Origin: Chloroflexota bacterium
GTDB lineage: Bacteria > Chloroflexota > UBA11872 > UBA12225 > JAJDUF01
Assembly (NCBI GenBank): GCA_022826725.1
Contig: JAJDUF010000006.1
Span: 85,519-149,518 of the forward strand
Direction of reading: 5' to 3'
DNA length: 64,000 nt
Shown in pieces: positions 1 through 64,000 of the stretch. How positions within the stretch are numbered: position 1 is the stretch's first letter; each line of letters opens with the position of its first letter. The notes under the pieces were generated by a model. That model was not told where the DNA came from and ran no database searches. It was given only the letters and a program-made list of their open reading frames with translations. Both the position numbers and the translations under genes were made by a program.

Positions 1-240
1 GAAGAGCAGCCACAGCACCGGCTCATACGCCACCCACGGCTCCCGCACCTCATACGGCAGCAGCGCCGGCAGCGGCAAGGCCAGCCGCAGCCACAGGCCG
101 AGCACCATGAACACCAGCAGCACCACCCCGTTGAAGAACAGGTATCCGCCAGCCAGCGGCGTGCGGAGATGCGCCGCCAGGCTGGCCAGCAGCCCCCCGG
201 CGCTCAACATCACGAGCACATGGAAAAAGCTAAGTGGCAC
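1..240 (-). CDS. Hydrophobic membrane protein, 5' portion only (continues beyond left edge)
   Basis: Absent from the ORF track because there is no stop in the window. The reverse strand reads (GTG at 240) PLSFFHVLVMLSAGGLLASLAAHL...LGLWLRLALPLPALLPYEV...LWLLF. The start is uncertain: GTG 240 has GGAGG only 2 nt upstream, and an ATG at 210 is an alternative. Confidence 0.35.
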   Translation of the reverse strand, partial: MPLSFFHVLVMLSAGGLLASLAAHLRTPLAGGYLFFNGVVLLVFMVLGLWLRLALPLPALLPYEVREPWVAYEPVLWLLF

Positions 241-307
241 TGCCTCCACGAATCACTCCTCACCCGACGAACGGGAGCACAACCAGCAGTATACGCCGCC
301 CCGCCCC

Positions 308-520
308 CGTCATTCCCGCGTGCGCGGGAATCCAACGCCCTCTCCCCCTGGGAGAGGGCCGGGGTGAGGGCAATCACCCCTAATCAGCGGCTGACGCCGC
401 AATCCTGTAGGGGCGTCCCTTGTGGGCGCCCTCGCTCCAACCCACCCCCGTCATTCCGCCGAAAGCCGCTACGCTGACTCCCCCTCTCCACTTGGTGGAG
501 AGGGGGCCGGGGGGTGAGGT
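308..520 (+). repeat. Composite intergenic repeat cluster (modules B-A-C-B-A)
   Basis: B: cgtcattcccgcgtgcgcgggaatcc (308-333). A: gccctctccccctgggagagggccggggtgaggg (337-370). C: ctgtaggggcgtcccttgtgggcgccctcgc (405-435). B variant at 449-478. A: cccctctccacttggtggagagggggccggggggtgaggt (481-520). Confidence 0.9.
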
Positions 521-1325
521 CTGCCCCCCGCACCAACACCGCATCGCCATGCCCGATACCCAAGGCACCGGCTGCGCTCCCCTCGCGCACCGCCAGCTCC
601 AGAAACCCGGCGCTGCCCCAGATCACCAACAGCTCACCGACCCCAGCACCGGCATAGCTCTCGACCGGCCCCGACACGCTATGGCTACCTATGTCCACTC
701 GCAGTGCCCCGCCCGGCACGGATACGTGCTCCCGGCGGATGTTGGTGATGGCGTTCCCGAAGTGGTCCACGTGCAGGATTTCGCCCCGCAGCCAGTCCCC
801 CTCCCACGTCGGCAGCGGCAAGGGCGTGCCCGCCAGCGCGCTGATGGGGCTGCCGAGTTGCTCTAGCCCGACCCCGGCCGCGAGGTGCGCCGCCACCGGC
901 GCCATGATATCGCGCCCGTGAAACGTGTGGCTGACCTCACTCGCCGGCGCCAGCCAATACCGCGGCTCCGTCAGCTGCACCGCTCGCCAGCTATCCCCGG
1001 CCAGCCGTTCCACAATCCAACGCAGCAGCCCGTTATCCGGCCCGACAAACCGGTGCCCGCCGGCCTCTACCGCGATCATGCGCCGGTCCGTGCCCACCCC
1101 GGGGTCCACGACCGCCAGATGCACACTGCCCGCCGGAAAGTACGGACAGGCCACCAGCAGGTGAAATGCGCCGGCCCGGATGTCCTGCGGCGGCACCGCG
1201 TGGGTCAGGTCCACGACCGCAGCCTCCGGACAGATACCGGCGATCACCCCCTTCAGCACGCCCGCGTAGCTATCCCGGCTACCAAAATCGGTCAGCAAGG
1301 TAATCAGCGGCCGTCGCGCTGGCAT
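384..1325 (-). CDS. S-adenosyl-L-methionine hydroxide adenosyltransferase family protein (DUF62, SAM hydrolase/halogenase-like) with a repeat-derived C-terminal tail
   Basis: N-terminus LITLLTDFGSRDSYAGVLKGVI...VVDLTH...HLAVVDPGVGT...GPDNGLL is characteristic of DUF62. The last ~48 aa (ADLTPRPPLHQVERG...GRPQGTPLQ) are translated from repeat modules A, B and C. Confidence 0.8.
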   Translation of the reverse strand: MPARRPLITLLTDFGSRDSYAGVLKGVIAGICPEAAVVDLTHAVPPQDIRAGAFHLLVACPYFPAGSVHLAVVDPGVGTDRRMIAVEAGGHRFVGPDNGLLRWIVERLAGDSWRAVQLTEPRYWLAPASEVSHTFHGRDIMAPVAAHLAAGVGLEQLGSPISALAGTPLPLPTWEGDWLRGEILHVDHFGNAITNIRREHVSVPGGALRVDIGSHSVSGPVESYAGAGVGELLVIWGSAGFLELAVREGSAAGALGIGHGDAVLVRGADLTPRPPLHQVERGSQRSGFRRNDGGGLERGRPQGTPLQDCGVSR

Positions 1326-1332
1326 CGCCCCC

Positions 1333-2172
1333 TCAATCCACGACCTCCACCGGGTAACCGTTGCGCCGCTTGAATCCCACCTCTCCGAACAGCCGGTACA
1401 CCCGTTGCGAGATCACCAGCAGCCGGACGGCAGTCTCTACACCGCCAAAGTATTCGTAGGTGTGGTTGAAATCGGCCGCGCCCAATTCCTGGCGCCGGTA
1501 GGCCAGCAGGGTTTTCGCATCCCACAAGTGATTCGCCACGCACTGGGGGGTCCGGACCGGATTCGGAACGAGCCGGCTCGGGGAGGTGGCTAGCGGGGGT
1601 AGTTCATGGGTCGTAAGCAGCCCGTACCACTGCACCGGCCAGTCCAGCCCCACCGGCACCAACGCCAGGCCCGTGACCTGGGCCTCGCGCAAGGCCTGGG
1701 CCAGCTCCGCGCTGCAGACCAGCGGCCAGTGGTCCACGTTGGCCAACTCGGCGCCCTGCGGTGGCTCCACGATCTGCAGCGACTCGAACTGCCAGTGCGC
1801 CGTCCGGGTGCCGCAGTAACGGCAGACGGTGACATCCTTCCAACGCAGTGTGTCCTCGACCGAGGTCAACACCCGCCCCGGACCCGTGACGAGCAGTTCC
1901 GCCTGGCGCACCTCCGCGGCGGTGTGCTCGCAGCGGACCCAATAGTCAACACTGAGGCCCTGGCGCCGGAGTTGGGCCTGGATCGTCTCCAGCCCCTCCG
2001 GGTAGTAGTCGAATTCGAAACATAGCTGGAGGGGCGGCGGGTCGGGAATGGGCCACGGCTTGATGACTTTGGGGCCGAGGGGACGCAGCGCCGCCACGGC
2101 GAGCTCCGGCCACCCGGGTGGTGCCCCAACCTCGGAATCACCATCGGCGAAGAATTCCACGAATTCGCGCAT
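1333..2172 (-). CDS. Hypothetical protein (279 aa), no family recognised
   Basis: Long ORF ending 8 nt upstream of the DUF62 start. It contains CRYCG and scattered Cys/His residues. Codon usage is consistent with its neighbours. Confidence 0.6.
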   Translation of the reverse strand: MREFVEFFADGDSEVGAPPGWPELAVAALRPLGPKVIKPWPIPDPPPLQLCFEFDYYPEGLETIQAQLRRQGLSVDYWVRCEHTAAEVRQAELLVTGPGRVLTSVEDTLRWKDVTVCRYCGTRTAHWQFESLQIVEPPQGAELANVDHWPLVCSAELAQALREAQVTGLALVPVGLDWPVQWYGLLTTHELPPLATSPSRLVPNPVRTPQCVANHLWDAKTLLAYRRQELGAADFNHTYEYFGGVETAVRLLVISQRVYRLFGEVGFKRRNGYPVEVVD

Positions 2173-2257
2173 CGCCCTGATACCTCCTCCCTCACCCCAC
2201 CAGCCCTCGGCAAGCCAACATCCTAACGCACAAGCCTCCCTGCCGATTTCCTCACCG

Positions 2258-2266
2258 TGCTATACT
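2258..2266 (+). promoter_or_regulatory. Putative extended -10 box (TGcTATACT) giving a leaderless antitoxin mRNA
   Basis: tgctatact ends 6 nt before ATG 2273. No Shine-Dalgarno sequence lies between them. Confidence 0.3.
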
Positions 2267-2272
2267 CACCCC

Positions 2273-2566
2273 ATGCCAAAGGCCAGCGCAGCAGAGGCCA
2301 CCTCCACGACTATCCCCTACGATGAGTTTGCCCGCAATCCCGCGAGCATCCTAGAGCAGCTCACCCCCGATGGCGAGCCGGTCATCGTCGAGCGCAGCGG
2401 CACACGCTATCAGGTCGCAGTCGCACCGCCCGCTCACCGCGCAGACCGGCGGCTCACCAGGGACGACCCGCTCTGGGAGCTTGTCGGCTCCGCGACCGAT
2501 GCGCCGCCTACGGACGCCGCCAAGAAGCACGAGTACCTGGCTGAGGCCTACACCTCCCAGCCGTGA
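2273..2566 (+). CDS. Type II antitoxin (Phd/YefM- or VapB-like)
   Basis: Small acidic protein MPKASAAEATSTTIPYDEFARNPASILEQLTPDGEPVIVERSGTRYQV... Its stop overlaps the GTG start of the PIN toxin (GTGA overlap). The internal ATG at 2273 was chosen over the 2048 ORF start. Confidence 0.7.
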   Translation: MPKASAAEATSTTIPYDEFARNPASILEQLTPDGEPVIVERSGTRYQVAVAPPAHRADRRLTRDDPLWELVGSATDAPPTDAAKKHEYLAEAYTSQP

Positions 2567-3003
2567 GCATCCCAGCGCTCGGCTCCCGACGGGTATTCCT
2601 CGATAGCTCCGGCTTCTTGGCCCTGATCCACCCCCGCGATGCCCATTACCAGGAGGCCCGCACCTGCTGGGCGTGGCTCTCCGACCACCACTGGCTGCCC
2701 ATCACCACCAATCTAATTGTCGCCGAAACACACGCGCTCTTGCTATCCCGCCTCGGTCAGGTCCATGCGACCGCCTTCCTGCGTCAGCTTCCCCAGAGCG
2801 CCACGCGGGTCGAGCGGGTCACGGTCGCTGACGAGCAGCGCGCCCTGGCGATCATCCTCCAGTACGCAGATAAGGGTTTCTCCCTCACGGATGCCACCAG
2901 CTTTGCGGTGATGGAACGCCTAGGGATCACTCACGCCCTGGCGTTTGACCGCCATTTCACCCAGTACGGATTGACCGTACTCACCCCCGCAACACTACCC
3001 TAG
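2563..3003 (+). CDS. vapC: PIN-domain ribonuclease toxin (VapC family)
   Basis: VFLDSSGFLAL...NLIVAETHALL...FSLTDATSFAVMERLGI..ALAFDRHF shows the PIN acidic residues and is translationally coupled to the upstream antitoxin. Confidence 0.8.
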   Translation: MSIPALGSRRVFLDSSGFLALIHPRDAHYQEARTCWAWLSDHHWLPITTNLIVAETHALLLSRLGQVHATAFLRQLPQSATRVERVTVADEQRALAIILQYADKGFSLTDATSFAVMERLGITHALAFDRHFTQYGLTVLTPATLP

Positions 3004-3040
3004 CGCCGACTGGATCGAGCATCCCCACGGCCGCGAGCCA

Positions 3041-4363
3041 CTACCCCACGTAGCTAATCCGGTAGATCGCGTTCGTGCGGTCATCCGTGACGTACAGGCT
3101 GCCGTCGCCACCCACCACCGGCTCGACCGGCCGGCCCCAAGCGTCCGCCGGTCCCCGCGGCCCGGTCAGCCAGCCACGCGCGAAATCCAGCGGTGGCTGC
3201 GCTTGCCCGTTGATAAACCTGATCCGTACCACCTTGTACCCGGTCGCCCGGCTCCGGTTCCACGAGCCGTGGTAGCCCACGAACAGATCGCCCCGGTAGG
3301 CCGCCGGGAACTGCTCCCCGTCGTAGAACGCCAGCCCCAGCGGCGCCGAATGCGCCTGCACCGGCACCGTCGGCGCCGTCAGCTCCGCGCACGACGGGTT
3401 CCGCGCCGGCACCCGGCTATCCACCACCCACGCGCCGTCCCCGCCCTGATAGCAGAAGGGCCAGCCATAGTTCGCGCCCTCCTGCACGGTCGTCACCATG
3501 TCCGGCGGGATGTCGTCGCCGAGCAGGTCCCGCTCGTTCACCACCGTCCACAGTTCGCCCGTCGCCGGATCGAACGTCAGACCAATCGGATTACGCAAGC
3601 CCGTCGCGTACTGCCGCTCGCCCGTCCCGTCCGGCCGGTACTGCATCACCCCGCCGCGCCGCCCGTCCCGCTCGATACACACGTTGCACGTCGAGCCTAA
3701 CGACACGTACAGCATCCCGGCCCCGTCAATCGCCAGCCCCCGATAGTGATGCGGTTGGCACCCCGAATCGGGCAGCCCGTCCACGATCACCTCCGACGCC
3801 CCCACCGCCCACTCGCCCGGCACGTAGGCGTAGCGCACCACCTGCCCGGACAGCGCCACGTACAGCCCGCCCTCGCGGAAGACCATCCCGTAGGGACAGT
3901 CGAGGCCGGACGCCACCGTCTCCACGCTGTCCACCACACCGTCGCCATCGCGGTCGGGCAATGCGACAATTCGCCCCCGTCTCGGCAGCGTGGCGTACAG
4001 GTCCCCGTTCGGCGCCACGGCCATCGTCCGCACCCCCGGCAGGTCGGCCGCAAAGACGCTGATCCGAAATCCTGAGACCACCTGAAGCTCGCGCGACCGC
4101 GCAAACGCCCCCCGCTGAAACTGCACCGGCACCTGAAGCTGCGTAGCCACCAGCGTCCGCGTGTCCACCGAGACCGCCGGTGCGGCCGTTGCCCCCGCCG
4201 TAGCCGTTGCTGCCGGCGCCACAGCAGCAGTCGGCGCCCCCGCCACCTCACCAGCCGCCTGCGTCGCCACCACCCCCGGCGCCGCCGCCTCACCACACCC
4301 GGCGACAGCAACTCCGGCTACCAGCAGCACAACCGACAGCACTAGCGACCGATAAGCACGCAC
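3041..4363 (-). CDS. PQQ-dependent sugar (sorbosone/glucose) dehydrogenase family lipoprotein
   Basis: Lipoprotein signal LLVAGVAVAGC. Beta-propeller motifs are present, including GLRNPIGLTFDP, NERDLLGDD.PPD and GANYGWPFCY. Confidence 0.8.
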   Translation of the reverse strand: MRAYRSLVLSVVLLVAGVAVAGCGEAAAPGVVATQAAGEVAGAPTAAVAPAATATAGATAAPAVSVDTRTLVATQLQVPVQFQRGAFARSRELQVVSGFRISVFAADLPGVRTMAVAPNGDLYATLPRRGRIVALPDRDGDGVVDSVETVASGLDCPYGMVFREGGLYVALSGQVVRYAYVPGEWAVGASEVIVDGLPDSGCQPHHYRGLAIDGAGMLYVSLGSTCNVCIERDGRRGGVMQYRPDGTGERQYATGLRNPIGLTFDPATGELWTVVNERDLLGDDIPPDMVTTVQEGANYGWPFCYQGGDGAWVVDSRVPARNPSCAELTAPTVPVQAHSAPLGLAFYDGEQFPAAYRGDLFVGYHGSWNRSRATGYKVVRIRFINGQAQPPLDFARGWLTGPRGPADAWGRPVEPVVGGDGSLYVTDDRTNAIYRISYVG

Positions 4364-4418
4364 GGATACACCTCTGACTCGTCAGGTCCGCACCACATTC
4401 CGGGTCCGACCGAAATCC

Positions 4419-4570
4419 GCCCCCTCTCTACATGGTGGAGAGGGAGTCGGGGGGTGAGGCCCAGCCGTCCCCCTGCATTGCGGGGGGACCACAGGGGGGC
4501 CAGTATCCTATCCCGGCAATCCACCCCCTCTCTATCGCTCTGCGATGGAGAGGGGGCCAGGGGGTGAGGC
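4419..4570 (+). repeat. Repeat cluster A-E-A
   Basis: A at 4419-4460. E (cgtccccctgcattgcggggggaccacaggggggcc) at 4466-4501. A at 4521-4570. Confidence 0.9.
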
Positions 4571-4584
4571 CAGCCCCCGCTCCC

Positions 4585-4890
4585 CTACTCCCCCAGCCGC
4601 TCCAAGTAGCGCCCGACCTCGTAAGCATCCGTATCAATCAGCAGGTGCCCGTCTATCTCGACCACCGGTGCCAACCACTGCCCCGACTTCTCCACCATTT
4701 CGTCGAAATACCGCGGATTGCTATAAACCTCGCGCTCCTCATACCCGATCCCGCGACTATCCAGCAGACTGAGCACCTCGTAGCACCAGCCACACCCCCG
4801 CTTTGTGTACACGATCACCCGCCCCGGGCCGGTCCGACGCGCCCCACCGCCATCACCCTCGCCGTTGTTTCCCGTCATTGGCCCACTCAT
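4585..4890 (-). CDS. Glutaredoxin-family protein
   Basis: VIVYTKRGCGWCYEVLSLLDSRGIGYEEREV...APVVEIDGHLL shows the CxxC thioredoxin fold with a Gly-rich N-terminal extension. Confidence 0.8.
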   Translation of the reverse strand: MSGPMTGNNGEGDGGGARRTGPGRVIVYTKRGCGWCYEVLSLLDSRGIGYEEREVYSNPRYFDEMVEKSGQWLAPVVEIDGHLLIDTDAYEVGRYLERLGE

Positions 4891-4898
4891 CCGTCCGT

Positions 4899-5489
4899 CT
4901 ACTCAGGTAACGTCAGCCGCCCCAGCGTCGTCACCGCCGCCCCGGCCTCCACCATCTCCGCAATCGCCCGCTCCGCATCCCCCGCCGCCACGTTCACCCC
5001 GCGAATGGCATCGAGCAGCACCGTCGCGCCAAATCCCCCCCGCAGCCCGTCCAGCACCGTCGAGCGCACGCAGTAGTCCGTCGCCAGCCCGCCCACGAAC
5101 AGGTGCTCAACCCCCAGTTCCCGCAGCGCCTCCGCCGCCCCGGCCCCACCCGCAGCATGGCCCTGAAAGACCGAGTAGGCGTCCTCGCCCGGATCATCAC
5201 CCTTCGTCACGATGACCGCACCGTCCGGCAGTTGCAAGTCGGCATGAAACGCTGCCCCCGGCGTGTCCTGCACGCAATGTGCCGGCCAAAGCCCCCCGCC
5301 CGCCTCAAAATGCACCGTCTGTGCGGGATGCCAGTCCCGCGAGGCCAACACCGGCAGCCCGGCCGCCGTGAAGCGCGCAATGTACTCATTCAGTGGCGCC
5401 ACCACCTCGTCGCCGCTCCCCACCGCCAGCGCCCCACCCGGACAGAAGTCGTTCTGAACATCCACCAGCAGCAACGCCCCCGTGCCCAT
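4899..5489 (-). CDS. pncA: Nicotinamidase/pyrazinamidase (isochorismatase family)
   Basis: ALLLVDVQNDFCPGGALAV...SRDWHP..HCVQDTPGA...GLATDYCV. The start was set at MGTGALLLVD (5489). The longer ORF to 5759 runs through repeat modules. Confidence 0.8.
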   Translation of the reverse strand: MGTGALLLVDVQNDFCPGGALAVGSGDEVVAPLNEYIARFTAAGLPVLASRDWHPAQTVHFEAGGGLWPAHCVQDTPGAAFHADLQLPDGAVIVTKGDDPGEDAYSVFQGHAAGGAGAAEALRELGVEHLFVGGLATDYCVRSTVLDGLRGGFGATVLLDAIRGVNVAAGDAERAIAEMVEAGAAVTTLGRLTLPE

Positions 5490-5547
5490 CTCCCGCTCCC
5501 TCACCCACACTCTAGCACACCCCCACCAGGGGCAGGCACCGACCAAG

Positions 5548-6544
5548 CCGTAGGGGCGCAGCCGTACTCCCCCTCTCCAAATGTTGGAGAGGGGGCCGGG
5601 GGGTGAGGCCCGGCCCCTCCATCCTGTGCATCCTGTCCATCCATGTAAATTCCCACCCCGTTGTCTTTCCCCCCCCCCCGCCAATGTGTCCCCCCGACGG
5701 GGATTGGCAGTTGCAAGTCCCTCCTGGAGCACCGGGCACCGCCCGGCAGGGATCCACACGTAACATCATCGTGTTTACCAACGACGGTGGCATTGCCACC
5801 CAGCCGAAGGCACCGGGTGCTGACGTACCCCTGGCCACCACGGCCGAGGCGCCGGGTCAGTACTGTCTGCGTGCCGCCCATCAGGCACCGGGTCATGAGC
5901 GACCCTTCACCGCGTCAACCGGCGCGGCGAAGCATGGCCGTCCGCGTGCCGCCCCGAGGGCACCGGGTACCGACGTACCCCTGGCCACTGTGGCCGGGGC
6001 GCCGGGTCCGTACCGTCCGCGTGCCGTGGCAATCGCCACCGTCGCCTTGCCGGCCGGCGCACACCGGCTGCGCCAGGAGGGCTTGCCCCACACCCCGGCC
6101 AATCCCCGCACCCTAACTTACTCGTGCTCCTACCGCATCGTCTCGTCATTGCAGTGCAAGCCGCAATCATCCTCCCGGCCCGTTGCCGACCACGGCGCGG
6201 ACTCCCCTTCCCTGCCAGGGAAGGGGCCGGGGGTTAGGTCCGCCTCGTTCCCCACTCCACCCCCTCTCCAACATTTGGAGAGGGGGCCGGGGGGTGAGGC
6301 TCGCCCCACCACCCACCAAGCGCATCCTGCCATCCAAGTACCGCCCCACCCGCGGTCTTGCTCCACCGCGCGCACGGGCTTTCCGCTCAACCACCCCGCC
6401 CGCGCCCCGCCGCCGCGTCATTGCGGCACAAGCCGCAATCCAGCCGCACAATTGAATACCGCCGGCGTCCTCCCCGGATCAGTGATACCCGTGACCGCGC
6501 GATACCCCCCTCTCCAAATGTCGGAGAGGGGCCGGGGGTGAGGA
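5548..6544 (+). repeat. About 1-kb non-coding block made almost entirely of repeat modules
   Basis: C-like 5548-5568, A 5569-5609, D 5619-5654, C11 tract 5669-5679, TIR-bounded element 5782-6044, B 6143-6169, A 6202-6240, A 6257-6300, B 6415-6442, A 6505-6544. Confidence 0.85.
5782..6044. repeat. MITE-like element: 18/19-bp terminal inverted repeats enclosing two ~70-bp direct repeats
   Basis: Left end is cgacggtggcattgccac (5782-5799). Right end is gtggcaatcgccaccgtcg (6026-6044), the reverse complement with one indel. Internal units at 5809-5878 and 5958-6026 read ggcaccgggt.c.gacgtacccctggccac..gcc..ggcgccgggtc.gtac.gtc.gcgtgccg. Confidence 0.6.
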
Positions 6545-6564
6545 CCACATGCTACTGACCGCTG

Positions 6565-8661
6565 CTACGGACACAGCGGCGTGAACAGCAAGCGCGGCTG
6601 CCAGTAGGCCAGCGACGGGTCCGTCGGGCCACTTCCCAGGCGCGGTCCGCCACCGGCCGTCTCGTAGCGGCCGACGATGCCGTACAGTGCCACCCATTCC
6701 CGCGCCCGTATCCGGTTGCACCGCCACTCCACTTCCCGCACCGCCAGCAGCTTGAACCGCTGCGGGTCGGTGAGCGCCGCCCGCACCGCCAGCGGCCACC
6801 GCCCGTAGTGGGTGGACGACACGTGCAAATACGACACGTCGAGCCGCTCGATAGCCGCCGCGTCGAGCGTCCCCATCGCCGCCGCGTAGTCGCCGGTATC
6901 GCCGTTGATGAAGTGCGGCGCCAGCGTGGACGGCGCCATCCGCCCGACCAGCGTCGTTACCCACCGCGGATTGTCGCTGAGAATCCGCACCCCCGGCGGC
7001 ACCAGCTCGGCCACCCGCGCCGCCAGCTGCACCTGCGCCGGCCGCTGCGGCGGCGCCGTCGCTTGCAGCCCCTCCGGCGGCCACAGCGAAATCGCAAAGC
7101 TCAGACCCATGTAGGTCGAGCCGAGCACAAAGACGCCCAGCAGCGCATAGGCCAAGCGGTTCCAGCGCAGCCCCTGCGTCAGCTCCACGGCGGTCAGCGC
7201 ACAGAGCACCAGCCACAGAGAGCCAGCCGTCCGGCTGAACGCGGCCATCGCCGCGTCGTCCCGCCCATACTCGAGCACTAGCGGCAGCACAAACCCGACC
7301 ACCGCCGTCGCCAGCAGCCACGTCTTCAACGGCGTCGGCCGTCGCCAGCACCACCACGCCACTACCGGCAGCAGCAGCACCGGCAAGCCAAACTCGGCCA
7401 GCAGCACCTCCCACCACCACTCGCCAGCGAGTTGCCCCGCCTCCCCGGCGACCTCCGGCCATCCCGGCGGGCTACGCCAGCCGAGACTACTGCCGACCGG
7501 CAGACCCCGCGCGCGCAGCAGGAGGTCCGTGATCGCTCCACCGGACACCGAGCCGAACACCAGCGTCGCCAGCACCAGTGCACCATCGCGCCGCACCGCC
7601 CACCAGCCCCCGTTACTGCCTGCCGGCGCCTCTATCCGCCGCAGCCGCCCGACCAGCAGCCGCCCGGCCCGCAGCCCCACCACGCCCGCCGTCCCCGCCA
7701 GCAGCAGCACGAATGCGCTCGTCGCAGCCAACGCCGCCGCCCCGCCGACGAGCACCAGCAGACCGGCCGCCAGCCACCACCCCCGCGGCTCGCGTGCCGA
7801 GTGCTGCACACTGAGCCAGCCGTGGCCATAGGCGATCAGACACACCAGCCCCAGGGCGGCCGGATGCTCGTGGACGATCAGCGCAAAGCTCTTGAACAGC
7901 CTCCCCACGACCAGCGGTTCGGCCTGCATACCGACCAGTGGCCCCTCGGCATGTGTCAGCCAAAAGGGAATCCGCTGGGCAAACCACCCCGGTACCCAGC
8001 CACCACCGAAAAAGACGAAGAACGCTCCCACCACCGCCAGGTTCATCGCGGCCCCGGCGCGCCGCAAGAGCGCCGCTACCCCCCAGAAGACCGCCAGCGC
8101 CACCACCAGCGTAAGCACGTCAATGGACCACCACACCGCCAGCCCGCTGAGGTGGTGGACGGCCGCCGCCAGCAGCGCAAAGCCGTAGTGATATACCGCC
8201 GGCCACGCCGGCCAGAACGGCAGCCGCGGCGGGAAGTTCCTCTCGGCGATGGTCGCGGCCAGCGGCCAATGCTGCAATTCCTCGTTGTATTGCAGTGTCG
8301 CAAAGGCGCCCACCCCCACCGCCGCCGTGACCGCCAGCCCGGCGATCAGCCAGACGAGCACGTCGGCGGCGTCCACCGGCCCGCTGCGCTCCACGTCCGC
8401 CGCCCGGTCAGGCGTAGCCGCCCTCTGCCGGCGCCACCACCAAACGACCGCGGCCAGCACGAGCAGACCGGTACCCAGACCGGCCGCCCACCCGGCCGGG
8501 ACGACGTAGGCCAGCGCGTTTGCCGCGACCAGGCCCAGCGCCAGCCCTGCCGCCGGCGCCACACCCCACACCACATCGGCCGACCCCAAGCGCCAGCCCC
8601 ACCGGGCCGCCGCCCAGCCGACCATGACCAACCCGGCAATCCAGAGCGCCACTACGAGCAT
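6565..8661 (-). CDS. Large polytopic membrane protein with a C-terminal soluble domain (possibly a GT-C-type glycosyltransferase)
   Basis: 698-aa ORF with many hydrophobic helices over roughly the first 500 aa, followed by a soluble tail. No specific motif was recognised, so the function is inferred from architecture only. Confidence 0.55.
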   Translation of the reverse strand: MLVVALWIAGLVMVGWAAARWGWRLGSADVVWGVAPAAGLALGLVAANALAYVVPAGWAAGLGTGLLVLAAVVWWWRRQRAATPDRAADVERSGPVDAADVLVWLIAGLAVTAAVGVGAFATLQYNEELQHWPLAATIAERNFPPRLPFWPAWPAVYHYGFALLAAAVHHLSGLAVWWSIDVLTLVVALAVFWGVAALLRRAGAAMNLAVVGAFFVFFGGGWVPGWFAQRIPFWLTHAEGPLVGMQAEPLVVGRLFKSFALIVHEHPAALGLVCLIAYGHGWLSVQHSAREPRGWWLAAGLLVLVGGAAALAATSAFVLLLAGTAGVVGLRAGRLLVGRLRRIEAPAGSNGGWWAVRRDGALVLATLVFGSVSGGAITDLLLRARGLPVGSSLGWRSPPGWPEVAGEAGQLAGEWWWEVLLAEFGLPVLLLPVVAWWCWRRPTPLKTWLLATAVVGFVLPLVLEYGRDDAAMAAFSRTAGSLWLVLCALTAVELTQGLRWNRLAYALLGVFVLGSTYMGLSFAISLWPPEGLQATAPPQRPAQVQLAARVAELVPPGVRILSDNPRWVTTLVGRMAPSTLAPHFINGDTGDYAAAMGTLDAAAIERLDVSYLHVSSTHYGRWPLAVRAALTDPQRFKLLAVREVEWRCNRIRAREWVALYGIVGRYETAGGGPRLGSGPTDPSLAYWQPRLLFTPLCP

Positions 8662-8813
8662 TCGTCCACCTGGCCGGCCCCAAAGCTACCCGCTCTTATC
8701 GTTTCCAACGTCGTGCAGCATCGGCCGGCCCCTACTCAGGATAGTACCGTTGACCTGCCGGCCCTGCACAATCCGCCGCCCACCGCTGGTGCCCTGGCCG
8801 CTCCCCTGGTCCT

Positions 8814-8943
8814 CCGTCATTCCCGCGCAAGCGGGAATCTACACCCCCTCTCTATCGCTCCGCGATGGAGAGGGGGCCGGGGGGTGAGGCTCGCCTGCCG
8901 AATATCTACCCCCTACCCCCGTGAGAGGGGCCATAGGAAGGCC
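8814..8943 (+). repeat. Repeat cluster B-A plus a degenerate A/E module
   Basis: ccgtcattcccgcgcaagcgggaatc (8814-8839), A at 8841-8890, ctaccccctacccccgtgagaggggccataggaaggcc (8906-8943). Confidence 0.85.
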
Positions 8944-8952
8944 AACGCCCGC

Positions 8953-10305
8953 CTACAGCATGTAGTAGAGGTCGGACGACGTGGTCGGGTACGCCAGCAG
9001 CATCTCTTTCAGCGCCGTTGCCGTCATCCCGGCTTGCATCGCCACCGCGAACACGTTGATCACCTCGTCGGCGTGCGGGCCGAGTAGATGGGCGCCCAAG
9101 ATTCGGTCCGTCTCCTCCTCGATCAGCACCTTGTAGCCATAGCACGGCTGCGCCAGGCGGGTGGCCGTCGCCCACCGCGCGGCGTCGGCGTAGTTCGTAC
9201 CGAAACGCAGGCCCTGGGCACGCGCCTCTGCTTCACCTAACCCGACAGCAGCCAGTGGCGGATTGGTGAATGCCGCCGTGGGGATCACCCCATAGTTCGG
9301 TGTCGCCCGGTTGCCCTGGAGCAGGTTGGTGCTCACCACGTCCGCATCCACGCCTCCCGCTGGCGTAAGCGGCGGCCCGGGACTCGCGGCGGCGTCACCC
9401 GCGGCGTACACCGCCGGGTTGGAAACACTCTGCAGGTACTCGTTCACCCGCACGCCGCGGCGGTCGAACGCCACGTTCGCTGCCGCCAGGCCCATATCAT
9501 CCACGTTGGGCACGCGCCCCGCCCCATGCACCACCAAGTCTGCCTCGAACGTGCGCGGCCCGGCGGGCGTGGTCGCCGCGACGGCCAGCCCGCCATCCTG
9601 CTCGGCGATACCGGAGACGGCAGTATCCAACTGAATATCGAGGCCCTGTGACCGCAGGTAGGCGGTGAGTTGATCCGCCAGGTCTTCATCGAAGCCCCGC
9701 AGCAGGTGCCCGCTGCGATGCAGCACCGTCACCTGAGCGCCGGCCGTTGCCGCGACACCGGCAAACTCCAGCGAGATGTAGCCGCCGCCGATGAACAGCA
9801 CCCGCTCCGGCAGCTCTGCGAGGTCGAAGAAGTCGTCACTGATGGTGAGGTGCTCCTCCCCGGCAATCCCCAAGGGCTGGGGCTTGGCGCCCGTGGCGAT
9901 CACGATGTGGCGGCCCTCCAGCTCCTCATCACCCACCCGGAGCACCGTGGGACCCACAAATCGCGCGTGTCCGTCGAAGCAGGCAATACCGGCTTGCTCG
10001 AAGCCCGCCCGCCGCGCCGCCGGCCGCGGCCCGGTGAAGCTGTCCTTGAACCGGATCAGCGCCGGCCAGTCAATCCGCACTCCCCCCGGCTCGATCCCCC
10101 TGCCCGCCATCCGCCGCGCCCAGTCCACCGCGTCGGCCGCGCCGACGAGCACCTTCTTGGGGTCACAGCCCCGCAAGGCGCATGTACCACCATACGGGTG
10201 GTCGTCCACCAGCGCCACCTCCCAACCGGCTTCGCGGCAAGCCGTCGCAACCGGTGCGCCGGCGACGCCGGTGCCAATGACAACAAGATCGAATTGCTGT
10301 GCCAT
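8953..10305 (-). CDS. FAD/NAD(P)-dependent pyridine nucleotide-disulfide oxidoreductase (glutathione reductase/dihydrolipoamide dehydrogenase family)
   Basis: DLVVIGTGVAGAPVA (FAD GxGxxG), redox-active GGTCALRGCDPKK, a second Rossmann motif FIGGGYISLEFA, GDAA and a dimerisation domain. Confidence 0.85.
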   Translation of the reverse strand: MAQQFDLVVIGTGVAGAPVATACREAGWEVALVDDHPYGGTCALRGCDPKKVLVGAADAVDWARRMAGRGIEPGGVRIDWPALIRFKDSFTGPRPAARRAGFEQAGIACFDGHARFVGPTVLRVGDEELEGRHIVIATGAKPQPLGIAGEEHLTISDDFFDLAELPERVLFIGGGYISLEFAGVAATAGAQVTVLHRSGHLLRGFDEDLADQLTAYLRSQGLDIQLDTAVSGIAEQDGGLAVAATTPAGPRTFEADLVVHGAGRVPNVDDMGLAAANVAFDRRGVRVNEYLQSVSNPAVYAAGDAAASPGPPLTPAGGVDADVVSTNLLQGNRATPNYGVIPTAAFTNPPLAAVGLGEAEARAQGLRFGTNYADAARWATATRLAQPCYGYKVLIEEETDRILGAHLLGPHADEVINVFAVAMQAGMTATALKEMLLAYPTTSSDLYYML

Positions 10306-10324
10306 ACTGCCCTTCCCCGGGGGG

Positions 10325-10611
10325 CCTTTGCAAAACCGTCATTCCCCCGCAAGGGAACCATTGCATGACTCGTCATTCCCGCGAAAGCGGGAATCCATCC
10401 GGCCCATCCTCTCCTCACGCATTCCGCTCGTTTGCCCGGTGTGCCCACCCCATGTAGGGGCGTCCCTTGCGGACGCCCTCGCTGCTCTCCCGTCATTGCG
10501 GCGCAAGCCGCAATCCATCCTGCTCATCCTTGCATCCTGATGCAGACCATCATCGGACTGCCGCCGCCATCGCGCCCCTTCCCTGCTAGGGGAGGGGCCG
10601 GGGGTTAGGTC
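10325..10611 (+). repeat. Repeat cluster B-B-D'-C-B-D'-A
   Basis: B 10325-10359, B 10369-10397, C catgtaggggcgtcccttgcggacgccctcgc 10451-10482, B (gccgcaatcc variant) 10490-10517, D-like 10516-10545, A 10574-10611. Confidence 0.85.
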
Positions 10612-10782
10612 CACCCCGCCCTCGCCTCTCCCCCTTGCCCCCCGCCTTGGACCAAGCGGGACAGGGCCGCTACAATTCGGGGGGTGAGTGTCACGAGACC
10701 GGCACCGCCACGCCAGGCTGGACGCCACCCGCGGCACTCAACAAGACGACGGAGACGATATAGCGTGCAACGCGCTCTACGC

Positions 10783-11205
10783 ATGTTCAGTTGGGATGAG
10801 CCGGCCAAGTGCCCCCAGTGTGAGGCACCGACCACCACTCGCGAAGCCGGGTGAAGCGGCGGCTCGTTTGCAGCACTCTGCCCGGACTGCCGCCGCAAGA
10901 GCCAGACGGAATCGTTCTTGACGGTCCAGTTCTGCCAGGGCGGGTGATGCAACGAGGACGGCGCCCGTGAGGCGCTCCCCGCCGTAGTAAAGGCCCTGCG
11001 CCAGGAAGGCATCGCGGACAACGTGTCCGTCGTGCCCGTCTCCTGCATGGGCGTGTGCGATATGGGTCCGGTATGTCGTATCGTCCAGCAAGATCGTCTG
11101 CATGGGAAAGTCACGGCCACGCAGGCGCCCGGCTTTGCCGCACGCCTGGCTCGTCTGATCCGCGCCGGCAACCGGCCCGGCCGCAAGCGGCGCCGGCGCC
11201 GGTAA
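10783..11205 (+). pseudogene. Zn-ribbon plus thioredoxin-like [2Fe-2S] ferredoxin reading frame interrupted by two in-frame TGA codons (pseudogene or recoded gene)
   Basis: One frame reads MFSWDEPAKCPQCEAPTTTREAG*SGGSFAALCPDCRRKSQTESFLTVQFCQGG*CNEDGAREALPAVVKALRQEGIADNVSVVPVSCMGVCDMGPVCRIVQQDRLHGKV... The pattern C-x4-C-x31-C-x3-C matches NuoE/HndA-type ferredoxins. The TGA codons are at 10852 and 10945. Confidence 0.6.
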
Positions 11206-11212
11206 GTCCGCC

Positions 11213-11248
11213 CGTCCCCCCGCTGCGGCGGGGGGACCATAGGGGGGC
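11213..11248 (+). repeat. E-type repeat (hairpin plus GGGGACCATAGGGGGG), possibly acting as a terminator
   Basis: cgtccccccgctgcggcggggggaccataggggggc lies immediately after the ferredoxin-frame stop. It forms an 8-bp G/C stem. Confidence 0.8.
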
Positions 11249-11311
11249 TACCCGATTGAGTTGTCAGCTATCATCATGGCCGGGGCCCAGGGGTAGGTAA
11301 GTGGGGGACAG

Positions 11312-12325
11312 ATGCGTATAGCGCTCGATGCGATGGGCGGCGACCATGCCCCCGGCGAGATCGTGCGCGGCGCCGTGCTGGCCGCCCGTAGGCATGGCGC
11401 CGACGGTCTTCACGTGATCCTCGTCGGCCAGGAAGCTGTCTTAGAGCGGGAGCTGCAAGCAGCCAGCGACGACGCTTCGGAGTTGCCCATCACGGTCGTC
11501 CATGCGCCGGACGTGGTCGCCATGGACACCCATGCTGCCCACGCCGCCCGTCGCCAGCGGCAGTCTTCCGTGCATGTCGGCCTGCGCCTCGTCCGCGATG
11601 GCGAGGCCGACGCCTTCCTGTCGGCCGGCAACAGCGGCGCCACGATGGCCACCGCCGTGCTGACGCTGCGCCCGCTCCCCGGTGTGGATCGGCCCGCGGC
11701 GGGTGCGGTATTTCCGCTGCCGAGCGGGCCGACGCTCATTGTGGATGTGGGCACCACTGCCGACTGCCAGCCCCGCCACTTGGTGGACTTTGCTTACTTA
11801 GGCGCCGCCTATATGGAGATCGTGCATGGCGTGCAGCGCCCTCGCGTGGGACTCCTCAGCAATGGCGAAGAAGCCGGCAAAGGTAATCGGCTCGTCCAGG
11901 AAACCTACCCCCTCCTCGCCGCGAGCGGCCTGCACTTCGTCGGCAACGTCGAGGGGCGGCAGGCGACGGCCGGTGCTGCCGACGTGGTCGTCTGCGACGG
12001 GTTTGCCGGCAACGTCGTACTCAAGGTCGCCGAGGGCATGGTGACGCTCATCTTCGACCTCATTCGCGGCGCCGTCCGCAGTCGCCTCCACTACAAGCTC
12101 GCCGGCCTGATCTTGCGACCGGCGCTGCGGCGCGCGGCGCAGCCCCTCGACTATCGCGAGCACGGCAGCGCGCCTCTCCTAGGCGTTCGTGGCCTCGTCT
12201 TCATCGCCCACGGCCGCTCCGACGCCACGGCGATTGCCAGCGGCCTGCGGTCGGCCCACGCCGCCGCCCAGCGTGGCCTGCTCTATCACCTGACCACCCA
12301 ACTCGCCACCCGCCCAGCGCCGTAG
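11312..12325 (+). CDS. plsX: Phosphate acyltransferase PlsX
   Basis: MRIALDAMGGDHAP...GNSGA...DGFAGNVVLK...GVRGLVFIAHGRS are the canonical PlsX motifs. Confidence 0.9.
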   Translation: MRIALDAMGGDHAPGEIVRGAVLAARRHGADGLHVILVGQEAVLERELQAASDDASELPITVVHAPDVVAMDTHAAHAARRQRQSSVHVGLRLVRDGEADAFLSAGNSGATMATAVLTLRPLPGVDRPAAGAVFPLPSGPTLIVDVGTTADCQPRHLVDFAYLGAAYMEIVHGVQRPRVGLLSNGEEAGKGNRLVQETYPLLAASGLHFVGNVEGRQATAGAADVVVCDGFAGNVVLKVAEGMVTLIFDLIRGAVRSRLHYKLAGLILRPALRRAAQPLDYREHGSAPLLGVRGLVFIAHGRSDATAIASGLRSAHAAAQRGLLYHLTTQLATRPAP

Positions 12326-12401
12326 GGGTGTCCCTTGTGGGCACCCTCACCAGCCCGGACGCCCCTTCCCTGCCAAGGAAGGGGCGTCCGGGGGTTAGGT
12401 C
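12320..12401 (+). repeat. Repeat cluster C-A
   Basis: ccgtaggggtgtcccttgtgggcaccctcac (12320-12350) and gccccttccctgccaaggaaggggcgtccgggggttaggtc (12361-12401). Confidence 0.85.
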
Positions 12402-12409
12402 CGCCCGCC

Positions 12410-12871
12410 TCAACGCGCGTGACCCACCAGCGTGAGGTTGGTCACGTGCGCGGCCAGTTCCGCCGCACCGAGCCGACCATCGGGATCGGGATGCGGCGGA
12501 ATGACCATCGCCCGCCGTGCCGGGTCAGTGTCAATAACTTTCAACTCCAGGCCCTCACTCAGGCGCAGTCCCATCTCCAGCAAGGTGCCGGCCGCATCGC
12601 GGTTGATCCTCGCCTTGTAGTCCGCGTCCTTCCAGTACGCCGGTGCTGCCGTGAGCCACCCCGGATAGCATGAGCACGGCGTACACACGATGGCGTGATG
12701 GACCGAGCCGGCATTGTCGTACACCTCCAGCGCGATGTCCTCGTGGTACGCAATCCCCAGCTCCTTGAGGGCTGCCCGCGGGCCCGCCAGCAGTCGTGCC
12801 TTATACGCCGGATCGGTCCACGCCTTGACGACGACCTGCGCTGCCGGATCGGCTACCGTCTGCTGCATCAT
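12410..12871 (-). CDS. Nitrile hydratase alpha-subunit-like protein (orphan; no beta subunit nearby)
   Basis: VVKAWTDPAYKARLL...HHAIVCTPCSCYPGW...YWKDADYKARI...IDTD...VIPP parallels NHase alpha, including the metal-claw-like CTPCSC. The start was set at the MM pair (12871/12868), downstream of GAGAGGGG. Confidence 0.7.
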   Translation of the reverse strand: MMQQTVADPAAQVVVKAWTDPAYKARLLAGPRAALKELGIAYHEDIALEVYDNAGSVHHAIVCTPCSCYPGWLTAAPAYWKDADYKARINRDAAGTLLEMGLRLSEGLELKVIDTDPARRAMVIPPHPDPDGRLGAAELAAHVTNLTLVGHAR

Positions 12872-12943
12872 CCTGTACCCCTCTCTGTACGCTCTGTGGC
12901 CCCGGAGTGTGCGACCCACGAGCCACTGACCACGAGCTACTAA

Positions 12944-13426
12944 CTAGAAGTAGATGCGCGTCAGCGTCTCGGCAACCATCCCGGGCCGTTCCTGGCCTTC
13001 TACTTCCATGGCCTGCTGGTACGTCAGTTGGAGGGCCTGCGGCTGCCCATCCGGCCCTTTGCCGGGATTGATGCTCTCCACGTCGAGCAGCTTCGTGCGG
13101 AGCCGAATCCGCTGCCCCACCGGCACCGGCCCCGGAAAACGTACCCGGTTAAGCCCATAGTTGATGGTCATACGACACGGCAGATTGATCCGTATGCCGT
13201 CGCGTTCGCGGCTCAGTCGTGTGACCAACGAGAGCGTGAAGTAGCCATGCGCGATGGTCCCGCCGTACATCGTCTGACGCGCCCGCTCGGTGTCCACGTG
13301 AATGTACTGGTGGTCGCTGGTGAGATCGGCAAAAGTGTTCACCTGCTCCTGGGTGACGGTAAGCCATGGGCTGACCCCCAACTCCCGCCCGACCAGCACC
13401 TCGACCTCAGCGATTGACGACGCCAT
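12944..13426 (-). CDS. MaoC-like (R)-specific enoyl-CoA hydratase/dehydratase
   Basis: QEQVNTFADLTSDHQYIHVDTERA...GGTIAHGYFTLSL is the hot-dog fold signature. Confidence 0.85.
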   Translation of the reverse strand: MASSIAEVEVLVGRELGVSPWLTVTQEQVNTFADLTSDHQYIHVDTERARQTMYGGTIAHGYFTLSLVTRLSRERDGIRINLPCRMTINYGLNRVRFPGPVPVGQRIRLRTKLLDVESINPGKGPDGQPQALQLTYQQAMEVEGQERPGMVAETLTRIYF

Positions 13427-13483
13427 CCCTCAATCTCCTTACATAGCCCACAGCGCGCTGCGCTCGTCCCCCCGCCACCAGCG

Positions 13484-13574
13484 CCGTAGGGGCGCCCACA
13501 AGGGGCGCCCTCACCGCCTCCCCCATCCTGTGTATCCTGTCCATCCATGTAGATACCTACCCCGGGGGTGAGGG
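13484..13574 (+). repeat. Repeat cluster C-D-(A tail)
   Basis: ccgtaggggcgcccacaaggggcgccctcac (13484-13514), ccatcctgtgtatcctgtccatccatgtagatacc (13523-13557), ccccgggggtgaggg (13560-13574). Confidence 0.85.
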
Positions 13575-13578
13575 CAGT

Positions 13579-14781
13579 TCACCCAAACGCCGCCATCCCG
13601 GTCACGTCCCGCCCTACCGCCAGCGTGTGGACCTCATGCGTGCCCTCATAGGTATACACCGTCTCCAAGTTGACGGCGTGGCGCATCACCCCATAGTCCA
13701 GGCGAATGCCATTGGCCCCCAGCATGGACCGCGCCGTCCGCGCCACGTCCAGCGCCATCGCCACGTTCGCCCGCTTGCCCAGGCTCACCTGCTGGTGACG
13801 CAGGCGGCCGGCCGCTTTGAGCCGGCCCAGCTGCACGGCCAGTAGCTGGCCTTGCGTGATGCCCGTCAGCATGTCCACGAGCTTCTGCTGCGTCAGTTGG
13901 AACGACGCGATAGGCTTGCCGAACTGCTCCCGCTGCTTGGTGTAGGCCAGTGCCGTCTCGTAGCAGGCCATCGCCGCGCCCACCACGCCGAAAATGATCC
14001 CGAATCGCGCCTCGGTCAGACAGCGCAAAGCCGCCCCCAACCCCACCGCGCCCGGCAACAGCGCGTTGGCCGGCACCCGGCAGTCGGTAAACGTCAGCTC
14101 CGAGACCGTTGCGGCCCGCAGCGAGAGCCGATCCTCGATGTCACGAGTGGCGAACCCGGGTGCCAAAGCCGCACCACACCTGGCATCATCCGTGCGGCTT
14201 TGGCACCCGGCCCGATCACGCTCGACGAGAAACCCCCGAATACCCTCCGGCGTGCGCCCCCACACCACCGCCACGTCCGCCACTGACCCATTCCCGATCC
14301 ACGTCTTTGTGCCATTGAGCACCCAGCCGCTGCCATCGGGCGTCGCGGTCAGCTCCATCGCGCTCGGGTCCGAGCCATGCAGCGGCTCCGTAAGGCCGAA
14401 ACAGCCGATCAGTGCCCCTCGCGCCATCTCCGGCAGATAGCGCCGCCGCTGCGCCTCGGAGCCGTAGGAGTAAATCGGGAACATACACAACGCACTCTGA
14501 ATGGAGAGGAAGCTGCGGAGGCCACTATCACCCCGCTCCAGTTCCTGACAGGCCAGCCCGTAGGCCAGCGGCGTCAGCCCCGCCCCGTCAATAGGGAGTG
14601 TGCCGCCGAGCAGCCCTAGCTCGGCAAACCGCGGGATCAATTCGGTTGGAAATCGCCGCGCCTCGAAACAGGCCGGAATCAGCGGTAGCGCCTCATCCTC
14701 CACGAACCGCCGCACCCGCTGTTGCAGCCGGCGGGCATCATCGGGTAGCTCGATGTCCAGATAGTTCAGCATCTCGTCCAA
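13579..14781 (-). CDS. Acyl-CoA dehydrogenase (glutaryl-CoA dehydrogenase-like) carrying an in-frame repeat insertion
   Basis: LTEP.HGSD, KTWIGNG, FLVER..PGFATRDIEDRLSLRAA, YEGTHEVH. An extra segment RAGCQSRTDDARCGAALA is encoded by the hairpin repeat at 14156-14210. Confidence 0.9.
   Translation of the reverse strand: MDEMLNYLDIELPDDARRLQQRVRRFVEDEALPLIPACFEARRFPTELIPRFAELGLLGGTLPIDGAGLTPLAYGLACQELERGDSGLRSFLSIQSALCMFPIYSYGSEAQRRRYLPEMARGALIGCFGLTEPLHGSDPSAMELTATPDGSGWVLNGTKTWIGNGSVADVAVVWGRTPEGIRGFLVERDRAGCQSRTDDARCGAALAPGFATRDIEDRLSLRAATVSELTFTDCRVPANALLPGAVGLGAALRCLTEARFGIIFGVVGAAMACYETALAYTKQREQFGKPIASFQLTQQKLVDMLTGITQGQLLAVQLGRLKAAGRLRHQQVSLGKRANVAMALDVARTARSMLGANGIRLDYGVMRHAVNLETVYTYEGTHEVHTLAVGRDVTGMAAFG
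14156..14210 (+). repeat. F-type hairpin repeat inside the acyl-CoA dehydrogenase CDS
   Basis: Perfect 19-bp arms ccgggtgccaaagccgcac / gtgcggctttggcacccgg separated by the 17-nt loop cacacctggcatcatcc. A sibling copy lies in intergenic DNA at 38284-38326. Confidence 0.9.
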
Positions 14782-14794
14782 CCTACATGCCCCC

Positions 14795-15223
14795 CTACTC
14801 CGCCGATGCGGGCCGGAACTTGGGCAAGGTCAGCTCCGGCGTTACGTCGTCGTAGACCACCTCGACAGGCAATCCGACGCGCACGTGCTTTGGATCGGGA
14901 GTCACGTCTACGAGGTTGCTCATCATCCGCACACCCTCATCCAGTTCGATCAAGGCCACGACGTAGGGCGTATCTGCTCGAAAGGCTGGCGTGGAGTGGT
15001 AGTGGACAATCGTGAACGCATGAACCACCCCCCGCCCGCTCACCGGCAGCCAGGCCAGGTCCCGGCCGAAACAGGAAGGGCAGTGCATCCGTGGATAGAA
15101 CACGTACCTCCCACAGGTGCGACACCGCTGAATACTCATCGCGTGCGCTTTGACGCTGTCCCAGAAGGGCTGCGTCACCGGGTCGGGCCGCGGCAGCGGT
15201 TTGCCGTAGCCGTTGTCAGTCAT
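14795..15223 (-). CDS. DUF35 Zn-ribbon/OB-fold protein (partner of SCP2-type thiolase)
   Basis: FWDSVKAH..SIQRCRTCGRYVFYPR.HCPSCF...W...SGRGVVHAFTIVH. The start was set at MTDNGYG (15223), with GGGGAG upstream. Confidence 0.8.
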   Translation of the reverse strand: MTDNGYGKPLPRPDPVTQPFWDSVKAHAMSIQRCRTCGRYVFYPRMHCPSCFGRDLAWLPVSGRGVVHAFTIVHYHSTPAFRADTPYVVALIELDEGVRMMSNLVDVTPDPKHVRVGLPVEVVYDDVTPELTLPKFRPASAE

Positions 15224-15288
15224 CGTGTTCCGCTCCCCACTCCAAGACCCTCGCAAAAATTGTCATTCCCGTCCCCCCGTCGCACAGG

Positions 15289-16440
15289 TCACACCCCCAA
15301 GATCGCCGTACCGGTGGCCGAGAGCACCCCGCCGGTGCCGTGTACGAGCGCCAGTCGCGCGTCCTGCACTTGTCGCGCCGCCTGGCCGGCGGCCGCATAG
15401 TCCCCCCGCAGTTGGCGCACCGCCTCGATCACCGTGAAAATGCCGAACATCCCCGGATGCGTATACGACAGCCCGCCACCCTGCGTATTCAGCGGGAAGT
15501 TGCCGCCGGGCGCGGTGCGCTGCCCGGAGACGAAAGCGCCCCCCTCCCCCTTCCGGCAGAAGCCCAAGTCCTCCAGGGACAGCAGCACGGTATAGGTGAA
15601 GCTGTCGTAGATTTCCGCCACGTCAATGTCGTCGTGTCCGACACCGGCCATCGCCAAGGCCCGAGCTCCCGATACCTGCCCCGGCCCCGCCGTCAGATCG
15701 GGCATCTGGCTGATGATCGCGTGGTCGTGATGCTCCCCAAACCCCAGCACTGCCACCGGCTCCTTCACCGTATCCCTCGCCCGCTCCTTGCTCGTCAGGA
15801 CCACGGCCCCGCCGGCGTCGGTCACGAGACAGCAGTCCAGCAGGTGGAGCGGCCAGCTAATCCAGCGGCTCGCCAGCACGTCTGCGATGGTCAGCGGCTC
15901 GCGCATCAGCGCTTTCGGGTTCAGCGCCGCCCAAGCGCGCGTCGCCACGGCGATCTCGGCCAGCTGTTCATGCGTCGTGCCGTAGCGGTGCATGTGGCGC
16001 GCGCAGGCCATCGCGTAGGCGCCCAGCGGTCGCGGCAGCCCCCATGGCTCCTCGAACTGCGCGACGTTCTGCCCGTACAGATCCGGCGGCGGACCACTCT
16101 GACGGGAGCGCCCACTCTGACCATGACTGATGAGCGCCACCCGGCACAGTCCGTTGGCGATGGCGTTCACGGCATGGCCGATATGGATCACAAACGACGA
16201 GCCACCGACGTTCGTCCCATCCGTGTATGTCGGCCGGATACCGAGATACTCGCCGAGTTCGATAGTGGACAGCCCGGCGGTGAACAGCCCGTCCACCTCG
16301 GCTTTCTCGATGCCGGCATCGGCCAGGGCGTTCTGTGCCGCCTCGGCGTGGAGTTGGAGCGCCGTTTTCTGCGGCACGACGCCGATCTCGTCGGACTCAT
16401 CAACCCCGACGATAGCTACTTTCCCAGTCAGTGCATCCAT
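15289..16440 (-). CDS. Thiolase-like protein (SCP2/lipid-transfer-type acetyl-CoA acyltransferase)
   Basis: VAIVGVDESDEIG...AGIEKAEVDGLFT...GGSS...NTQGGGLS.THPGMFG, adjacent to the DUF35 gene. Confidence 0.8.
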   Translation of the reverse strand: MDALTGKVAIVGVDESDEIGVVPQKTALQLHAEAAQNALADAGIEKAEVDGLFTAGLSTIELGEYLGIRPTYTDGTNVGGSSFVIHIGHAVNAIANGLCRVALISHGQSGRSRQSGPPPDLYGQNVAQFEEPWGLPRPLGAYAMACARHMHRYGTTHEQLAEIAVATRAWAALNPKALMREPLTIADVLASRWISWPLHLLDCCLVTDAGGAVVLTSKERARDTVKEPVAVLGFGEHHDHAIISQMPDLTAGPGQVSGARALAMAGVGHDDIDVAEIYDSFTYTVLLSLEDLGFCRKGEGGAFVSGQRTAPGGNFPLNTQGGGLSYTHPGMFGIFTVIEAVRQLRGDYAAAGQAARQVQDARLALVHGTGGVLSATGTAILGV

Positions 16441-16514
16441 AGCCGTCGCTGCTCCGGAGATGCAGGCTTATCTCCACCATCCTGAAGGGAAGGAACTAAC
16501 GGTCGCCCCAATGA

Positions 16515-16552
16515 CTCCCCTTCCCTCCAGGGAAGGAGCCGGGGGTTAGGTC
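16515..16552 (+). repeat. A-type repeat
   Basis: ctccccttccctccagggaaggagccgggggttaggtc. Confidence 0.85.
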
Positions 16553-16570
16553 CTACCCCCGTCAGCGCAG

Positions 16571-17551
16571 TCAATCCAACTCCCAAGACTGCACTCCAGG
16601 TGCTACGTCGTCCCCACCCTCGGGAATCTGATCGAGCAGGCTGAACGCTCCTCCCACCGCCGGCGGTGGTTGCAGATCGCGCGCCAGCGTCGTCGGCGCC
16701 AAGTCGCGTAGCTCCTCCGGCTCCCAGCGCCGTCCGCGCCGTAGCCCCCGGACGAAGCGCGGCTGCGCCAGCAACGCCACCTCGTAGCCGAAGCTGCCGA
16801 AGACCTGGCCGTTGACCGCTTGGGCCGCGTCGCTCGCCAGATACACCACCAGCGGCGCCACGTTCTCCGGGTCACGCTCCGTCCCGGCCGCTACCTCACT
16901 CGGCCACTTCCCCGTTTCCTCGAACTGCTGGTGGGCGCGCGGCGTCGTGTCAATCATCCGCGTGTCGGCGAACGGCATGATCGCGTTCGCGGTCACGTTG
17001 TAGCGGGTCAGTGCATTGGCGCAGGACCAGATCAGGCCCAGAATCCCGGCCTTGGCCGCGCCATAGTTGGGCTGGCCCGGTGCGCCGAGCGCCGAGGTCG
17101 AAGAGAAGGCGATGATCCGCCCGGAGCGTTGCTGACGAAACTGCTGCGTCGCCGGATGGATGACGTTGTACGCGCCCTTGAGATGCACCGCCGTCACGCT
17201 GTCCCATTCGTCCTCGGTGAGATTGAAGATCATCCGATCCCGCAGAATCCCCGCCGTATGCACCACAATATCAATTGTCCCGAATCGGTCCACGCAGTCC
17301 TGGACCATCTGCCGGCCCTGAGCGTGATCCGTGACCGAGCCGGTATTCGCCACCGCCGCACCGCCGGCCGCCCGAATCTCCTCAGCGACTTGGTTGGCCG
17401 GACCATGGTCGGCGCCTTCGCCCGTCAGCGAAGCGCCGATGTCGTTCACCACCACGCTTGCCCCGGCTCGCGCCATTGCCAGCGCAATGCCCCGCCCGAT
17501 ACCCCGTCCGCCACCTGTGACCAACGCCGCCTTGCCTTCAAGCATACCCAT
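16571..17551 (-). CDS. SDR-family oxidoreductase with a C-terminal extension
   Basis: GKAALVTGGGRGIGRGIALAMA (TGxxxGxG), NTAG-like HTAGIL, and a YGAAK catalytic Tyr-Lys. Confidence 0.85.
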   Translation of the reverse strand: MGMLEGKAALVTGGGRGIGRGIALAMARAGASVVVNDIGASLTGEGADHGPANQVAEEIRAAGGAAVANTGSVTDHAQGRQMVQDCVDRFGTIDIVVHTAGILRDRMIFNLTEDEWDSVTAVHLKGAYNVIHPATQQFRQQRSGRIIAFSSTSALGAPGQPNYGAAKAGILGLIWSCANALTRYNVTANAIMPFADTRMIDTTPRAHQQFEETGKWPSEVAAGTERDPENVAPLVVYLASDAAQAVNGQVFGSFGYEVALLAQPRFVRGLRRGRRWEPEELRDLAPTTLARDLQPPPAVGGAFSLLDQIPEGGDDVAPGVQSWELD

Positions 17552-17583
17552 CGTGCCTCGCTCGTTTCCTCTGCGATTCCTAT

Positions 17584-17694
17584 CTCGTCACTGCGGCGGA
17601 AGCCGCAGTCCATCCCCTCTCCCTCTGGGAGAGGGCCAGGGTGAGGGCAGACTCCCCCTCTCTACATGGTGGAGAGGGGCCCAGGGGGTGAGGA
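17584..17694 (+). repeat. Repeat cluster B-A-A
   Basis: ctcgtcactgcggcggaagccgcagtcca (17584-17612), A at 17614-17647, A at 17652-17694. Confidence 0.85.
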
Positions 17695-17709
17695 CCATCC
17701 CCCCGCCCT

Positions 17710-18993
17710 TTATACCCCATCAGCCCTCGCGCTTCCTAGTTGCACAATGCCCTGCTCGGCCCATTCGGCCACCGCCTCTGGTGAGCAGCCCAGCACCTCA
17801 ACCAGCACGGCCTCGGTGTGCTGGCCGAGCAACGGCGGCGGTCGCGGCGGCGCGTCCGGGTCAGCGCCGCCCTCGGCCGGACGGCCATAACGCCAGGGCA
17901 GCGCCGTGGTCGGCACCGGTCCAATGGGATGGTCCAGCTCCCGCACCAGCCCGCGCGCCTGCACTTGCGGGTGCGTTGCCACGCGATCCATCGTATTGAT
18001 TGGGCCACACGGCACGCCCTCCCGCTCCAATCGCGCCAGCCACTCATCGGCCGGCCGCGTCCTGAACAGGGCTTCCAGCTCCGGCAAAAGCTGGCCGCGG
18101 TGGCGCACCCGGTCGCCGTTCGTCGCAAAGCGCGGATCGGCGGCGAGGTGCGGCAGCTCGACAGCGCGGCAAAAGTGCTGCCAGAGTTGGTCGTTGTTCA
18201 CCGCAATGGTGATCTCGAACGTCGCCGTTTCGAATACCTGGTACGGCACGATATAGGGCAGCGCATTCCCCATCCGCCCCGGTGGCTTCCCGGAGAGCAG
18301 CGTGCCCACCAGGTGATACCCGAGCAGCGAAACCTGCCCCTCCAGCAGCCCCACGTCAATATACTGCGCCCCCGGCGCACTGCCCGCGTGCTCGGCCCGC
18401 TCCCGCGCCAGCAGTGCCCCAAGCAGCGCCGCCAGCGCATTGGTACCGGCGAGAATGTCCGTTTCCGCAACCCCGGCCTTCACCGGCGGTCCGTCCGGGT
18501 GACCGGTGACACTCATCATCCCGGCCTCGCCCTGCATGATCAGGTCGTAGCCCGGTTTCCAGGCGTCCGGCCCGTCCTGACCATAAGCCGAGATCGAGCA
18601 ATACACCACGTCGGGACGTACCGCACGCACCGCCTCGTAGCCCACTCCTAGCCGGTCTGCCACCCCGGGACGAAAGTTCTCGATCACGATGTCCGCCTGC
18701 GCGGCCAGTTCGAGACAGAGCCGTAGCCCCGTCGCGTCCTTCAGGTCGAGCGCCACGCTCCGCTTGTTGCGGTTCATCGAGAGAAAGTAGGAGCTTTCTC
18801 CGCCGTGGAAGGGCGGCCCCCAATGCCGCGCCTCGTCGCCCGTCTCCGGGCGCTCGACTTTGATCACGTCGGCGCCCAAGTCACCGAGCAGCATCGTGCA
18901 GTACGGTCCGACCAAAGCGCGGCTCAGGTCGAGCACGCGATAGCCGGCGAGAGGCAGCACAGCAACGAGCGGCCCTTGCGAACTGAGACTCAT
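17710..18993 (-). CDS. Family III CoA-transferase (CaiB/BaiF family)
   Basis: YRVLDLSRALVGPYCTMLLGDLGADVIKVERPETGDEARHWGPPF...NRNKRS is the typical N-terminal signature. Confidence 0.85.
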   Translation of the reverse strand: MSLSSQGPLVAVLPLAGYRVLDLSRALVGPYCTMLLGDLGADVIKVERPETGDEARHWGPPFHGGESSYFLSMNRNKRSVALDLKDATGLRLCLELAAQADIVIENFRPGVADRLGVGYEAVRAVRPDVVYCSISAYGQDGPDAWKPGYDLIMQGEAGMMSVTGHPDGPPVKAGVAETDILAGTNALAALLGALLARERAEHAGSAPGAQYIDVGLLEGQVSLLGYHLVGTLLSGKPPGRMGNALPYIVPYQVFETATFEITIAVNNDQLWQHFCRAVELPHLAADPRFATNGDRVRHRGQLLPELEALFRTRPADEWLARLEREGVPCGPINTMDRVATHPQVQARGLVRELDHPIGPVPTTALPWRYGRPAEGGADPDAPPRPPPLLGQHTEAVLVEVLGCSPEAVAEWAEQGIVQLGSARADGV

Positions 18994-19040
18994 AGTGTGG
19001 CTCTACCTTATACTATCCCGCACCGCAGCGAGCACCGGTC
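18943..19040 (+). repeat. Direct repeat copy 1 flanking the vapBC cassette (contains the CoA-transferase start codon region)
   Basis: gccggcgagaggcagc...aacgagcggcccttgcgaactgagactcatagtgtggctctaccttatactatcccgcaccgca... is repeated at 19797-19894 with about 6 mismatches, including a 63-nt identical core. Confidence 0.9.
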
Positions 19041-19148
19041 TTGCAGCGCGAGAGTGGGCAGTGGGGCCAACTCCCAGTTGACTTTACACGCGGCAGTGCA
19101 AAGGGCTATGGTAGACATATTGATTGCAGTTCTACCCCAAGGATCCCG

Positions 19149-19406
19149 ATGAGTCTCAACATCAAGAACGAGGAGACCTGCCGCCTCGCTGGTGAATTGG
19201 CCAGTCTTACCGGCGAGACGATGACCGGCGCCATCACGGTCGCGCTCAAGGAACGTTTGGAGCGCGAGAGACGCGAGCGCAGCGTCGAGGCCCGTGTCCA
19301 GGAGTTGCGTGCCATCGGTCAGCGCTGTGCTCACCTGTTGCGCGACGGGCCGTCGGCTGTTGAGCACGGCGATTTTCTCTATGACGAGCACGGGCTCCCC
19401 AAGTGA
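19149..19406 (+). CDS. vapB: VapB-type antitoxin
   Basis: MSLNIKNEETCRLAGELASLTGETMTGAITVALKERLERERRE... Its stop overlaps the vapC start by 4 nt. Confidence 0.8.
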   Translation: MSLNIKNEETCRLAGELASLTGETMTGAITVALKERLERERRERSVEARVQELRAIGQRCAHLLRDGPSAVEHGDFLYDEHGLPK

Positions 19407-19789
19407 TTGTCGACACGTCGGCGCTCCTGGCGGTCTTGTTTGGCGAGCCGGATGCCGAGCACTACGAGCAGGCGATAGCGACAGCCTCGCGGTGTCGGAT
19501 GTCCGTCGCCAGCTTTCTGGAGGCGGCCATTGTGCTCGAAAGCCGCGCCGGCGCCGCGGCCGGGCATGAGCTTGATCTCTTCCTGGAAAGAGCGCCCATT
19601 GAGCTGGTGCCGATCACCTCCGACCATGCCCAGGCCGCGCGCCGTGCCTGGCGGCGCTTCGGCAAGGGCAACCACCCGGCGGGCCTGAACTTCGGTGACT
19701 GCTTTGCCTACGCGCTGGCGGAAACCACCCGCGAACCCCTCCTGTTCAAGGGCCGGGACTTTGCACTGACCGATGTTGAGGCCGCCTGA
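19403..19789 (+). CDS. vapC: PIN-domain toxin VapC
   Basis: MIVDTSALLAVLFGEPD...FLEAAIVLESR...NFGDCFAYALA...LLFKGRDF is the canonical VapC pattern. Confidence 0.9.
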   Translation: MIVDTSALLAVLFGEPDAEHYEQAIATASRCRMSVASFLEAAIVLESRAGAAAGHELDLFLERAPIELVPITSDHAQAARRAWRRFGKGNHPAGLNFGDCFAYALAETTREPLLFKGRDFALTDVEAA

Positions 19790-19796
19790 TGCCCTT

Positions 19797-19894
19797 GCCG
19801 GCGAGAGGCAGCGCCGTAACGAGCGGCCCTTGCGAACTGAGACTCATAGTGTGGCTCTACCTTATACTATCCCGCACCGCACTGAGCAGCGGTC
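19797..19894 (+). repeat. Direct repeat copy 2 flanking the vapBC cassette (carries a non-functional duplicate of the CoA-transferase 5' end)
   Basis: See 18943-19040. The reverse strand reads ATGAGTCTCAGTTCGCAAGGGCCGCTCGTT..., a remnant of MSLSSQGPLV. Confidence 0.9.
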
Positions 19895-19925
19895 CGCAGA
19901 GGCCGTCGCGCAGCCGACCTAGCAA

Positions 19926-21116
19926 GTGGGGGTAGAGGTGATCGTCGGCGTACCCACGGAGACGTATCTGGACGAACGGCGCGTGGCCCTGATTCCGGCG
20001 ATGGTGCCGAAGATCGCGGGCACCGGATTAACAACGCTCGTCGAGGCGGGTGCCGGCGCACAGGCCGGTTACCCCGATTCGGCCTTTGAGTCGCAGGGTG
20101 CCCAGCTTGCGTCGGACAGGAACGCGCTTTTCTCCACGGCCGACGTGCTCGTGTTCGTACATGGGCCGGACACCGGCGGCGCCGACCTGGGGCTGCTGCG
20201 CGATGGTCAGGTCGTGATCGGACTGCTCGATCCGCTGGGCGCGCTGGAGGCGGTCCGCCAACTAGCGGAAAAGGGCGTCACCGCCTTTGCGCTGGAGTTG
20301 GTCCCACGTATCAGTCGCGCCCAGCCGATGGACGCTCTTTCCTCCATGGCCACCGTCGCGGGCTATAAGGCTGCACTCATGGCCGCCGAGTCCCTACCGA
20401 AGATGTACCCCATGATGATTACTGCCGCCGGCACCATCACGCCCGCGCGCGTCTTCGTGGTGGGCGCCGGTGTCGCCGGTCTTCAGGCTATCGTCACCTC
20501 CCGCCGCCTCGGCGCCGTCGTCCATGCCTACGACATCCGCCCGGTGGTGAAAGAGCAGGTCGAGAGCCTGGGCGCCAGGTTCGTCGAGCTTGGCCTCGAG
20601 ACCGAGGGCGCCGAGGCGTCCGGGGGCTACGCCCGTGCCATGGGCGAGGAGTTCTACCGTCGTCAGCGCGAGGTGATGGCACAGGTGGTGGCCGAGAGCG
20701 ACGTGGTCATCACCACGGCCGCGGTTCCCGGCAGCAAAGCGCCGACGCTCATCACCGCGGAGATGGTCTCCGGCATGCGCCCGGGTTCCATCGTCTTAGA
20801 CTTGGCCGCCGAGGGCGGCGGCAACTGCGAGCTAACCCGGCCACGTGAGACGGTGCAAGCCCACGGCGTGACCATCGCGGGACCGGTCAACCTCCCGTCC
20901 ACCATCCCCTATCACGCCAGCCAGATGTACGCCAACAACGTCGCTGCCTTCCTGGGCAATCTGTTTGCCGACGGCCAACTCCGATTGAACCTGGAAGACC
21001 CGATCATTCACGACACCCTCCTCACCCACGAGGGCGAGGTCCGCAATACCCGGGTGCGCGAGCTACTCGGACTACCCACCGCGAACGCGCACACCGCTGA
21101 AGGGAGTAGCTCCTAA
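19926..21116 (+). CDS. pntAA: NAD(P) transhydrogenase subunit alpha part 1
   Basis: VGVPTETYLDERRVALIP...VVGAGVAGLQAI...ITTAAVPG...LDLAAEGGGNCE. The start is ambiguous (GTG 19926 or GTG 19938). Confidence 0.9.
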   Translation: MGVEVIVGVPTETYLDERRVALIPAMVPKIAGTGLTTLVEAGAGAQAGYPDSAFESQGAQLASDRNALFSTADVLVFVHGPDTGGADLGLLRDGQVVIGLLDPLGALEAVRQLAEKGVTAFALELVPRISRAQPMDALSSMATVAGYKAALMAAESLPKMYPMMITAAGTITPARVFVVGAGVAGLQAIVTSRRLGAVVHAYDIRPVVKEQVESLGARFVELGLETEGAEASGGYARAMGEEFYRRQREVMAQVVAESDVVITTAAVPGSKAPTLITAEMVSGMRPGSIVLDLAAEGGGNCELTRPRETVQAHGVTIAGPVNLPSTIPYHASQMYANNVAAFLGNLFADGQLRLNLEDPIIHDTLLTHEGEVRNTRVRELLGLPTANAHTAEGSSS

Positions 21117-21409
21117 TGGAAGAGTTGAGCATTTTCGTCAAGGCGCTGACCGTCTTTGTGCTGGCGCTCTTTGTGGGCTTCGAGGTCATCCGCAAGGTCC
21201 CGCCGCTCCTGCATACCCCGCTCATGTCCGGGGCCAACGCCATCTCCGGCATCACCCTCGTCGGCACCCTGGTGACCGCCGGTCAGCACCTCACCCTCTT
21301 CACCACCATTCTGGGAGTGGTCGCCGTCGCCATGGCCACCGCCAACGTGGTGGGCGGCTTCCTCGTGACCCACCGCATGTTGGGCATGTTCCGCGGACGG
21401 AAGACATAG
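21116..21409 (+). CDS. pntAB: NAD(P) transhydrogenase subunit alpha part 2 (membrane)
   Basis: 97-aa hydrophobic protein ...PLMSGANAISGITLVG... Its start overlaps the pntAA stop (TAATG). Confidence 0.9.
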   Translation: MEELSIFVKALTVFVLALFVGFEVIRKVPPLLHTPLMSGANAISGITLVGTLVTAGQHLTLFTTILGVVAVAMATANVVGGFLVTHRMLGMFRGRKT

Positions 21410-21410
21410 C

Positions 21411-22811
21411 ATGTCACAGGCATTCATAGACCTCTTCTACCTGCTCGCCGCGGCTCTCTTCATCCTCGGCCTGCGGGACATGTCCCACCCGCGCCGGGCG
21501 GTGCGGGGCAACCTGTTCGGCTCGGCGGGCATGTTGGTGGCCATCGTGGTCACCCTGCTCGACCACCGCATCGTCAGCTTCGAGATCATCATTGTAGGGT
21601 TGGTGGTGGGCGCGCTGATCGGCGCAATCATGGCCTACCGCGTCCCCATGACCGGTATCCCCCAGGTTGTCGCTGTCTTCAATGGCTTCGGCGGTGGCGC
21701 CTCGGCCCTCGCCGTCGGCGCCGCGCTGGAAGAAGCGCTCAAGGGCGGCTTTGTCGAGGAGATTTCGGTCCAGTTCACCATCTCCTCCGTCGCCGCCGGG
21801 CTGATCGGCGGCGTAGCCCTGACGGGCAGCGCCATCGCCTTCGGCAAGCTCCAGGGCCTCATCCCGGAGCGACCCATCCTCCTCCCCGGCCGGCACGTCA
21901 TCAACGTGGTCCTGGCGTTGATCTGCTTGGGCCTGAGCATCTGGCTGATCCTCGACCCGACCTCCTCGCTGCCCTTCTGGCTCCTGGTGCCCGCGGCCGC
22001 CGTGCTCGGCATCTTCCTCGTGCTCCCCATCGGCGGCGCCGACATGCCGGTGGTGATCGCCCTGCTCAACTCGTACTCCGGATTGGCCGCCGCGGGGCAC
22101 GGCTGGGTGCTCAACAACAGCGTGCTCATCATCGCCGGCTCCCTCGTCGGTACCGCCGGGTTCATTCTCACCGTCCTCATGTGCCGGGCGATGAACCGCT
22201 CGCTGACCAACGTGATCTTCGCCGGCGTGGGTGCAGAAGTCGCCACCACGGCCGAGACCGAGGACATCTACGCCGGGCGGGTGAAATCGGCCTCACCGGA
22301 CGACGTGGCGCTGCTCATGGACGGCAGCCGGCGCGTGGTCATCGTCCCCGGCTACGGGATGGCCGCTGCCCAGGCCCAATACGTCGTCGGCGACCTCGTG
22401 GCGCTGCTGGAGGAGCGGGGTGTGGAGGTGGAGTTCGCCATTCACCCGGTCGCCGGGCGTATGCCGGGCCACATGAATGTCCTGCTGGCCGAGGCGGACG
22501 TTCCCTACGAGAAGCTGAAGGAGATGGACGAGGTCAACTCCACCTTCCAGCAAACCGACGTGGCCCTCGTCATCGGCGCCAACGATGTGGTCAACCCCAT
22601 GGCCCGCGAGGCCGATCCCTCGCTGCCCATCGCCGGTATGCCCATCATCAACGTGGACGAGGCGCAGTCCGTGATCGTCGTCAAGCGCAGCCTCAGCCCC
22701 GGGTTCGCCGGCATCCCCAATCCCCTCTTTGTCGCCGATAACACTCTCATGCTCTTCGGCGACGGTCGGGACATGATCCAAGCCCTCGTCGTCGCCCTCA
22801 AGGAGTTCTAA
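21411..22811 (+). CDS. pntB: NAD(P) transhydrogenase subunit beta
   Basis: N-terminal TM domain followed by VIVPGYGMAAAQAQ...IHPVAGRMPGHMNVLLAEA...GANDVVNP. Confidence 0.9.
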   Translation: MSQAFIDLFYLLAAALFILGLRDMSHPRRAVRGNLFGSAGMLVAIVVTLLDHRIVSFEIIIVGLVVGALIGAIMAYRVPMTGIPQVVAVFNGFGGGASALAVGAALEEALKGGFVEEISVQFTISSVAAGLIGGVALTGSAIAFGKLQGLIPERPILLPGRHVINVVLALICLGLSIWLILDPTSSLPFWLLVPAAAVLGIFLVLPIGGADMPVVIALLNSYSGLAAAGHGWVLNNSVLIIAGSLVGTAGFILTVLMCRAMNRSLTNVIFAGVGAEVATTAETEDIYAGRVKSASPDDVALLMDGSRRVVIVPGYGMAAAQAQYVVGDLVALLEERGVEVEFAIHPVAGRMPGHMNVLLAEADVPYEKLKEMDEVNSTFQQTDVALVIGANDVVNPMAREADPSLPIAGMPIINVDEAQSVIVVKRSLSPGFAGIPNPLFVADNTLMLFGDGRDMIQALVVALKEF

Positions 22812-22816
22812 GGCAC

Positions 22817-22930
22817 CTCCCTCTCCCGCCGAGAGAGGGATTGAGGGTGAGGGCCGGCATTCCCCCCGGCCCCGCACTCTAGGGCACGCTACACCGGTAC
22901 CCCTGCGTAGCGGAGGGCCATAGGGGGGCC
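22817..22930 (+). repeat. Repeat cluster A-E between convergent pntB and the aminotransferase
   Basis: cctccctctcccgccgagagagggattgagggtgaggg (22817-22853) and ggtacccctgcgtagcggagggccataggggggcc (22896-22930). Confidence 0.85.
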
Positions 22931-22948
22931 AGCGGGAAAGCCTACCGC

Positions 22949-24112
22949 CTACCCGAGGTAGCGCTCCAGCCGCTCCAATGCCTCGCTCAGCACGTCCATG
23001 CTGGTCGCGTAGCTGAGGCGGAGGTTGCCCTCACCATAGAAGTCGGCCCCCGGCACGGTGGCGATGTGCGCCTCGGTGAGCAGGCGGTCCGAGAAGTCCA
23101 GCGAAGCAGACTCGCCGGCCGGCAGGCTGGGATAGGCATAGAAGGCGCCCTCCGGCCAGGCGCATTCGACCCCGATCCGGTGCAGGCCGCTGATGAAGTA
23201 CTCGCGGCGCTTGGCGAACTCCCCAACCATCTCCTGCACGCAGTCCTGCGGACCGGTCAGCGCCTCGACCGCCGTCCACTGCGAGACGGAGGCCGTCTGC
23301 GTCGTGCTCTGCCCCATCAAGGCCGCCATCGCGCTGATGACCTCGGCCGGGCCGGCAGCATAACCCACCCGCCACCCGGTCATCGCATACGTCTTGCTGA
23401 CCGTGTTGACCTCGATAGTCCAGCGCTTCACTTCCTCATCGAGCGCCGCCGGCACCACGTGGGTCGCGTCGCCGTACAGGAAGTGCTCGTAGGTTTCGTC
23501 ACCGATCAGATAGATGCCCCGCTCGACCGCCAGCTCGGCCACGGCCCGCACTTCCTCCGGATCCATAACGACCCCGGTCGGGTTGTTCGGGCTGTTCAGA
23601 AAGATCGCGCGTGTGCGCGCGGTGATATGCGGCTCCAGGTCGGCCCGGCGGACCCGGTGATCGCTGCCTAGCTCGACCAGCACGGGCTTCCCATCCGCGA
23701 GCTTGACCTGCTCCACGAACGTCTGCCAGACCGGGATCGGTACCAGCACCTCGTCTCCCGGGTCACAGATCGCCATGCAGATGTTGTAGAGGATCTGCTT
23801 GGCGCCGACGGCGACCATTACCTCGGCAGGCTGATATTCCAGCCCGTTCTCCCGCCGGAACTTCTCGCAGATCGCCTCCCGCAGCTCCGGGATCCCGCTC
23901 GCCGGCGTGTATTTCGTCTTGCCGTCACGGATGGCGCGCCGCGCAGCCCCCTTGAGGTGCTCCGGTGTGTCGAAGTCCGGCTCGCCCAGTGTCAGGTTGA
24001 GGACCTTGTGTCCCTGCTGCTGGATCGCAGCAGCCTTGGCCGCCATCGCCATCGTCGGTGACGGAGCCATGGCCCGAATGCGTTGAGCGACATGCGGTGC
24101 TGCTTTGGACAT
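22949..24112 (-). CDS. Class I/II PLP-dependent aminotransferase (aspartate aminotransferase-like)
   Basis: LNLTLGEPDFDTP.H...KYTPASGIPELREAI...NSPNNPTG...SKTYAMTGWRVGY. Confidence 0.85.
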   Translation of the reverse strand: MSKAAPHVAQRIRAMAPSPTMAMAAKAAAIQQQGHKVLNLTLGEPDFDTPEHLKGAARRAIRDGKTKYTPASGIPELREAICEKFRRENGLEYQPAEVMVAVGAKQILYNICMAICDPGDEVLVPIPVWQTFVEQVKLADGKPVLVELGSDHRVRRADLEPHITARTRAIFLNSPNNPTGVVMDPEEVRAVAELAVERGIYLIGDETYEHFLYGDATHVVPAALDEEVKRWTIEVNTVSKTYAMTGWRVGYAAGPAEVISAMAALMGQSTTQTASVSQWTAVEALTGPQDCVQEMVGEFAKRREYFISGLHRIGVECAWPEGAFYAYPSLPAGESASLDFSDRLLTEAHIATVPGADFYGEGNLRLSYATSMDVLSEALERLERYLG

Positions 24113-24237
24113 TGGTCGAGAGCCTTTCGATAGCGGTGATATAGACCAGCCGAAGCCAATCGGATGAGTCTACCCACGCGCCCCGGCGAGCGTCAACGCC
24201 GCGCGCACCGCCAGAAGCGGCGGCGGATGGTGTGCGC

Positions 24238-25068
24238 CTAGCGGCCAGGTGCCGTGTGCGCTTGGATCGCCTCGCCGTCCAACGCAAACTCTCCGGTCCC
24301 ATCCTCCCCGGCGTCCAGACATTGCTGACGCACGGGACACCAGCCGCGGCAGATCGGATGGGAGTTTGGGTCCCATGCCCGCGGCGGGAGCGCCTCGCCG
24401 TCGAGGGCCTGCAGGATGGCGCCGCCACGCTCCGCTACGAACCGCTCCACCTGTTCCGGAGGCAAGAGCGGCACGCGCCGCTTATACACCTCATTGGGCG
24501 CCAGGTACACGATCCCAAGCTGCTGAATATCGTAGGCTACGCGCTCTCCGGTCACGAGGTCCTGACCGTCCTGCACGAGCCACCGATACATATTGAGTTG
24601 CCAGACGTGCTCCTCGCGGACCTTTCGCGGCAGCTCCTTGACGGTCTTGTAGTCCACGATCAGCCGGCGGCGCAGATCAATCTCGTCCGGCTGACCGGTC
24701 AGCACGACTTCCGGTGTGGCGCTGCGCTGAAAGCGCCGCTCGGCGATGATCTCCTCATCACCCCCTTGCTGCGCTTCGATACCGGTGTGCATCAGCGTGC
24801 CGCGCAGCCGCGGATAGAGTTGGTGGGGATACGCCGTATAGTCAACCAGTAGCTCCAGCGCGGACTGGCGTGTGCAGCCGGTCAGCCGCGTGGCCGACAG
24901 CACGATGCCCTCGCGCCCCTGGTCGTTCCGAGCGAGCGCCCGCAGCAGCGGATAGGTGAACTGGCAGCGCCGGCCGCGCGGCGGTGAGATGGCGCGGGAA
25001 CAGCTCAGGCACTCCCCGAACTCGACCGGCTCGTGCTCTACTTCGCAGCGAAATCGCGCTAACGGCAC
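24238..25068 (-). CDS. PD-(D/E)XK nuclease with Cas4/AddB-like Fe-S cysteines
   Basis: GQPDEIDL..RLIVDYKT (D..D/ExK core), QLNMYRWL (QxxxY), and a C-terminal CRGWCPVRQQC paired with an upstream Cys. Confidence 0.7.
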   Translation of the reverse strand: MPLARFRCEVEHEPVEFGECLSCSRAISPPRGRRCQFTYPLLRALARNDQGREGIVLSATRLTGCTRQSALELLVDYTAYPHQLYPRLRGTLMHTGIEAQQGGDEEIIAERRFQRSATPEVVLTGQPDEIDLRRRLIVDYKTVKELPRKVREEHVWQLNMYRWLVQDGQDLVTGERVAYDIQQLGIVYLAPNEVYKRRVPLLPPEQVERFVAERGGAILQALDGEALPPRAWDPNSHPICRGWCPVRQQCLDAGEDGTGEFALDGEAIQAHTAPGR

Positions 25069-25195
25069 AATGCGGTTGCCTCGCTCCGCGGAGGCGGCCT
25101 CCTCTCTACCTAGCTACCGGCAAGCATAGTACGGACTCCTCGGTACAACGCGCCACGCACCGATGCCCACTCGGAACTGGTCCGCATGGTCATGT

Positions 25196-25225
25196 TTGAC
25201 GGCTGACTCGAAAGCAGGCTAAGAT
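25196..25225 (+). promoter_or_regulatory. Putative sigma70-type promoter for the 25282 gene
   Basis: TTGACG (25196-25201), an 18-nt spacer, then TAAGAT (25220-25225). This is sequence resemblance only. Confidence 0.3.
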
Positions 25226-25281
25226 GCAAGCGAAGTCGCCTCCGGGTGAATGTTGGGGAAGGTAGCATAAGGGGAACGCAC

Positions 25282-25833
25282 ATGAGTGAAGCCGGCAGCA
25301 CCACACAGACGGGTGGATTCTTCGACAAGTTGTTTGCGCCGTTCCGCGAGTTCCGGAACCGCGAACGGCAGCGCCAGGAGCGGGAGCAAGCCGAAGTCCG
25401 CCGCCGCCTCGATGCCTACATCCGCGAGGTTGAGGAGGACTACGCCAACGCACAACAAATCGAACCCAAGCCCTACAAGGAGCTAACCTCCGGTGAGGTG
25501 CGCCAAGGGACGACTCCATCCTACGAGCACGTGCAGAGCACGGGCACGATCCGGCTCCATATGCTCCTGCCACCCGACCAGATGGACCGTGCCCAGCTCG
25601 TCCAGGCGCTGGCTCGCCCGATGGATGAGGAGTTGCCAGATCTCTACGACGTCAAGCCGCACGAGGGCCGCTCCAAGGAGCACGGCTATGTCATCCTGGG
25701 GCCGGCCGAGCAGTTCCTGCATACCCGCGGCGAGAACTGGCGTCTCTACGTCGAGCTAACCTACAGCCTGGCCTCCCACGGTGGTCGCGCGACGATCAAC
25801 CGCCGGTTCTACGTGCTCGACATTGTGCTGTAG
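25282..25833 (+). CDS. Hypothetical protein (183 aa) with a charged coiled-coil-like N-terminus
   Basis: ATG 25282 is preceded by aagggga. The sequence is MSEAGSTTQTGGFFDKLF...RERQRQEREQAEVRRRLDAYIREVEE... No family was recognised. Confidence 0.55.
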   Translation: MSEAGSTTQTGGFFDKLFAPFREFRNRERQRQEREQAEVRRRLDAYIREVEEDYANAQQIEPKPYKELTSGEVRQGTTPSYEHVQSTGTIRLHMLLPPDQMDRAQLVQALARPMDEELPDLYDVKPHEGRSKEHGYVILGPAEQFLHTRGENWRLYVELTYSLASHGGRATINRRFYVLDIVL

Positions 25834-25863
25834 GCGCTATCGAAGGTCCGCCGGTTGCCACCA

Positions 25864-27294
25864 ATGTCTACCGGGCACGATCTGCTCACCCTCCCCCTCG
25901 CCGCCGCGGCGCGGCTGCTCGCGCGCCGGCAGGTTTCGCCCGTCGAGCTGGTCACGACTGCGCTCGACCGCAGTTCCGCCGTGCAGCCGCACCTCAACTG
26001 TTACCTCGACCTCTACGCCGACCAAGCGCTGACGGCGGCCCGCCACGCCGAAGCGGCGTTCGCCGCCGGCCAGGTTCTCGGTCCCCTGCACGGCATCCCC
26101 TATGCGCCCAAGGACATCTTCACCGAGCCGGGCGTCCGCTGCACGGCCGGCTCGCGCATCCTCGCCGATTGGATTCCCCAACGTGAAGCGACCGTGCTGG
26201 CGCGCCTGCGCGCCGCCGGCGCCATCAGGATCGGCCGGACCAACCTGCACGAGTTCGCCTATGGCATCACCAACGTCAATCCGCACTACGGCCCCGCCCA
26301 CAATCCCTGGCAGCCCAACCACGTGACCGGCGGCTCCAGCGGTGGCTCGGCCGCTGCCGTTGCCGCCGGCGCCGCCGGGTTCTCGCTCGGCACCGACACC
26401 GGCGGGTCCGTCCGCCTGCCCGCCGCTCTCTGCGGGATCGTGGGACTGAAGCCGACGTATGGCCGCGTCTCGCGGTCCGGGCTGTTGCCCCTCGCGTGGT
26501 CGCTGGACCACGTCGGGCCGATGACCCGCACCGTCGCCGACGCTGCCCTGGTGCTGGAGGCCATCGCCGGCCCCGACCCCGCCGACGCCACGTCGTCACG
26601 GACGCCGGTGCCGGCCTACGCCGCTGGGCTGGACGGTTGCCTGGATGGGTTACGCCTAGGCGTGCTTGAGGGCGACGGTTGGGACGAGGTGAACCCGGAA
26701 ATCCGCGACCTGGTCCATGCGGCCGTCTCCACGCTGTGTAGCCTCGGTCCGAGCGTCGAGCCGGTGTCACTGCCGGCCCTCGATGATTTCGGCCCGGTAT
26801 TCGACCCGATCATTCGCTCCGAAGCCACCACCGTCCACCTCAAGTGGCTGCGCTCGCGCCCCCAGGACTACGGAGACGATGTGCGCGAGCGCCTGGAGCT
26901 GGGCTTGGCGCTCCCCGCGACGGTCTACCTCACCGCCCAGCGCGCCCGCACGGTCATCAGCGAGCGGATGCACGCCGTCTGGGAGCGCGTAGACCTCATC
27001 GCCCTCCCCGCAGTCCCGGTGCCGGCCCCCAGGATTGACGAGACTATGGTGCGCGTGCAGCCGGGGACGCCGCCCGTAGACGTGCGCCGCGTCCTCACCC
27101 GCCTCACCAACCCCTTCAACCTGCTCGGCCTCCCGGCGATCTCAGTGCCCTGCGGCCTCACCGGCCACGGCCTACCCGCCGGCCTCCAGCTTGTCGGCCC
27201 ACCCTTCGCCGAGCAGCGCCTCCTCCAAGCTGCCCACGCCTACGAACAAGCCACCGTAGGCACACGGGACCAGCACCCTCCGCTGCCATCCTAG
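25864..27294 (+). CDS. Amidase-signature family enzyme (GatA-like amidase)
   Basis: GPLHGIPYAPKDIF...GGSSGGSAAAVAAG...GTDTGGSVRLPAALCG is the amidase signature. ATG 25864 was preferred to TTG 25855. Confidence 0.9.
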   Translation: MSTGHDLLTLPLAAAARLLARRQVSPVELVTTALDRSSAVQPHLNCYLDLYADQALTAARHAEAAFAAGQVLGPLHGIPYAPKDIFTEPGVRCTAGSRILADWIPQREATVLARLRAAGAIRIGRTNLHEFAYGITNVNPHYGPAHNPWQPNHVTGGSSGGSAAAVAAGAAGFSLGTDTGGSVRLPAALCGIVGLKPTYGRVSRSGLLPLAWSLDHVGPMTRTVADAALVLEAIAGPDPADATSSRTPVPAYAAGLDGCLDGLRLGVLEGDGWDEVNPEIRDLVHAAVSTLCSLGPSVEPVSLPALDDFGPVFDPIIRSEATTVHLKWLRSRPQDYGDDVRERLELGLALPATVYLTAQRARTVISERMHAVWERVDLIALPAVPVPAPRIDETMVRVQPGTPPVDVRRVLTRLTNPFNLLGLPAISVPCGLTGHGLPAGLQLVGPPFAEQRLLQAAHAYEQATVGTRDQHPPLPS

Positions 27295-27618
27295 GCCGGT
27301 CGGCCATGGACCACCGCGCCGAGCGCCGTACCCAGGGACTTTGAGTTGACGGAGGGAGTGAGATGAACCAGGAAGGGCTTCCAAGTCGAATGCGACTGAA
27401 TCGGGGTACCAGAGGTGTCTACACATTCAACGTGTTGTTCAACGGTTGTAATTATGCCCTGAAACTGGCGCAGGAAAGATAGGAGGGGATCCGTTATACG
27501 TGCATGTTCAGCATGCTCAGAGCCTGTACGACACTGTTGCTGGAGTAAGTGTATCCTCTCGCACACCAGCGTAGTGTGAGAGAGGGCCACCAAGGCGCGA
27601 CAACGCTATCCGACGGAT

Positions 27619-27969
27619 TTGACCGAGGGCCAATGGGCCCAACTCGCACCCCTGCTGCCACCACCAGGGATCGGGCCGCCGCTGCGCCACGAGCAGCGGG
27701 TGCTCGTCAATGCGATCCTCTACGTCCTGCGGAGTGGCTGCCCCTGGCGGTTGCTGCCCCATGACTTCCCACCCTGGTCGACGGTCTACCACCACTTCCG
27801 CCAGTGGCGTGACGATGGGGTCTGGACGGAAGTGATGCATGCCTTACGCCGCCAGGAGCGCCAGCGCCGCGACCGGGCGCCGGAACCTAGTGCCGTCATC
27901 ATCGACAGCCAGTCGGTCAAGACGACCGAAAAAGGGGGCCCCGAGGCTACGATGGGGGCAAGCGGGTGA
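27619..27969 (+). CDS. IS5-family transposase OrfA (N-terminal part)
   Basis: [15 protein letters not shown]...[37 protein letters not shown]...[14 protein letters not shown]. It has only a TTG start. The conserved KARQRYPTD lies upstream in frame but without a start codon. Confidence 0.8.
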   Translation: [116 protein letters not shown]

Positions 27970-28376
27970 CCGGGCGCAAGCGTCATCTCCTAGTGGATAC
28001 CCAAGGCTCCATTCTGGCCACGGTGGTGCATCCGGCCGATATCCAGGATCGCGACGGGGCCTATCTGGTGCTGGAGCAAGCGGAGGCGCAGACGACGCGG
28101 GTGCAGCAGTTGTGGGCCGACGCGGCCTACCGAGGGGCGTTTGCCCGCTGGGCCCCGGCCGCGTGGGGCTGGACCATCGCGATCGGACAACGTGCTCCGG
28201 ACACGGTCGGCTTCACGGTCCAGCCCCGGCGCTGGGTGGTGGAACGGACCTTCGGGTGGCTGGGCCGCTGTCGCCGGTTGAGCAAGGACTATGAAGAATA
28301 TCCGGCTACCAGCGAAACCTGGATTGCGTTGGCCATGTGTGCGCTATTACTCCGTCGGTTGTGTCCATCTTCGTAG
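27966..28376 (+). CDS. IS5-family transposase OrfB (DDE catalytic part, -1 frame)
   Basis: The -1 frame continues [24 protein letters not shown]...ADAAY...[18 protein letters not shown]. The shift site is in gaaaaagggggcccc (27928-27942). Confidence 0.8.
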   Translation: [136 protein letters not shown]

Positions 28377-28937
28377 GTATCGTACAGGCTCTCAGTGCGG
28401 CCTTTGCTGTGGAAGCCTATCTCAACCATCTCGGGCAGGATAGGTTTGGCAAGAGGGAATGGAAGATAATAGGACGAAACATGAGTCCAGAAGCCAAACT
28501 ACGGCTATTGGCCAAGCTAACCAATTACAATCCCGACTTTGGCCGGCGGCCGTGCCAGACGTTTTCTGAGATAATGGGGTACCGAAACAGGATGGTCCAT
28601 GCCAGGACTGAAACCCTTACCTTTGTGGAGGGACAAGTATACGACCCTACTACTGGTCCAACTGAACCTGAGACCGGGTGGGAGCAAGCGACGACGCTGG
28701 AGACAGCGGAACGCTTTTACAAAGACTCCTTGGAACTGGTCCGGCAGTTGCACGAGGCGGCTGGATTGCCTGAATACCTACTCCAGTTTGGGGTTTCGGG
28801 ATGGAGTGAGTGGAGCGGTTCGCCCGTATCAGACGGCGAGTAGAGACATACTCACCACTTCCCGGCCTTCGCCAGAGCAGCGTGCCGTAACCTCCTACTC
28901 TGTGCTCTCTGTGGCTGAAAAAAGCGATGATGCACGG

Positions 28938-29765
28938 CTACACCCGCTCGACGGCCGCGGCCGGCAGCCACGTCTCCCGGTCGTCGCGCAGCCGTACCAA
29001 GTACCAACCGGGACGCTCCTCGACGATGGCGAACTCCACACCTGCATGGAGCGGCGCGCGGAAGCTAGGCGCGTAGCCCACCGGGTCCGGCCCCTTGCGC
29101 CCCACCACCTGCGCGGCCACAATGACCCCCTCGTTCGCCCGCCGGCTCCCCACCTCGTCTACGACCAGCGATCCAAGACACAGCACCGCAACCACGGTGA
29201 GCATCGCCACCGGCAGGCGCAGCGAAAACCGCACTAGCTTGAACAGCTTCAGCGCGGCCAGCAGCCAGATCAAATCGAAGGCAATCACAAACACGGCCAG
29301 CCGGGGCAGCACGGGCAAGCCGTCGTGCCAGGCGAGGACCGTGTCCAGCACCCGGCGCTGCGGCGGCACCGGGATGCTGTCCCGCACCTGACTGCGCGCA
29401 AAGGCGAGGTTGCCTTGCAGGTTGCGGTCCTCCGGCGTCAGGCGCTCGGCGCGACGGTAGTTCAGGATGGATCGCCCCACGTCGCCCTGGAGCAGATAGG
29501 CGTTCGCCAGGTTGTAGAAGAGCTTGCCGTTACGAATGTTGCCCGCGCTGACGATCTTCTCGAACCGGACGGTGCTCTCCTGATAGAGCAGCTTGGCCGC
29601 TGCCGGGTCCTCCGGCGCCACCCGCGTCGCCTGCCGGAACTTCTCGTTCGCCTGCTCCAAGAGACCGCGCAGCGCCGCGGGTGCCAGTGTCGGCCCGGCC
29701 GCGAGGCCGGCAGCCGGCAGCAGCGCGATCACCGCCGCGATGAGTACTGCCCTCAGCCGCTGCAT
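28938..29765 (-). CDS. batE: BatE-like protein (signal peptide, TPR, TM segments, C-terminal SH3)
   Basis: LFYNLANAYLLQGDVGRSILNYRRAERL (TPR), hydrophobic helices, and a C-terminus GVEFAIVEERPGWYLVRLRDDRETWLPAAAVE (SH3b-like). It is the last gene of the bat operon. Confidence 0.7.
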   Translation of the reverse strand: MQRLRAVLIAAVIALLPAAGLAAGPTLAPAALRGLLEQANEKFRQATRVAPEDPAAAKLLYQESTVRFEKIVSAGNIRNGKLFYNLANAYLLQGDVGRSILNYRRAERLTPEDRNLQGNLAFARSQVRDSIPVPPQRRVLDTVLAWHDGLPVLPRLAVFVIAFDLIWLLAALKLFKLVRFSLRLPVAMLTVVAVLCLGSLVVDEVGSRRANEGVIVAAQVVGRKGPDPVGYAPSFRAPLHAGVEFAIVEERPGWYLVRLRDDRETWLPAAAVERV

Positions 29766-29799
29766 CGTTCGTACTCTCTCCGCGTGGCCTGTGACAAGT

Positions 29800-31701
29800 T
29801 CACCGGCCCCTAGTCCCTAGCCACCGGTCAATGGCGCCGAGCAGCCGCTCTGCCTCGTCACTTAGCCCCCCGGCAGCGTCCGGCCCGAGGCCGGCAAACC
29901 GCGCCGCGTCACACCGCTCCAGCAGCTCCCGCACCGCCGCGGCCTGTGGTACGCCCCGCGCCCGCAGCAGCCGCTCGGCTTCGGCCGGGGTCAGTCCGGC
30001 AACCGGAACGTCGAACGTCGCCGCCAGGTAGCCCTGGACGGCGCGGCTCGTGCCCGTAGCCTCCATAGACGTATCGCTGTGTGTGGCGCGTAGCTCTCGC
30101 TGCGCCTCACGCAGCGCCCGGCGCCGCCGACCGTCGGCGGTGTCCGCACGCGCCCGGCGCCGCGCGACGTGTACGACAGCGAGACCGAGATAGAGCACCG
30201 GTGGCCCCAGCAGCGCGGCCAGCCACGCCGGGTGGCGCAGCCGTTGCGGCAACCCGCTGCCCTGATCCGTCAGCACCCCGGCATCCTCGTAGTTGTGGGC
30301 AATCCCCTCCGGGCGTGTTTCCACCGCAGCGGCCGCGGGCGCCTCACCGCCTCCGCCAATGGCGTCCGCTGCAGTGACTTGGCGCGTCGCCCGCACGACC
30401 AGCGGGATGGGACCACTCTGCACCGTCCGGTACTCGCCCGCCTCCACGTCAAAGAAGCTCAAGTCGAGCGGCGGGATTGCCGTCACTCGGTCGTTGAGGG
30501 CACGCACGGTCTGCGTGAACACGGCGCTGTCGTCCCGCACGACCGGCGCCGCCGGCGCATCCGACACCTTGAAATCTTCAACCAGGCTGCGCTGCGTATG
30601 CAGGGCCGGCGCGGGGACATTGCCGAGCGGCTCCGGGCCGCGAATGCGGATGGTGAGCGCGATCGGATCGCCGACGTTGACCGCGGTCGGCGCCGCCGCC
30701 GTCTCGATGCTGTAGGCGCCGACCAGGCCCGTAAAGCTGGCCGGGCGCGGCTCCGGCAGCGGCAGCACCTCCAGGTTCAGCTCATTGGAGGGGACGACCA
30801 GCTTGCGCGTCGCCTCGCGGCTGAACGGTGAGTTCCGCAAAAACGAGCTGCCGGAGAAGAAATCGTCGAGCAGACTGCGGCTCGGCGCCTGGCCCGTCAC
30901 GACGTTCAGTTCTACGGCTGCCGGGCCGATCCGAAATTGTCCCGTCTCCTGCGGAATCAGCACCTTTTCCAGGGTCAGCGTCCTGAACTGCTCCCCGTTC
31001 AGCGTGCCCTGCCCTCGACGCGCCAGAACCTCGCTCCCGAGGAAGGGCACCGCCACGTACTCGCCACTGAGCAGGCCTTGCCGGGCATCGGCCGGCGCCG
31101 CCGGGTCGCCGGCCGCGAACGCGCCAGCCAACGGCATGGAGAGCGCAAACCCGCGCACGTTCTGCCGCAGGTACCAGGTCAGTTGGAGCTTGACCGGCTC
31201 GCCGACGTATACCTGCTCCTTTTCCAGCGCCAGCCTGAGCTTGAAGTCTTGGTGCTCCGTCGGCTGCACAACCGTGATGGCGATTGGCTCCGTCCGGTAC
31301 GTCCGCCCGTCTATCGTCAAAGCCGCGGCGGGAATGGTGTGCTGGCCGGGTGAGAGCACCGTCAGCCGGTATTGGAAGTAATACTGCTCGATGACGGTCT
31401 CGGTCCTGCGACCGTTGATAATGGAGATCGAGTGCGATGACACATCTTGGCCACCCTCATACGCCACCGCGAAGGCGTCGGGCGCCGGGAGCTGCGGCTG
31501 GACCTGCGGTGTCGCGCCCTCGACAATCACCCGATACACAAAGCTCTCGCCGGCATAGACCCGGTCCGTTTCGACCACCGCCTGCACGGTGATCGGCTCC
31601 GCGCCGGAGGCCGGGACAGTCAGCGCCAGGACAAGTAGCACCGCTGCCACGGCTGCTACGGTGGCTACGATGGCTGTCAGTCGTCGCATCGGTCTGCTCA
31701 C
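29800..31701 (-). CDS. batD: BatD-like oxygen-tolerance protein
   Basis: Signal peptide, repeated beta-rich domains (VYAGESFVYRVIVEG, VYVGEPVKLQLTWY), a late TM segment and a C-terminal helical domain. Its position follows the TPR protein. Confidence 0.7.
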   Translation of the reverse strand: MSRPMRRLTAIVATVAAVAAVLLVLALTVPASGAEPITVQAVVETDRVYAGESFVYRVIVEGATPQVQPQLPAPDAFAVAYEGGQDVSSHSISIINGRRTETVIEQYYFQYRLTVLSPGQHTIPAAALTIDGRTYRTEPIAITVVQPTEHQDFKLRLALEKEQVYVGEPVKLQLTWYLRQNVRGFALSMPLAGAFAAGDPAAPADARQGLLSGEYVAVPFLGSEVLARRGQGTLNGEQFRTLTLEKVLIPQETGQFRIGPAAVELNVVTGQAPSRSLLDDFFSGSSFLRNSPFSREATRKLVVPSNELNLEVLPLPEPRPASFTGLVGAYSIETAAAPTAVNVGDPIALTIRIRGPEPLGNVPAPALHTQRSLVEDFKVSDAPAAPVVRDDSAVFTQTVRALNDRVTAIPPLDLSFFDVEAGEYRTVQSGPIPLVVRATRQVTAADAIGGGGEAPAAAAVETRPEGIAHNYEDAGVLTDQGSGLPQRLRHPAWLAALLGPPVLYLGLAVVHVARRRARADTADGRRRRALREAQRELRATHSDTSMEATGTSRAVQGYLAATFDVPVAGLTPAEAERLLRARGVPQAAAVRELLERCDAARFAGLGPDAAGGLSDEAERLLGAIDRWLGTRGR

Positions 31702-32873
31702 CAGTTCTTCTCTACCGGCAGGGTGCGCGGCAGGGTGCCGCGTTGTAGCTGCTCACGCGCCGCCCGGTCCCGCCGTTCTTTATCCAAGATTTGCGCCGCC
31801 GTGGCATCCTGCGGCTGCTGGTCCTGATCCTCCGGGCCGGGCTCCTGCTGCGCTGGCGACTGCTGGGCGGCTGCTTCCTGCTGCTGGTCCTGTGCCTGCG
31901 GAGCGCCGGCCGCCCCCCCGCCGCTGGGGTCGCGCAATGCCCGCAGCGCCTCTGCAATGTCCTCGGCCGCGGCGCGCTGGTGGCTGGCCGCCGACTGCGG
32001 CTCCTGGCTCTCTAGCCGGTCTGCCGCCTGCACTTGCTGGCTCTGCGCGTCTTGTAGCTTCTGGATCGCTTCCTGGCGGCGCTCGTCGCCGGCCTCCGGC
32101 GTACTGGACGGTGACGGCGTGCCCGACGGCTGCGCCGACCCCGCTTGCTCATCGAGCCGCTGCGCGGCCGCGGCGGTTTCCTCGCTAATCTGCTGTTGCT
32201 CCTCCCGGAGCTGCCGCAGCGCCTCCGACCGGGCGGCCTCTGGCGGCGGCTCGTTCGCCAGTTGGGCCGACCTGGCAGCGGCCTCTTCCTGCCGCTGCTG
32301 CAAGTCCCGGAGTTGCTCGGCCAGTTCGTTCTGCGCTTGCCGCTCCCGCTGTTGGTCCTGCAGCTGATCGAGGATGTCCTTGATGGCCAGCCGCACCACC
32401 TCGATGTTGCGGGCGGCCTCCCGGTCGCCCGGCGTAAGCTCCAGCGCCCCCTGGTAAAACGCCACGCTTGCTTGCAGTGCGGAAAGCGCCTGCTGCACGT
32501 CGCTCTCGCGCTGCGCCATGCCCTGCTGGAACTTACTGTTGCCGAGGTTGTACCGAGCCGCGGCCACCAACTCCAAGTCCTGCGCGGTCCGGTCCACCTG
32601 CCGGAAGAGCCGCTCCGCCTCGCCGTAGTCGCCCAAGGCATAGTGAGTAACGCCCTGGTTGTAGACCACCTCCGGCGCACCCGGCAGTTGGTCCGCCGCC
32701 GCGGTGTAGGCCTCCAGCGCCGCCGTGTAGTCCTGCTGGTCGAAGAGCGCATTGCCCCGGCCAACCTCAGCCCCCGGCCGGGCCGGGGGTAAGCCTGTGG
32801 AGACACACGCACTCAACGTGACTCCCCACAGCACGATGAGGAGGACAAGGGCGCTAGGCCGTCTTGCGTTCAC
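31698..32873 (-). CDS. batC: BatC-like TPR protein with a long Q/E-rich coiled-coil tail
   Basis: TPR repeats (NALFDQQDYTAALEAYTAA, YNQGVTHYALGDYGEAERLF) followed by a QQ/EE/AA low-complexity region. Confidence 0.7.
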   Translation of the reverse strand: MNARRPSALVLLIVLWGVTLSACVSTGLPPARPGAEVGRGNALFDQQDYTAALEAYTAAADQLPGAPEVVYNQGVTHYALGDYGEAERLFRQVDRTAQDLELVAAARYNLGNSKFQQGMAQRESDVQQALSALQASVAFYQGALELTPGDREAARNIEVVRLAIKDILDQLQDQQRERQAQNELAEQLRDLQQRQEEAAARSAQLANEPPPEAARSEALRQLREEQQQISEETAAAAQRLDEQAGSAQPSGTPSPSSTPEAGDERRQEAIQKLQDAQSQQVQAADRLESQEPQSAASHQRAAAEDIAEALRALRDPSGGGAAGAPQAQDQQQEAAAQQSPAQQEPGPEDQDQQPQDATAAQILDKERRDRAAREQLQRGTLPRTLPVEKNW

Positions 32874-33858
32874 GGATCAATGTCTCTCCTACCAGCAGCA
32901 CCAGCGCCAGCAACAGGAGGATTTGGTACCGCTCGTCATAGCGAATCACCGACTGCGACTCCAGCTCGCGCTGCTCCGCTTCCTTGACAAACTGCTCATA
33001 CACCTGGTCCAGGTTGATATTGCCGGTAGCGACGTTCAGATATTTCCCATCGTGCGACGCGAGGGCGATCCTGCGTAGCGTTTCACCGTCCAGCCTGGTC
33101 CGTACCTCCTCGCCCCGGTAGGTCAGGAAGGCCCGCCGCCCGGCCTCGTCCGTGACGGGAATCCGCCGGCCCTCGCCCTCGTCGCCTAGACCGATGGCGA
33201 TGATGCGGACCCCCGCCGCGCCGGCCTGTTCGGCTGCCTGGACGGGGAAGCTCTCGTGATCCTCTCCGTCGGTGATGAGGATGATGTCCTTGAACCCACG
33301 CTCGCTGTCGTCGAACACCTCGTTCAGGGCCACGCGAATGGCGTCGCCGATGAGCGTGCCACCGCGCGAGACGCTCTCCGGCGCGAGGTCTTGCAACGCC
33401 AAGCGCATGAAGCTGTAGTCCAGCGTGAGCGGGCTTTTCACGACGGCTGTGCCGGCGAACGCCACCAGCCCTACGCGGTCCCCGTTCAAGGTGTCCAACA
33501 CGTCCGCAGTGGCCAGCTTGGCCCGCTCCAGGCGGCTGGGCGCGAGGTCCTCGGCCAACATGCTGCGCGATACGTCCAGGACAAACACCACGTCGCGCCC
33601 TAAGCGTTGCAGCTGCGCCGGCTGCGGATTCCACCGCGGCCGCGCCAGCGCCACGGCAATCAGCCCTAGCGCCAGCAGGACCAGCGCCGCCTTGGCGATC
33701 TGTCGCGGCCGGCTGACCGAAACGCTCAGCCTGGGGAGCAACCCCGGCTCCCGGATGAACGTCCGCAGCGCCACGCTCTTGCGGTGGAAGCCGTAGGCGT
33801 AGAGCGCCGCCAGCGCCGGGAGCACCCACAAGGCGTGCAGCCATTCGGGGCTATGCAT
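32854..33858 (-). CDS. batB: VWA-domain membrane protein BatB-like
   Basis: DVVFVLDVSRSMLAEDLAPSRLERAK (MIDAS DxSxS), ...ILITDGED. The start was placed at ATG 33858, which forms an ATGA overlap with the upstream stop. The ORF track start is 33879. Confidence 0.8.
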   Translation of the reverse strand: MHSPEWLHALWVLPALAALYAYGFHRKSVALRTFIREPGLLPRLSVSVSRPRQIAKAALVLLALGLIAVALARPRWNPQPAQLQRLGRDVVFVLDVSRSMLAEDLAPSRLERAKLATADVLDTLNGDRVGLVAFAGTAVVKSPLTLDYSFMRLALQDLAPESVSRGGTLIGDAIRVALNEVFDDSERGFKDIILITDGEDHESFPVQAAEQAGAAGVRIIAIGLGDEGEGRRIPVTDEAGRRAFLTYRGEEVRTRLDGETLRRIALASHDGKYLNVATGNINLDQVYEQFVKEAEQRELESQSVIRYDERYQILLLLALVLLVGETLIRERKTA

Positions 33859-34940
33859 CAGGGCGCTCTCCGTAGCCACGTGTTGCTCAGGACTATCTCG
33901 GACAGCAGCAGGAGTCCCGCCGCCAGCGCGTAGGGCAGAAACGCTTCGTCGTGCTGGGCAAGCTCCAGCGTCTCGATCTCCGTCTTCTCCAGCCGGTCAA
34001 TCTCCCGGTAGACGTTCCGCAGCGCGTCGCCGTCGGCCGCCACGAAGTACCGTCCGCCCGAAACCTCGGCCACCGTCCGCAAAGTCGCCTCGTCCGGCCC
34101 CAGCCCGACGGCCGGCACCCGCACGGTACCGCCCAACGGAGTCTGCACGGTGATGAACTCCTCGCCGCCACCGATCCCGATGGCATAAATCTTGATCCCC
34201 CAGTCGCGGGCCAGCGCCGCGGCTTGGCCGGGTGTCATGTCACCGGCATTGTTGCGCCCGTCGGTGAGCAGGATGGTCGCCTTGCTCTTGATCGTGAAAG
34301 CATCGCCGTTACCGCTCTCCGCCCAGCGGGCAATGTCTTCCTCGGCCCGCTTGAGACGCGCGGCCGCCAGCGCCAGGGCATCGCCGATGGCCGTCCCGTC
34401 CTCCGCCCTGAGCTGGACAATCTTGGTGCCCTGCACAAATTGCACCAGGGCATCGTGTGCGCGCACCAGCGGCGCCGCCGTGTCGGCGAACCGGGCAAAG
34501 GCGATCATGCCGATGAGGTCGTGCGGCCGGCCGGGCAGATCGTCACCGTTGCCCACGACGAACTCGGTAAACACCCGCTTGACCACCTCCAGCCGGTTCA
34601 GGCGCACACCCTCGAAGTCCATCTCCGCGCGCATGCTGCTAGAGCGATCCACGACCATCTCCAGGGCGATCCCCTCCGTGGACACGCGCGTTTCGGACCG
34701 GCTCATCTGCGGCCGGGCGATGGCGACGATGAGCAAGGCGAGCGCAGCTAGACGCAGGACCAGTAGCAGCGGTCTCGCCCAGAGGCGCACGCTGCGGCCC
34801 AGAGTGCCAACGCGCCGCAGCGACGAAAACCGCACGGTAGCCGTGCGCCCGCGTCGCAGATAAAACCACGCCACGAGCGGCAGCAGCGGCAGCAGCAGAA
34901 AGGCTTGGGGCGCTGCAAAACGCACGGTCACGTCTCCCAA
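33858..34940 (-). CDS. batA: VWA-domain membrane protein BatA-like
   Basis: N-terminal TM helix, MVVDRSSSMRAEMD (MIDAS), ILLTDGRNNAG and a C-terminal TM helix. The start is uncertain (TTG 34940 or GTG 34931). Confidence 0.8.
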   Translation of the reverse strand: MGDVTVRFAAPQAFLLLPLLPLVAWFYLRRGRTATVRFSSLRRVGTLGRSVRLWARPLLLVLRLAALALLIVAIARPQMSRSETRVSTEGIALEMVVDRSSSMRAEMDFEGVRLNRLEVVKRVFTEFVVGNGDDLPGRPHDLIGMIAFARFADTAAPLVRAHDALVQFVQGTKIVQLRAEDGTAIGDALALAAARLKRAEEDIARWAESGNGDAFTIKSKATILLTDGRNNAGDMTPGQAAALARDWGIKIYAIGIGGGEEFITVQTPLGGTVRVPAVGLGPDEATLRTVAEVSGGRYFVAADGDALRNVYREIDRLEKTEIETLELAQHDEAFLPYALAAGLLLLSEIVLSNTWLRRAP

Positions 34941-35933
34941 TCAGGCCGCAGCCTCGACCACAACCTGTCGTTCCTCGGTCTTGGTCCGCTCGATAAAAGC
35001 CCGAGCCGTGTCGAACGTCCGTTGGGCCTCCGCTGGCGTTGGGGTAAGCTCGGCGAACTTCACCTGATCGCAGTGAGCGAGAAAGTCGCCGAGCGTGTCC
35101 GCCTGCGCCGTCGTGAACACGGCCGACCGCCCGGCCTCGCGCAGGAACTCCTCCGTCGTCCGTTCGGGTGCGTGGAGCGCAAACCGATCCTCGATGTATT
35201 GGCGCAGAATCTGCGACACCTCGCGGTAAAACGCCTTGACCTCTCCCCGCTCAACGAGCTTCCGCTCCACCAGCCGCGCCAACTTGACCGACGCCAGCTC
35301 GTGCGCCGTGGAGCGCAGCGCCTCGGCCGGCCGTTGCCGGCGCTGTCGGACATAGAGCGCTCCCAGCGTACCCAAGGCGAGCACGGCGCCGCCGGCCGCC
35401 ATCCATAGCCACGTGCGCGCGGAGGACGGCAACCCTACGACCGACTTGATGGGGCCCACGGTCAGTTCGCGGCGTTGGTCGTCCAGCAGCGAGGTCACCT
35501 CCACTGGGATAGGCTCGGTAGTGAGCGTGAAAGAGTCCGGCGCCGCGTCGTCGCTGCGGCCGGCGTGGGCACGGACACGGAAGGTCAGCGCCGGAATCTC
35601 ATAGCTTCCCGACAGGAACGGATGTAGCTCGTACTCGCGCGTCGTGACGTGCCGGCCCTGATCGCCGAGCGATGCCGGTGCCGACGTGTAGTCACCGATA
35701 GACCAACCGCCGAGCTGCTGACCGAACTGCGGCTCATCCAGCGTGTAGCCTTCTTGCAGCGCGGTAACGACCACGAGACGCACCTGCTCGGCGATGGTGA
35801 TGGTGTCCTTGTTGAGCCGTACATGAACCGTGAGCGGCCCGCGCTCGAACGGGCGGTCCACGGCAAACGCCGGCCTCTCCACCGCCGCACTCGTCTCCCC
35901 GACCTCGCAGCCGACGACGAACAGCGCCAGCAT
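34941..35933 (-). CDS. DUF4381-like membrane protein of the MoxR/Bat operon
   Basis: The C-terminal half has a TM helix followed by FYREVSQILRQYIEDRFALHAPERTTEEFL...DFLAHCDQVKFA. The start was set at MLALFVVGC (35933; GTG 35942/35951 are possible). The ORF track extension to 36176 is translated repeat DNA. Confidence 0.65.
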   Translation of the reverse strand: MLALFVVGCEVGETSAAVERPAFAVDRPFERGPLTVHVRLNKDTITIAEQVRLVVVTALQEGYTLDEPQFGQQLGGWSIGDYTSAPASLGDQGRHVTTREYELHPFLSGSYEIPALTFRVRAHAGRSDDAAPDSFTLTTEPIPVEVTSLLDDQRRELTVGPIKSVVGLPSSARTWLWMAAGGAVLALGTLGALYVRQRRQRPAEALRSTAHELASVKLARLVERKLVERGEVKAFYREVSQILRQYIEDRFALHAPERTTEEFLREAGRSAVFTTAQADTLGDFLAHCDQVKFAELTPTPAEAQRTFDTARAFIERTKTEERQVVVEAAA

Positions 35934-36038
35934 GACGAGCACCCCTACCACAACCGGCGCGGGTGCGGTCCGTGTCGGAGGGGCACAGCACGCTGCACCC
36001 GTCCCCCTGCCGAGATACCTACGCCTGCTATGGCTCTG

Positions 36039-36158
36039 CTCCCCCTCTCCACCTGGTGGAGAGGGGGCCGGGGGGTGAGGTCCACCCCGCCCGTCATTCC
36101 CGCTTACGCGGGAATCCAGCCCCCCCTTCCCTGGAGAGAAGGGGCCGGGGGTGAGGTC
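36039..36158 (+). repeat. Repeat cluster A-B-A inside the bat operon (between DUF58 and DUF4381 genes)
   Basis: A at 36039-36082, ccgtcattcccgcttacgcgggaatcca at 36091-36118, A at 36121-36158. Confidence 0.9.
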
Positions 36159-36190
36159 CACGCCCTCAATTTTCATCGAGCCGGTCCGGT

Positions 36191-37066
36191 CTACCGTCGT
36201 CGTTCCCGCGTGTGGAAGAACCGCACCAGGTCCTGCACATACGAGGTGCCGGTGGAGAGGGCGATGGAGTCCGCCCCAATTCGCCGCAAGTCGCTGTGCA
36301 GCTGCTCGGCCTCCCGCCGCGCGCTGGTCTCGTACTCGTCGCGCACGCGCGCGCTGCGCGTATCTATCAGCAGCGTTTCACCCGTCTCCGTGTCCTCCAG
36401 CTCGATCAGCCCAACGTCCGGCAGCTCCCGCTCGCGGCGGTCCTCGATGGTCACGGCGATCAGGTCGTGACGGCGGCTGACCCGCCGCAGCGGCCGGTGA
36501 AAATCCGTGGCGATGAAGTCCGATACCAGGAACACCACCGCCCGCCGCTTGAGCACCTTGGCGAGGTAGTCCAGGGCACCGGGGATGTCCGTCTGAGCGG
36601 CGCGCGGCTCGAAGCTGAGAAGCTCACGAATCACCCGCAGGACGTGACGGATGCCCTTCCGCGGCGGGATATACAGTTCGACCTGCGCGGTGAAGATGAG
36701 CAGCCCCACCCGGTCGTTGCTCTTGGTAGCTGCAAAGGCCAGCACCGCGCACACCTCCGCCGCCAACTCGTTCTTGAGCCGCCCGACCGAGCCGAACCGG
36801 CCGGAGGAGCTGAGGTCCACGACCAGCATGACCGTCAGCTCCCGCTCCTCCACGAACTGCTTGACGAACGGAGTACCGGCACGCGCCGTCACGTTCCAGT
36901 CAATGGTGCGTACCTCGTCGCCGGGCTGGTATTCACGCACCTCGGCGAACTCCATTCCCCGGCCCTTGAAGGCGCTCTCGTACTCGCCGGCAAAGACCTC
37001 ATTGACCACGCGCCCCGTGAGAATCCGCAGACGATGCACCTGCCGCATCAGCTCGGTAGGGATCAT
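36191..37066 (-). CDS. DUF58 protein (MoxR-associated, VWA-like)
   Basis: GEYESAFKGRGMEFAEVREYQPGDEVRTIDWNVTAR...FVEERELTVMLVVDLSSS. ATG 37066 has AGGAG 5 nt upstream. Confidence 0.85.
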   Translation of the reverse strand: MIPTELMRQVHRLRILTGRVVNEVFAGEYESAFKGRGMEFAEVREYQPGDEVRTIDWNVTARAGTPFVKQFVEERELTVMLVVDLSSSGRFGSVGRLKNELAAEVCAVLAFAATKSNDRVGLLIFTAQVELYIPPRKGIRHVLRVIRELLSFEPRAAQTDIPGALDYLAKVLKRRAVVFLVSDFIATDFHRPLRRVSRRHDLIAVTIEDRRERELPDVGLIELEDTETGETLLIDTRSARVRDEYETSARREAEQLHSDLRRIGADSIALSTGTSYVQDLVRFFHTRERRR

Positions 37067-37135
37067 GGGTGCTCCTGACCGCCATATCCGCACCGTCGCG
37101 TGTCGGTCGTGGCGCCGCCCCGGCGTGTCACCGGC

Positions 37136-38146
37136 CTACGGGACGGGTACATGGTCGAATATCTGCTTGACCAAGTCGTCGGACGTGTACTCTTCCGCCT
37201 CGGCCTCGTAGCTCGTGATGAGCCGATGCCGCAGCACGTCCGGCCCGATAGTTTTCACGTCCTGCGGGGTGACGTAGCCGCGCCCCTGCAGGAACGCATA
37301 CGCCTTGGCGCCGAGGGTGAGCGCGATGGTGGCCCGCGGCGAGGCGCCATATTCGATGAGGTGGGCCAGGTCCAGCCGGTACTCGCCCGGCGTCCGGGTG
37401 GCCTGCACGATGTCTACGATATAGTCCTTGATCTTGTCGTCCACGTAGATTTCGTCCACCACCGTCCGCGCCTGCACGATGTCTTCCGGCTGCACCACCG
37501 GCGCCACGTCCGTCTTGGGCTGTGTCGAGGCCATGCGGTCCAGTATCCGGCGCTCTTCCTGTTTCGAGGGGTACGTCACCTTGAGCTTGAGCATGAAGCG
37601 GTCCATTTGGGCCTCGGGCAGCGGATAGGTGCCTTCCTGCTCGATTGGATTCTGGGTGGCGAGCACCAGGAACGGCTCCGCGAGCGCGTAGGACTCGTCC
37701 CCAAGCGTGACCTGCTTTTCCTGCATCGCCTCCAGGAGAGCACTCTGAACCTTGGGCGGGGCACGGTTGATCTCGTCCGCCAAGACGATATGGGCAAAGA
37801 TCGGCCCCTTCTTCGGTGTGAAGGAGCCGTCGCGCGGGTTATAGATCAGCGTCCCAATGAGATCCGCCGGCAGCAAGTCCGGCGTGAACTGAATCCGCTG
37901 AAACTGCGCGTGGATAGCCTGCGCCAGCGTTGTCACCGTCAGAGTCTTTGCCAGCCCCGGCACCCCTTCCAACAGCACGTGTCCGCCGGTGAGCAGCCCG
38001 ACGAGCAGGCGCTCGATCATATTCTGCTGCCCGACAATCACCTCCTCCAACGCGAACGTGAGCGTTCGCAGGAAGTGACTATGATCCTCGACTGCTCGCC
38101 CGATCTGCTTTACGTCAACGGCTACCACGTCCGACCTCCACAACAA
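37136..38146 (-). CDS. MoxR-family AAA+ ATPase
   Basis: VIVGQQNMIERLLVGLLTGGHVLLEGVPGLAKT (Walker A), ILADEINRAPPKVQSALLEAMQE (Walker B/sensor), VLATQNP.E.EGTYPLPEAQ.DRF. Confidence 0.9.
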   Translation of the reverse strand: MLWRSDVVAVDVKQIGRAVEDHSHFLRTLTFALEEVIVGQQNMIERLLVGLLTGGHVLLEGVPGLAKTLTVTTLAQAIHAQFQRIQFTPDLLPADLIGTLIYNPRDGSFTPKKGPIFAHIVLADEINRAPPKVQSALLEAMQEKQVTLGDESYALAEPFLVLATQNPIEQEGTYPLPEAQMDRFMLKLKVTYPSKQEERRILDRMASTQPKTDVAPVVQPEDIVQARTVVDEIYVDDKIKDYIVDIVQATRTPGEYRLDLAHLIEYGASPRATIALTLGAKAYAFLQGRGYVTPQDVKTIGPDVLRHRLITSYEAEAEEYTSDDLVKQIFDHVPVP

Positions 38147-38195
38147 CCACCCCGGGTTCGATTCTAGCGATTCCCACTACCTAGCCCTACGGAGA

Positions 38196-38342
38196 CCTTT
38201 GCGAAAATCGTCATTCCCCCACCGCCATTCCCGCTTGCGCGGGAATCCAACCCCTCTCCCCGTAGGAGCGGGCCGGGTGACGGGCCAAAGCCGCACTACA
38301 CCTGGCCCTATCCGTGCGGCTTTGGCTTGTCAGGGGGTGAGG
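38196..38342 (+). repeat. Repeat cluster B-A-F (hairpin) plus an A tail
   Basis: cctttgcgaaaatcgtcattccc...cgcttgcgcgggaatcca (38196-38249), A at 38251-38284, F hairpin gccaaagccgcac-N17-gtgcggctttggc (38284-38326), cagggggtgagg (38331-38342). Confidence 0.85.
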
Positions 38343-38470
38343 CACGCCGGCCACAACCGGCAGTGTCGCTACGGACCATTGTGCAGCGTGGAGGTTCCGG
38401 GGCGGTTGCGCGCAGATTACAGGCTCGCAACCGGTCGTCGGAGGAGGATGAGCGTGGGGAGCAGCAGAGG

Positions 38471-38508
38471 ACAACGCAAACGGCCCGGCGGAGCAATCCG
38501 CCGGGCCG
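38471..38508 (-). terminator. Putative intrinsic terminator downstream of tRNA-Arg
   Basis: On the reverse strand, an 11-bp stem cggcccggcgg/ccgccgggccg with a 6-nt loop is followed by TTTGCGTTGT. Confidence 0.5.
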
Positions 38509-38516
38509 TGCTGCAG

Positions 38517-38593
38517 TGGTATCCCCGGAGGGATTCGAACCCCCGACCTCTTGGTTCGTAGCCAAGCGCTCTGTCCAGCTGAGCTACGGGGAC
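38517..38593 (-). tRNA. tRNA-Arg (anticodon ACG), CCA encoded
   Basis: The reverse complement is GTCCCCGTAGCTCAGCTGGACAGAGCGCTTGGCTACGAACCAAGAGGTCGGGGGTTCGAATCCCTCCGGGGATACCA. It folds as a cloverleaf with anticodon loop CTACGAA and T-loop GGTTCGAAT. Confidence 0.9.
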
Positions 38594-38795
38594 AACTACC
38601 GGTGCCTCACGAAACCTACCAACGAGACACCCGCCTCCAGGATATTGTAGTGAACTTGCTTACCAACGGTCAACTACGCTTGTCGTGGCCGGCGACCTCG
38701 TGCCGATCTATGGGCGCAACACGCGGCCCCCCTACCCGGCCCGGTTCCATAGCTCGGCGCGTTTGCGGAACACGGCCGGGTCTGCTACCCACTGG

Positions 38796-40412
38796 CTATA
38801 GCCGATCCGCCGATAATCCGTTAGCCAATTGATCCTCTCGTCGAGGCAAGCCGCCAAGTTCAATCGCATCATCGAGGGCCGTGACCACGAATGTACCGCC
38901 GGCAGCGTGGGCAGCGTCTCGGTTGCCGATCTCTCCCCTGGCCAGCGCGTCTATCCTGCCGGCACCGAGTGCCTCCAGCAGTTCCGTTTCGCCAGACGTG
39001 TCACCGAGATAGACCACTTGCGGCATGGCTTCCGAAGGAGGATAGAGGTGACGCCGCCCGGCCAGATTCGGAGACGCGCCAGCAGCGGTGATGACGTATC
39101 CCGTGCTGCCATCGGCAATCACCGTGCCCGCTGGCGTTTCGACGCGCGTACCGGCGGCCAGCACGCCATTGGCGTCCACAAGCCCCGTCAGCTCCAGCAG
39201 GCGGAACTCCCCGGTCGTGCCGGCCAGCGCACCGACGCGCACGTTGCTGGTCAAGTCGTTATGTGTGGCCAGGCGTTCCGCGTCGGCGGCCCGTACCAGC
39301 AGCGACTGGCGAAACGTGATATGGCCCGACGTAAAGTTGACCACGTGCTGGCCCGTCGCGTTACGGGTGCGCGAGTCGAGGATCGTAATGCCCCCGCCGA
39401 CAAGATCGTAGTCCGCGCCAGCCGACCGCAGCCAGATGCCGGGCCACACGTCAATGCCTCGACGTGCGAAAGACAGCCCCGCGTCTTCCAGGGCTTCCAG
39501 CGCTGTCAACAGGTCCGCTTCGTAGCCCCGGTGGATATTGAAGCCGGCGGCGGCTGGGGCTTCAGCGGCGCTGTAGCTCACCGGCGCGAAATAGGCATAA
39601 AATCCGATGTTGAGCACGCGGTTGCCGTCCGCGCAGGGCAGCGGCCTGGGCAAGCGCTTAATGACCATGACCGCCACCGGGTTGCGCCAGTCGTGCCGGA
39701 CCGGATCGAGGTCCCCGCCGCCGTGAACCCCCGCGTGGACGTGGACGTAGCCCTCGGCCGGCGCAGTGTCGTCGTGCCGGTGGTTGCCGCAGGCCGGGCC
39801 GGAGATGAAGGCACAGTCCTCGCTATTGGCCTCGCTGCCCGCGTCGTAGCCGACCAAGGTCAACTGGCGGTTGTAGAGCGCAACCCCGTTCGCGCCGATA
39901 AAGCCGTCGTTGATGTTCAATAGCCTGCTCGCCAGGTAGAGACACCTTGCCTCGCCTCGGACGGTAACCGTGGCCGTGACCGTCCGGCCCGGCAGGAGCG
40001 GCCCGCTGTCGCTGGTGACGAACCGTGCCGCGCTGATCAACTCGCTGATTGCCGGGTTCCACGCCCCCAGCAGGCCGGCCGCATCGGCCTCCTCCGCCAG
40101 AGCCGTCAAGTTAGCGCTCGCGGGCTGCCCCAGCGTGTACAGTGGCGTCACCCCCGGCGCGTGCGTGGCCATGAAGATCGGTGACAGGGGCTGACCCCGT
40201 GTCACGTTGGTGATGGACACCTTGTAGTGCGCTACGTCCGCAGCGCTCGTGGCGGAGCCGCTGCCACCCCCAGCAGCAACCAGCCCCCAGGTCAGCACGG
40301 CCAACGCCGCCATGCCGAGCAAGGCGACGACGAGCTTTCTCCTTATGTTCAACCTTCCTCGTTCATGGCTGAACACCCTCGCCGTGGCGCGCTGATACTT
40401 GATTGCAGCCAC
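38796..40412 (-). CDS. Secreted fusion protein: spondin_N-like domain plus family-3 solute-binding-protein-like domain
   Basis: N-terminal TM/signal segment. YKVSITNVTRGQPLSPIFMATHAP...ALAEEADAAGL is spondin_N-like. The C-terminal half, LNIGFYAYFAPVSY...GYEADLL...DLVGGGITI...RVGALAGTTGE, is SBP_bac_3-like. Confidence 0.6.
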   Translation of the reverse strand: MAAIKYQRATARVFSHERGRLNIRRKLVVALLGMAALAVLTWGLVAAGGGSGSATSAADVAHYKVSITNVTRGQPLSPIFMATHAPGVTPLYTLGQPASANLTALAEEADAAGLLGAWNPAISELISAARFVTSDSGPLLPGRTVTATVTVRGEARCLYLASRLLNINDGFIGANGVALYNRQLTLVGYDAGSEANSEDCAFISGPACGNHRHDDTAPAEGYVHVHAGVHGGGDLDPVRHDWRNPVAVMVIKRLPRPLPCADGNRVLNIGFYAYFAPVSYSAAEAPAAAGFNIHRGYEADLLTALEALEDAGLSFARRGIDVWPGIWLRSAGADYDLVGGGITILDSRTRNATGQHVVNFTSGHITFRQSLLVRAADAERLATHNDLTSNVRVGALAGTTGEFRLLELTGLVDANGVLAAGTRVETPAGTVIADGSTGYVITAAGASPNLAGRRHLYPPSEAMPQVVYLGDTSGETELLEALGAGRIDALARGEIGNRDAAHAAGGTFVVTALDDAIELGGLPRREDQLANGLSADRL

Positions 40413-40424
40413 TGCCGCTGAGGA

Positions 40425-41477
40425 TTAGGGCCAAGGGGACAGCGTCACGTACTGCTCCGGGACGTATCCCACCCGTCCCTCCGGGTCCCGCACCTGGAGC
40501 CATCCCGCACTAATCGCGCCCGCTGCTCCCCTCACGCTCACTCCGCCCACTCCCGCCGCGAGCACGTGGAGCTTGGTGCCCTCATTCCACGCCACCCACT
40601 TGCTCGACCAATCCGGTTGGTGCCGCAGGTACACACCCTGACCATCGGTGTTGGCCACCGTGACCCACAACCCTGCGGGTGCTGTGCTCCCCTCTTGCCT
40701 CGGAATAGCTCCATCTGGCGGCTGCGTCTCGGTCCCCTGGCCTGTGCCGGACTCCGCCCCGGCAGCGGGCGGCTGCGCTTGGGCCGGCGCCTCGGTGCGG
40801 ATGCGATGCAGCAGTTCGGCCGACGCGGCGACCGTCACAAGTATCACGGTGAATGCTGCCAGAATCAGCACGGTCCGCGGGATGGCCGTGCGGCCGCACG
40901 AAAGCACGCGGCCGAGCAGCAGGAACGGCCCACACAGCAGCATATAGAACGGCCACCGCCAGTCCAGCACCGACGGACTCGGGCCGCTTCGTGGACGCAA
41001 GTATGTGGCGTCGGGCCGGTCATTCGACAGTGCCGGAAGTGCTGTTCCGGACCAGGTCGGCGAATCTGCACTCGCCCGGTGCCGCCGGGTGGGCTTCCGC
41101 CGAGGCCAGCGAGAAGCGGGCCGACCGGCAATCGCACCGGCAATCGCCTCAGGACCGGCCGGACCATCACCAAGCGTCACTCCCGCTGTTTCCCACTCGC
41201 CTAACGAGGTAACGTGCCACACCCGACCACCCGGCATAGAGCGTCCGTCAGGAGCAGGCGCGGGCCAAAACTCCTCCAGCGCAGGACGCGCCGCGGCGTA
41301 GTCGGCCCATGTGTCGCTGGACCCGGCTACAGTCAGCCGTGCGGCGTCCAGTGCCCCCAGCCGGTGCTCGACATCCACAATGACCGGCTCATCCGGCGGA
41401 CGACTCGGCATGTATGGCCGCTGGCGAGGACGCAGTGCTACCAAGGTTGGCCTCCTTACAACTGCCAAATGCCGCAC
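40425..41477 (-). CDS. Membrane protein with a C-terminal bacterial SH3 domain
   Basis: LDWRWPFYMLLCGPFLLLG TM region, P/Q/A linker, then WVTVANTDGQGVYLRHQPDWSSKWVAWNEGTKLHVL...GWLQVRDPEGRVGYVPEQYV. The start is uncertain (41477 or ATG 41411). Confidence 0.6.
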   Translation of the reverse strand: MRHLAVVRRPTLVALRPRQRPYMPSRPPDEPVIVDVEHRLGALDAARLTVAGSSDTWADYAAARPALEEFWPAPAPDGRSMPGGRVWHVTSLGEWETAGVTLGDGPAGPEAIAGAIAGRPASRWPRRKPTRRHRASADSPTWSGTALPALSNDRPDATYLRPRSGPSPSVLDWRWPFYMLLCGPFLLLGRVLSCGRTAIPRTVLILAAFTVILVTVAASAELLHRIRTEAPAQAQPPAAGAESGTGQGTETQPPDGAIPRQEGSTAPAGLWVTVANTDGQGVYLRHQPDWSSKWVAWNEGTKLHVLAAGVGGVSVRGAAGAISAGWLQVRDPEGRVGYVPEQYVTLSPWP

Positions 41478-41569
41478 GAGGGGAGTGCTTTGTTACTGGG
41501 TCAGGGGTAATGCGTCGGGGCGACTGGCTCGTCACCCCGACGAGCTGCGTGCGGGTGCAGGTGTTCGAT

Positions 41570-43048
41570 CTAGGCGGCCGGCTCGACGTACCGGGCGGGC
41601 AGGAAGCCTTCCCGACCGACCGGGTCCCGCACCGGTACCCAGGCCGCGCTGCTGCCCGGCTGTGGGCCGGTGCCCGTGACCTCCGGGCCACGCACCTGGA
41701 GCCTTGTACCCTCCACCCAGGCCACCCAGCCATGGTGGGGCCAAGCACCTTGCGCTTTGGTTTCGCCCGCCGCGGCTGGCCAGCGTGCCGTCCACTCCGG
41801 CCGGGGGCGCAAGAACACGCCGGTGCCACCGGTCCCGGCCACCACAACGTACTGCGTCGCGGTTGCCTGTCCGGGGGAGTCCGCCGCCGGTGCCGCCGGC
41901 GGCACGGCCAGCGCCGCCGCCTCGACATGCTGGAGATACTGTGCCGGCAGGAAGCCTTCCCGACCGACCGGGTCCCGCACCGGCACCCAGGCCGCGCTAC
42001 TGCCTGGCTGCGGACCGGTGCCCGTGACCTCCGGGCCGCGCACCTGAAGCCGCGTGCCCTCTCGCCAGGCGATATTGCCGTGATGGGGATAGGCGCCCTC
42101 GCGTTGGGTAGCGCCCGGCTCCGCGCGCCACCGCGCGGCCCACACCGGCTCCGGACGGAGGAAGACGCCCGTACCACCGGAGTTGGCGACGACCACCCAA
42201 TCGGTGATGGTGGTCTCGGCCACTGCCGGACTGGCTGCCGGCTGGACCACCGGGACCGGCGAGGCGACGACCGTAGGTTGAACGGCCGGTGTCGTCACCG
42301 TCGTCTCAACCACGGCGGTCGGCGCCGGTTGCGCCGCAGTGTCCGCTGCCGGCGCTGCTACGACCGCCGTCGCAGCCGGTGCCTGTGTCTGTTGCTGGAC
42401 GGGCGCTTGTGTCTGCTGTTGGGCCGGTGCGTCCGTTTGCGGTTGCGCCACAGTATTCAAGGCTGGCACCTCGGCCGCGGCCGGAGGCGCTCCCTTCGCC
42501 GTTGTGGCTGGCGCTTGCGCCTGCTGTTGCACCGGGGGCGCGACGACTTGACCCACACCGGAGTCTGCCGCCGGACTGCCAGCAAACGGCCAGCCGTTGA
42601 CCACCAGCAGCACGACTGCGACCACAATACCCGCCAAGACGCCGACGGCCAGCAAGTAGCGCAACGCCGCGAGGCGCCGCCGAAAGCCCCACACCGGCAC
42701 GCGCGACGGCAAGAGCAGACGAGCTATCGCCGCGAAGACCAAGCCCACCAGCAGAAACGGCCCCACCGCCACCATGTACGGCAGCCAGCGCCAGTCCAAC
42801 CGTTTGCGCGGGCTTTGTCCACCGTCACGCCCGGCACCATCGGCGATCCAGCGTGCAAGCTCTTCGTCGGAGTACCACTGCTCGCCCGCGTCAGCGCCGT
42901 TTCCCGGTGCGGCGCCGGGCGCATCGGCCGGTGGAGCTTGCACGTCCTTCTTCAACACATGACCGTTGGATCGATTCCGCGGTTCAGCAGCAACCATAGT
43001 TCCGGCACTCCTTAGTGCGTAAGCACGTGCTCTCCATATACCGAGCAA
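41570..43048 (-). CDS. Membrane protein with two tandem SH3 domains (paralog of the 40425 gene)
   Basis: LDWRWLPYMVAVGPFLLVG TM region, long A/P/Q/T linker, then two copies of VVVA..GGTGVFLRP.P.W.ARW...REGTRLQVRGPEVTGTGPQPGSSAAWVPVRDPVGREGFLPA.Y. The start is uncertain (43048 or 42997). Confidence 0.65.
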   Translation of the reverse strand: MLGIWRARAYALRSAGTMVAAEPRNRSNGHVLKKDVQAPPADAPGAAPGNGADAGEQWYSDEELARWIADGAGRDGGQSPRKRLDWRWLPYMVAVGPFLLVGLVFAAIARLLLPSRVPVWGFRRRLAALRYLLAVGVLAGIVVAVVLLVVNGWPFAGSPAADSGVGQVVAPPVQQQAQAPATTAKGAPPAAAEVPALNTVAQPQTDAPAQQQTQAPVQQQTQAPAATAVVAAPAADTAAQPAPTAVVETTVTTPAVQPTVVASPVPVVQPAASPAVAETTITDWVVVANSGGTGVFLRPEPVWAARWRAEPGATQREGAYPHHGNIAWREGTRLQVRGPEVTGTGPQPGSSAAWVPVRDPVGREGFLPAQYLQHVEAAALAVPPAAPAADSPGQATATQYVVVAGTGGTGVFLRPRPEWTARWPAAAGETKAQGAWPHHGWVAWVEGTRLQVRGPEVTGTGPQPGSSAAWVPVRDPVGREGFLPARYVEPAA

Positions 43049-43199
43049 ACACCGCCGGACGGCGCTGTCTGCCGGATTAAACGGGTTGCCCGAAGACGGA
43101 GTAGCGGCCGCAGCAAGGGTGACGCGCCAGCTTGCACTGCTGACCTACCAGGTCAATATCCGCTGGGGATATAGGCTCGGCATGTGCTTCCGGCCCCGC

Positions 43200-43205
43200 T
43201 ACAAT
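43200..43205 (+). promoter_or_regulatory. Putative -10 box (TACAAT) 8 nt upstream of the GH5 ATG
   Basis: cgcTACAATggggggcgATG. No room remains for a canonical 5' UTR, which suggests a leaderless or near-leaderless transcript. Confidence 0.3.
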
Positions 43206-43213
43206 GGGGGGCG

Positions 43214-44263
43214 ATGCCCAGAGCACGTTGGCAAGGAGTCAACCTCGCCGGCTGGTTGTCGCAGTCTTCGCTCTCCCCCGCGCATATCGCGTCCTTCGTA
43301 AGCGAAGCCGACATCCGGCGGATCGCCACGTGGCAGTTCAATCACGTGCGTGTCCCCGTCGCAGCGCATTTCCTATGGGACGCGGAGCGGGCGGCGCTGC
43401 GGGAGCCTGGCGTGGCGGCGGTGGACCAGCTCGTGGATTGGTGCGAGGGGGCCGGCTTACAGTGCTTCATTGCCTTGCACCTCGGCGGTGCTCCGGACCC
43501 GGCGGATCAGCCCAGTACACTCCACCAAGAGGACGACCGGCAACGGCTCATCGCGCTCTGGGGCGCGGTCGCTGCCCGCTACGCCAGCCAACCGGAGAGC
43601 CAGGTGGCGTATGACTTGGTTCACCGGCCGTCCGGGATCACCGCCGCTGCCTGGAACCGGACCGCCCGCGCCATCACCGAAGCCATCCGCGCGGTTGATA
43701 CCCGGCACACCCTGGTAGTCAGCGGTGCGGACGGCGGCCGCCCCGCCGGGTTTGACTCGCTGCGCCCGACACGCGATCCCAACACCCTGTACGCCTGTCA
43801 CTTCTACGAGCCGATCCTTTTTACCCACCAACAGGTAGCGACTACGGCATACGGTGACGCCTATCGTGAGGCCGTACACTATCCCGGCCGCGCCCCGCCG
43901 CCGCCGGCGTACCCGGACGGCGCCATTGGCGAGTATCTGCGCGCCGAGGTGGGCCGGCGCTGGGACCGCGCCGCGCTGGCGGCAGCGCTCGATCCGGTCC
44001 TGGCGTTTCAGGAGATCTACGACCGGCCGATCTACGTTGCGTCCTTTGGAGCCTCGTGTCGAGCGTCGCGGCGCAGCCGGTTGACGTGGCTGCGCTCCGT
44101 ATTGACACTCTTCAAGACGCACGACCTCAGTTGGTCATACTGGACCTACAAGGGACTGGGGTTCGGCCTCATGGACCCTTGGGGTGACCGCGCCGCGGCG
44201 CCGGCCGACGATCCGACCGCCGGCCTGGACTACGACCGCCTCGCCCTCTTGCAGAGCGTGTAG
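43214..44263 (+). CDS. Glycoside hydrolase family 5-like protein (cellulase family)
   Basis: WQGVNLAGWL...FNHVRVPV...VAYDLVHRP (NE-like acid/base region)...YACHFYEP...YVASFG... and W.YWTYK. The start was set at MPRARWQG (43214). Confidence 0.65.
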   Translation: MPRARWQGVNLAGWLSQSSLSPAHIASFVSEADIRRIATWQFNHVRVPVAAHFLWDAERAALREPGVAAVDQLVDWCEGAGLQCFIALHLGGAPDPADQPSTLHQEDDRQRLIALWGAVAARYASQPESQVAYDLVHRPSGITAAAWNRTARAITEAIRAVDTRHTLVVSGADGGRPAGFDSLRPTRDPNTLYACHFYEPILFTHQQVATTAYGDAYREAVHYPGRAPPPPAYPDGAIGEYLRAEVGRRWDRAALAAALDPVLAFQEIYDRPIYVASFGASCRASRRSRLTWLRSVLTLFKTHDLSWSYWTYKGLGFGLMDPWGDRAAAPADDPTAGLDYDRLALLQSV

Positions 44264-44289
44264 CCGCGGCCACCCTCACCCCGGCGCAC

Positions 44290-46107
44290 TTACGCGCCGC
44301 CCTGGATGGTCAGGCGGCGGTAGAGCCGCAGTGCCGCCTGCCAGGCGCGATTGAGTCGGGGGTGCGGCACATAATCGTAAGCGCCCAGCCAGCGCACGTA
44401 GCGCCCGCCAAATCCCCGCTTGAACCGATACACCCCCCACAGCGGGTCATCTTCCCGTAGCTCGGTCGGGGCACCCCACATGTCGTAGGTAACGCAGCCG
44501 TGCTCACGTGCCCACTGCATCGCCCGCCATTGCAGCAGGTGATTTGGCTGATCGCGGCGATGACGCGCGCCGGAGGCGCCATAGAGAAACCAGGCCCGGC
44601 GGCCGTACCGACACACGACGAGGCCGGCCACCGTCTCACCGGCCACGTCCGCCAGGAGCAGCGCTGCCCCCTGCTCCCGACGCAAGTGCTCCCACAGGAC
44701 CCGGTAATAGTCCAGTGGCCGGATGACAAAGCCATCGCGGGCGGCCGTCTCCTCATACAGGCGGTAGAAGGTTACGAGGTCGTCCGTGCTTCCCTTGCGG
44801 ACCTGCACCCCCCGTCGCTGCGCCAGCCGCACATTGTAGCGCCACTTGCTGTGCATCCGCGCCAGTAGCTCATCCTCGCTGCCACGCAGGTCCACGAGCA
44901 TGGTTGCTGGGAGCTGTACCTGCTCCTCGGCAGGAAGGAACCCGGCGGCCTCCAGCTCGCGGGCTACGGCACCGTTGTGCGCCTCAACGTCGGGGTCGAG
45001 CTTGAGCCACAGCACACGATGGTCCTGCGCCCAGACTGCCAGCGCTCGCGCCACGTCACCCACGGCCTCACTGCTCCACTCGGCGAGGATCGGCCCTTTC
45101 GGGACGTAGCCGATGCCCAGCCCCGGCACCGGCAGCGGGCGGCGTAGGACCAGCGCGATCCCGACCAGGCGCCCGGCGCGACGAAACGCCAGCAGCTGCG
45201 GTGTCCACCCCAGTTGCTCGCGGGCCGCCGCCCAGGCCGCCCCTTGCAGCAGATGCGCGCCGGGCAGGCTGAGGACCAGGTCGTCCCACTCGTGCGCGGG
45301 AACAGCCTCGATTACCAGGTCGGCTTGCTGCTGTGGCTGTGCCACCTGTGTTCCCGTATGAAGGGCGATGGTGCCGAGCGCGAGGGAGCGAGCGGTGACT
45401 TGGGCAAAGCCGGCCGCTTGGAGGCAGCGTTGGAGTTGGCGACGGCTGAGAAATGCCTGCACCGAGGCCGGCAAGTAGCGGTAGGCTGCCCCGGAACCGG
45501 CGACCGCTGCTCCCACGAGGGGCACGATGTGCCGGAAATAATACCGGAAGATCGTCCGGAAGACGGGCATTGTCGGCGCGGTGATCTCCAGGGAGGCCAG
45601 CCGACCTTCAGGACGCAAGACGCGCTGAAACTCGGCCAATGCCCCGTCCAAGTCGGCCAGGTTCCGCACCGTGAAGGCGGTGACGAGAGCATCGCAGGCG
45701 TCCGCGCGCAACGGCAGCGCCAGCGCGTCTCCTTGCACGGGGAGCACGACCACCGCCGGCTGGTCATCCTGCCCCACCGCTCGCCGTTGGAGCTTGGTAC
45801 GGGCCACGCCGAGCATCTCCGCGGCGAAGTCGAGCGCCACGATCCGGCCACCGTCCGGCATGGCGTCGGCCACCGCCAGGCTCAGATCACCGGTGCCGGC
45901 GCCCACGTCGAGCACCGTCCGGGTTTCCGGCCCAATAACCGCCGACGCTGCGATCTTGCGCCAAGCAGCGTCGCGCCCCAGTGTCATCAGCCGGTTCATC
46001 AGGTCGTACCGCCGGGCGATGGTGTCGAACAGTGTCCGCACGTACTGCGCCCGCGCCGGCCCGGTCGGGAGGTCATCGGCCGGCATGGACTGCCGTTCAG
46101 GCTGCAT
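44290..46107 (-). CDS. Fusion protein: MenG/UbiE-type demethylmenaquinone methyltransferase (N) plus FemAB-family peptidyltransferase-like domain (C)
   Basis: N-terminal part: YVRTLFDTIARRYDLMNRLMTLGRDAAWRK...VLDVGAGTGDL...RVLRPEGRL. C-terminal ~340 aa: HLLQGAAWAAAREQLGW...MHSKWRYNVRLAQRRGV...LLQWRAMQWAREHGCVTYDMWG...GVYRFKRGFGG (FemAB/GNAT-like). Confidence 0.75.
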   Translation of the reverse strand: MQPERQSMPADDLPTGPARAQYVRTLFDTIARRYDLMNRLMTLGRDAAWRKIAASAVIGPETRTVLDVGAGTGDLSLAVADAMPDGGRIVALDFAAEMLGVARTKLQRRAVGQDDQPAVVVLPVQGDALALPLRADACDALVTAFTVRNLADLDGALAEFQRVLRPEGRLASLEITAPTMPVFRTIFRYYFRHIVPLVGAAVAGSGAAYRYLPASVQAFLSRRQLQRCLQAAGFAQVTARSLALGTIALHTGTQVAQPQQQADLVIEAVPAHEWDDLVLSLPGAHLLQGAAWAAAREQLGWTPQLLAFRRAGRLVGIALVLRRPLPVPGLGIGYVPKGPILAEWSSEAVGDVARALAVWAQDHRVLWLKLDPDVEAHNGAVARELEAAGFLPAEEQVQLPATMLVDLRGSEDELLARMHSKWRYNVRLAQRRGVQVRKGSTDDLVTFYRLYEETAARDGFVIRPLDYYRVLWEHLRREQGAALLLADVAGETVAGLVVCRYGRRAWFLYGASGARHRRDQPNHLLQWRAMQWAREHGCVTYDMWGAPTELREDDPLWGVYRFKRGFGGRYVRWLGAYDYVPHPRLNRAWQAALRLYRRLTIQGGA

Positions 46108-46194
46108 AGAGAACGTGCTCCTCTCGAAGCGCGGTAGACGGTAGCAGTGCCACCGATGGCACTTGGCTATCGCAAGACCTGCACGCCACGCGGC

Positions 46195-47217
46195 CTAGGA
46201 CTGCCTGCTGAGGGCGTAGCGCACCAACTCGACCAGTGCTTCCGCTTGTTGGCTGGCCGGTAGCCCCTCCAGACAACGTATGGCCGCGTCACCAAACCGG
46301 AATGCAACGGCGCGGGCACGATCAATGGCCTCGGATTCCCGTATCTCAGCCACAAACTGCCGGACATCATGCTCATCCGTCGGCGTGCCGTCGGTCATCA
46401 GGATGTCCACGAGCGGATGCTGCGGGTGCGCCTCAAGAAAGTAAATGATCGGCAGCGTCATAGTGCCCTGGAGTAGGTCACTTCCTACCGGCTTGCCGAG
46501 TGCTTCCTCGGTACTGGTCAGGTCCAAAATGTCGTCAATGATCTGGAAAGCCACACCCAGCTCCAGGCCATACTGCCGCATCCGGGACACCACCGCGTCA
46601 TCCGCCCCGTCCAGCATCGCCCCCGTCTGGCAGCACATCGCCAGCAACGAGGCCGTCTTGCTGCGGACCTTGGCCAAGTAGGTGTCCTCCAAGCGGCGCA
46701 GCTGACTCGTGACCCCGGACGTATGGCCTGAAGCAGAATCACCGTTGAGGCTCAAGGGCAGCATCTCTCCTTGGCACAACTCCATCACCGCCCAGGCGAA
46801 GACACCCATAATCGCCGGGCTATCCAAGCTCGCCACGAACTCGGCGGCCTTGGCGAACAGGTAGTCGCCGGTCAGCACGGCCAACGAGTTGCCAAAGACC
46901 GTATTGACCGTGGCCCGGCCGCGGCGGGCCGCACTCTCATCGAGAATATCGTCATGCACCAGAGTCGCCGTGTGCAGCAGCTCCGCCGAGACGGCCAGCC
47001 GCTCGCGCCGGTCCAGCGGCGTACCGTTGCAGCCGGAGGCGAGTAGGACCAGCGCGGGCCGGAGGCGCTTGCCCCCCGGCCCGAGGATCAGCCGCAGCGT
47101 CTGTCCCAAGATCGGATGGTCCACGTCCGAGACGGCGTTGAGGCGACCCTCGACGCCAGCAAGCTCCGACAACACCGGGCTGAAGGGTGTGGAATCAGCA
47201 GCAACGTCAGTAGTCAC
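46195..47217 (-). CDS. Polyprenyl diphosphate synthase (hepta/octaprenyl type)
   Basis: LLHTATLVHDDILDE (FARM) and GVAFQIIDDILD (SARM). The start was set at GTG 47217, downstream of GAGGA, which avoids overlap with tatD. Confidence 0.85.
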   Translation of the reverse strand: MTTDVAADSTPFSPVLSELAGVEGRLNAVSDVDHPILGQTLRLILGPGGKRLRPALVLLASGCNGTPLDRRERLAVSAELLHTATLVHDDILDESAARRGRATVNTVFGNSLAVLTGDYLFAKAAEFVASLDSPAIMGVFAWAVMELCQGEMLPLSLNGDSASGHTSGVTSQLRRLEDTYLAKVRSKTASLLAMCCQTGAMLDGADDAVVSRMRQYGLELGVAFQIIDDILDLTSTEEALGKPVGSDLLQGTMTLPIIYFLEAHPQHPLVDILMTDGTPTDEHDVRQFVAEIRESEAIDRARAVAFRFGDAAIRCLEGLPASQQAEALVELVRYALSRQS

Positions 47218-47228
47218 GCCGTTGTCCT

Positions 47229-48008
47229 CTACCCCGTGCGTCCGGCGCCACCGAACAAGCGCTCGGCATTCGCCGTAACAAGGGCCGCACACGCTGCCGA
47301 GGTCATGCCTCGCACGGTCGCCAAGGTCTCGACCGTCGCCGGCAGGTACGCCGGCTCGTTACGCCGGCCCCGCCACGGCTGCGGCGGCAAGTACGGACAA
47401 TCCGTCTCGACCAGCAGCCACTCGGCCGGCACTATGGCAGCAGCCGCCCGCAGCATATCGGCGCGGCGATAGGTCAGCGGCCCGGCAAACGAGAGCAGCA
47501 ATCCGGCAGCTACCGCCCGCTCCACGTCGCTCGCCTCCCCCGCAAACGCATGTAGCACGCCACCGGCCTTCAACTGGCGCTCTTCAACCGCAGCCAGCGC
47601 ATCCGCAATCGCCGCACGACTATGGATAATGACGGGCAAGTCCAGATCCTCGGCGAGATCGAGCATCGCTGCAAAGGCTGCTTGCTGTCGCGCCCGCGGC
47701 GCCAAGTCGCGGTAGTAGTCTAGCCCGGTTTCTCCGATAGCGACCACGCCCGGCGCGGCAGCCAAATCCCGAATCGCCGCAACACTGGCCTTATCTGCCT
47801 GCTCGGCGTCGTGGGGATGAATGCCGACGGCTGCGTACAACCGCCCCGGATAGCGCCGGGCCAGGGCTACCGCCCGGCGACTCGAAGCGAGATTATAGCC
47901 CACCACCACTAACTGCGACACCGCTTTCGACTGCGCGCGCGCCAGCACTCGGTCCAGGTCGGAAGCAAAGGCCGGCGCATTGAGATGCGCGTGTGTATCG
48001 AAGAGCAT
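47229..48008 (-). CDS. tatD: TatD-family metal-dependent hydrolase
   Basis: MLFDTHAHL...GETGLDYY...Q..F...L.LA..L.LPVIIHSR...GVLHAF.G...ETD.PYL. Confidence 0.85.
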   Translation of the reverse strand: MLFDTHAHLNAPAFASDLDRVLARAQSKAVSQLVVVGYNLASSRRAVALARRYPGRLYAAVGIHPHDAEQADKASVAAIRDLAAAPGVVAIGETGLDYYRDLAPRARQQAAFAAMLDLAEDLDLPVIIHSRAAIADALAAVEERQLKAGGVLHAFAGEASDVERAVAAGLLLSFAGPLTYRRADMLRAAAAIVPAEWLLVETDCPYLPPQPWRGRRNEPAYLPATVETLATVRGMTSAACAALVTANAERLFGGAGRTG

Positions 48009-48049
48009 CGGAAGCGATGATAGCAGAGGGGGGAGGCGAGGATGCCCGG

Positions 48050-48901
48050 TCACTCCTCCTGATGCAGCCGGCGATAAACCTCACGGCGCGGCTGTCCCGT
48101 CTCGGCGACAAGCTGCGCGAGGGCCTGCCGGCGGTCGCCTAGCTCGTCGCACAACGCAGCGAAACGCCGGGCCAGCAGATCGTCGTCACGGCGCAGTAGC
48201 TCCGGCTCCGCCGCAGGGGCCGCCGGCGGCCCCTCACCCGTGCCTTTCAGTACCAGGACGAACTCGCCGCGCGGTGGCTTGAGGGCGAGCTGCGCCGCAA
48301 CCACGGCGGCCGGTCCGCGCACGATCTCCTCGTGGAGCTTGGTCAGCTCGCGACCCACCACAAGCTGCTGCATACCGGCGACGTCCGCAATGTCGGCGAG
48401 TGCCGCGTGGAGACGATGCGGTGTCTCGAAAAACACGGTAACACCCGGCAAGACCGCGTAGCGCTTGATGAGGTCGCGGCGGCCCTTACGCTTGCGGGGC
48501 AGGAAACCCAGAAAGTGAGCCGGCCCCGGCTCGCAGCCGGCCACCGAGAGAATCGCACTCAGCGCCGATGGGCCGGGCAGGGGCACGACCTGATGGCCGG
48601 CGGCCTCCGCCGCAGTGACCACCTCGGCGCCAGGATCGCTGATGCCGGGCGTGCCGGCGTCGCTGACCAGCGCCACATTACCCTGGGACAGCAAGGCTAG
48701 GATGCGCGGTAGCTGCCGGCGGTGGTTGTGCTCGTGGTAACTGATGAGTGGCGTGGCGATCTCGTAGTAGCGCAGCAGCTTGGCCGTATGGCGGGTGTCC
48801 TCGGCGGCGATGTGACCGACCGCGCGCAGCACCTCCAGAGCGCGCAGCGTGATGTCACCCAGGTTACCGATAGGCGTCGCGACGACAAACAGGCGGCTCA
48901 T
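48050..48901 (-). CDS. rsmI: 16S rRNA (cytidine1402-2'-O)-methyltransferase RsmI
   Basis: LFVVATPIGNLGDITLRALEVL..V..IAAEDTRHT.KLL......L.SYHEHN....L.......G..VALVSDAGTPGISDPG. Confidence 0.9.
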   Translation of the reverse strand: MSRLFVVATPIGNLGDITLRALEVLRAVGHIAAEDTRHTAKLLRYYEIATPLISYHEHNHRRQLPRILALLSQGNVALVSDAGTPGISDPGAEVVTAAEAAGHQVVPLPGPSALSAILSVAGCEPGPAHFLGFLPRKRKGRRDLIKRYAVLPGVTVFFETPHRLHAALADIADVAGMQQLVVGRELTKLHEEIVRGPAAVVAAQLALKPPRGEFVLVLKGTGEGPPAAPAAEPELLRRDDDLLARRFAALCDELGDRRQALAQLVAETGQPRREVYRRLHQEE

Positions 48902-48942
48902 GGCGCTACGCGATCAACGCCGCGTCCCCGCGTTGACGAGCA

Positions 48943-49833
48943 CTACCGTCCCCAATCGCGGAGGTAGAGGAAATCGCGGTCTATCGTGCGCTGCGAGACC
49001 TTGGCGATCAGGGGCAGCTGGCGCTTGAACTGCGAGCCTTGCACCAGGGCGTGTACCCGCCGCACAAAGGCCGGATCGAGACCCTCCGCGACCAGCTCGC
49101 CGGCGGAGTACCGCTCGTCTATCAGCAGGTACAGCAACTGGTCTACCTGTTCGTAGGTGAAGCCCAGTTCGCTTTCGTCCGACTGCCCTTCCCAGAGATC
49201 GGCGCTGGGCGGCTTGTCGAGAATGGCCTGGGGCACACCGAGCGCAGCCGCCAGTTGGCGCACTTGCGTCTTGTACAGGTCACCGATGGGGTTCAGGGCG
49301 CTGGCCATGTCGCCCCAGAGTGTGCCGTAGCCCAGCAACAACTCCGTTTTGTTGCTGGTGCCGACGACGAGGGCCTCAAATGCCTCGGACTGATCGTAGA
49401 CGGCGATCATGCGCGCGCGCGCCATGACGTTGCCGCGGCGCTTGGGGGTCAGCTCCTCTTCCCAATCGGTATAGGCTTCGACCATCGGCGTAATCTCGAA
49501 GATGCGGTAGTCAATGCCGAGTGTCGCAACCACCCGATGCGCGTCACCGAGACTGGCCGGGTTGCTGGTACGATAGGGCAGCATGATTGCCCGCACGCGG
49601 TCCGGTCCCAGCGCAGCGACCGCCAGGTAGGCCGTCAACGCCGAATCAATGCCCCCGGACAGCGCCACCACCACGCGCTCGTACCCGACCTTGGCAATCT
49701 CCTCCCGGATGAACCCGTGCAGCAGGCGCGTCGTCAACTCGACGTTGAGGCGCATCCCCTGATCCGCCCGCGCTGCCAGCGCCGGCGGCACGGTGAAGGT
49801 GCTCGGAGCGGCTTCGTCGGTGCTGATAGTCAT
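48943..49833 (-). CDS. nadE: NAD+ synthetase (NadE, synthetase domain only)
   Basis: [14 protein letters not shown] (PP-loop SGGxDS), ...[15 protein letters not shown]. It overlaps the upstream CN-hydrolase gene by 4 nt. Confidence 0.9.
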
Positions 49834-50753
49834 GGTAGATCGTAGTGGGAGCGGTAAATGCGGGTTAGCTCACGATGGGTCAGGTCTAGGCGCTCATCGC
49901 GCAACAAGGGCAGGCGGCTCCGCTGCCGGCGCAGCGGCACCGGCGAGAGTTCGGCCGTTACCAGGCATTCCTCATAGTATGGTCCGTGAGCGAGGCGCTG
50001 CCCGTCCGGTCCGAACACACTCGACCCACCGAAGAAACTGATCCCGTCCTCGTAGCCAACGCGATTACAGTGGACCACGTAGCAGGTCAGGAACTGCGAG
50101 TAGAACGCGCCGATACGTTCATAGGCCAGCGCACTATCGAGATCGGGTGATGCCTCCGACGTGCCGCGGCCAGGCGAGCTGGAAATGCCGATCAAGACCT
50201 CCGCGCCGTCATAGGAGGCGATAACAGCCGCGGCCGGGTGCCACAGGTCCTCGCAAATCAGGATCGCGGCGCGCCCGCAGCGACTGTCGAAGGCCCTCAT
50301 GCGGTCACCGGCGCCGAAGAAGCGGCCGTCGTCAAAGATGCCGTAGGTCGCCGGATAGACCTTGCGATGGACGTGCCTGATCCGGCCGCCTTCCAGATAA
50401 GCGGCCGCGATGTAGAACTGCTGGCGCTCGGACTCCTCGACAAAGCCGACCAGCAGCGGCAGGTCGTGGCTCGCCGCCAGTAGCGGCTCCCACGACGGGT
50501 CATCACATCGCCACGCCACGTCCGGAACCAGGTCCTTGACGTAATAGCCGGTCAACGACAGCTCCGGGAAAATGAGCAAGTCCACCCCGGCATCGCGCGC
50601 CTGCGCGATGTAGGCCAGATGCATCTCGACGTTGGCCGCCACGTCACCGAGGCGTGGTGAGACCTGCGCCAGCCCGAGCGTGCAGTGCGGCTGGCGCCGG
50701 GGCGCTACGAGGGATGTGGCCTGCCGTTGGCTCTCCATCACAGTGCCGTCCAT
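49830..50753 (-). CDS. Carbon-nitrogen hydrolase (nitrilase superfamily), probable glutaminase partner of NadE
   Basis: [13 protein letters not shown] (catalytic Glu), H.KVY (Lys region) and [11 protein letters not shown] (catalytic Cys). It is translationally coupled to nadE. Confidence 0.8.
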
Positions 50754-50801
50754 CTACTGGTGGATTGTATCGCTCCGGGAGGTATCCGGCTCCCTCCCTC
50801 G

Positions 50802-50839
50802 CCGTCCCCCTGCACAGCGGGGGGACCATAGGGGGGCGC
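50802..50839 (+). repeat. E-type repeat
   Basis: ccgtccccctgcacagcggggggaccataggggggcgc. Confidence 0.85.
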
Positions 50840-50860
50840 TTGAGGATACCGGCTTAACCG

Positions 50861-51469
50861 TCAACGCCGCTCGCCGATGGGCTGCGCCGGGATACCCCCG
50901 ACGACCTGGTAAGGTGCCACGTCGCGCGTCACCACGGCGCGCACGGCCACCACGGCGCCCCGGCCGATGGTGACACCGGGCAGCACCACCACGTCGCTGT
51001 AGAGCATTACATCGTCCTCGATGGTCACGGGTGCCGTCTGGATTGGCGCCGCCAGCACGGGCACAACGCGCCGGACCGTATCATGGCTATGGGTGTAGAT
51101 CTGCGTGCGCCGGCCGACATGGACGCCGGCGCCAATCCGGATCGGTGCCGAGCAATCGAGGTGGCAGTCGGATAGCACCACGCTGCCCTCCCCCAGCTCA
51201 AAGCTGGTCGCGCCCGCGACCGGCTCGTCAATACCGAGACGCACCCGATCGCGTATCTCGCAGCCGGCGTGCAGCCGGAGGCGCAAGCTGCTCGTGAAGT
51301 AGAAGCCCTTGTGCAGCGTCACATCGCTGCCAACGGTACAGCCGGGCCGCTGGCGTAGCACGGCGGCCCGCACGCGGCGCAGCGTGTGCCAGTAGGGACG
51401 GAGCCGGTGTAGATCGGGCAGCGCGCAGAGCCAGCGGCAGAGCGTGAGGTTGCCTGGTGAGCTAGGCAT
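50861..51469 (-). CDS. Left-handed beta-helix (hexapeptide-repeat) acyl/acetyltransferase
   Basis: IGAGVHVGRRTQIYTHSHD...IEDDVMLYSDVVVLPGVTIGRGAVVAVRAVVTRDVAPYQVVGGIPA. Confidence 0.8.
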   Translation of the reverse strand: MPSSPGNLTLCRWLCALPDLHRLRPYWHTLRRVRAAVLRQRPGCTVGSDVTLHKGFYFTSSLRLRLHAGCEIRDRVRLGIDEPVAGATSFELGEGSVVLSDCHLDCSAPIRIGAGVHVGRRTQIYTHSHDTVRRVVPVLAAPIQTAPVTIEDDVMLYSDVVVLPGVTIGRGAVVAVRAVVTRDVAPYQVVGGIPAQPIGERR

Positions 51470-52706
51470 GACGAGTGCTCCGAGCAGTTAACTCCTGGGT
51501 CCACTTCAGCACGCGGGCGGCACGCTCGTCCCACGTATAGCGCCGTACTACCATGGCTGCCGCCGCGGCCAAGCGCCGGCCGCGTGTCCGGTCCTGCAGG
51601 ATAGCGGCGATGCCGGCGGCGAGCGCCGGCGGCGCATCGGCCGGCACCAGCCAGGCGGTCGTGTCGTGCGTCAGCACTTCGCGCAAGGCTGGCAGGTCGG
51701 AGGCGACAATCGGCCGCTCCGCCGCCATGTATTCGAACAGCTTCAGCGGCGACGTATACGTATGGGCAATCGGGACCGAGCCGCTGTTCGGCAGCACGAG
51801 CACGTCGGCGGCAGCCAAATAGGCGGGTACCTGCGTCGGCGGCACGTAGCCGGCGAGATGCACCCGCTCGGCGAGGCCTTCCCGGCGGAGCCAGTCGGCA
51901 AAGCGGGTACGGTCCGCTGGCGTCCCGCCGACGATCACCACCTGCGCCGACGCCGGGAGGAGTGCCGCGGCGCGGGCCAGCGTGTCCACGCCTTTCCAGC
52001 GGTACAGGTGGCCGGCGTAGAGCACAATCTGCCGATCCACCGGGAGGCCGAGCCGCCGGCGGGCCTCCGTCGCGGAGAGCACCGGTGTGAAACGCCCCAA
52101 ATCCACACCGTCGGGCGCGACGTGTACCGGCGGCGTGTCGCTTCCACCCCACCCGGCCAACTCGCGGGCCAAGCCGTGCGAGATGGACACCACCCCGTCC
52201 AAGCGCGGCAGCAGACGGCGCAGCGCCCGGCGGGACAGGCGGCCTTGTGGGAGATCGTGTGCCTCCCAGATGACCGACCGCGGCCGGCGCGGACCGACGA
52301 CGACCGGCCACAGCAGCGGCCAATCACGTGAGTACACCAGCGGACCGCCACCTATCGCACGACGCGCATACGCCGTAGTGGCCAGCGCAAAGCTCGCCGT
52401 CTGGACGGCAAACGCGGCCGGATTGAGCGGTGTCCCCGCCAGGGCCGGGAGGTCAATCGTGACGAGCTTCACCGGGTCGAGGCACGGCAGCGCCACGAGG
52501 GTGGGCGGACGCTGGACACCGTAGAAGGCCGCCGGATCACCGACGTCCCGTAGCTCGTCCAGGTTCACACGTCGCGGGTGGATTAAGCGCACCGCGACGC
52601 CGCGCGCCGCAAAGGCATCGCACATCTGGAAAATCTGGTAGACATGCGCCTTCTCGCTGGGAATGCGTACATTGGCCAGGTAGAGCATACGGCCGGGATC
52701 AGACAT
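51462..52706 (-). CDS. Glycosyltransferase family 4 (GT-B)
   Basis: LYLANVRIPSEKAHVYQI.QMC.AFA..G..V......R; C-terminal part: ..LYAGHLY.WKGVD.L..AA......V.IVGG....... ...Y.SPLKLFEYMAAERPIVASD. Confidence 0.8.
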   Translation of the reverse strand: MSDPGRMLYLANVRIPSEKAHVYQIFQMCDAFAARGVAVRLIHPRRVNLDELRDVGDPAAFYGVQRPPTLVALPCLDPVKLVTIDLPALAGTPLNPAAFAVQTASFALATTAYARRAIGGGPLVYSRDWPLLWPVVVGPRRPRSVIWEAHDLPQGRLSRRALRRLLPRLDGVVSISHGLARELAGWGGSDTPPVHVAPDGVDLGRFTPVLSATEARRRLGLPVDRQIVLYAGHLYRWKGVDTLARAAALLPASAQVVIVGGTPADRTRFADWLRREGLAERVHLAGYVPPTQVPAYLAAADVLVLPNSGSVPIAHTYTSPLKLFEYMAAERPIVASDLPALREVLTHDTTAWLVPADAPPALAAGIAAILQDRTRGRRLAAAAAMVVRRYTWDERAARVLKWTQELTARSTRHA

Positions 52707-52739
52707 GGGCCCTCATCATGCCTACAGGGTGGCGCTCTG

Positions 52740-53426
52740 TCAGTCCTGACACGACCCGCGGCCGGATTGCCGCTCGGCCTCCCCCGGCACCGTCACCAGC
52801 GCGTGAAAGGAGGTCGCAAACAGTGGGTCGTCAATGCCGTTGTCAAGCCGAGCCAGCGGCTGCACAAGCGCCTTGAGTGCAAGGAGCATCGTCAGCACGA
52901 GCCAAGCCTGCGTGCGCTTCATGTGCCGTAGGGCGTGCCATAGCAAGTAGTCGAGCAGCACAAGCACCCCGCCGTTCGTGCCCATCTCCACAATGTCAAA
53001 GCCCGCCGCCGTGAGCAAGCGGGGAAAGCTCTGCCCGGTCCAGCGCCAGTAGTCGGCAGCGGCGTGCTCCATTTGCAGGAACGGTACTGCGACGTAGGCG
53101 TATCCACCGGGGCGCAGCGCTCGGCGTGCCTCGGACAGCACGACCGCCGGCCGCTCCACGTGCTCCAGCACGGCCACCAGCAGCACCCAGTCGGCGCAGC
53201 CGTCGGCTATCGGCAGCCGCTGGCCGTCTCCCCGCAAATGACTGGCGCGCCCGGACAGGTCGAGACCGTAGTAACGCGCGGTCGGCGGGAGGGCGAACTT
53301 GTCGCGGAAGGCGCCGCAGCCGATGTCGAGCACGACTCCGTCCAGCCCGGCCAGGAACCGCTCGTTGAAGTAGCTCGACCGATCATACTGCCGCGGCCAC
53401 AGTGCCCGCCTTACCCAGCTACGCAT
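52740..53426 (-). CDS. Class I SAM-dependent methyltransferase
   Basis: VVLDIGCGAF (motif I), ...DWVLLVAVLEHV..P...L.EARR.LRPGGY. Confidence 0.75.
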   Translation of the reverse strand: MRSWVRRALWPRQYDRSSYFNERFLAGLDGVVLDIGCGAFRDKFALPPTARYYGLDLSGRASHLRGDGQRLPIADGCADWVLLVAVLEHVERPAVVLSEARRALRPGGYAYVAVPFLQMEHAAADYWRWTGQSFPRLLTAAGFDIVEMGTNGGVLVLLDYLLWHALRHMKRTQAWLVLTMLLALKALVQPLARLDNGIDDPLFATSFHALVTVPGEAERQSGRGSCQD

Positions 53427-53505
53427 GTAGATGCTCTCCGCTGATACGGGGGACGTCTCACGTCATCCCTACCCGGTCAACCAACTCCTGACCACTAGCC
53501 ACTGA

Positions 53506-54699
53506 CTACTGACTGGCCGTGCGTGTCCAGAGGTCAATCAGCCGCTCTAGGAGCACCTCCGGCTGGAAGCGCTCCCGCACGTGGTCTCGGGCACGGCGCC
53601 CCATCGTCCGCGCCAGCCGGCCGCTGTCCAGTATGACATTGAGGCGGTCCGCCAGCGCGGCGTCGCCCCGGATGGGGACGATGAAACCGGACAGTGCCTC
53701 CTGAATGACATCCTCCGCACCGGCCACGTCGGTTGCTACCGTCGGGCGTTGCGCTGCTGCCGCCTCCAGTAAGACCAAGGCCGTTCCTTCATAGAGCGAC
53801 GAAAGCGCCAAGACGTCACAGGCACTGAAGTAGGCCACTACCGCCTGATGGTCCACGGCGCCCGCGAAGTGGACGTGGTCACCCAGCCGCAGCTTCGCGG
53901 CGTAGGCGCGGAGCGCCCGCTCCTGCGGCCCCTGCCCGACCAGCACAAACCTGGTCTGCGGTCGCTCCTTGACCACCCGCGCGGCGGCCTTCAGCAGCGT
54001 CTTCCCATCCTTCTGCGGCACCAGCCGCGCTACCCATAGCACCAAACGAGTGAAGCGCCCCGCCAGCAGCGCGTCCCGCAGTAGCCGGCCGTTGGGACTG
54101 ACGAATCGGGTCAGGTCCACCGGTACGGGTGCCACCGTCACCCGCTCCGGGGCAAGGCCGTAGCCGCACAGCTTGCGGTGCTCGCGCGTGGTGCCGACAC
54201 GCACCGTATCGGCGCGGCGGACGAGCCAGTGCGCCAGGACGTGTAGCGCGAGGTTGACCGGTCGCTCCAGCAGCCAGTACGGATTGTCCAAGATGTCGAA
54301 GTGAATCTGGAGGTTGAACGGCAGTCCGTGCCGCCGCGCGAGCAGCCAGCCGACCAAGCCGGTGAGGAACGGGTCTTGCGCCGTAATTACGTCAATCGGC
54401 GTGGTGCGTAACAACTCCTTGCCCAGCCGGTAGGCTGCCGCCGGATAGCGCCATCGTCCCGAAACGGCGAAGGGATACGACCATAGCCGCGGCCCTAGCT
54501 CCAGGCGGTCGTCGAGACGCCGGAGCGAGGCTCCCGCGTTCGAGCGCACCAGCACGTGCAGCCCGTCCAGGCGCTCCGCGTATTGGCGGTGCCGCGTCAG
54601 TGTGTCGCCGATGTTGACCCGGTCCGTGCCCGGTGATGCCGCCAATTGCTGGTCGAGACTCAGCGACAGCACCGCCGGCCCCCGGCTCGGAGCCGTCAT
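53506..54699 (-). CDS. Glycosyltransferase family 4
   Basis: ..LVLWVARLVPQKD..TLLKAA..V......RFVLVGQGP....L......L.LGD.V.F.G........Y...D.L.LSSLYEG...VLLEAAA...P.VATDV.G. is the GT4 E-x7-E region. Confidence 0.8.
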   Translation of the reverse strand: MTAPSRGPAVLSLSLDQQLAASPGTDRVNIGDTLTRHRQYAERLDGLHVLVRSNAGASLRRLDDRLELGPRLWSYPFAVSGRWRYPAAAYRLGKELLRTTPIDVITAQDPFLTGLVGWLLARRHGLPFNLQIHFDILDNPYWLLERPVNLALHVLAHWLVRRADTVRVGTTREHRKLCGYGLAPERVTVAPVPVDLTRFVSPNGRLLRDALLAGRFTRLVLWVARLVPQKDGKTLLKAAARVVKERPQTRFVLVGQGPQERALRAYAAKLRLGDHVHFAGAVDHQAVVAYFSACDVLALSSLYEGTALVLLEAAAAQRPTVATDVAGAEDVIQEALSGFIVPIRGDAALADRLNVILDSGRLARTMGRRARDHVRERFQPEVLLERLIDLWTRTASQ

Positions 54700-55790
54700 G
54701 GTCCGCTCCCGGCCACCGGTTGGTGCGTCTCACCGGCCAGCAGCGGCGCCAGACCGGCCGCAAAGTGGCGGGTCGTCAGGCCGGCCTCGATGGCCGCTCG
54801 TCCGGCTTGGCCGACGCGGCGCGCCAACTGCCGGTCGTCGAGCAGCCGCCGGAGCGCCGCCGCGAGTGTGGCCGCGTCGCCGGGTGGCACTGTCAGCGCC
54901 TCGCGTCCCGGCACGATGTAGTCGGCAAGCGCCCGCCGCTCACTCACGACGGCAGCACGACCCGTCGCCATGGCATCCAACAAGACCAGTGTCCCGGAGC
55001 AGTCGGAGCCGTGCGGCCAGCCGTCGCCGTGGGTGGGGACGGCAACGCACGCCGCTGCACGATACAGCTCCCGTAGCTTGGCCGGGGGCTGGTCCAGCAG
55101 CAGTTCCACATTGGCCGGGAGCTTCAGCCCGGCGACGTTGGCCCGGCTGGCAACAATCCGGACCGGAACGTCGAGCCGGGCCGCCGCACCGACCAGCGTG
55201 CCGTAGTCGCGGCCAGGATCGCGCCCGGCGGACAGAATGAAGGGCTGCCGACCGGTCGGCCGGTCGTCGGCCGGTGATACTGCCGTGTGGAAGCGGGCAT
55301 CCACCCCCGACCGCACTACCGGGAGCTCCCGGTGCGGTCGCCCGAGGCGTGTAGCGAGGTCGTCCGCCTGTGCTTGCGCCACGCAGACAATGCCGTCGGC
55401 GCCGCCCAATGCCCAGCGGAGCACGTGTTGCAACGGCGTTCGTCGGCGCAACAGCGTCGAGAGGGTCATGTTGAGCCAGAGCATCCGCGGCCGCTGCCAG
55501 CGCCGGAGACGCTTCACGAGGAGCAGTGGCCAACCGGCAATGAGCAGCGCCGCATCCGCCTGACGTAGCTGCCGCCAGGTGCGGAGCTGGAGCACGTCCG
55601 GGCCGAGCCGCCCAATCTGCTGGGCTGCCCACCGCCCCACCGCCGGATACGTCGGCTCCCACACCGTCGCCTGAATGCCGAACGCGGCGAGGTGGTTGTA
55701 GCCAAAGAGGAGCGTATCGGGCTGCTGCCCGGCACGCCACTGCTTGAGCAACGGCAGCTTGCGCTGTGAGAAGACGTAAAGCACGCGCAT
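54696..55790 (-). CDS. Glycosyltransferase family 4
   Basis: The start was set at MRVLYVFSQ (55790). The ORF track extension to 56060 would overlap the next gene. C-terminal GT-B motifs are present (ILSAGRD..RDY.TL..AA, ...GSDCSGTLVLLDAMATGRAVV). Confidence 0.7.
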   Translation of the reverse strand: MRVLYVFSQRKLPLLKQWRAGQQPDTLLFGYNHLAAFGIQATVWEPTYPAVGRWAAQQIGRLGPDVLQLRTWRQLRQADAALLIAGWPLLLVKRLRRWQRPRMLWLNMTLSTLLRRRTPLQHVLRWALGGADGIVCVAQAQADDLATRLGRPHRELPVVRSGVDARFHTAVSPADDRPTGRQPFILSAGRDPGRDYGTLVGAAARLDVPVRIVASRANVAGLKLPANVELLLDQPPAKLRELYRAAACVAVPTHGDGWPHGSDCSGTLVLLDAMATGRAAVVSERRALADYIVPGREALTVPPGDAATLAAALRRLLDDRQLARRVGQAGRAAIEAGLTTRHFAAGLAPLLAGETHQPVAGSGP

Positions 55791-55881
55791 CGAGCAATCA
55801 GCCTTCAGCATCGCCTCTCGTGCTGCACACACTCTATGCTCTCTGCGCTCCCCGTGGCTAAAACTGGTTTCCTTGCTGTCA

Positions 55882-56844
55882 TCACGCATTACCGCCGGGA
55901 AGCCACTGCGGATGGGTTGCGGCCAACTGGGCGCGAAACTGCTCGAAGGCAGCGTCGCCCGCGCACTCATACGGAGGGAGCAGCCGCAGCGGGAAGTCCG
56001 GCTGATGGAGTTTGCTGAAGAACTTGTCATAAGCGCCGTCCATGTGCGCCGTAGCGCCAACGGCCTGGTGCAACACGGTGCCCACCTCCCGTAGCTCCCC
56101 CATCATGCTCTCCAGCGCGGCCCTGTCCTGGGCGACGCCGGCCGCGTAGTAGCGGCGCATCCGGGCCAGGTTGGCGGTGGAGCTTGAAGCCAGCAATCCA
56201 CAAGGCCCGATCAGGCTGCCGGCGCCAAAGCCGAACTCGGTGAAGAAGTGGCGGATTTGCGGGACCAGCGTGAGCAGGCCGATCACTGTCCGTGGCTCGC
56301 CTGCCCCGTACTTGGTAGCAACGAGGTTGGGATGCCCGTCGGCCAGTGGGACGTACTCCTCTGCAGTGAGTAACCGCCCCGCCCGCGGCAGGTTGTAGTG
56401 GAGGAAGCGCAGCTCAGGAAACCGGCCACAGACCTCCCGGAAGAACGTGTGTAGCTCGCGGTCACTGAGGGTTCCCCAGCTAGGGAGCGAGATTTGGAAG
56501 GCCTCAAACCCCAGCGCAGCGGCGCGCTCGATCCGCTCGATAATCGTGGTGAGGGACAGGCTAATCACCCCGACCATCGGATGCACGTCGGGCGCGCGCG
56601 TCTCCTCGTGAAACACGCGCGTAATCTCGTCGAACTGCCGGTCGCTGACCGCATAGCCCTCGCCGGCGGTTCCGAAGACGTACAGGTGCTTCATGCCCTC
56701 CCCGAGTAGCCCGCGTACTCCAGCGCGGAACAGGTCCTCGTCCAAGGACCAGTCCGCTCGCCAGGGCACGCAGGCGGTACCCAGGATCGTGCGGGGGTAG
56801 CGGGACTCCGATTCGGTGTGGGCGGTTGTCTCTGTCTGTCTCAT
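55882..56844 (-). CDS. Dihydrodipicolinate synthase/N-acetylneuraminate lyase family (class I aldolase) protein
   Basis: ..GLLGEGMKHLYVFGTAGEGYAVSD.QF.EI......E.... ....GV....T...IER...A..LGF.A.Q...P. The Schiff-base Lys region is LVATKYG. Confidence 0.65.
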   Translation of the reverse strand: MRQTETTAHTESESRYPRTILGTACVPWRADWSLDEDLFRAGVRGLLGEGMKHLYVFGTAGEGYAVSDRQFDEITRVFHEETRAPDVHPMVGVISLSLTTIIERIERAAALGFEAFQISLPSWGTLSDRELHTFFREVCGRFPELRFLHYNLPRAGRLLTAEEYVPLADGHPNLVATKYGAGEPRTVIGLLTLVPQIRHFFTEFGFGAGSLIGPCGLLASSSTANLARMRRYYAAGVAQDRAALESMMGELREVGTVLHQAVGATAHMDGAYDKFFSKLHQPDFPLRLLPPYECAGDAAFEQFRAQLAATHPQWLPGGNA

Positions 56845-57023
56845 GGCTCTTTCCTGCCGGCTTCTGTCTCGTCACTGCGGCTTCCGCCGGCATGACGCGA
56901 AGGGGGGCATGAGTGACGGGACCATAGCACCATGCGTCAAGACGTGACCGCAGGTACACTCTAGGATGCTATCACTCCAGGGCCTCTGCCGGAGGGGTGG
57001 TGGCAGTTCCGATGAGGTGAAAT

Positions 57024-58427
57024 ATGGTTGCAGATGACGGTGCCGGCAGCGCACCACCAATTGCCGCTGGATCGTGTGCTACCGGCGCGGCACCGGCACT
57101 CAAAGGCCCCGTGCTCCGCACGGAGCTACCAGGCCCACGCGGGCGAGTGCTACTGGCCCTGTCCGCGGAGTACGAGCCGCACTCGATGACCGACCAAGTG
57201 CCGCTTGTCTGGCAGCGGGCCGAGCGTTGCTGGGTGGAGGACGCCGACGAGAACGTCTTCCTCGACTTCACCTCCGGCGTGGTGGTCGCCAACGCCGGGC
57301 ACTCGCACCCGCGGCTGGTGGCCGCCATGCGCGAGCAGGCCGATCAGGTGGTCAACTGCTACGATTTTCCGAGCGAGTGGCGTGTGCGGCTCGCGCAAAA
57401 GCTGGTCGAGATTACGCCGCCCAACCTGGACAAGGCCGTTATCTTGACGACGGGTGCCGAGACGACGGAAGCCGCGATCAAAATGGCGCGGCTGGCGACG
57501 GGGCGCTACGAGATCATCTCCTTCCACGGCGGGTTTCACGGCCGGACGTTCGGTGCCATGACCATCGGCGGACGCCGGCAAGGCGCCGGCACGCGCGGCT
57601 ACGGTCCGTTCCTGCCGGGCGTCGTCTTTGCGCCGTTCCCCTACTGCTATCGGTGCCCGTTCGGCAGCACGCCGGACTCGTGCCGGTTGCACGGCACCGA
57701 CTATCTCGATTGGCTCGTCGAGACGGAGACCGAGGGCCGGGTTGCGGCGGTCATTACCGAGACCTACCAAGGTGCCGCCGGTTCGGTAATGGCACCTCCC
57801 GGCTGGTTCCCGAAGCTGGCGCAATGGTGCCGCGACCGCGACATCCTGCTCATCATTGACGAGGTACAAGCGTCGTTCGGCCGGACCGGCAAGCTCTTCT
57901 GCTACGAGCACTACGACGTTGTGCCCAACATCCTCTGCCTGGGCAAAGGCATTTCCAGCTCCGTTCCGCTCTCTGCCGTTGTGGCCGAGTCGCGGATAAT
58001 GGATGCGCTGAGTCCCGGCTCGATGGGCAGCACACACGGCGGCAATGCGTTCTGCTCGCGGGTAGCACTGGAAAATATCGAGGTCATCATCGGCGAGCGG
58101 CTTTCGGAGAACGCAGCGGCGCTGAGTGGGCTGTTCAATCGTCGGTTGCAGCAAATGGTCGAGCGGTGGGACTGCGTCGGCGAGGCGCGTGGCCTCGGTT
58201 TGGCTTGGGGGCTGGAGTTCGTCCGCGATAAAACCTCGTGCGAGCCGGTGCCGGATGCCACGCGAGCGATCATCGAGGCGGCCTACCGGCGCGGCCTGCT
58301 CCTGATCGCGCCCATTGGTTTCTACGGCAACGTCATCCGCATCTCGCCACCGTTAGTTATCACGGAAGAGGAAGCGACGGTCGGGCTGGACCTGCTCGAA
58401 GCGGCTATCGCCGAGGTAGTAGGGTAG
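57024..58427 (+). CDS. Class III PLP-dependent aminotransferase (GABA/ornithine aminotransferase-like)
   Basis: LPGPRG....L......FLDFTSGVVVANAGHSHP.LV.AM..Q......TTGAE..E.A.K.AR...GFHGRT....DEVQASFGRTGKLF....PNILCLGKGISS. Confidence 0.85.
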   Translation: MVADDGAGSAPPIAAGSCATGAAPALKGPVLRTELPGPRGRVLLALSAEYEPHSMTDQVPLVWQRAERCWVEDADENVFLDFTSGVVVANAGHSHPRLVAAMREQADQVVNCYDFPSEWRVRLAQKLVEITPPNLDKAVILTTGAETTEAAIKMARLATGRYEIISFHGGFHGRTFGAMTIGGRRQGAGTRGYGPFLPGVVFAPFPYCYRCPFGSTPDSCRLHGTDYLDWLVETETEGRVAAVITETYQGAAGSVMAPPGWFPKLAQWCRDRDILLIIDEVQASFGRTGKLFCYEHYDVVPNILCLGKGISSSVPLSAVVAESRIMDALSPGSMGSTHGGNAFCSRVALENIEVIIGERLSENAAALSGLFNRRLQQMVERWDCVGEARGLGLAWGLEFVRDKTSCEPVPDATRAIIEAAYRRGLLLIAPIGFYGNVIRISPPLVITEEEATVGLDLLEAAIAEVVG

Positions 58428-58558
58428 AGGCATAAGTCCACCACGGCAGAGGCCGCTCCGGCGGTTACCCGGCCCATTTCGGACCAGAATAGCCTCAGGG
58501 CAGCACGTCGCGCTTTGTAAGGAAGCCGGTCCCCGCGAACACAGCGGCACTCCGTACC

Positions 58559-59458
58559 TTGGAATGGGCTATGAGTGAGTCGCGGCCGAGTATCTCGGCC
58601 TTCTTCCCTTGCTACAACGACGGCGGCACCATCGCCTCGATGGTCATCGAGATGATGCGGGTGCTCCGCGAGCTGACCGACGACTACGAGGTCATCGTCG
58701 TCGAGAACGGTAGCACCGACTACACCAACGACATCCTCGACGAGCTGGAAACACTTTACGCGGCGGGCGCCGACGCCGGAGCCACGCGATTGGATGAGCG
58801 GCTGCGGCGTAGCTCCGTCACGGCGGACGGACGGCTGCGGATCATGCGGTACGAACAGCCTCTCGGATACGGCGGGGCGCTGCGCGTCGGCTTCGCGTCG
58901 GCTAGTAAGGAGCTTATCTTCTATACCGACGGTGACGCCCAATACGACGTGCGGGAACTGCGCGTGCTGGCACCCCGCATGGTAGACGGGGTGGATTTGG
59001 TGATGGGGAACAAGATCACCCGCCACGATCCTCTCCACCGCATCATCATCGGGCGGCTCTATCATCACCTGGTCCGGCTGCTCTTCAGCCTGCGTATTCA
59101 TGACACCGACTGCGACTTCCGACTGCTGCGCCGATCCATCTTCGACCGCGTGACCTTGACGCAGGACAGCGGCGTTATATGCCTGGAGTTGATGCGGCGG
59201 GTACAGGATGCCGGCTTTTCCACCGTCGAAGTGCCGGTCCACCACTACCACCGTGCCTACGGCGTCTCGCAGTTCTTCAACTTCCGCCGCCTTTGGGCGG
59301 TCGGTGTCGGCATCCTTGTGCTCTGGTGGCGGCTGGTCATCCAGGGCGAGGGCAAGCGAGCGGCTCCGCAGCCCCCGGCTCCCGCTCCACTCGGAGAGCG
59401 CGGGCAGCGGCCAGCGGCGGATACCGGCGGCGCGAAAGAGGGCGCTGGGGAGCGCTGA
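58559..59458 (+). CDS. Glycosyltransferase family 2 (polyprenol-phosphate sugar transferase-like)
   Basis: ISAFFPCYNDGGTI...YEVIVVENGSTD.T...L....... ....GYGGALR.GF.......I.YTDGDAQYD. The start is ATG 58559 or 58571. Confidence 0.8.
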   Translation: MEWAMSESRPSISAFFPCYNDGGTIASMVIEMMRVLRELTDDYEVIVVENGSTDYTNDILDELETLYAAGADAGATRLDERLRRSSVTADGRLRIMRYEQPLGYGGALRVGFASASKELIFYTDGDAQYDVRELRVLAPRMVDGVDLVMGNKITRHDPLHRIIIGRLYHHLVRLLFSLRIHDTDCDFRLLRRSIFDRVTLTQDSGVICLELMRRVQDAGFSTVEVPVHHYHRAYGVSQFFNFRRLWAVGVGILVLWWRLVIQGEGKRAAPQPPAPAPLGERGQRPAADTGGAKEGAGER

Positions 59459-59472
59459 TCGTTTAGAGGTTT

Positions 59473-60498
59473 ATGGGTAACGCGGACCTGGCACACCACT
59501 TCGCCGGCCGGCGCGTGCTCGTCACCGGGGGCCTCGGCTTTATCGGCAGCAATTTGGCGCGGCGGCTCGTCAGGCTTGGCGCACAGGTGGTGCTCGTGGA
59601 CGCCATGATCCCGCATCACGGCGGGAACTACTTCAATGTAGATGACGTGCGCGACCGGCTCACCATTGTCGAAGCGGACATCCGCGATCAGCCCCGCCTC
59701 AGCTCTCTGGTGCACGAGCAGGACATGGTCTTCAACTTGGCCGGCCAAGTGGCCCACATAGATAGCATGAACGACCCCTTCATGGACCTGGAGATCAACT
59801 GCCGGGCACAGCTGGCGCTCATGGAGGCCTGTCGGTGGCACAACCCCACAGTCAAGGTAGTGTATGCCAGCACCCGGCAGGTCTATGGACGGCCGGAATA
59901 CGTGCCGGCCGATGAGCGCCATCCCACCCGGCCAACCGACGTCAACGGGATCAACAAGATCGCCGGCGAGCGCTACCACATCCTCTATCACGAGGTCTAC
60001 GGCATTCGTGCTGCTGCGCTTCGGCTGACGAATACCTACGGGCCGCGGCAGGCGCTCCGGCTCGGACCGCGGCAGGCTTTTATTCCCTACTGGCTGCGGC
60101 TCGCCATCGAGGACCAGGAGATCGAGGTCTGGGGAGACGGTCGCCAACTGCGCGACTTGACCTACGTTGATGACGTAGTGGAAGCGTTCCTGCTCGCTGC
60201 TGCCAGCGATGCCGCCGACGGTGAAGTCTTCAACGTCGGGGGGCAGCAGCCGATCAGTCTGCGCGACTTGGCCGAACTGATCGTGCGGGTGGCCGGCAGT
60301 GGTCGGGTAGTCTACCGCGCATTTCCGGACGAGCGGAAGCGCATTGACGTGGGGAGTGTCTATCTCGAATCCGGCAAGATCGCGCGAGCGCTCGGCTGGC
60401 AGCCACAAGTGGACGTCGCCGAGGGGGTACGCCGCACGATTGCCTATTTCCGGGAGTATCGGGCGCAGTACCTGCCCGCCGACGCTGCACAACCGTAG
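59473..60498 (+). CDS. Extended-SDR NAD-dependent epimerase/dehydratase family protein (catalytic Tyr position occupied by Asn)
   Basis: RVLVTGGLGFIGSNLARRLV (GxxGxxG), VFNLAGQV and VYASTRQVYG. PTDVNGINKIAGE aligns to the usual PxSPYGxSKxxxE motif, giving N-x3-K instead of Y-x3-K. Confidence 0.75.
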   Translation: MGNADLAHHFAGRRVLVTGGLGFIGSNLARRLVRLGAQVVLVDAMIPHHGGNYFNVDDVRDRLTIVEADIRDQPRLSSLVHEQDMVFNLAGQVAHIDSMNDPFMDLEINCRAQLALMEACRWHNPTVKVVYASTRQVYGRPEYVPADERHPTRPTDVNGINKIAGERYHILYHEVYGIRAAALRLTNTYGPRQALRLGPRQAFIPYWLRLAIEDQEIEVWGDGRQLRDLTYVDDVVEAFLLAAASDAADGEVFNVGGQQPISLRDLAELIVRVAGSGRVVYRAFPDERKRIDVGSVYLESGKIARALGWQPQVDVAEGVRRTIAYFREYRAQYLPADAAQP

Positions 60499-60607
60499 CC
60501 CTCATTGGAGGAGGCTGGCCCCCTGTGGTCTCCCCGCGCGGCGGGGGGACGGGCATAAGGGGACACGACGACAGTGGCCTAGAGCACACATACCAAGGAC
60601 AAAGCGA

Positions 60608-61732
60608 GTGAACCGCGAAATCCCGTTCTTCTTGACCAAGCCGCAATACCTCACCATCAAGGATGAGTTGGATGCGGCGGTGCAGCGCGTCTTGGATACG
60701 AGCTTCTTCGTGCTCGGACAGGAGCTTACGGCGTTCGAGGCGGCCTGGGCCGACTATTTGGGCGTCGCGCGGGCCGTCGGCGTCGGCTCCGGCACCGAGG
60801 CGATTCACCTGGCGCTCCGGGTGCTGGACATCGGGCCGGGTGACGAGGTGCTGACCGTCTCGCACACCGCCGTGGCGACGACCGTGGCGATCTCCTCGAC
60901 GGGTGCCACCCCGGTCTTCGTGGACATTGACCCGCACACGTACACGATGGATTGCACAGACCTGGAGCGGCGGATTACGCCACGCAGCAAGGCCATCGTC
61001 CCCGTCCACCTCTACGGCCACCCGGCGGAGATGGACCGCGTCCTTCCGCTGGCCGAGCACCACGGCCTGGTCGTGGTAGAGGACGCCGCGCAGGCGCATG
61101 GGGCAGCCTATCGCGGCCGCCGCTGTGGCACACTCGGCGCTGCGGGTGCCTTTAGCTTCTACCCCACGAAGAACCTCGGCGCTTATGGCGACGGCGGCGC
61201 GGTGATCACGAACGATACGGCGCTGGCGGAGCGGTTGGTGCTGCTGCGGAACTACGGCTGGAGCGAGCGCTACTACAGCGCGATCAAAGGTTACAACTCT
61301 CGCCTCGACGAGCTTCAGGCAGCCGTCCTGGGCGCAAAGTTGCCCTATCTGGATAGCTGGAACGCCCGACGACGACGATTGGCCGCCCTCTATACCGCAA
61401 CATTGGCCGGTGACGCCGGGGAGAGCACAATCCGAGTACCTACCGAGGCCGCGTGGGCAGCGCATACCTACCATCTCTACGTCGTGCGCGTACCGGAGCG
61501 CGACCGGGTGCAGGCCGGGCTACGCGAGCGCGGCATCGCCACGCAAGTACACTACCCGGTGCCGGTGCATTTGCAGGAGGCCTATCGGGATCTCGGCTAC
61601 GTGTCCGGCAGCCTCCCGCACACCGAGCAAGCGGCTGCGGAAATCTTGTCGCTCCCGCTGTACCCGGAGCTGACTGACGACGACGTGCAGTACGTTGCTG
61701 CGGCGCTCCGCGAAACCGTTGCCGGTCTGTAG
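60608..61732 (+). CDS. DegT/DnrJ/EryC1/StrS-family sugar aminotransferase
   Basis: FVLGQELTAFE.AWADYLGV..AVGVGSGTEAIHLALR...GD.V.T.SHT.VAT......GA.PVFVD....FSFYPTKNLGAYGDGGAV.TND. The start was set at GTG 60608. Confidence 0.85.
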   Translation: MNREIPFFLTKPQYLTIKDELDAAVQRVLDTSFFVLGQELTAFEAAWADYLGVARAVGVGSGTEAIHLALRVLDIGPGDEVLTVSHTAVATTVAISSTGATPVFVDIDPHTYTMDCTDLERRITPRSKAIVPVHLYGHPAEMDRVLPLAEHHGLVVVEDAAQAHGAAYRGRRCGTLGAAGAFSFYPTKNLGAYGDGGAVITNDTALAERLVLLRNYGWSERYYSAIKGYNSRLDELQAAVLGAKLPYLDSWNARRRRLAALYTATLAGDAGESTIRVPTEAAWAAHTYHLYVVRVPERDRVQAGLRERGIATQVHYPVPVHLQEAYRDLGYVSGSLPHTEQAAAEILSLPLYPELTDDDVQYVAAALRETVAGL

Positions 61733-61741
61733 TGCGGAACT

Positions 61742-61769
61742 GAAGGCTGAAGGCTGATAGCTGATAGCT
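61742..61769 (+). repeat. Short tandem heptamers (GAAGGCT)x2(GATAGCT)x2
   Basis: gaaggctgaaggctgatagctgatagct lies in the 41-nt spacer between the DegT gene and the methyltransferase gene. Confidence 0.8.
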
Positions 61770-61773
61770 ACCC

Positions 61774-62517
61774 ATGAACCGCGACGAGTACGCGCGCCTC
61801 TACCGGCTCGAAGACCGGCTCTGGTGGTTCGTAGGCATGCGCCGGATCGCCGAGGCGCTCCTCCTGCCCGGCCTCGCCGCTGACCCGCTCCGCATCCTCG
61901 ACGCCGGCTGCGGCACCGGCGGTGCCCTGCGTTGGCTCGCGCCGTATGGCCGGGTGTGGGGCGTGGACCGCTCAACGGATGCGCTCGCCTACTGCCGGCG
62001 GCGGCGGCTGACGCGGGTCTGTCAGGCCTCCCTGCTGGCGCTGCCGTATCCCGACGCCGCGTTCGACCTCGTCACCGGTTTCGACGTGCTCTACCATCAC
62101 GGCGTGTCCGACGACGTGGTGGCGCTCCGGGAGTTACGTCGAGTAGTGCGCCCGGGCGGTTGGGGACTGGTGCGTGTGCCGGCCCTACCGGCGCTGTGGA
62201 GCACGCACGATGAGGCCGTACACGCTCGACAGCGGTACTGGCTCGGTGAGCTACGGGCCAAAGCCGAGCAGGCCCACTGGGAGGTGGTCCGCGGCACCTA
62301 TGCCAATACCCTGCTGCTGCCGGTTGCCGCGGCTGCCCGCTGGGCCAAGGCGGCCCGCCGGGCAGCCGGCGGCTACAACGGAGAGTCGGAAGTGCAGGAG
62401 GTGCCCGGTCTGGCCAATGCGGCGTTGACTGCAATCTTGTGGTTGGAAGCACAATGGCTGCGGCGGGCCGACCTGCCGCTGGGCCTGTCCGCCCTCGTGC
62501 TGCTGCGGGCGCGCTGA
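61774..62517 (+). CDS. Class I SAM-dependent methyltransferase
   Basis: RILDAGCGTGG (motif I), ..FDLVTGFDVLYH..... ....LRE..RV.RPGG. Confidence 0.75.
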   Translation: MNRDEYARLYRLEDRLWWFVGMRRIAEALLLPGLAADPLRILDAGCGTGGALRWLAPYGRVWGVDRSTDALAYCRRRRLTRVCQASLLALPYPDAAFDLVTGFDVLYHHGVSDDVVALRELRRVVRPGGWGLVRVPALPALWSTHDEAVHARQRYWLGELRAKAEQAHWEVVRGTYANTLLLPVAAAARWAKAARRAAGGYNGESEVQEVPGLANAALTAILWLEAQWLRRADLPLGLSALVLLRAR

Positions 62518-62548
62518 TCGCACCGTCGGGCACGGCCGCCGGCTGCGC

Positions 62549-63976
62549 CTAGAGTTGATAGGGCTGAAAGGTGGCCGCCAGTCGTTCGGGGATAGTACCG
62601 GTGATGACGGTACCCTGGGCCTCGTACTGTTCGTCCTCGACCGTTCCCGAGGTATGGAAGAGTTGGACCAGTCTGCCCAGCCGATACGGGATGCGGACCC
62701 GCAGCTGGACCTGGTCCTCGGCGGCGATGGTGGCTTGGATCACTTGAAGCAAGTCATCGAGACCGTCGCCGTGTACCGCGCTGATCGGCACCGGGTTGGG
62801 CAACTCCGCAAATTGATCGCTTGGCCCGTCTCCCTTTGCATCGGTAGTGGATTGTGCGGCATAGGCAGTCAGGGAGCGCCTGGCAGCGGGCGGGAGCAGG
62901 TCCAGCTTGTTGAGCGCCGTAATCATCGGCTTGGCGGAGATGTGGAGCGCGTTCAGTGTGTGGCCTACGGTGGCGATCTGCTCGCGCATATTGGGATGCG
63001 TAGCGTCCACGACGTGGACCAAGACATCGGCCTCGTCCACCTCTTCCAGCGTGGCCCGGAACGCGGCAATGACGTTGGTAGGCAGCCGTTGGATGAACCC
63101 GACCGTGTCGGTCAACAGGATGGCTTGTCCGCCCGGCAGCTGCACCCGCCGCGTCGTGGGATCGAGGGTGGCAAAGAGCTTGTCTTCCCGGAGCACGTCG
63201 GCATTGGTGAGAGCGTGGAGCAGGGTGGACTTGCCGGCATTGGTGTAGCCGACGAGCGCGACAATCGGTGGGCCGGCGACCTTGCGCCGGGACCGATACA
63301 GCCCGCGCTGGGAGCTGATGGCCGCGATCTTTTTCTTCAACTCGGCAATGCGCCGTCCAATACTGCGCCGGTCCGTTTCCAGTTGGGTTTCGCCGGGGCC
63401 GCGGGTAGCGATACGACCGCCGCGGGCCCCGCCGGTACCGGCCTCGGCGCCACCGAGTCGGGACCACTCTTCCCAAATCTGGCTCAGGCGGGGACGCAGG
63501 TACTCCAACTGGGCCAGCTCGACCTGGAGCTGGCCCTCCCTTGTCTGGGCACGTCGGGCGAAGATGTCCAGAATGAGCGCCGTCCGATCCACCACCCGGC
63601 GCCGCAGCCGCTCGCCGAGGTTCCGCTGCTGGGTAGGGCTGAGGTTGAGATCAAAGATGGCGAGGTCGGCCTGCTCCGCGGAGAGAAAGTTGCCCAACTC
63701 GGCCACTTTGCCGGGGCCGATGTAGGTCGCCGGATACGGTCGGTTCAGCCGCTGTACGAGCGTCCCTACGACCTCGGCACCAGCGGTATTGGCCAGCAGG
63801 GCCAACTCGGCGAGCGAGTCTTCCAGCGGGAGCACGGCGGCGCCGGGCGCGTCCGTATTCGGCTCTCTGGAACCTTGTCGTACCTCAACGCCGACCAGAA
63901 TGGCGCGCTCGGGGTAGGCGCGAACCGTTGCCGGGTCAAGTGCTTGCTGCGCCAGCCGGCTATTGAGGCGGTCCAT
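62549..63976 (-). CDS. hflX: GTPase HflX
   Basis: ..ERAILVGV......., LDIFA.RA.T.EG.LQVELAQL.Y, VALVGYTNAGKSTLL.ALT (G1), DTVGFI..LP and ALNK.D. Confidence 0.9.
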   Translation of the reverse strand: MDRLNSRLAQQALDPATVRAYPERAILVGVEVRQGSREPNTDAPGAAVLPLEDSLAELALLANTAGAEVVGTLVQRLNRPYPATYIGPGKVAELGNFLSAEQADLAIFDLNLSPTQQRNLGERLRRRVVDRTALILDIFARRAQTREGQLQVELAQLEYLRPRLSQIWEEWSRLGGAEAGTGGARGGRIATRGPGETQLETDRRSIGRRIAELKKKIAAISSQRGLYRSRRKVAGPPIVALVGYTNAGKSTLLHALTNADVLREDKLFATLDPTTRRVQLPGGQAILLTDTVGFIQRLPTNVIAAFRATLEEVDEADVLVHVVDATHPNMREQIATVGHTLNALHISAKPMITALNKLDLLPPAARRSLTAYAAQSTTDAKGDGPSDQFAELPNPVPISAVHGDGLDDLLQVIQATIAAEDQVQLRVRIPYRLGRLVQLFHTSGTVEDEQYEAQGTVITGTIPERLAATFQPYQL

Positions 63977-64000
63977 GGCCGCCTGTGCCCAGCGAGTAGC

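Follow-up and report, generated by a model that had tools for sequence, protein, structure and literature searches.

Two conserved in-frame UGA codons in a Chloroflexota gene predicted to encode a zinc-ribbon, thioredoxin-like [2Fe-2S] ferredoxin with two selenocysteines

The window, which is the whole stretch of 64,000 nucleotides that was analysed, originated from the metagenome-assembled genome of an uncultured Chloroflexota bacterium (4.14 Mb in 23 contigs, 68% G+C). A single plus-strand frame runs from an ATG at 10783 to a TAA at 11203-11205 and comprises 140 codons, including two in-frame TGA codons at codon 24 (10852-10854) and codon 55 (10945-10947); the sequence and its translation agreed on this layout, which had been described in the first-pass annotation of the locus. 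The gene is flanked downstream by plsX (PF02504, E 1.9e-100) and upstream by a divergent gene for a pyridine-nucleotide disulfide oxidoreductase. The orthologs of the sister family have different neighbours, namely Gfo/Idh/MocA-like genes and permease or ABC transporter genes, and the comparison of the genus and sister-family neighbourhoods revealed no conserved partner gene. Neither nuoF nor hydB, the genes of a flavoprotein partner, was present beside the gene. The features of the locus are listed in Table 1.

Table 1. Features of the two-UGA gene and its surroundings (positions are those of the window)
Feature	Position	Strand	Basis
Promoter-like site, TGGACC, 17 nt, TACAAT	10648-10676	+	Consensus scan: 1 site vs 0.1 expected
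Possible Shine-Dalgarno sequence GGAG (10751-10754) and alternative in-frame start GTG (10765-10767)	10751-10767	+	Read from the sequence
Predicted selenoprotein CDS, 140 residues, two UGA read through	10783-11205	+	Translations; orthologs in 9 genus and 11 sister-family genomes; pN/pS 0.21 overall
Zinc-ribbon-like module, C10-x2-C13...C33-x2-C36, with predicted Sec24 in the Gly-rich loop between the knuckles	10810-10890	+	Alignments
UGA 1, predicted Sec24 (G-U-SGGS; AG-U-SGGS)	10852-10854	+	TGA/Cys conservation pattern
SECIS-like hairpin 1: lower stem of 8 bp (GCGGCGGC/GCCGCCGC) and upper stem GCAG/CUGC, closed by the apical loop CACU (+23 to +26)	10856-10896	+	Fold
Predicted thioredoxin-like [2Fe-2S] ferredoxin domain, residues 46-115, ligands C51, C56, C88 and C92	10918-11127	+	PF01257
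UGA 2, predicted Sec55 (C51-Q-G-G-U55-C56), directly before the second cluster ligand	10945-10947	+	TGA/Cys conservation pattern
SECIS-like hairpin 2: uninterrupted 6-bp stem GGCGCC/GGCGCU, apical loop CGUGA from +22	10960-10976	+	Fold
Arg/Lys-rich C-terminal tail NRPGRKRRRRR	11167-11202	+	Translation

At the 5' end of the gene, GGAG sits 10 nt upstream of the in-frame GTG at 10765, and the leader stretch that contains both (acgacggagacga..agcgtgcaacgcgctctacgcATG) was near-invariant across the genus. Because this leader is conserved, translation may start at GTG 10765 or at ATG 10783. Further upstream, the block ttggacc...gctacaat was kept in the nine genus genomes and may function as a promoter. 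At the 3' end, all nine genus copies terminate with TAA or TAG. The basic C-terminal tail of the genus proteins showed relaxed selection (pN/pS 0.41 in the nine genus genes), and a basic tail (DRRARK) likewise ends the sister-family orthologs.

The N-terminal part of the translated protein carries a zinc-ribbon-like pair of knuckles. This pair had been recognised in the first-pass annotation, but its spacing is CPQC-x19-CPDC (C10, C13, C33 and C36) and not x17 as given there. Zinc-ribbon models of Pfam and NCBIfam matched the N-terminal part weakly, below their cut-offs. The four ribbon Cys and position 24 were invariant in the family alignments A3 and A4, and the ribbon may bind Zn or Fe.

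The ferredoxin domain was assigned with PF01257 (2Fe-2S_thioredx), which scored 28.2-28.7 bits over residues 46-115 against a gathering score of 24.8. The cluster pattern proposed earlier, C-x4-C-x31-C-x3-C, was confirmed as C51-x4-C56-x31-C88-x3-C92 (C51-QGG*-C56; C88-MGV-C92), and all four ligand Cys were invariant in the family. When the family profile was compared with PDB sequences, 'vCaGGCCtreGa' was aligned with 'VCRGTGCTASGA' in the [2Fe-2S] domain at the N terminus of HydB, and the same profile aligned likewise with NuoE and Aquifex Fd4. C51 and C56 were aligned to VCRGTGC of HydB, and C88 and C92 to C..C..GP. Because the profile aligns in this way with solved structures, C51 and C56 correspond to the first two ligands and position 55 to the residue just before the second, which is Gly in the solved thioredoxin-like ferredoxins and in distant homologs. 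The four canonical Cys are accordingly the predicted ligands of a [2Fe-2S] cluster.

An AlphaFold2 model was built from a 23-sequence alignment; its confidence was low (pLDDT 61.5), which was nevertheless enough to recognise the fold. The predicted order of elements was beta-alpha-beta-beta-beta-alpha, and the top Foldseek matches of the model (7p5h_C, 7q4v_B, 7nz1_E and 1f37) were HydC, HydB, NuoE and Aquifex Fd4. The description of the domain as NuoE/HndA-type was therefore correct for the cluster motif and the fold, but not for family membership, since the family models scored about 20 bits where 141-142 are required (TIGR01958, 20.5-20.8 vs 142.4; NF005722, about 20 vs 141). When NuoE, HndA, HydC and FdsG were considered together, the scores were again about 20 bits against cut-offs of 141-198; the protein has no N-terminal helical domain and the gene has no flavoprotein neighbour, and membership in these families was rejected.

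Next, homologs were collected by a six-frame search of 60 relatives followed by oriented translation, together with homologs from protein libraries. Within the genus (the window and eight other genomes, 83-92% identity), codon 24 was TGA in 9/9 genes and codon 55 was TGA in 9/9. In the 11 orthologs of the sister family (39-48% identity), codon 24 was TGA in ten and Cys in one (G012, 'TVCGGPA'), the loop with the predicted Sec24 reading V-U-GGPA, whereas codon 55 was Cys in all 11 ('FCVGGCCTRAGA'). Cys was found at both sites in two protein-library homologs (P0003 and P0005, 48% identity) and in all of the long paralogs, which are about 430-570 residues in length, carry the module C-terminally and share 32-40% identity with the window protein (Cys24 in TCGGP, Cys55 in GGCC). 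In the homolog alignments, columns 24 and 55 were thus an invariant 'Cys or UGA', and Trp was seen at neither site in any homolog examined. Metagenomes were scanned with the pattern C-x-G-G-[U/C]-C-x3-G-A-R. Among the matches listed, 6 of 120 were family members, UGA 1 was present in two more metagenome orthologs, and no new Sec55 form appeared. Judged from this conservation, the two-UGA frame is beyond chance, because its TGA codons are kept in every genus member and the first of them in 10/11 sister-family orthologs.

The first-pass annotation had drawn attention to an identical GGG-UGA context of the two codons. In this genome the context amounts to the Gly codon, and it is not conserved: two congeners have GGC before UGA 2, and sister-family genes have GTN (Val) before UGA 1. 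No function is ascribed to GGG here. The additional Cys or Sec at position 55 was seen only in this zinc-ribbon ferredoxin family, and ordinary thioredoxin-like ferredoxins have neither the residue at 24 nor that at 55. Among the matches listed, residues 24 and 55 co-occur in all members seen but one, a metagenome paralog (L139) that keeps GGCC and has no recognisable ribbon in the 50 residues upstream.

The family is rare, as only 7 of 1.84 billion representative proteins matched at E < 1e-10, and the closest of those seven were gene-caller fragments of this same gene. Annotation pipelines routinely cut selenoprotein genes at UGA. Here too the gene is split by gene callers, and the protein libraries hold only its 60-70-residue pieces.

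The sequences downstream of both UGA codons were examined for SECIS-like structures. Hairpin 1 begins at +4 after UGA 1 and has a folding energy of -25.9 kcal/mol; for the 45 nt that follow UGA 1 the value is -24.8 kcal/mol. Hairpin 2 matches in its geometry the hairpin that follows the Sec-UGA of selD in the same genome, which has 6 bp and a loop from +21. As background, the coding windows of the genome itself were used with measures chosen after the hairpins had been seen; on this basis 1% of 3,000 random coding windows were as stable as the 45 nt after UGA 1, and a hairpin of at least 6 bp lay in the position of hairpin 2 at 3.4% of 20,000 in-frame positions drawn at random from long ORFs of the same genome. 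Within the genus, nucleotide diversity was 0.007-0.046 after UGA 1 and 0.026-0.043 after UGA 2, compared with 0.10-0.20 further along the gene. Third codon positions were invariant over codons 56-63 and near-invariant just after each UGA. The low diversity and the near-invariant third positions behind the UGA codons therefore point to a constraint at the RNA level.

The dinucleotide-shuffle z-scores of the two folds were -1.3 and +0.7, which is not significant at 68% G+C, and RNAalifold detected no compensatory changes for either hairpin. With a set of 14 sequences drawn from both families and another of 11 from the sister family and metagenomes, RNAalifold gave only 7 weak consensus pairs at hairpin 1, and no single consensus structure fitted the sister-family sequences. 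Bacterial SECIS models usually carry a G in the apical loop; the CACU loop of hairpin 1 contains none. The Rfam scan of 10600-11350 returned, by E-value, chance matches only. Sister-family genes that encode Cys55 retain the hairpin 2 sequence as well, and its conservation may therefore be due in part to the GAREA peptide and to codon usage. Taken together, both hairpins are compatible with a role as SECIS elements and are treated here as candidates.

The genes for selenocysteine incorporation, whose search the first-pass annotation had recommended, were found in the genome. A tRNA-SeC with the anticodon TCA was located on contig 22 by ARAGORN, and selA (559.9 bits), selB (321.4 bits) and selD (369.9 bits) each scored above the curated cut-off. 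The selD gene is itself interrupted by an in-frame UGA, at the canonical UxxK position (AG-U-ASK), so the genome encodes at least one classical selenoprotein. Among the relatives, selA was present in 8/8 congeners and in 9/14 sister-family genomes, the five genomes without it being 70-83% complete. In addition, TGA closes 904 of the 2399 long non-overlapping ORFs genome-wide (38%). UGA is thus not globally reassigned, and the earlier view that TGA behaves elsewhere as a normal stop is borne out on the scale of the genome.

These data bear on the possibility that a suppressor tRNA or near-cognate read-through inserts Trp, Cys or Gly at UGA, either locally or genome-wide. UGA is the leakiest of the stop codons, and the SECIS evidence for hairpin 1 is not conclusive. 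However, the share of long ORFs that end in TGA speaks against a genome-wide change, and the tRNA with the TCA anticodon is the tRNA-SeC itself. The genome's selD uses UGA at a known Sec site, and the strict occurrence of Cys in homologs at both sites of the window gene is the mark of Sec rather than of Trp or Gly. Decoding of the two codons as another amino acid is for these reasons improbable.

Selection on the frame was analysed in the nine genus genes. The pN/pS ratio was 0.40 before UGA 1, 0.043 between the two UGA codons and 0.12 after UGA 2, in the ferredoxin core, with a value of 0.21 for the whole gene, and none of the nine genes had a frame-breaking indel. Purifying selection carries on past both UGA codons. 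Variable columns numbered 66 at the third codon positions of the plus frame and 27 and 17 at the first two. This distribution favours the plus frame, and the antisense ORFs are therefore shadows of it, as had been suspected for the one at 10777-11103.

Automatic annotation reads the locus as if translation really ended at UGA 1, after a 23-residue peptide, with separate small ORFs or untranslated sequence downstream (P0006 and P0007), for example a 60-residue frame from GTG 11023. However, purifying selection is strongest precisely between the UGA codons, where no start codon or independent ORF explains it, and the fragment from residue 81 is without two of the four cluster ligands. True termination at UGA 1 is consequently quite improbable.

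A young pseudogene, in which two nonsense mutations (e.g. TGG to TGA) arose and the frame has not yet decayed, was among the options of the first-pass annotation. Two in-frame stops are a textbook sign of a pseudogene, and gene callers recover only fragments of this gene. Nevertheless, the same two TGA codons are shared by all nine genus genes and the first is kept in the sister family, and the homologs have Cys or TGA, never Trp, at both sites. The low pN/pS downstream of the stops (0.04-0.12) and the intact frame are not those of a decaying gene, and the congeners are not near-clonal (pS about 0.25), to which the sister family is added. We consider a pseudogene highly improbable. A sequencing or assembly error at both sites has a negligible probability, for although the genome is metagenome-assembled with 5.3% estimated contamination, the TGA codons are identical in nine independent assemblies from different studies, several of them single-contig chromosomes.

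The first-pass annotation had named TGG at both sites of intact orthologs, together with a lack of Sec machinery and of any read-through product, as the mark of a plain pseudogene. The orthologs carry TGA or Cys codons and have TGG at neither site, so the pseudogene and sequencing-error options are refuted by the standard set there. In general, the conservation of the codons, the pN/pS values and the third-position variation together effectively exclude a pseudogene, termination at UGA 1 and a sequencing error.

In summary, the frame at 10783-11205 on the plus strand is very probably an intact gene for a selenoprotein with two selenocysteines, made by the ordinary bacterial pathway. Selenocysteine or other local recoding had been one of three options between which the first-pass annotation did not choose. 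Selenocysteine is strongly supported here because homologs have Cys at both sites, the UGA codons are kept in two families, the frame is under purifying selection and the genome contains the Sec machinery. Four of the features by which a selenoprotein gene is judged, i.e., UGA conservation in orthologs, Cys in homologs, constraint downstream of the codons and the presence of selA, selB, selC and selD, were found.

In bacteria, SelA loads selenocysteine onto tRNA-Sec with selenophosphate from SelD, and SelB carries the loaded tRNA to the ribosome, provided that a SECIS hairpin follows closely downstream of the UGA. Both in-frame UGA codons of the window gene would be decoded as selenocysteine by SelA, SelB, SelC and SelD in this manner, and the two hairpins may act as the SECIS elements. 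Sec24 would then be carried by the N-terminal four-Cys zinc ribbon, and Sec55 by the [2Fe-2S] domain directly before Cys56.

Beside the cluster, residues 24 and 55 may serve as a redox-active pair (Se-Se or Se-S) or as an additional metal site. That the two act together is suggested by their near-constant co-occurrence and by the general chemistry of Sec/Cys pairs. Ferredoxin:thioredoxin reductase uses a [4Fe-4S] cluster with an adjacent disulfide to turn electrons from one-electron donors to two-electron chemistry. Similarly, the proposed pair would couple a one-electron cluster to two-electron chalcogen chemistry. We put forward the chalcogen pair beside the cluster as a tentative functional model. 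Alternatively, Sec55, with or without Sec24, may be part of the metal site, either as a selenolate that ligates the cluster and swaps with Cys56 or within a diselenide that Sec24, on its flexible Gly-rich loop, makes with Sec55 directly on the cluster; this arrangement appears rather doubtful. If it is real, the protein would represent a natural selenium-tuned Fe-S redox switch and a minimal one-protein analogue of ferredoxin:thioredoxin reductase, and the U/U form of the genus, the U/C form of the sister family and the C/C form of one ortholog and of the paralogs would constitute a natural series in which the redox potential is tuned.

The family was compared with the known selenoproteins. 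In a 2026 review, 119 families and subfamilies are tabulated for the prokaryotic selenoproteome, and neither PF01257 nor a thioredoxin-like [2Fe-2S] ferredoxin is among them (PMC13188914); the BSepDB paper mentions no ferredoxin family (PMC13326102). NCBIfam release 20.0 has no matching dedicated model; only generic ferredoxin and NuoE models responded, with scores of about 20 bits that fall far short of the cut-offs. The combination of a zinc ribbon with a thioredoxin-like [2Fe-2S] ferredoxin is thus probably a new selenoprotein family, absent from the published table and from NCBIfam. It extends a known phenomenon and adds none, because the recoding mechanism is standard. If the assignment is correct, a family of thioredoxin-like [2Fe-2S] ferredoxins joins the prokaryotic selenoproteome from a poorly known order of Chloroflexota, and the protein would be among the few with two Sec, one of which adjoins an Fe-S ligand. 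Its natural Sec/Sec, Sec/Cys and Cys/Cys versions would offer a comparison for what selenium adds beside an Fe-S cluster.

Among the nearest of the listed families are the CopZ/BFD-like (2Fe-2S)-binding selenoproteins (cd10141), described as form 1 with GxUC and form 2, the 'Csac_0668 family', with CU (PMC13188914). Like them, the window protein would have a Sec adjoining Cys in a [2Fe-2S] motif, and its predicted GGUC fits 'GxUC'. However, they have a BFD-like fold and one Sec, whereas a thioredoxin-like fold, two Sec and a zinc ribbon are predicted here. Membership was rejected, since no BFD or CopZ model was found in the Pfam or NCBIfam scans with E up to 1-10. The nearest entries also include the FmdB zinc-ribbon selenoprotein, with the motif UxxU, and a dual-CXXC small protein (PMC13188914). 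With its two CxxC knuckles and predicted Sec, the N-terminal part of the window protein resembles the small zinc ribbons of FmdB (TIGR02605) and of NF041197, the 'dual CXXC motif small protein'. NF041197 gave no match. TIGR02605 scored 10.4-13.9 bits against 31.3 and the predicted Sec24 lies between the knuckles and not within one, so that FmdB membership was rejected as well.

The catalytic subunit of ferredoxin:thioredoxin reductase, another of these entries, is itself known as a selenoprotein, with the motif CxU and 2 Sec (PMC13188914). It serves as a working analogy only, in that a cluster stands beside a redox-active chalcogen pair and a two-Sec form exists. Its sequence and fold are unrelated to those of the window protein, in which residues 24 and 55 would lie beside the cluster only by inference.

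The closest known relatives also include the thioredoxin-like ferredoxins, i.e., Aquifex aeolicus Fd4 (1F37/1M2A), the N-terminal domain of HydB, HydC and NuoE/NDUFV2, with which the window protein shares PF01257, the C-x4-C...C-x3-C pattern and the predicted fold. Compared with the solved members of this group, it adds an N-terminal zinc ribbon and a basic tail, and it is predicted to have Sec55 where Gly stands in them, together with Sec24 in the loop of the ribbon.

The nucleotides of hairpin 2, the SECIS-like candidate 3' of UGA 2, were followed into the sister-family orthologs of the two-UGA zinc-ribbon and ferredoxin gene, all of which (L011-L021) carry Cys rather than Sec at position 55. 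In these Cys55 orthologs GGCGCCCGTGAGGCG, including its rare CGT codon, was kept exactly, approximately 15-30 nt past the Cys55 codon. The sole ortholog with Cys at both sites (L015, genome G012) has GGCGCGCGCCCGGCG in place of GGCGCCCGTGAGGCG. GGCGCCCGTGAGGCG may have persisted alongside Cys55 from an ancestor that had a second Sec; alternatively, its retention may stem from constraint on the coding sequence or from a part played in the decoding of UGA 1.

Upstream of the gene, the promoter-like -35/-10 pair and the leader of approximately 45 nt (cactcaacaagacgacggagacga..agcgtgcaacgcgctctacgc) were nearly unchanged across the nine genus genomes, and the stretch separating them varied freely. 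The conserved leader could have a regulatory function, or it could encode an N-terminal extension with its start at GTG 10765. The divergent neighbour encodes an oxidoreductase with the redox motif GGTCALRGC, and this enzyme could conceivably serve as a reductase partner for a chalcogen-pair protein; however, its position next to the ferredoxin gene is not preserved in the sister family.

Features of the two-UGA gene's surroundings and of related loci
Feature	Position	Strand	Remarks
Promoter-like -35/-10 pair and leader (~45 nt)	window 10648-10782		upstream of the gene
Pyridine-nucleotide disulfide oxidoreductase, 450 residues	window 8953-10305	-	divergent neighbour of the gene
G+C-rich palindrome, tccccccgc tgc gcgggggga	window 11214-11237		directly 3' of the stop codon
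Thioredoxin-like ferredoxin-like ORF (L002)	G000:C4:98383-98649	-	
selD (L044)	G000:C21:153762-154700	-	in-frame UGA at the canonical site
Long paralogs (L022, L025-L031, L066-L075)			sister family; open frames of ~409-569 codons

The palindrome unit followed by ccataggggggc was found again 3' of the gene in L003, and several tandem copies of both lie downstream of the ortholog L008. The palindrome appears to belong to the mobile hairpin repeats of the genome; it may also serve as a terminator stem, although no T-run lies 3' of it.

The long paralogs end in the same zinc-ribbon and ferredoxin module in all-Cys form, preceded by an N-terminal domain of approximately 300 residues (motifs VWRW...LVDPP...HVVLTS...LLTGD) for which no Pfam match was obtained. 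A six-frame search of relatives found no long paralog in the window's genus. In L139, a metagenome copy among the matches listed, the ribbon was not recognisable in the 50 upstream residues read.

A second ferredoxin-like ORF of the window's genome, L002 (WCESSSCRFSGA...GCLGLCGAGP), is unrelated to the two-UGA gene; it scored 16.7 bits against PF01257, below the cut-off, and contains no in-frame stop.

The selD of the same genome is a selenoprotein gene too. Downstream of its UGA (context ACAG-U-ASKMG) lies the 6-bp hairpin GGGUCC-GGA-GGACCU, whose loop starts at +21, and GGG precedes this UGA, as in the window's gene.
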